Source: a virus (lineage: Duplodnaviria > Caudoviricetes). Taken from it: 24,281 nt of DNA. The notes under the pieces were generated by a model. The model searched no databases, had not been told where the DNA came from, and saw nothing but the letters and a program-made list of their open reading frames with translations. How positions within the stretch are numbered: the first letter of the stretch is position 1; every line of letters begins with the position of its first letter. The position numbers were made by a program, and so were the translations under genes. Below are positions 1 through 24,281 of this stretch, piece by piece. The stretch spans positions 1-24,281 of the IMG/VR virus record IMGVR_UViG_3300020204_000364; one strand, written 5' to 3'.

Positions 1-839
1 TTAGGATCTCTAAATTTTGTTTTACCCGATTTGTCCGTCTCTGCAATAGGTGCAGAACCAGCACCTGGAGGCTTGGCAGGACCGGTGCCGCCACCTGGAG
101 GCTTGGCAGGACCGCCACCGCCTGGAGGCTTGGCAGGACCGGTGCCGCCACCTGGAGGCTTGGCAGGACCGCCACCGCCTGGCGGTCTTCCGCCTGGCGG
201 TCTTAATCTTGGTGTTCTATCCAACATATTAGCTAAAACCATCGCTGCTAAAGCTGCACCTATTGCAAGTATAATATTAGAATATTCTTTTAATTTGTCG
301 AAAAATTCTTTGACTGTATCAAAAACTGCACCAATACTATTAAATGTTTCTCTCAATTTTTCAATATCAATATTCGCTAATACGGCGGTAAGACTTGCAA
401 AAAGTCCTGTAAATAATACACCGAGCGGGCCCATTCCTGTAGCTCGTCTGATACCAGATGATACTCTGGTTAAAGCACCGCGCACTAATTCTCGTTTACG
501 CTCTCGCCTTTCTTCAGCAGCCCTTTGTTCATCGTTTCTTAGAGATTCGGTATCTTTTTGTTCACCTGCCATTGTTTTCTGCATTTCTACCAAAGCTTCT
601 CTGGTAAAAGATGCGACTTTGCTTATATAAAGATATATTTCTGATCTAAATGAATTGAATGATTCTTGGGTTACATAACCTGAAGATGCTCGGCCGTCGG
701 CTCTAGCTGGACTACCTGCTACAACCCCTCTGGTGCTAACCATTCGATAGTTTTGTTCCATATCATGAAAGCGATTGGTTCTTTCATTATATGTTATCGA
801 GGGGCCCATCTGCTGGGCAACATCTGCTAGACTGGGCAT
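1..839 (-). CDS. Tape-measure/baseplate-hub-like membrane-helix protein, 5' part only (runs off the left edge; absent from the ORF track)
   Basis: Translated by hand. The ATG at 839-837 overlaps the upstream TAA (TAATG). The frame is open for 279 codons to the window edge: MPSLADVAQQMGPSITYNERTNRFHD...QRAAEERRERKRELVRGAL...GPLGVLFTGLFASLTAVLANID...IILAIGAALAAMVLANML...RPPGG/PAKPPGGG repeats...KTKFRDP. It has a charged coiled-coil, two hydrophobic helices and a Pro/Gly linker, and lies downstream of gp26/gp51. Confidence 0.7.
   Translation of the reverse strand, partial: MPSLADVAQQMGPSITYNERTNRFHDMEQNYRMVSTRGVVAGSPARADGRASSGYVTQESFNSFRSEIYLYISKVASFTREALVEMQKTMAGEQKDTESLRNDEQRAAEERRERKRELVRGALTRVSSGIRRATGMGPLGVLFTGLFASLTAVLANIDIEKLRETFNSIGAVFDTVKEFFDKLKEYSNIILAIGAALAAMVLANMLDRTPRLRPPGGRPPGGGGPAKPPGGGTGPAKPPGGGGPAKPPGGGTGPAKPPGAGSAPIAETDKSGKTKFRDP
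64..204. repeat. GC-rich coding tandem repeat: 57-bp unit x2 (each a 30-bp plus a 27-bp subunit), then 15-bp unit x2
   Basis: 64-120 is identical to 121-177, and the subunits share cctggaggcttggcaggacc. ccgcctggcggtctt occurs at 175-189 and 190-204. All units are multiples of 3 and encode RPPGG-RPPGG-GGPAKPPGGGTGPAKPPGG... on the minus strand. Confidence 0.95.
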
Positions 840-2281
840 TATGCTTCTACCCTTTCGCGGATGATTATAGGTTGAACTTGTGTTATTGTCTCAGTTGCAC
901 CCATTCCTGATGTGGGCATTGATGCAACGGCCTCAGGTGAAGTTATTGGCGCCGATTGATCTGGCGCTGGTTGACCTGGCACTGGTTGACCTGGCGCTGC
1001 TGTTGTTGGCGCTGCTGCTGCTGGTGCTGCTGCCACCATTGTTGGTGGTCTTTGTTGACCAGGAGCAAATGCAACTTGTGATCTAGCTTGTGTTGGTGAT
1101 GGTTGCGGCGTAGCACCAGCAGTTTGTGTTGCCGCACCCAATCTATAATAAGATGCACCTGATGTACCATATGCATCTGCACCATCTCTACCCTGAGCGA
1201 GATTTCTTGCCCCACCGGGACCAAGTAAGTGTGCAGCAGCTAGAAAACCCGCAATTTGCTCATTTGAACTTTCAGCATTAATCACACCTAAGCGATTTAA
1301 AGCACGAAAATTCTGATTAGTATATCTAACCATTGTATCTTCTTGTAATTGTGGATTATTTAAGAAAGCTTGCTTTCCACCTTCAATCGTCCAATTTGAT
1401 GGATTATCTAATTGTCTATTAGATGTAACTCCTCGTCTAACAAGACCCATATCTATTAGTGCCATATAACCAAATTGATATTTTCCAAGAAATCCTATAG
1501 TATTAACTGCTTGATAATTTGAATTACTTTCTCTTTGTCCAATTCGTTGAGCATATGCCGCATAATCTATTGGTAAGCTTGAATTTGAAGGTATAGGTGC
1601 TCCGCCGGCCGGTGCGCCTTCAGGTATTCTTTGCGATGAACCCGGTGGTGCACTAGGTGCTTGCCCAGGTACACCAGTTGGTTCTGGTTCATCACCTCGA
1701 CCAAAAATATAGGCAGCAATTCCTGCGGCCGCAGTTGCACCAGCAGCCAGTAATCTAAGTCTAGGATTACGCATTATACTTGCTATACCTGCTAGTAATC
1801 CCCGTACAGCACTAGTTATTACTCTCATACCAGTTCTCAATACCGATGCAACAATTCTACCAATCATTGATGTCAAAAAAGTTAGAATTGTTTTTATGGC
1901 AGAAAATATTTTCTTCAAAACTAGTGATATTGCACGTAATATACCATCAAGAATTGAAGTGTTCTCTCTTTCTTCTGGTGCTTGTTCAGGCATATCACGA
2001 ATTGGCATACCTTGTTCTCTGCGATCTTCATCAGCCGAGCGGCGTACCCGAATTAATAATTCTCTCTGTTTATTTTTTTCATTGTTTATACCACGAAGCG
2101 AGTTTATCATGCTTCTAAATGTACTAGTTACCTGAGCCACTGGTGAAGTCATACCAGATGATCGAGTCATGCTACCAGATTGCGGGGGCGTCATTATGGA
2201 AGTTACAACACTTGCGACAGCATTTACCGCTCGGTTATCCCGAGATAGGTATCTTTCTGTAGCTTCCATTAGTGATGCCAT
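839..2281 (-). CDS. Tail/tape-measure-like protein with a lysozyme-like (lytic transglycosylase/muramidase) domain
   Basis: 480 aa. N-terminal coiled-coil, then long amphipathic/hydrophobic helices (ILDGILRAISLVLKKIFSAIKTIL...LLAAGATAAAGIAAYIFG) and a Pro/Gly linker. The lysozyme-superfamily motifs are RES (putative catalytic Glu)...YQAVNTIGFLGKYQF...FLNNPQLQE...LAAAHLLGPGGA. The tail is Ala/Pro/Gln-rich. Confidence 0.7.
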   Translation of the reverse strand: MASLMEATERYLSRDNRAVNAVASVVTSIMTPPQSGSMTRSSGMTSPVAQVTSTFRSMINSLRGINNEKNKQRELLIRVRRSADEDRREQGMPIRDMPEQAPEERENTSILDGILRAISLVLKKIFSAIKTILTFLTSMIGRIVASVLRTGMRVITSAVRGLLAGIASIMRNPRLRLLAAGATAAAGIAAYIFGRGDEPEPTGVPGQAPSAPPGSSQRIPEGAPAGGAPIPSNSSLPIDYAAYAQRIGQRESNSNYQAVNTIGFLGKYQFGYMALIDMGLVRRGVTSNRQLDNPSNWTIEGGKQAFLNNPQLQEDTMVRYTNQNFRALNRLGVINAESSNEQIAGFLAAAHLLGPGGARNLAQGRDGADAYGTSGASYYRLGAATQTAGATPQPSPTQARSQVAFAPGQQRPPTMVAAAPAAAAPTTAAPGQPVPGQPAPDQSAPITSPEAVASMPTSGMGATETITQVQPIIIRERVEA

Positions 2282-2457
2282 TAATTTTCTCTTTTAGCCT
2301 TTTCTTTTTCGATATAGTCTATCAACATCTTAACATATAAGTCCCTCTCCCAAGGTATCATATTTTCTATCTCAGTCAGACTATACTTGTGGTGCTGCAT
2401 GAGAGAAAAATTCAATGAATAATAATTACCCAGTGTATTATGAGAGAGGGCTATCAA
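2281..2457 (-). CDS. gp51: gp51-like short baseplate hub assembly frame (58 aa from TTG 2457, or 39 aa from ATG 2400); probably the C-terminal extension of gp26 via a -1 frameshift
   Basis: Absent from the ORF track. It translates as LIALSHNTLGNYYSLNFSLMQHHKYSLTEIENMIPWERDLYVKMLIDYIEKEKAKREN*. MQHHKYSLTEIENMIPWER is the signature of the short gp51 annotated after gp26 in cyanophage-like T4 phages. Its TAA overlaps the next ATG. Confidence 0.85.
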   Translation of the reverse strand: MIALSHNTLGNYYSLNFSLMQHHKYSLTEIENMIPWERDLYVKMLIDYIEKEKAKREN

Positions 2458-3170
2458 AAAAAATCAGCGAGTCCTTTTAATGTGATGGTATCTTCTTGGC
2501 CGCAGCCGGCGCACTTATATGTGACTGTATGTTGTAGCTTTGGCATGGTCTCAAAAAATTTCATAATTTCTATAAATTGCTTATTGCTAAGAGACCCAAT
2601 GAAGTTTTTAATTTCTTCTTCATTCTCAGGTTCATAAACTTCTTCATCATCATAAACACATTCAATGCATTTTGATATCATATCAATTTCATCTGACTTT
2701 TCAGATGACAATGTGGCCTTAATATCCGCAAGAGTTGGATATTTCATCTTTAGAATAAGCTTGTCGGTTAGCGGCACAGTCATTCTATGATTAGGATCGA
2801 ATTCAACCTGAATAGCATCAAGATCAATCTCAACCTTTGTCACGGCATCACAAGCTTCACCCTTGTAGTTGACACCATCAACATGTCTGTAGCTTAGTGT
2901 AACCTTTTCGCCTGCCGATTTGGCACGAATTTGAAGAAACAGATATTCAACATCAAATGATGGAATCTTTGTGATATCAAATCCTTCTGTCAATATGCAG
3001 CTTGAAATGACATCAAACATTGCACGTTGCATATGATCAGAATCTTTAGATTCCATTGCAATCAGAAGTGTCTTTTCTTCCTTAACCACAAATGGTCGGA
3101 AGACAATTTCTCTTTTATCAGATGGCAAAATCACCGAAAAGGTAGGTACAGCAATCTTAGGTAAAGGCAT
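2454..3170 (-). CDS. gp26: T4-like baseplate hub assembly protein, gp26 family (T4_baseplate-type)
   Basis: 238 aa, with MPLPKIAVPTFSVILPS...FRPFVVKEEKTLLIAMES, FDVEYLFLQIRAKSAGE, MKYPTL, FFETMPKL, a C-terminal CxxC and a GLADFF end. SD GAGGAG lies upstream. Confidence 0.9.
   Translation of the reverse strand: MPLPKIAVPTFSVILPSDKREIVFRPFVVKEEKTLLIAMESKDSDHMQRAMFDVISSCILTEGFDITKIPSFDVEYLFLQIRAKSAGEKVTLSYRHVDGVNYKGEACDAVTKVEIDLDAIQVEFDPNHRMTVPLTDKLILKMKYPTLADIKATLSSEKSDEIDMISKCIECVYDDEEVYEPENEEEIKNFIGSLSNKQFIEIMKFFETMPKLQHTVTYKCAGCGQEDTITLKGLADFF
2457..2463 (-). other. Putative -1 frameshift slippery heptamer U UUU UUU
   Basis: The minus strand reads GCT GAT TTT TTT TGA (8 T, 2463-2456). The heptamer is in X XXY YYZ phase immediately before the gp26 stop, and the -1 frame is the gp51-like frame. 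Confidence 0.7.
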
Positions 3171-3185
3171 AATTAACTCCTCACG

Positions 3186-4097
3186 TTAAAATAGGGCGCC
3201 CCGTTGCGCCGTCGCACTGTTTCTGAATATTACTCCAGTTTGCTGGGTAAGGCCACGAATTCCACCACCCAGACCCTGTCTAGCAAATAGGGATACAAGT
3301 GGCGAAAATCTATCAAGAGCATTGACCGCACCGCGAAGCAGAGATTCAAGACCATATAGATTCTCAAATGGCAGCGCATCAGGATGTTTTTCTGTCGAGA
3401 TAAAGTAACGCATTTGCACAGTCATCTTAGCGGCACCATCGGCCGACCAGTCAAGATCAACATCATTGATCGCTATCGGATATGCTTCTTCTAATCTGAT
3501 TTTGTATTGCGGAAAAATCACTCTATCATTTCTTGATTCAAATTCATTTCGATTAAGTGGATTGAATGCATCAATAACATCATTGATTAGTGATTGAGTA
3601 TCACCCCTAATGAATGATGATGCGATACTTATCGCAGATGGATTTTGAAATTTAGGTGATTCAGCAAATTGCATGATTTCCACACCACCAATCATCTCAT
3701 CATAATAGGTGGAATCAAACCCACCTTGCTTTGGTGCCTTACCACCACCACGCCTATAGCTTGCAAGGCCACCAGCAGACACAGCCATATCCTGCCATGC
3801 CATAAAAATCTCACGCTCAATCATATTTTCGCTGAGTAATACCTGCAATGTCATTGGCTGATAGCTAAAGGCATACGGAATCATTCTTTCCGGGCCATGA
3901 TATCTTTGCACAATGGTATCTAAGCTACGTGCGGGTAGTGATGCTCGCTCAATTCTAAGCGGAAGAAATGATGTATTGAAAAATCCACCCAGTCTTGACG
4001 GTAGAGATATCATCACCGAGAAGTAATTTGGTTTACCAATACCTCTCTTATTAACTTCGGCGGTAAATTCATTAATATTAAATCTACGGTTTGCCAT
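3186..4097 (-). CDS. gp54: Baseplate tail-tube initiator, gp54-like (gp19 tail-tube fold)
   Basis: 303 aa, with N-terminal FNINEF...GIGKPNYFSV, ASLPARSL, EREIFMAWQD and the tube-fold motif LEEAYPIAINDVDLDWS...MTVQMRY. Its position between gp2 and gp26 fits. Confidence 0.7.
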   Translation of the reverse strand: MANRRFNINEFTAEVNKRGIGKPNYFSVMISLPSRLGGFFNTSFLPLRIERASLPARSLDTIVQRYHGPERMIPYAFSYQPMTLQVLLSENMIEREIFMAWQDMAVSAGGLASYRRGGGKAPKQGGFDSTYYDEMIGGVEIMQFAESPKFQNPSAISIASSFIRGDTQSLINDVIDAFNPLNRNEFESRNDRVIFPQYKIRLEEAYPIAINDVDLDWSADGAAKMTVQMRYFISTEKHPDALPFENLYGLESLLRGAVNALDRFSPLVSLFARQGLGGGIRGLTQQTGVIFRNSATAQRGALF

Positions 4098-4720
4098 TAT
4101 TGCACCTTTGAATAGGCATCGCGATGGACAGATGATACACTCGCGCCTGCAAATCTTTCAAGCGGCATGAATAGTGCTATATCCCACGATTTTGGATCTA
4201 TACGAAAATATCTTGTTCGAACATGCGAAAAGAGATATTGTTTGATACACGGCTTATAAAAGCGATACCGTGAAACTGAGCTTAATAGTTTATATGATAT
4301 TTGTAGGTGTGTTCGCTCATCATATTTTTCATCACTAATTACCGTATATAATGCATCCATCAATCTTGCTCGTAATCGAAGCGGTAGATAATGCATATTT
4401 AAACCCATAAACCCCTGCGAGGCCGATGAGCCTCCAGCGCGGCCGCCAGTGCGTGTGCTATCAAACGGAAAGACAAGAGGATATCTATCATAATATGGAA
4501 GTTTTTCTTTTGTCTTTGGGTCATATGCAAACAAATATAGCTGACCAATCATCGGCACAGATACCATTGCACTACGATCTTGCATCATAAGTGCATTTGG
4601 GCTCATAGCAATTTTGCTGGCTTGAGCACGAAACCAATTTCTTGATTCTACCGTGCGATTAGGCAGCTGTCCTTGCTTTTCTCCCTGTGTCAATAGATTG
4701 TCAAAGACGTAGTTTACCAT
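4097..4720 (-). CDS. gp2: DNA end protector protein
   Basis: 207 aa, with SRNWFR, GQLYLFAYDPKTKEKLPYYDRYPLVFP, GFMGLNMHYLPLRLRARLMDAL, PCIKQYLFSHV and WDIALFMPLERF. Confidence 0.93.
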   Translation of the reverse strand: MVNYVFDNLLTQGEKQGQLPNRTVESRNWFRAQASKIAMSPNALMMQDRSAMVSVPMIGQLYLFAYDPKTKEKLPYYDRYPLVFPFDSTRTGGRAGGSSASQGFMGLNMHYLPLRLRARLMDALYTVISDEKYDERTHLQISYKLLSSVSRYRFYKPCIKQYLFSHVRTRYFRIDPKSWDIALFMPLERFAGASVSSVHRDAYSKVQ

Positions 4721-5166
4721 TATTTGAGCTTAAGCTCCCTTTCCGTGATAATAACAAATTCCCACCCACGGTCTTTACAAAATTCTCGGGCAGCTTTCCA
4801 CTTTGCGCTATTTATCCCATATATGGCAACCTCAGTAATATATTTACGAGTGGGTTTTTTGCCTGTTTGATGTGGCGCCGGGGCCATTGTTTGAGCAAAT
4901 GGTTTTATTTCAATTATCTTAATCAAAATTTTACCATCACGATCTTTCATCTTGACTACAAAATCGGGGAAATACCTATGCCACCTACCGTCAATCGGTG
5001 AAATGTAAGGTATTTTTATTTCTTCAGAGGCCCATTCTAATACACTATCATTGGTATCAAATTCTACCATGACACGACGTTCCCATAGCGACCTATAAAC
5101 TATATTTGTAGGATCACCTCTATATTTTTCAGGTCTTTTAGGTTGATACCGACCTTTGTATGCCAT
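4720..5166 (-). CDS. gp4: Head completion nuclease (TnsA-like PD-(D/E)xK fold)
   Basis: 148 aa from ATG 5166: MAYKGRYQPKRPEKYRGDPTNIVYRSLWER, WASEEIKIPYISPIDGRWHRYFPDF, IEIKP, NSAKWKAAREFC...FVIITEREL. The ORF-track start at 5259 overlaps gp48 and is over-extended. Confidence 0.93.
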   Translation of the reverse strand: MAYKGRYQPKRPEKYRGDPTNIVYRSLWERRVMVEFDTNDSVLEWASEEIKIPYISPIDGRWHRYFPDFVVKMKDRDGKILIKIIEIKPFAQTMAPAPHQTGKKPTRKYITEVAIYGINSAKWKAAREFCKDRGWEFVIITERELKLK

Positions 5167-5171
5167 GTTCT

Positions 5172-5179
5172 TATGTATG
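5172..5179 (-). promoter_or_regulatory. Possible variant late promoter CATACATA for the leftward operon
   Basis: The minus strand reads CATACATA-AGAAC-ATG, a 6/8 match to TATAAATA. It is the best-placed candidate in the 48-bp divergent intergenic region on this strand. Confidence 0.45.
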
Positions 5180-5180
5180 G

Positions 5181-5188
5181 TATAAATA
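5181..5188 (+). promoter_or_regulatory. T4-type late promoter (gp55 sigma) TATAAATA
   Basis: Perfect consensus, intergenic, 26 nt before the gp48 ATG. SD-like TAAGGA at 5205-5210. Confidence 0.9.
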
Positions 5189-5214
5189 AAAGTGTTTAAA
5201 ATGGTAAGGACGCC

Positions 5215-6243
5215 ATGTCGCAATTTACAAACGAAGAAATAAACAACGTTCAAAATCAAATTGGTCCGAATGCTGCTGCTCTGCTGCGTCGAGCTAATCG
5301 TATTTCAGGTGCAAATAGTTTATATTTTCCTGAAAATTATCAGACAATTTATCATTATGTGACATTTACTGCTTTAAAATTTGAAAGTGTGACTAGAACA
5401 TCAACAATAAACTCTGATGAACCTTTAGTATCAAATCGTCAGGGTCGGGCAAAAAGAAAATTGATGAGTATAACACTACCTATGCCTGATCAATTAAATA
5501 CTTCATATAATGCATCATATGCGGATGAATCTATTAGCAATATAGGTGAAGTCGCATCAACAGGTGCTGCTAATATTAATACTGAACAGGCAAATGAAAA
5601 TTTTCGAAATGGTAGATATGTAGAAGGTGCTCAAGCACTAGCTCAGCAAATAGGTGGTGGGGCTGCAGGAGGCGCCATTGTAGGTGGTTTATTAGATAGA
5701 CTTCCTACTTCTGCAACGACAGGTATCGGTAATGTTTTTGGTTTTACCCGCAATCCTCAAAAAGTATTACAATTTAATGGTGTTAATTTTAGAGAACATC
5801 AATTTAGTTTTAAATTAACACCGAAAAATATTCGCGAAGCAACTGCTATTCAAAAAATCATAACTGCATTTAAACGTCATATGCTACCCAAATATGGTGT
5901 TGGTGGTGGAATAGACGCACTTAGAACAGCGGTCTCATCTTTACCTGGTGTAACAGCAAACGGCGCTCAAGAAATTACCAATCAAGCTGCTGCAACATCG
6001 AGAGCATTTTTTGAATATCCTGACGTATTTGAGATTGTATTTAATAATAAAAAGGTATTGTTTAGTATAGGCGAATCTGTAATTACAGGATTTACGGTTG
6101 ATTATCATCCGCAGAATTATCCTGCATATGTACGATCTCTTTCTAGTCCAAGTGTAGCACATCCGGCATCAATAACGATATCGATGACATTTAAAGAAAC
6201 CGATATTGTTACTAAAGAACAGGTAGACGAGAATTTTAGATGA
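5215..6243 (+). CDS. gp48: Baseplate tail-tube cap
   Basis: 342 aa, with LYFPEN, ITLPMPDQLNTSYNASY, NPQKVLQFNGVNFREHQFSFKLTPKN.REA..IQKII..FK.HMLP, FFEYPDVFEI, VITGFTVDY.P and ISMTFKET. Confidence 0.88.
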   Translation: MSQFTNEEINNVQNQIGPNAAALLRRANRISGANSLYFPENYQTIYHYVTFTALKFESVTRTSTINSDEPLVSNRQGRAKRKLMSITLPMPDQLNTSYNASYADESISNIGEVASTGAANINTEQANENFRNGRYVEGAQALAQQIGGGAAGGAIVGGLLDRLPTSATTGIGNVFGFTRNPQKVLQFNGVNFREHQFSFKLTPKNIREATAIQKIITAFKRHMLPKYGVGGGIDALRTAVSSLPGVTANGAQEITNQAAATSRAFFEYPDVFEIVFNNKKVLFSIGESVITGFTVDYHPQNYPAYVRSLSSPSVAHPASITISMTFKETDIVTKEQVDENFR

Positions 6244-6815
6244 CACAATATTTCTCTAATTTTCCAACTCTACAGTATAAACTACCAGAAATGCAAAACT
6301 CTCTTTTGGCAACTGACGTCACCAAAAGATTTGTATTACGCGATTTCTATCGTAACTCACTAATCGATTTTTATCGTTATGATATTATTGAAGGACAACG
6401 ACCAGACAATGTTGCTTATGAATTTTATGGCGAATCCAATTTAGATTGGCTAATACTTTTACCAAATGAAATATTAGATCCTTATTATGAGTGGCCGCGC
6501 GGACAAAATGAATTAAATGAATTTATCAGAAAGAAATATGGTAGCATTTCAACTGCAATGGCTACAGCACATCATTATGAGCAAATTATACAAAGTAAAT
6601 CATCAGTTCGTTTACCTGATGGTGAAACTCTAGATATACCAGAAAGAACATTGATTGTCGACCAAACAACATATACTTCTCTTTCACCATCGGACCGTAA
6701 ACTTGTTACAAATTATGATTTTGAAATATCAAGAAATGACAAAAATAGAACGATCGATGTAATCAAACCAATTTATATTCCATCAATACTCGAAGCATTT
6801 AGATCGCTGTACTGA
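6240..6815 (+). CDS. gp53: Baseplate wedge subunit (LysM-like)
   Basis: 191 aa, with YFSNFPTLQY, YDIIEGQRPDNVAYEFYG...DWLILLPNEILDPYYEWP, KKYGS, HHYE and NDKNRTI. ATGA overlap with gp48. Confidence 0.92.
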   Translation: MTQYFSNFPTLQYKLPEMQNSLLATDVTKRFVLRDFYRNSLIDFYRYDIIEGQRPDNVAYEFYGESNLDWLILLPNEILDPYYEWPRGQNELNEFIRKKYGSISTAMATAHHYEQIIQSKSSVRLPDGETLDIPERTLIVDQTTYTSLSPSDRKLVTNYDFEISRNDKNRTIDVIKPIYIPSILEAFRSLY

Positions 6816-6817
6816 TA

Positions 6818-8119
6818 ATGTCACAATATGAGCAGAGGTCTGGTACAGGCCTAATTCAAGGTATATCAATAAAATCTACAACAACAGATCAGGTTATTGA
6901 CATATCCAATCTGGTGATTGAGATAAGCTATTTTGAAAGCTTAGATCAACCAGCAGCATCAATGACATTAAGTATAATTGATGGTATTGGTTTAAGATCA
7001 TCTTTACCAATAATTGGTGGTGAAACTATAACTTTTTCATTCTCGGATAGCGAAAAGGGGTCCAATCGTATAAGTGGATCAATGCAAATTTATAAAATGA
7101 CAGGTAAGACAAGAATAAATCCAGGCTCTGATGGTTATGATATTTTTGCAACTTCACCAGAAATGCTAAGAGACCAATATACCATTATTTCTAATTCGCA
7201 AGAATCTTTAAATGTTGGTGATATGGCCAAAAAAATATTTGATGGTAATATTGCATCTATATCTGGTAAAAAGCTAACAACATTAGAACCGACAGAGGGT
7301 TCATTTGATTCTATCTTTCCTCGAGTTAGTCCATTTACAGCAATGAATTATCTCTCTGATGAAGCAAAGTCTGAAGATATCAGAAGTACATCAAATTATT
7401 TTTTCTTTGAAAATTCTTTAGGATATCATTTTGCATCATTTCAATACCTAATGCGTCAGCCAATTAAAAAGGTATTTCATTATCTTGATAGTAAGATACA
7501 AGGCGACAAAGCATTTGAGAGAAATCGCGTAGTATCAATTCAAGAAGATGTTGGATTTGATATTCTAGAGGGCGTATCTTCGGGTCAATTTGGTACTCAA
7601 GTTTTATCAATAGATCCTGTAGCAAAAAGATTTAGATCATCATCATATTTGTATAATAAAGATTTTGCAAAATATGATCACTCATCATCTAATCCAAAAT
7701 TGTCACCTCAATCGGCAAAAACATTTGGATCATCAATATCACGCGAGAAATTTATAGTATCAAATTCTTATCGCGGTACTATACCATTTGTGACACAGCG
7801 AGATGGTGATGCACAAAATGTATTTCGTCGCCGACAAGAATTTTTGGCTGCTGAAACAGCATCAAAGGCAGAGCTTCTAGCAAATGTAACTAAAATTCTT
7901 GTGCATGGTGATAGTAATTTGAATGTTGGTGATACTATAGAAATTAGAATACCACAATCTGGTGAGAGCACACTTAGACGCAGACAAACAGACGGGTTTT
8001 CTGGTGGTAAATATCTGATAGTCGCATTAGCACACCGTGTAGGACCAAGAGGTCTTCGTTATGGTACTGCATTAGAATGCGTCAAGGATTCTTATTCACA
8101 GCCCGTTGATGGGAGATAA
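6818..8119 (+). CDS. Baseplate central hub protein, gp27-like
   Basis: 433 aa between gp53 and gp5, with ISYFESLDQP, LPIIGGETI, YFFFENSLGYHFASFQYL and VHGDSNLNVGDTIEI...GKYLIVALAH, typical of gp27/Mu gp44-like hubs. Confidence 0.72.
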   Translation: MSQYEQRSGTGLIQGISIKSTTTDQVIDISNLVIEISYFESLDQPAASMTLSIIDGIGLRSSLPIIGGETITFSFSDSEKGSNRISGSMQIYKMTGKTRINPGSDGYDIFATSPEMLRDQYTIISNSQESLNVGDMAKKIFDGNIASISGKKLTTLEPTEGSFDSIFPRVSPFTAMNYLSDEAKSEDIRSTSNYFFFENSLGYHFASFQYLMRQPIKKVFHYLDSKIQGDKAFERNRVVSIQEDVGFDILEGVSSGQFGTQVLSIDPVAKRFRSSSYLYNKDFAKYDHSSSNPKLSPQSAKTFGSSISREKFIVSNSYRGTIPFVTQRDGDAQNVFRRRQEFLAAETASKAELLANVTKILVHGDSNLNVGDTIEIRIPQSGESTLRRRQTDGFSGGKYLIVALAHRVGPRGLRYGTALECVKDSYSQPVDGR

Positions 8120-8122
8120 AAT

Positions 8123-9361
8123 ATGCCGGTACGTGATGATGAGTGGTTAGGCACAAATGGCTTTACATGGTTTATGGGAATTGTAGAAGATCGTAATGAT
8201 CCTTTACGTGTCGGCCGTGTTCGTGTGAGATGTTATGGGTGGCATACATCAGATAAAACCGATCTTCCTAAGGAATCTCTTCCTTGGGCTCAAGTTATGG
8301 TTCCAACATCATCCGCATCTACCAGTGGTATTGGTAGTTCCCCAACAGGTCTAGTGGAAGGTTCTTGGGTTATCGGTTTTTTTCTAGATGGTAATAAAGC
8401 GCAGCAGCCCATGGTCATGGGAACTTTTCACGGTGTTCCCGGTGATGCATCAGCTGATAATGAAGGATTTAATGACCCAAATGGTACATATCCGCTAGCA
8501 CAAGGCACACCTGATACATCTGCACTTGCCGCTGGTGGCCAAGAATATATCGGGCATATGAATACAAGAGATCGTATTGCAAGTAGAGTAACTGAAATTC
8601 CAGAAGCTGCAATTCGTGCAACATCCTCTGTAACATATGATGATGCGGAACCCGTATATGAAACTCCAACTTGGAATCAGCCAGAAATACATGCAACAAC
8701 TACACCACCTCGTTACCCATTCAATCATGTACGCACAACTGAATCGGGTCATATTTTTGAAATTGATGATACCGATGGAGCAAGACGAATTCATGAATAT
8801 CATGCATCTGGTACCAATAGAGAAATAATGGATGATGGTACAAGAGTTACTAGAATAGTTGGTGATGATTATGAGATTGTAGTCAAAGACAAAAAGGTGT
8901 TGATATTTGGTGAATGTAGTGTCACCATTCAAGGTGATGCGCGAGTGAGAATTGATGGTAATATGGTGCATGAAGTATTGGGAAATTATCATCTTCATGT
9001 TGTTGGTAATATGACGTCTAAGATTGAAGGTAATCAAGAAACTGAGGTATTAGGTTCAGCAGTATCACAAATCAATGCAAATGATTCTAAGACTGTTGGT
9101 GGTAATAGAACCAGAGGTGTTGGTGGAACGGTGACAGAAAACTATGCATCTACTCATGATTATACTGCTGGTGGTAATGTGACAAATATTATTAACGGCA
9201 CAGTATTAACTGCATCTCTTGGTAAAATGACTCAGGTATCAGCAGGTGATATTGATATTGGGTCTGGTGGCGAAGCATCTATTGCTGGTAGATCATCTTT
9301 TACTGCTGGTTCTCCAGGACCAACTACAGTCAAAGGCTCAAGGATTGATCTAAACCCATGA
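8123..9361 (+). CDS. gp5: Baseplate hub central spike (OB-fold plus beta-helix), without a lysozyme domain
   Basis: 412 aa. OB domain WFMGIVEDRNDPLRVGRVRVRCYGWH...LPWAQV...GLVEGSWVIGFFLDG, then YPFNHVRTTESGHIFEIDDT...RIHEYHASGT, 8-residue V.G(N/D) beta-helix repeats, and C-terminal IDLNP. Confidence 0.93.
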   Translation: MPVRDDEWLGTNGFTWFMGIVEDRNDPLRVGRVRVRCYGWHTSDKTDLPKESLPWAQVMVPTSSASTSGIGSSPTGLVEGSWVIGFFLDGNKAQQPMVMGTFHGVPGDASADNEGFNDPNGTYPLAQGTPDTSALAAGGQEYIGHMNTRDRIASRVTEIPEAAIRATSSVTYDDAEPVYETPTWNQPEIHATTTPPRYPFNHVRTTESGHIFEIDDTDGARRIHEYHASGTNREIMDDGTRVTRIVGDDYEIVVKDKKVLIFGECSVTIQGDARVRIDGNMVHEVLGNYHLHVVGNMTSKIEGNQETEVLGSAVSQINANDSKTVGGNRTRGVGGTVTENYASTHDYTAGGNVTNIINGTVLTASLGKMTQVSAGDIDIGSGGEASIAGRSSFTAGSPGPTTVKGSRIDLNP

Positions 9362-10167
9362 CAACACCTCAGGAATTACAAAACGCACTAACATCTAATC
9401 CAGCAATAACCAATGCTGCACAATCGGCTTTATCATCAGGTTGTGGTATTGGCGCTGCTCTATCAGAAGTTAGATCGGCCATAACTTCTGCAACAACTGC
9501 TATCAACGGTGCAATACAAACCGCGACCGACATAGTGGCATTTGTTCAAAATTTACCAGCATTGATGACTGCTCAGGTAACAGCAGTAATTTCATCGGCT
9601 GTGTCTAATATCTTAGGGCCAGTGCAAGAATTAGCAAACCAACTTCAACAAGAAATTGCATCACTTGTAAGTCTGATAAATGACCCAATTGGATTTTTAT
9701 CACAATATCTTAGAATACAGCTATTATTTCCCAATATTGATTTGAATGGTCTACTCAATAATATATTATCTGGTATTAGCATATGTCAAGCATCTGCTAC
9801 TGCGACCGCACAACCAGCTGAACATCCACCATCAAATCAACCAGCGCAAGCTGCACCTGCACCAACACCAATTCCATCAGCACCTGCAGTTGAAGTTTCA
9901 CCAAATAGTTCAACACCTGCTCAAACTCGAATTGCTAGAGAAGAATTGGCAGCATTACCATCATCCGCACCAACTATTACCACAGCTGAACAAGATGCGT
10001 TAAATTTTCGATTAGAAACTGCACAATTAAGAATCGATAGACAGAGATTGGGACTACAATTAGCTTATACTCAATCACCTGAAATTAGAGAACAGCTAAC
10101 CGGTCAAATGCAAGAATTGCAAGATAGAATAGATGCTAGAACTTTGTCATCTGAGAGCGTTCGATGA
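9358..10167 (+). CDS. Hypothetical helical protein (Ala/Gln/Ile-rich, Pro-Ala linker, C-terminal coiled-coil)
   Basis: 269 aa, ATGA-coupled to gp5, filling the gap to gp25. Codon usage resembles the neighbours. No family recognised. Confidence 0.8.
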   Translation: MTTPQELQNALTSNPAITNAAQSALSSGCGIGAALSEVRSAITSATTAINGAIQTATDIVAFVQNLPALMTAQVTAVISSAVSNILGPVQELANQLQQEIASLVSLINDPIGFLSQYLRIQLLFPNIDLNGLLNNILSGISICQASATATAQPAEHPPSNQPAQAAPAPTPIPSAPAVEVSPNSSTPAQTRIAREELAALPSSAPTITTAEQDALNFRLETAQLRIDRQRLGLQLAYTQSPEIREQLTGQMQELQDRIDARTLSSESVR

Positions 10168-10176
10168 TATTATCTT

Positions 10177-10184
10177 AATAAATA
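10177..10184 (+). promoter_or_regulatory. Late promoter-like AATAAATA
   Basis: 7/8 match to TATAAATA in the intergenic gap before gp25, followed by SD GGAG at 10195-10198. Confidence 0.7.
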
Positions 10185-10205
10185 TGCCATAAATGGAGAG
10201 CTTAG

Positions 10206-10604
10206 ATGGCCGGTGCTATAAAAACCCCAATCTATAAAGATTTTGATCTGAATATGAAGATGCACCCGGTTACCGGTAAGCTCATTGTGCGTAAGAATTC
10301 TGATGCTGTAAAACAGGCAGTTAAATCATTAGTTTTAACAGACAAAGGCGAAAGACCATTTCGTCCTTTATTTGGTTCTGATATCAGATATAGATTATTT
10401 GATCTAATGGATCCATCATTGGAAATGAATGTGCAAACTGATATTGAATATGCTATCGAAAGCTATGAAGAACGGGCCCAGTTACTCGGTGTTGGTGTTG
10501 ACGCCGACCCTGATACAAATAATCTGAGAATAAACATATCATTTTCAACTAGAAATTCAGAAGCACCAGCTAGCGTCTCATTGACCTTGGAGGCCATACG
10601 TTAA
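10206..10604 (+). CDS. gp25: Baseplate wedge subunit / sheath initiator
   Basis: 132 aa, with YKDFDLNMKMHPVTGKL...AVKQAVKSLVLTDKGERPFRPLFGSDI...IESYEER. Confidence 0.93.
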   Translation: MAGAIKTPIYKDFDLNMKMHPVTGKLIVRKNSDAVKQAVKSLVLTDKGERPFRPLFGSDIRYRLFDLMDPSLEMNVQTDIEYAIESYEERAQLLGVGVDADPDTNNLRINISFSTRNSEAPASVSLTLEAIR

Positions 10605-12451
10605 TGGCTGCAAACAGCGCAATCACCGTCACTGGTCTAGACTTTGATACCATCAGGCTAAATCTGCGTAATTTTATAGCAGGTCGTCCAGACTTTGCTG
10701 ATTTTGATTTTGAAGATTCCGCGATAGGTACACTACTAGACCTTCTAGCATATAATACATATTATATGGCCTTCTATGCAAATATGGCGGCAAATGAATC
10801 ATTTCTAGATACGGCGCAGATTTATGAGAATGTGGTATCAAGAGCTAAGATGCTTGGTTATACACCAACCTCTGCTCGCGGTGCTACGGCCAATGTATTG
10901 ATTAGCTTTTCTACTGTTGCCAATTCTACATTTAGAACAATTAATATTGCAAAAGATACACAGTTTCGTACGACAGTAAATGGTGTATCATATAGCTTTG
11001 TTACACCGCAATCTTATCCGATATATGCAAATTCAACAAATGGATTCCGTGGTCATATTCAAATAACTGAAGGCACACCATTAACACATCTCTATTTGTT
11101 TACTGCGGCCAATACCTCATTTGTATTACCGAATGCAAATACTGATACCTCAAGTATTGTGGTCAGTGTAACTACTGCTGGTAATACGCAAACCTACTCA
11201 CAAGTTTCTGATCTTAAAGCTGTAAATTCAACTTCTCGTGTATTTTTTGTCGAGCCTGATCGCAATAAGCTTTATAAAATCAGCTTTGGTGATAATATAC
11301 TAGGTAAGAAGCCATCTTTTAATAGCACAGTAACGGTATCATATCGTGTTAGCAATGGTATTAGACCTAACGGTGCAAATAATTTTACTGCTGTTGGTAC
11401 AGTTGGTGGTCAAAGCAGCTTTACACTCACAGCCGTAGAGCGGGCAGAAGGCGGCGCTGAAATAGAAACGGCCGAGTCAATTAAATTTAATGCGCCGCGT
11501 CTTTATGAAACGCAAAACCGCGCTGTCACAAAGGAAGATTATAAGAGAATTATTCTGCGTGATAATCCGGACCTCTCCGCTGTAAATGTGTGGGGTGGTG
11601 AGGAAAATGATCCGCCAATTTTTGGTAAAGTCTATGCTTCCATCAAGCCTAAGATTGGTACTCTAGTATCGACCAATCGTAAAGAACGTGTTATACTTGG
11701 TTTACGATCATATAATGTACAGTCAATTGATATCGAGATAGTTGATCCAACATATCTTTATATTGTACCGACAATTATTGTAAGATATGATCCGCTTCTT
11801 ACGACATTGCAACCGTCAGAAATTGCGGTTCGCATTGCAAATAAGATCATAGCTTATGAATCTACAAATCTAAATCGCTTTGATGGTAGATTTAGATTTT
11901 CAAAATTTCTAAGCAGCATCGATACCGCCGATGCTTCTATTGTGTCAAGCACGGGCAAGATTGAAGCTCAGAAAAAGTTTCTACCGTCAATAACAACATC
12001 AAATACATATCGCATTCCATTCAATCGAATGATTTTTCATCCAAGCGATGGATATCAAACGGCAGTATCATCAACCGCATTTACTACAGATGGCCTAACA
12101 ACATTCTTTGATGATGATGGATTTGGTAATGTAAGAATTTATTACTTATCTCAAGGCACCAGAACTTATATCAAGTCTGTTGGAACCATAGATTATGTAA
12201 CAGGTCTTATAACTCTGAATGCATTTGCTCCAACCGCAGTTGCAAATAGTAGTGAAATTGATATTAGAGTTGAACTTGATGATTATAATATCTCACCAGT
12301 AAGAAATCAAATTCTATTAATAGCTGGTGCCAAGATAACTCTGATAAATGATAATACTGGAGCAATTGATGCTCGACTTGATACAGTTAGCACAGTTGGT
12401 AACAGTGCTACATTAGGTGCGACATCAATCTCACAGCTGACGATATATTAA
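10604..12451 (+). CDS. gp6: Baseplate wedge subunit
   Basis: 615 aa, with LDFDTIRLNL...DFDFEDS...LLDLLAYNTYY...ANESFLDTAQ..NVVSRAKMLGYTP.S, FGDNILGKKP, ESIKFNAP..YETQNRAVTKEDY, VWGGEENDPP.FGKVY and GTIDYVTG. Confidence 0.95.
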   Translation: MAANSAITVTGLDFDTIRLNLRNFIAGRPDFADFDFEDSAIGTLLDLLAYNTYYMAFYANMAANESFLDTAQIYENVVSRAKMLGYTPTSARGATANVLISFSTVANSTFRTINIAKDTQFRTTVNGVSYSFVTPQSYPIYANSTNGFRGHIQITEGTPLTHLYLFTAANTSFVLPNANTDTSSIVVSVTTAGNTQTYSQVSDLKAVNSTSRVFFVEPDRNKLYKISFGDNILGKKPSFNSTVTVSYRVSNGIRPNGANNFTAVGTVGGQSSFTLTAVERAEGGAEIETAESIKFNAPRLYETQNRAVTKEDYKRIILRDNPDLSAVNVWGGEENDPPIFGKVYASIKPKIGTLVSTNRKERVILGLRSYNVQSIDIEIVDPTYLYIVPTIIVRYDPLLTTLQPSEIAVRIANKIIAYESTNLNRFDGRFRFSKFLSSIDTADASIVSSTGKIEAQKKFLPSITTSNTYRIPFNRMIFHPSDGYQTAVSSTAFTTDGLTTFFDDDGFGNVRIYYLSQGTRTYIKSVGTIDYVTGLITLNAFAPTAVANSSEIDIRVELDDYNISPVRNQILLIAGAKITLINDNTGAIDARLDTVSTVGNSATLGATSISQLTIY

Positions 12452-12452
12452 T

Positions 12453-14933
12453 ATGGCAATTTCAGGCGCCGAAGAAATCTTCAAGAAAATATCACCTCTT
12501 ATCGAGGCACAATTTCCTGCATTTCTTCGCGATGAAGGGCCGCGCTTTGTTTCATTTCTAAAAGCATATTATGAATTTCTAGAGCAGTCTGGCCAGACCG
12601 TAGATGTAACACGCAGTCTAGTTGAATATCAAGATATTGATCGTACATTGGATTCTTTTGTGGAATATTTCCGCAAAGAATTTATGTTGAATATACCAAA
12701 AGATGTGCTAGCCGACAAGAGATTGTTGGTAAAGCATATTAGAGATTTTTATAGAACAAGAGGGTCAAAATTTTCATATGACTTTCTATTCTATGCATTA
12801 TTCAATAAACAGATTGAGATTATCTATCCTGGCGATTACATTCTAAGAGCATCTGATGGTCGTTGGGTTAAAGAGACAATTCTTCGTGTTGGTAATCCAT
12901 TTTCAATTCTACCAAAAAATTTTGATGGTAGAAATATAGTTGGTACTCAATCTGGCGCTACGGCTCGTGTGCAAAAAGTTACACAAGTTGTTGTTTTAGG
13001 ACATCCGCTATTTGAGCTGCTTGTTGAAAACGTAGTCGGATCATTTGTTGACGGTGAAACGGTTACCGATGATCTAGGTAATACAGCAACCATTACATCA
13101 GCATTTGGTAGCTTGATTGGTATTGAAGAAGTTGTAGATTCCGGAGCGTTTCATCAATCGGGTGATGATGTTGTTATCACATCATCTGGCGCTACTGCCG
13201 CGGCCAGGGTGGCTGCCACAAATGATCAAGGACCTGTAACATTTCGTATCAATAGAGGTGGTAGTGGTTATCGTTTAGGTCAAACTGTCATTGCAATAGA
13301 AGGTGGATCCGGTACTGGCGCGGCCGCTGTGGTTACATCTCTTTCTAATACAACATTTGTTAGTCTGAATACAAATCAAATTGGTGCCTTACAAAATGTT
13401 GTTCTCAATACAGGATCTACATTTGTTTCTCTTGGTACTAATTCTGCTGCTGTATCGGCAAATCTTGCTGCGGCTAATATATCATCACAGCTAGTGACAT
13501 CATTGAATTTTGCAAATTCAGTTGCTGGTACAATTAATGCAATATCCGTAACAAGTGTTGGTAAAAATTATGTTCCTGAATTACCAACAGTAACTGTTAC
13601 AGATCAGGTTGTATTTGAGCAAGCTTTACCTGGTCAAAATGGACAATTTAAGGGTGGTGATGCTGTCATTGCTGTCATACGAGCACCAGGTGCAATTACA
13701 CGACTTGAGGTAATTTCATCCGATGCATCGTTTGATAAATTTGCTGATGCAATTGTTGTCAATTCTCGCGGTGTAGCACCAACTATTGATACTAATACAG
13801 ATCAAGCTGGTATTACAAGACACACAATCAGAAATACAACATACAATGCTGATATCAAACCAATTATCTCAGGCGTTATCAATCAGCCGGGTAGATATAT
13901 TGATACCAAAGGTTTTCTAAGCTGGAATATGAGATTACAAGATAATGATTTCTATCAAGAATATTCATATCTAATTCGAGTGACCGAGATTGTTGACAAA
14001 TACCGCGATGTAGTTAAGAGAGTATTACATCCTGCGGGTTCTAAGATGTTTGGTAGCTATCAGTTTGTATCAAATACTGTATTGACGCACAATCATGGTT
14101 TTGTTTATAGTCAACAAGCACTACTACCAATACCATTAAATGTTAATAAAGCAATTCTTATGTCTGCAAATGTATCTGTAGACGCACAGGATAGTCAGCC
14201 AGTAGGACTAACATTTAATTCGTCTGGTAAAAGAATGTATGTTATTGGTACAAATCAAGATAAGGTATTTCAATATAAACTAGCAACAGCTTTTGATGTG
14301 TCTACAGCAACTTATATGTCTAAGAGCATATCGATTGCAAATACATCTACATCTGGCCCAGGTGATACAGAACCACGTGATGTTCAGTTTAATCCTGAGG
14401 GCAACACAATGTATATTGTTGGTACAACTAGAGATACTGTTTATCAATATTCATTATCAACTGCTTGGGATGTATCAACTGTAACATATTCATCAAAAAG
14501 TAAAGATGTTTCTGCACAGGAGACAAATCCTCAGTCGCTTGCATTTAGCGATGATGGTTATAAGATGTATATTCTTGGTTCAACAAATGACAGCATATTT
14601 CAATACACACTATCAATACCATGGGATGTATCAACTGCAACTTATGCATCTAAATTCTTATCTGTTACGTCGCAGGAAAATAGTCCATTAGCTATGGCAT
14701 TTAGTAATGACGGTAAGAAGGTTCTTGTTGTCGGTAGCACAAATGATACTGTTTATCAATATTCATTATCAACTGCTTGGGATGTGTCAACGGGCTCTTT
14801 TGACAGTAAAAGTTTATATGTTGGTAATCAAGAGGCCGCACCTCATGCATTAGCATTAAGCACCGATCAAACCAAAATGTTTATTCTTGGTACAGCAAGT
14901 GATATAGTTTATACCTATCAAAGGTCTACCTAG
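12453..14933 (+). CDS. gp7: Baseplate wedge initiator, gp7-like, with a C-terminal beta-propeller
   Basis: 826 aa between gp6 and gp8, with LIEAQFPAF...FVSFLKAYYEFLE, LVKHIRDFYRTRGS..SYDFLF..LF, ILRASDGRW and LQDNDFYQEYSY...VKRVLHPAGSKMFG. The last ~255 aa are five ~52-aa repeats. Confidence 0.8.
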   Translation: MAISGAEEIFKKISPLIEAQFPAFLRDEGPRFVSFLKAYYEFLEQSGQTVDVTRSLVEYQDIDRTLDSFVEYFRKEFMLNIPKDVLADKRLLVKHIRDFYRTRGSKFSYDFLFYALFNKQIEIIYPGDYILRASDGRWVKETILRVGNPFSILPKNFDGRNIVGTQSGATARVQKVTQVVVLGHPLFELLVENVVGSFVDGETVTDDLGNTATITSAFGSLIGIEEVVDSGAFHQSGDDVVITSSGATAAARVAATNDQGPVTFRINRGGSGYRLGQTVIAIEGGSGTGAAAVVTSLSNTTFVSLNTNQIGALQNVVLNTGSTFVSLGTNSAAVSANLAAANISSQLVTSLNFANSVAGTINAISVTSVGKNYVPELPTVTVTDQVVFEQALPGQNGQFKGGDAVIAVIRAPGAITRLEVISSDASFDKFADAIVVNSRGVAPTIDTNTDQAGITRHTIRNTTYNADIKPIISGVINQPGRYIDTKGFLSWNMRLQDNDFYQEYSYLIRVTEIVDKYRDVVKRVLHPAGSKMFGSYQFVSNTVLTHNHGFVYSQQALLPIPLNVNKAILMSANVSVDAQDSQPVGLTFNSSGKRMYVIGTNQDKVFQYKLATAFDVSTATYMSKSISIANTSTSGPGDTEPRDVQFNPEGNTMYIVGTTRDTVYQYSLSTAWDVSTVTYSSKSKDVSAQETNPQSLAFSDDGYKMYILGSTNDSIFQYTLSIPWDVSTATYASKFLSVTSQENSPLAMAFSNDGKKVLVVGSTNDTVYQYSLSTAWDVSTGSFDSKSLYVGNQEAAPHALALSTDQTKMFILGTASDIVYTYQRST
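14160..14930 (+). repeat. Five ~52-aa beta-propeller-type repeats, including a perfect 41-bp direct repeat
   Basis: Consensus P..L.FS.DG.KMY..G..ND.VYQY.LSTAWDVST. gatactgtttatcaatattcattatcaactgcttgggatgt occurs at 14433-14473 and 14745-14785, 312 nt (2 repeats) apart. Confidence 0.9.
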
Positions 14934-14937
14934 ACCT

Positions 14938-14945
14938 GATAAATA
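14938..14945 (+). promoter_or_regulatory. Late promoter-like GATAAATA
   Basis: 7/8 match to TATAAATA in the 33-bp gap between gp7 and gp8, followed by purine-rich AGGAAAAGG before the ATG. Confidence 0.7.
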
Positions 14946-14966
14946 ATCGAACTAGGAAAAGGTTAG

Positions 14967-16535
14967 ATGACAAATAGAATCACCCCATTTTTTAGATTGA
15001 ATACTGCAGATCAGTTGAAGGAATCATTTGATGAACCTTCTCCTACTCGGCTTTATATGTTTGTTGGTAGGGTGACACCTTTTGCCAATGATTCATTACC
15101 ACCTGCAATAACAAATACACAATTTACTACAGAATTTGATGTATATAAAGACATGATTGCAATGAAACGTATCAATTCAAATGATATTATATCTGTTGTA
15201 CCACGATATAGCTGGACAAATAATACTGTCTTTACTCAATATAATGATAAAACTGCAAATTTTTATGACAAAAATTTTTATGTCATTACTTCAGAAAACA
15301 ACGTTTATAAATGTATTGATAATCATAGCGGCGCAGCATCAACCGAAGAGCCTTCGGGGATTAGCACATCAATTATTAGCACGGCCGATGGATATCGTTG
15401 GAAATTCTTATTTGCTGTTACTACAGCCGATGCACAAAAATTCTTAACATCAACTTATATTCCAGTAAGACAGCTAACTGCCAATAACGGAAGCGCACAG
15501 TGGTCCGTGCAGCAAGCCGCATCTAATGGTTCCATAGATCATGTGGTGGTAACATCAAATGGCAGCGGATATTTAAGTACATCAAATACATTTTTTTCTA
15601 TAACTAATTCAACGACTGTAAGATTACAAACAAATGCATTGCAGATTGATGGTGCATATACAGGATCAACACTTTATATTTCTTCAGGTCTTGGTATTGG
15701 TCAGCTAAGACGTATTACAAAATATATTGGTACCGGCCGTATTGTAACCGTCAATGGTGCATTTACAATTACACCAAACACTTCATCAACATATTCAATT
15801 GCGCCCACTGCTCTAATCACCGGTGATAGTGGAGCCACGGCCGCAATTAGAGCTACGGCCCATGTGTCTAATACATTTGGTGGTCAAGTTCGTAAAATTA
15901 CTATAGTAACCAACGGCCGCAGCTACTCATTTGCAAATGTTGTCATTACGGCAAATACGACATATGGTTCTGGTGCGGCAGCACAAGCTGTGATATCTCC
16001 AAGAGGTGGTCATGGTAGTAATGCTCGCAATGAACTAAATGCTAAAGACTTGATGCTTTCAATATCCGTATCTGGTGGCGAGTCAAATACATTTCCTACA
16101 AATAATGATTTTAGAACAGTTGGTATTATTAGAGATCCTAAGCTCAGAAGCGGACCTTCGGCAAATGCTTCGGTAATTGATCAATGTCATCGTATTGTAT
16201 TGCAAAATGTTACTGGTGACTATACTGCCGACGAAGTTGTAACTGGTGGAACAAGTGGTGCGAAAGCTAGAGTTGTTTATTTTGCAAATACTAATGCAGC
16301 TAAATCAAAAGGTATTCTTAGAGTAATACGGTTATCAACAAATGGTATTGGTCAAGGATTTGCACAAACCGAAACATTGACATCAGCCTCTTCTGGTGTA
16401 ACAGCTACTATTATCAATGCCGTAAAGCCCGCTATTAGAGAAAATACTGGAGATGTCTTATACATAGAAAGCAATCCGCCAATTGTCAGAAAACCAGATC
16501 AACTTGAAGAATTTAGATTTGTCGTGACGTTTTAA
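14967..16535 (+). CDS. gp8: Baseplate wedge subunit (extended form)
   Basis: 522 aa, with LYMFVGR, MIAMKRI...VVPRYSW, FYVITSENNVYKCIDN, STEEPSG...TADGYRWKFLF, ISPRGGHGSNA..EL, NDFRTVGIIRDP and TGDVLYIE...I.R..DQ.EEFRFVVTF. Confidence 0.9.
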   Translation: MTNRITPFFRLNTADQLKESFDEPSPTRLYMFVGRVTPFANDSLPPAITNTQFTTEFDVYKDMIAMKRINSNDIISVVPRYSWTNNTVFTQYNDKTANFYDKNFYVITSENNVYKCIDNHSGAASTEEPSGISTSIISTADGYRWKFLFAVTTADAQKFLTSTYIPVRQLTANNGSAQWSVQQAASNGSIDHVVVTSNGSGYLSTSNTFFSITNSTTVRLQTNALQIDGAYTGSTLYISSGLGIGQLRRITKYIGTGRIVTVNGAFTITPNTSSTYSIAPTALITGDSGATAAIRATAHVSNTFGGQVRKITIVTNGRSYSFANVVITANTTYGSGAAAQAVISPRGGHGSNARNELNAKDLMLSISVSGGESNTFPTNNDFRTVGIIRDPKLRSGPSANASVIDQCHRIVLQNVTGDYTADEVVTGGTSGAKARVVYFANTNAAKSKGILRVIRLSTNGIGQGFAQTETLTSASSGVTATIINAVKPAIRENTGDVLYIESNPPIVRKPDQLEEFRFVVTF

Positions 16536-16551
16536 GGAATAAGAGGAACAG

Positions 16552-19500
16552 ATGGCATCTATTGCTAACACCGTCACGATTTCAACGGATCTAAATGTAG
16601 ATCCGTATTATGATGACTTCAGTGAGTCTAAAAATTTTCATCGTATTCTATTTCGTCCTGGTCTAGCAGTTCAGGCGCGCGAACTTACTCAAATTCAATC
16701 AGTTTTGCAAAATCAGATTGATCGTTTTGCCGAGCATATTTTCAAAGAAGGCAGCATTGTTCGTGGGTGTGCTACAACTTTAGATCGCGATGTCATTTAT
16801 ATGAAGCTTCGTGATAAGGCATCTAATGGTACAACTGTAGTCAATGTTTATTCCTTTTTGTATAAAACCGTCACTGGATCTACATCTGGTGTTTCGGCTA
16901 ATGTCATTGAGGTAAATGACGGATCAGAAGCTAATACACCAAATTTCAAAACTCTATTTGTAAAATTAACTGGTGCTAACGGTGCTCGTCGTACATTTGC
17001 TAATGGCGAAGTTTTAACTGCTTCGGGTGGTGGTGGGCTTACAGCTAATCTTATTACATCATCGGCCACTGGATTTTCAGCCCTAATGAAAATCGGATCT
17101 GGTGTAATCTATGCCAAAGATCATTTTATTAGAGCCGATGAAAATACCCTAGTATTATCAAAATATAGCTCAAATGCTTCTGTTCGTGTCGGATTTGATG
17201 TTGTTGAATCTATTATTAAAGAAGCCGACGATTCTACCCTTTTAGATCCAGCATCAGGTTCTTATAACTATGCAGCCCCCGGTGCGGCCCGTCTAAAACT
17301 TTCATTACAATTCTCAAAGAAAGCTTTGACTGATACGGCCAGCAATAATTTTGTTGAGCTAATTCAAATTAAAAATGGTGTTATTCAGACACGTTCTGAT
17401 ACAACTCAATATAATTTGCTGCGTGATTATTTTGCAAAGCGTACTTATGATGAGTCAGGAAATTATGTAGTTAATGGACTTTCGCCTAGATTACGTGAGC
17501 ATCTATTAAGCGGAAATAATCAAGGTGTTTATACTGCAGGTGAAGGTGGAAGCGCATCTAAATTAGTTGTTGAAATTAATCCCGGTAAAGCTTATGTTCA
17601 AGGTTTTGATATTGAACAGCTACAAAGCGCACGAGTTACCCTTGATAAAGCTACTGATTTTAAATCAGTAGAACAAGCATCTGCACTAATCGATTATGGT
17701 AATTATGTCATAGTTGATAACGTTGTTGGTGGTTGGGATGTAAATTCTCAGGGCTTAGTCAGTCTCAGATCACAACAAGCAAATGCAGTTTCAACAAGAA
17801 ACTATTCGACTACAAATTTTCCAGCAACACAAATTGGTACTGCTCGTGTTCGTGCTATTGAACATTATACCGGTACACCAGGTCTTCCCTCTACACAATA
17901 TAAACTCTTTCTAACAGATATCAATATGTCTGCCGGATTTGGATTTGCAAATGTTCAATCTATTGCTTTTAGTGCCGGGGCTGGCCAGGCTAACGGCAAG
18001 GCTGATATTTTAGGGTCAAATGGTAAAAACGCAAATACTGCTGATTCATCGTTTGACACAGCCGTATTTCGTTTGCCTGCAACAGCTATTCGCCGTCTAC
18101 GTGACACATTAGGTAATATTGACAACGATTTCCCATTCAAGAAGTCATTTGATATTACATTTGGCACAGGTGGTACAGCATCTGTTGCTTCTGGTTCTGC
18201 CAGCGAAACATTTGCAGGAAGCGGTGTTATATCTTCGGCTACAGGCCGTGCCAACTATTATGTTGTTGCTAGAGGATCTACAAATACCGCGGCAGTTAGC
18301 ACTTTAAGACTAAGCACAACAAGCGGATCAAATACTATAACTCGCTCTAATAGCTCAATCGATTTAACAACTAGATTTAGTGCAGGTGAATTAATTCGTG
18401 TTGCAAATACGGGTGACTTTATTGTTACATCTGTATCAGCATCATCTTTGAATACCTTATCAACAGCTGGTGCTACCCGCACAAATATGCGAGTTCATAA
18501 GCTTATAAAACAAGGTCAGGTATTGGATTTTGGTGGTAGCGGTGGTTTAGCTGGAGCAGCTCGTACCATCACAGTATCATCTTCAACTCAAACTGATTTT
18601 GATCTGAAAGAAACTCTTGGTGCATCGCTAAATGCTACAGTAATTGCTGAACTCTCTAAAGTTGATGGTCAAGAAGCATCAAAAACGGTCAATCGTAATC
18701 GTTTAGTTCAAATTAGAATTGGGGCTGGCGGTGGCACATCTTATATTGCCAATACTACTGGACCATGGCCTTTAGGTCTATCCGATGGATTTAAGATTGT
18801 ATCAGTTCGCAAGAAATCTGGATCAAACTTTTCAACTCTGACTGAAGGGACTGATGTCACCAATAGTTTTAGTTTAGATTCGGGTATGCTTGACGGGTAT
18901 TATAGTCATGCACAGCTTGTAAATAAATCTACTAGTGGATTATCAATTGCTTCTGGTGATCGTTTGCTTGTCAAGCTAGATTATTTTACGCATAGCTATT
19001 CTACTGGTGTTGGATATTTCTCGGTTGATTCATATCCCATCGATGATACAAATGCAGGTGCTGACCCAACTAAGATTTTTACATATGAAATTCCAGTATA
19101 TAATTCTGCACGAACGGGTAATAGATTTGATCTAAGAGATTGCATTGATATTCGTCCTCGTATGACGGATACTGCAAATAGCGTAACATCTCTTACAAAT
19201 ATTTCAATTAATCCGAAATTATCTACATCATTTGATCAGCCATCGGGCGGTCTGCGTTTTATGGCGCCAGGTGAAACATTTGAAGCCGATCTTGATTATT
19301 ATCTACTTCGCAATGATAGAATTGTGCTTGATCGTGATGGTAATTTTGTTGCAATCAAGGGAGTTTCTTCTTCAAATCCAGTAACACCTGATGAGCCCAC
19401 TGATACTATGTCGGTGGCCACTGTAAATCTATCACAATATCCATCTCTACCTGATGAACAAGCTCGTCGTGTAAATCGTGGTGATCTTGCTTCTAAAATA

Positions 19501-22500
19501 TTTCCGATTACAAATCCGCGCTTTACTATGAAAGATATTGGCGTTTTACGAAATCGTATTGAAAATCTGGAATATTATACTACATTAAATTTACTTGAGA
19601 TGGATACAAAAAATCTTCTTGTGCAAGATGCTGCGGGTAATAATCGCTTTAAGAATGGTATTCTAGTTGATGCTTTCTATGGCCATAACGTGGGTGATGT
19701 CACAAATTCTGATTATAAGATTTCGATAGATCCTAATTATGGAGAAGCTCGTCCTCCATTTAAGCTTGATTGTGTTGAACTTTTTTACAATGCTGCTAAT
19801 TCATCAAATGTGGTTCGCACAAATACTACAGTTGGTGGAATTGCGCGCGATCAGATCATATTCATTGCAAATAGTCAGTCTGCATTTGCTAATGATTCTA
19901 CTGTAACATCTGGTGGAACAACAGCTACAGTTCGATTCAAAGTAAATAATAAATTATATGTTGAAGATGCAACAGGTAATTTCTCAACATCGGCCTCAAT
20001 CACTAGTGGTGCAGTATCTACAACTATTTCAGGTGTTTATGCAATACCCGCAGGGGAATTGCTTACCCTACCATATTCACATGAAGTATTCATTAGACAA
20101 AAATATTCATCGACAACTAGAAATGCTGCGGGTCTTTTCTGGAAATGGAAAGGTAATATAACTCTTGATCCACCAACTGATTATTGGGTAGATACCGTTC
20201 AATTACCTGATGTTCTTATTAATATTGATAATTTTGATGATAATTGGGAACAAAATGGTGCTTGGGGTACTGTTTGGAGCGATTGGCAAACCAATTGGCA
20301 ATCAACAAATGAAACTCGTGAGTGGGTGGGGGGCGGGGACCCGCGCGGATTTGGCGTAAGGGTAACAACTACTACCACTAGTAGTCAGACAAGACAAGGT
20401 GTTCGCACAAAACTAATACCTAAGGTTACAGTTACTAGCACCGGCCCTAGAGTCAAAAGCGTAAATATTGCACCGTTTATGCGTTCTCGATTAATTAAAT
20501 TTACCGGTAATGGTATAAAGCCTGGTGCGCGCCTATATCCTTTCTTTGACGGAACTAGTGTATCATCTTATGTGACACCAACAAATTCATCCTTTGCAAA
20601 TACTGCAATTGAGGGTGGGTCTCTTACTGCTGTATCTAACGGTAATGTATATGGTATATTCAGAATCCCATCCGATCAAAATACGCGATTTAGAACAGGT
20701 AGTCTGATATTCAGACTTACAGATTCTCCTTCAAATGATACTAAACAGGGCACATTTACTACAGATGCGGAGGGTATCTATACCGCTCAGGGTCTAATAC
20801 AAGAAGTTCAAAATACAATTATAAGCACTCGCACCGCAGAAGTTGTGCGAGAGAATGTATCTGAAGATCGTTTACAAGAAGATATTAGGGTTCGCTTTGA
20901 AGATCCTATTGCACAATCATTTACTATGGATACAAATGCGATAGGTAAAGTTTCCGGATCTGGTGCATTTGTTACCAAAGCTGATATTTTCTTTGCAACT
21001 AAAGATTCTGTTCTTGGATGTGAAGTACATATTCGTGAAATTGATCCGCTATCAAATACAATTACTCCGCGAATTGTTCCATTTAGTCGTGTAACATTGA
21101 TGCCAACAGAAGTCAATATAAGCTCTGATGGTTCAGCACCTACACCGGTGTATTTTCAATCTCCGGTATATCTACAGAATGATAGAGACTATGCAATAAT
21201 TGTAAAGCCTGTTGGTAATAATCCAAATTATAATGTGCATGTTTCACGTCTTGGTGAAGTTGATACATTAACTGGTGATCGTATTACATCTCAACCAGCC
21301 GCAGGTATGCTATTTGCATCTTCAAATGATAAGGTATACAGCGCGATTCAGGAAGAGGACTTAAAGTTTACACTTTATGTTGCAAACTTTGATAAGTCCG
21401 TCACAGGTTCTGTTGTATTTAAGAATGAACTTCGCGATTATCTACAGATTACCAATGCTTCGGCCGCATTTATTCGCACAGGTGAAGAAGTGCATGGTGA
21501 AACCATTCTTGTCGGAACATTTGCAAATACTAAATCAGTTAATACTGGTGTGACATTTGTTCAGGGTGTAACTTCAGGTGCAACCGGCACAATTTCTCGC
21601 TTCAGTTCCACACAGCTACGCGTGCGTAATATATCACTAACATCAAAATTTAGAGGTGGTGAGCAAATTCGCATTCGTAATACAAATGCGACAACTGGTG
21701 TAATTGTTGGTAATTCAAGCGGTGGTATTACATCAGCTACAACACCAACCGGACGTGTTGCTTTCTATGATTCTGTTTCTTATGCTAATACCTATTTGCA
21801 CCTAGCTAATGTAGCATTTACAAATAGTGGACCTGCATCGGGTCCAGGTAGAGTATTTTTTGCTAATAACTTTGTTCGTGGACAGATCAATGGATATTTT
21901 GCTCGTATTGTAAAGCTTGATCGTTTGCAGGCTGATACTATCAATATTTCGGCGGATTTCTTGAGACCCACAAATACAGTGATATCATTCTCGGGTAAAT
22001 TTGCCACTAGCAATACAGCTAGAGACTCATCTTACATTGATCTAAATGTAAATAATGATACTGAATTTGTTGCACCTCGTTTTATTCTAAGCCGTAGCAT
22101 GGAATCTAATACATCGATTTCAGGATCATCTATGGGTTCCACTCGCTCTGGTGAAATTAAGGCTACTTTGACAAGCACCAGCAGATATGCTTCGCCTGCT
22201 CTTGATGTCAAACGTATCTCTGCAATTACCATAGAAAATCTCATCAATAATGATACAACAGGTGAGGCTAATACAGTAAGTGGTGGTAATGCAAAGGCCA
22301 AATATATTACAAAGAAGGTAACTCTGGCTGATGGTCAAGATGCCGAAGATATTCGTGTATATGTGACAGCATATCGTCCACCTGGATCTAATATTAGTGT
22401 TTATTATAAGATTCTACATCGCGAAGATAGTGATACATTTGACAAGGCCCGTTATATACCTATGTCATTCACAACGGAAGCAGGATTTACATCATCTACA

Positions 22501-22743
22501 GCATTTTCAAGTTCTGAAATAATTGATGATTTCAAAGAATATACATTTGTTGTGCCAAATTATAGCAATGATTATATTTCAGGTGCAAATACAACAAATA
22601 GTAATATTATTGAATATCGTAATTCGGCTAAATCAAGATTTGTTGGATTTAAATATATGGCCATTAAGGTTGTATTGACAAGTACAACTACTACAAATCC
22701 ACCAAGACTTGATGACATCAGAGTGATTGCGCTTCAGAGATGA
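16552..22743 (+). CDS. Large virion structural protein, DUF4815/VrlC-like
   Basis: 2063 aa, with DLNVDPYYDDF...NFHRILFRPGLAVQARELTQIQSVLQNQI, APGAARLK, AKRTYDESGNYVV, PGKAYVQGF, DLRDCIDIRP, RFTMKDIG.L..RIENLEYYT.L.LLE, NRFKNGILVDAF, PFMRSR, DPIAQSF and EDLKFTLY. SD AGAGGA upstream. Confidence 0.88.
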   Translation: MASIANTVTISTDLNVDPYYDDFSESKNFHRILFRPGLAVQARELTQIQSVLQNQIDRFAEHIFKEGSIVRGCATTLDRDVIYMKLRDKASNGTTVVNVYSFLYKTVTGSTSGVSANVIEVNDGSEANTPNFKTLFVKLTGANGARRTFANGEVLTASGGGGLTANLITSSATGFSALMKIGSGVIYAKDHFIRADENTLVLSKYSSNASVRVGFDVVESIIKEADDSTLLDPASGSYNYAAPGAARLKLSLQFSKKALTDTASNNFVELIQIKNGVIQTRSDTTQYNLLRDYFAKRTYDESGNYVVNGLSPRLREHLLSGNNQGVYTAGEGGSASKLVVEINPGKAYVQGFDIEQLQSARVTLDKATDFKSVEQASALIDYGNYVIVDNVVGGWDVNSQGLVSLRSQQANAVSTRNYSTTNFPATQIGTARVRAIEHYTGTPGLPSTQYKLFLTDINMSAGFGFANVQSIAFSAGAGQANGKADILGSNGKNANTADSSFDTAVFRLPATAIRRLRDTLGNIDNDFPFKKSFDITFGTGGTASVASGSASETFAGSGVISSATGRANYYVVARGSTNTAAVSTLRLSTTSGSNTITRSNSSIDLTTRFSAGELIRVANTGDFIVTSVSASSLNTLSTAGATRTNMRVHKLIKQGQVLDFGGSGGLAGAARTITVSSSTQTDFDLKETLGASLNATVIAELSKVDGQEASKTVNRNRLVQIRIGAGGGTSYIANTTGPWPLGLSDGFKIVSVRKKSGSNFSTLTEGTDVTNSFSLDSGMLDGYYSHAQLVNKSTSGLSIASGDRLLVKLDYFTHSYSTGVGYFSVDSYPIDDTNAGADPTKIFTYEIPVYNSARTGNRFDLRDCIDIRPRMTDTANSVTSLTNISINPKLSTSFDQPSGGLRFMAPGETFEADLDYYLLRNDRIVLDRDGNFVAIKGVSSSNPVTPDEPTDTMSVATVNLSQYPSLPDEQARRVNRGDLASKIFPITNPRFTMKDIGVLRNRIENLEYYTTLNLLEMDTKNLLVQDAAGNNRFKNGILVDAFYGHNVGDVTNSDYKISIDPNYGEARPPFKLDCVELFYNAANSSNVVRTNTTVGGIARDQIIFIANSQSAFANDSTVTSGGTTATVRFKVNNKLYVEDATGNFSTSASITSGAVSTTISGVYAIPAGELLTLPYSHEVFIRQKYSSTTRNAAGLFWKWKGNITLDPPTDYWVDTVQLPDVLINIDNFDDNWEQNGAWGTVWSDWQTNWQSTNETREWVGGGDPRGFGVRVTTTTTSSQTRQGVRTKLIPKVTVTSTGPRVKSVNIAPFMRSRLIKFTGNGIKPGARLYPFFDGTSVSSYVTPTNSSFANTAIEGGSLTAVSNGNVYGIFRIPSDQNTRFRTGSLIFRLTDSPSNDTKQGTFTTDAEGIYTAQGLIQEVQNTIISTRTAEVVRENVSEDRLQEDIRVRFEDPIAQSFTMDTNAIGKVSGSGAFVTKADIFFATKDSVLGCEVHIREIDPLSNTITPRIVPFSRVTLMPTEVNISSDGSAPTPVYFQSPVYLQNDRDYAIIVKPVGNNPNYNVHVSRLGEVDTLTGDRITSQPAAGMLFASSNDKVYSAIQEEDLKFTLYVANFDKSVTGSVVFKNELRDYLQITNASAAFIRTGEEVHGETILVGTFANTKSVNTGVTFVQGVTSGATGTISRFSSTQLRVRNISLTSKFRGGEQIRIRNTNATTGVIVGNSSGGITSATTPTGRVAFYDSVSYANTYLHLANVAFTNSGPASGPGRVFFANNFVRGQINGYFARIVKLDRLQADTINISADFLRPTNTVISFSGKFATSNTARDSSYIDLNVNNDTEFVAPRFILSRSMESNTSISGSSMGSTRSGEIKATLTSTSRYASPALDVKRISAITIENLINNDTTGEANTVSGGNAKAKYITKKVTLADGQDAEDIRVYVTAYRPPGSNISVYYKILHREDSDTFDKARYIPMSFTTEAGFTSSTAFSSSEIIDDFKEYTFVVPNYSNDYISGANTTNSNIIEYRNSAKSRFVGFKYMAIKVVLTSTTTTNPPRLDDIRVIALQR

Positions 22744-22967
22744 GACCTGAGTTGGTAAAGATAGAAAATGAGCCTGGGTATCTTAAGGATAAAAGTACCC
22801 AGGCCATTATCTCTACTGATACTGTAGGGCTCGAAGCATATCGCGCAAAGAGAAAACGTGATATTGAAAATCAAGCGAAATTGGATGAGATAAATAATAT
22901 AAAGCAGGATGTCGCTGAAATTAAGGACCTGCTACGACAGCTACTCGGGTCCAAGGGACAGTTATAA
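22740..22967 (+). CDS. Small coiled-coil protein of the type that follows DUF4815 genes in T4-like phages
   Basis: 75 aa, ATGA-coupled. VKIENEPGYLKD..TQAII.TD...Y followed by the heptad EINNIKQDVAEIKDLLRQLL. Confidence 0.75.
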   Translation: MRPELVKIENEPGYLKDKSTQAIISTDTVGLEAYRAKRKRDIENQAKLDEINNIKQDVAEIKDLLRQLLGSKGQL

Positions 22968-23546
22968 ATGTCTAAAATTGCAAATGTCGCCCTAACCAAT
23001 ACATTTGACACCTGGAGGATTCGTTCCAACCAGGTGTTTACTCGTATGAACCAGTTTGCAATTGATGAATCTAAACTATATGCAAATACACTGACGGCCA
23101 ATGTTAGATTTGTATCATTAGGTGCAACAAAATTAGGCAATGCAAATAATGATACCACAATAGTCAATGGTGTATTAACCGCAAATGGTAGAGTTAGTGT
23201 AGCAACCAATATTACAATTAGTGGTAATACATCAACTAATAAATTAACTGTCACTTCTTCTTTAACATCATCTGGTAACACTACGTTAGGTGATGCCGCG
23301 GCCGATAGATTAACTTTAAATAGTAATACTGTATCCATAGGCGCTGCTGTATTGAATATAGATACTGGGCTGCTATTTTTACAAAAGAATGCAAATAGGG
23401 TGGGAGTGAATACATTGAATCCAAATACGGCATTTCATGTGAATGGTATTGTTTATGCTAACACAGGTTATAAATTTCCTGATGGTGCTATAATTACAGT
23501 ACCTTTATATGTTTATGCCTCAAATGGCTCTCAGCTATATCCGTGA
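22968..23546 (+). CDS. Virion structural / short fibre-like protein
   Basis: 192 aa. N-terminal TNTFDTWRIRSN motif seen in fibre-like proteins of T4-like phages, beta-strand repeats (GNTTLGDAAAD), and NRVGVNTLNPNTAFHVNG. Confidence 0.65.
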   Translation: MSKIANVALTNTFDTWRIRSNQVFTRMNQFAIDESKLYANTLTANVRFVSLGATKLGNANNDTTIVNGVLTANGRVSVATNITISGNTSTNKLTVTSSLTSSGNTTLGDAAADRLTLNSNTVSIGAAVLNIDTGLLFLQKNANRVGVNTLNPNTAFHVNGIVYANTGYKFPDGAIITVPLYVYASNGSQLYP

Positions 23547-23554
23547 GGAATTAA

Positions 23555-24281
23555 ATGGCTAATCCATTAAAAGTTAAATTATCAGGAGCTACATTTCAAG
23601 GTCTTCAGTTGATGACCGATGCGGAAATGGATTATGCTGTCGATATAATTCTTAAAGATTTTGCGGCTCTCAATACCGGATTGGGTACTGTCAATATTGA
23701 TGGTGCAACTGGCACTTCAATTGGCACATTTACTGATACTTCTAGATCAGGTTCTGTTGGCGATCACCCAGTTGCAGATTCTCCAATAACTGTAACAACA
23801 TATACATTCAAGCAAGATATTACAACTGCGGCCACAGAATTTCTTATTAGACCAGTAGAATTTTCTACTAGCGGGGTAAGACAGCAAAATGATACTCAGT
23901 TAAATGATTCAATTATAAACAGAGCTTTGACCAATTTAACTTCTTATGGGATAGGATCATATGTGCTACAACCATCTGCACCAGCAGGTACATGGACTTC
24001 AATAGGGTCAATAACCAATAGTATAATTGGTGCATCAAATACATCTACATTGTGGAGAAAAACTGGTGGAGCTGCACCCACAACAGTTCGCCCATTAAAG
24101 TATCAAACTAGCCCAACAAAATCTGTAAAACAAATGACAGATGCTGAGATGCAATCTCTAACCAATCGTCTGCGTAATAGAATTATAGCAACCGGCCGGG
24201 GCACATATAAGTTGCAAACATCTGCACCAACACCTGGTACTTGGACAACTTCTGGTTCGGCTTTTGATGATACTAGAAATA
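23555..24281 (+). CDS. Virion structural protein with internal repeats, 5' part only (absent from the ORF track)
   Basis: SD GAGGA at 23545, ATG at 23555, open to the window end (242 codons): MANPLKVKLSGATFQGLQLMTDAEMDY...RPLKYQTSPTKSVKQMTDAEMQ... Confidence 0.8.
   Translation, partial: MANPLKVKLSGATFQGLQLMTDAEMDYAVDIILKDFAALNTGLGTVNIDGATGTSIGTFTDTSRSGSVGDHPVADSPITVTTYTFKQDITTAATEFLIRPVEFSTSGVRQQNDTQLNDSIINRALTNLTSYGIGSYVLQPSAPAGTWTSIGSITNSIIGASNTSTLWRKTGGAAPTTVRPLKYQTSPTKSVKQMTDAEMQSLTNRLRNRIIATGRGTYKLQTSAPTPGTWTTSGSAFDDTRN

Follow-up and report, generated by a model that had tools for sequence, protein, structure and literature searches.

The window analysed here is a 24,281-base stretch of an uncultured T4-like phage; its IMG/VR record is a virus contig, 14% complete, and the runs containing that record are lake-water metagenomes. 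The feature under study lies on the minus strand among T4-like tail and baseplate genes. A gp26-like gene (positions 2454 to 3170, minus strand) encodes a protein of 238 residues, the predicted short chaperone form (G, or TAC-N), whose whole length is spanned by the PF12322 / phrog_150 domain (E 1e-61 and 1e-66, respectively). As an earlier note on this DNA had described, the gene ends in GAT TTT TTT TGA, with a slippery heptamer, U UUU UUU (2457 to 2463, minus strand), in X XXY YYZ phase and abutting the stop codon TGA (2456-2454). The heptamer is part of an 8-U run, and neither strand of the 24,281 bases has another T-run of at least eight. The -1 frame holds 58 codons (2281 to 2457, minus strand) for a gp51-like C-terminal domain (T, or TAC-C), and the gp51 signature ascribed to it is indeed present, with phrog_634 (baseplate hub assembly catalyst) matching residues 2-57 at E 1e-25. 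On the phrog_150 profile, gp26 covers positions 5-232 and the -1 frame matches positions 237-276. Because a TGA closes the -1 frame immediately before the heptamer, a shift would be possible only on the heptamer, and its predicted product is a long form of 238 + 58 = 296 residues. The site and reading frames of the earlier note are thus borne out, and the strand, unstated there, is the minus strand. Contigs from two runs, both possibly the source of this very DNA, agree across positions 2200-2700 with zero indels or differences. The record holds no second gp26/gp51 copy, which at 14% completeness does not imply absence from the phage.

Upstream of gp26, in the same operon, lies a gp54/gp19-like gene of the tail-tube family (3186 to 4097, minus strand; phrog_45, E 7e-20). 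Downstream, a gene of 480 codons (839 to 2281, minus strand; phrog_27932, E 3e-36) is a candidate tape-measure or ejection protein. The stop/start overlap TAATG that was proposed to couple it to the -1 frame is present, but its description as tape-measure-like holds only as a lead: the nearest named Atlas cluster, T4_Tape_measure, scores a sub-threshold 0.87, so that a tape-measure identity is plausible and unproven. The protein has a lysozyme-like domain at residues 239-402, and BLASTP found zero similarity between it and either the window's gp5 or the next gene. It is poor in lysine (7 K to 39 R), unlike gp26 (22 K to 6 R). Elsewhere, HTVC008M, Cr30 and phiM12 have an annotated tape-measure or tape-measure-like gene two genes further on, and no tape measure gene is annotated after the pair in the records of VP-1, PhiW-14, Kuja and K361.

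This arrangement very probably reflects a -1 ribosomal frameshift of the G/GT type, by which the gp26 gene is predicted to yield both a 238-residue and a 296-residue protein. According to this proposal, a minority of ribosomes would slip back one base on U UUU UUU before the gp26 stop and so produce, beside the 238-residue protein, a 296-residue protein with a gp51-like tail. The slippage would be ribosomal and would occur in vivo, and a Shine-Dalgarno (SD)-like element upstream, together with the adjacent stop codon, may promote it. One point counts against a frameshift here: in E. coli, U_UUU_UUU is much less shift-prone than A_AAA_AAG, according to the portion of PMC5009743 available to us. 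What the comparisons below show, at the level of sequence, is a fixed -1 frame, slippery codons constrained at silent sites, no conserved start for the -1 frame, and a two-gene equivalent in T4-type phages. The earlier note's equation of gp26 and a gp26-51 fusion with the G/GT pair gains support from each of these and from the predicted fold.

We assembled 257 loci, comprising 240 metagenomic loci, 16 cultured phages and the window, of which 12 were dropped at contig ends, leaving 245 that could be scored. The metagenomic loci are redundant, were found via one conserved gp26 motif and are mostly aquatic relatives; the main dereplication, at 70%, gave 76 loci, and counts ignore phylogeny. In 243 of the 245 loci the gp51 core is encoded in the -1 frame, and in none of them in another frame, as expected if the relative frame is fixed; three of the 243 have weak profile scores (4.3-12.6 bits). 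In VP-1 and Kuja, the two loci lacking a profile match, the -1 frame is open for 59 and 64 codons, and a -1 ORF is found at the junction in all 16 cultured phages examined. By tblastn, the frame was found in 549 phage records.

The slippery heptamer is conserved as well, with T TTT TTN occurring in 240 of the 245 loci, or 71 of 76 after dereplication at 70%. Its second Phe-position codon is TTC in 139 of the 240 loci, TTT in 99, and TTG and TTA in one each. In the dereplicated set, the first Phe codon is TTT in 71/71 loci with the FF pair, where gp26 codon usage predicts 45.6, and the preceding codon has T as its third base in 69/70, against 42.4 expected. At a conserved internal FF of gp26, used as a control, the corresponding counts are 25/59 and 11/22. 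The silent-site result is unchanged at 95% and 60% dereplication. In four loci (L037, L038, L070 and L078) the gp26 stop comes 8-12 codons after the slippery site, and thus the site is conserved independently of the position of the stop. In the window's clade, the stop directly follows TTT TTT in all 17 members. The five exceptions to the heptamer are three Vibrio phages and two loci with A or G as the first base. The Vibrio phages, VP-1 (L086), Kuja (L089) and K361 (L092), have only 4-5 T's in place of a canonical heptamer and keep the -1 ORF; their gp26 genes end in GTT TTT, CTT TTT and CTT TTC, respectively, and two of them have TAATG. These phages possibly use single-tRNA slippage or coupled initiation.

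We also looked for stimulators around the site. The window has a weak SD-like sequence, AAGGA (2472 to 2476, minus strand), as a candidate; it ends 8 nt before the heptamer and has an anti-SD pairing energy of -5.3 kcal/mol. This spacing is just outside the 9-14 nt given for stimulatory SD sequences of -1 shifts in the part of PMC5009743 at hand. Across the 76 loci, SD-like pairing upstream of the heptamer is found in 88%, and it is stronger than under synonymous recoding in 58/76 (mean -7.25 versus -5.31 kcal/mol; Wilcoxon p 4e-8, with kinship ignored). In 26/76 loci a GGAGG has its end exactly 10 nt upstream of the heptamer, inside the 9-14 nt range; the motif is found nowhere else in the 25 nt scanned. 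The codons that spell it are skewed accordingly: Glu232 is GAG rather than GAA by 34:14, against a background of 28%, and Gly233 codons end in a purine by 44:26, against 33%; among five informative control Glu columns, one shares the GAG excess (20:17). Loci without a nearby start have GAGG at 9-10 nt as often (15/30) as loci with one (24/46), which argues against a role in initiation. On the 3' side, the region is more stable than recoded sequence in 59/76 relatives, by a mean of -3.6 kcal/mol compared with -0.5 to -1.0 kcal/mol in control windows of gp26, which suggests a modest structural signal in the relatives; no excess structure was found in the window's own 3' region (z +0.19).

Slippage could in principle take place during transcription, with the polymerase adding one U on the T-run and the lengthened mRNA being translated normally, which would give a nearly identical protein product. 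The window, with its 8 T's, suits this mechanism, as does the retention of TTT as the second Phe codon in all 17 members of its close clade when TTC is commonest elsewhere. Six T's are short for polymerase slippage, however, and the run has merely that length in 109 of 159 loci, reaching at least eight in only 21. Moreover, the X XXY YYZ register of the run relative to the reading frame is maintained, and the upstream SD-like element, apparently under selection, sits at a ribosomal spacing. We therefore regard slippage by the polymerase as improbable.

A second possibility is that gp51 is translated on its own as a small protein, by coupled re-initiation either at a start overlapping the gp26 stop or at Met20. 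Many GenBank records annotate short gp51 as a gene of its own, and SD sequences near gene ends can serve coupling, as the available text of PMC5009743 states. In the window, a TTG (2457-2455) overlaps the gp26 stop as TTGA and might be used for coupled initiation in this phage. No ATG precedes codon 20 (2400-2398), and the sequence upstream of that ATG shows no anti-SD pairing (-0.9 kcal/mol), so the earlier description of a frame lacking a clear SD stands. We scanned for ATG, GTG and TTG between the nearest upstream stop and a point 8 codons beyond the slippery site. A start overlaps the gp26 stop in 26/76 loci (18 with ATG, 8 with GTG or TTG) and is absent in 50/76, among them four members of the window's own clade, and 30/76 loci have no start codon at all near the junction; an independent start is therefore not conserved. 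An SD for gp51 is not conserved either, with SD-like pairing before the Met in 7% of 67 loci; the corresponding shares are 66% for gp26 starts (n = 71) and 21% for random positions. Met20 itself, the Met of the MQHH motif, is retained in 54/76 loci, and conservation extends upstream of it as had been anticipated (L9 in 72, F17 in 68, N16 in 63 and H6 in 55 of 76), the domain profile having been seeded solely from the part after Met20. Re-initiation would also leave unexplained the silent-site constraint on T TTT and the in-frame fusion that makes up T4 gp51. Given the overlapping starts in 26/76 loci and the window's TTG, some coupled initiation may occur here, but as the main route to gp51 we judge it unlikely. 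Since the frameshift reading makes one gene the source of two proteins, the annotated short gp51 is likely to be the tail of the frameshift product and not an independent gene.

The third explanation, a sequencing or assembly error in the homopolymer or a recent inactivating mutation of a single 296-codon gene, draws on the homopolymeric site and on a few database proteins that join the two parts in frame (P0003, P0009, P0011, P0014-16 and P0019), and is refuted to near certainty by the conserved offset (-1 in 243/245 loci, a -1 ORF in all 16 cultured phages), by contigs of two runs free of indels, and by the in-frame proteins coming from single-contig records, several garbled at the junction. 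Our survey of such in-frame fusions in the protein database gave 19 matches among 30 candidates, 11 of which were read; we discarded them as evidence because all are single-contig records and several look like indel errors.

Some T4-type phages divide the two products between two genes. We examined five such Straboviridae (T4, Berthold, GAP161, avDM1 and Makalu003), and in 5/5 the gp51 protein carries the domain in frame (12.4-30.5 bits), whereas gp26 is without it (at most 1.0 bit). T4 thus has gp26 (208 residues) and gp51 (249 residues) as two separate genes, where the window has one gene and a -1 frame. T4 gp26 matches the gp26 profile at 89.9 bits and has neither the slippery end nor the gp51 domain, its terminal codons being GAG TTC TTT GAG TTA CTA TAA, unlike those of the window. 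T4 gp51 consists of a diverged gp26-like part (15.7 bits) and a domain of the -1-frame type at residues 200-246, whose score of 22.5 bits was equalled by 0/2000 shuffles. T4 gp26 and gp51 can be read as a duplicated G/GT pair, and the present comparison supports this. T4 gp26 and gp51 are listed as hub assembly chaperones in the accessible part of PMC3004832, and the Berthold record (GenBank MN709128.1) labels gp26 and gp51 as 'tape measure protein assembly chaperone'. In GAP161 (L259, 2501-3794), gp51 and gp26 are neighbours on the same strand (gp54-gp51-gp26-gp25), the layout expected after a tandem duplication; T4 and the three other two-gene phages have them in divergent orientation.

The fold predicted for gp26 (pLDDT 87, pTM 0.81) points in the same direction. 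The top Foldseek row for the model is the tail assembly chaperone of HK97, 2ob9 (probability 0.94, E 0.33), and VIA-align superposes gp26 residues 1-91 on 2ob9 with Z 7.1 and an rmsd of 4.6 over 85 aligned residues. In the VIA-align ranking, 2ob9 follows 3fgx (Z 8.0) and 3klu (7.5), presumably tail assembly chaperones too, and precedes 5ir0 (5.6) and the rest (at most 4.5). With moderate confidence, then, the model gives the gp26 N-terminus a tail-assembly-chaperone fold, the HK97 match lying below Z 8 with a Foldseek E of 0.33. When 18 -1-frame proteins were scanned against Pfam, nothing connected them with lambda T, P2 E' or other T domains, and searching PDB sequences by HMM brought up no relative.

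In lambda, the chaperone frameshift takes place at G GGA AAG, and that of P2 E/E' at a U-run; the site in the window is a U-run, unlike that of lambda. The likeness to lambda gpG/gpGT lies in a -1 shift near the end of the chaperone gene that adds a C-terminal domain, and in an N-terminal fold like that of HK97 2ob9. The gp26 short form differs from lambda gpG in that, at 238 residues, it has about 145 residues beyond the chaperone fold. For lambda, the available part of PMC5009743, published in 2016, describes a short form that acts on the tape measure protein, and an extra domain that acts on the tube protein. By analogy, the short form here would coat the tape measure protein, and the long form's extra domain would recruit the tail tube protein. 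The same portion of PMC5009743 calls the G-T frameshift conserved 'except T4'. Predicted -1 shifts in the chaperone genes of Pakpunavirus/Vandenendeviridae and Andersonviridae, different families of myophage, likewise use a U-rich site, GTTTTT, and come from genome comparison (PMC12846349, in the part available).

The earlier note knew of no report establishing the frameshift for T4-like phages; one apparently exists. Vladimirov, Gautam and Davidson (in Virology, 2022) are credited with identifying these genes and reportedly found frameshifting conserved in several T4-like groups, with T4 said to use genes 26 and 51. To judge from the passages of later papers available to us, the T4-like chaperone frameshift appears to have been described in print since that 2022 study: PMC12846349 credits it with poly-T -1 slippery sites in the TAC-N genes of T4-like phages, and PMC10885494 with the observation that some T4-like phages instead have two genes, one short and one long and fused. 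PMC12859696 and PMC11526630 go no further than citing it. Both of the credited points, the poly-T sites and the short and long fused genes, are reproduced here. The gene family is the same, and the present case differs in being that of an uncultured phage from a clade with the stop right after the 8-U run. In the literature searched, which did not extend to the text of the 2022 paper, we found no bench test of a T4-like chaperone frameshift. As the frameshift is apparently in print since 2022, what is gained here is a further example and the detail of the SD-like element.

That element, the upstream SD-like GGAGG, may be the sole part that is unreported; our literature search returned no report of it, and the text or supplements of the 2022 paper might cover it. 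Taking the observations together, a tentative joint reading, which we find possible but fall short of favouring, is that members of the T4 superfamily other than T4 use an internal SD stimulator of the dnaX/IS type, in which the L-E-G codons are chosen to form a GGAGG with its end 10 nt upstream of the U-heptamer, often accompanied by 3' structure, and that in the window's clade an 8-U run at the stop would take the place of part of this. If true, and absent from the 2022 paper, this would be a conserved stimulator for frameshifting of phage tail chaperones and would offer a direct handle on the ratio of short to long form in cyanophages. The frameshift reading itself would correct an annotation, that of the short 'gp51' or hypothetical gene, in the T4-like genomes of cyanophages and of Pelagibacter, Sinorhizobium, Caulobacter, Aeromonas and Vibrio phages examined.

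Several further features of the window were observed. Right 3' of the gp26 stop lies a motif, CTCTCTC(TC)A (window 2440-2456), shared with close relatives (L003-L029); it corresponds to Leu-Ser-His codons of the -1 frame, and its nucleotides are conserved in most members of the window's clade. Beyond the 480-codon gene, a second coupled gene (3 to 839, minus strand) encodes at least 279 residues, is cut by the end of the window and has no family match. Both coupled genes contain Pro/Gly-rich tandem repeats with units of 15-57 nt (62-204 and 947-1033). Finally, a degenerate 156-nt repeat in 2.5 copies (14409-14791, plus strand) lies inside the gene for an 826-residue baseplate wedge protein.
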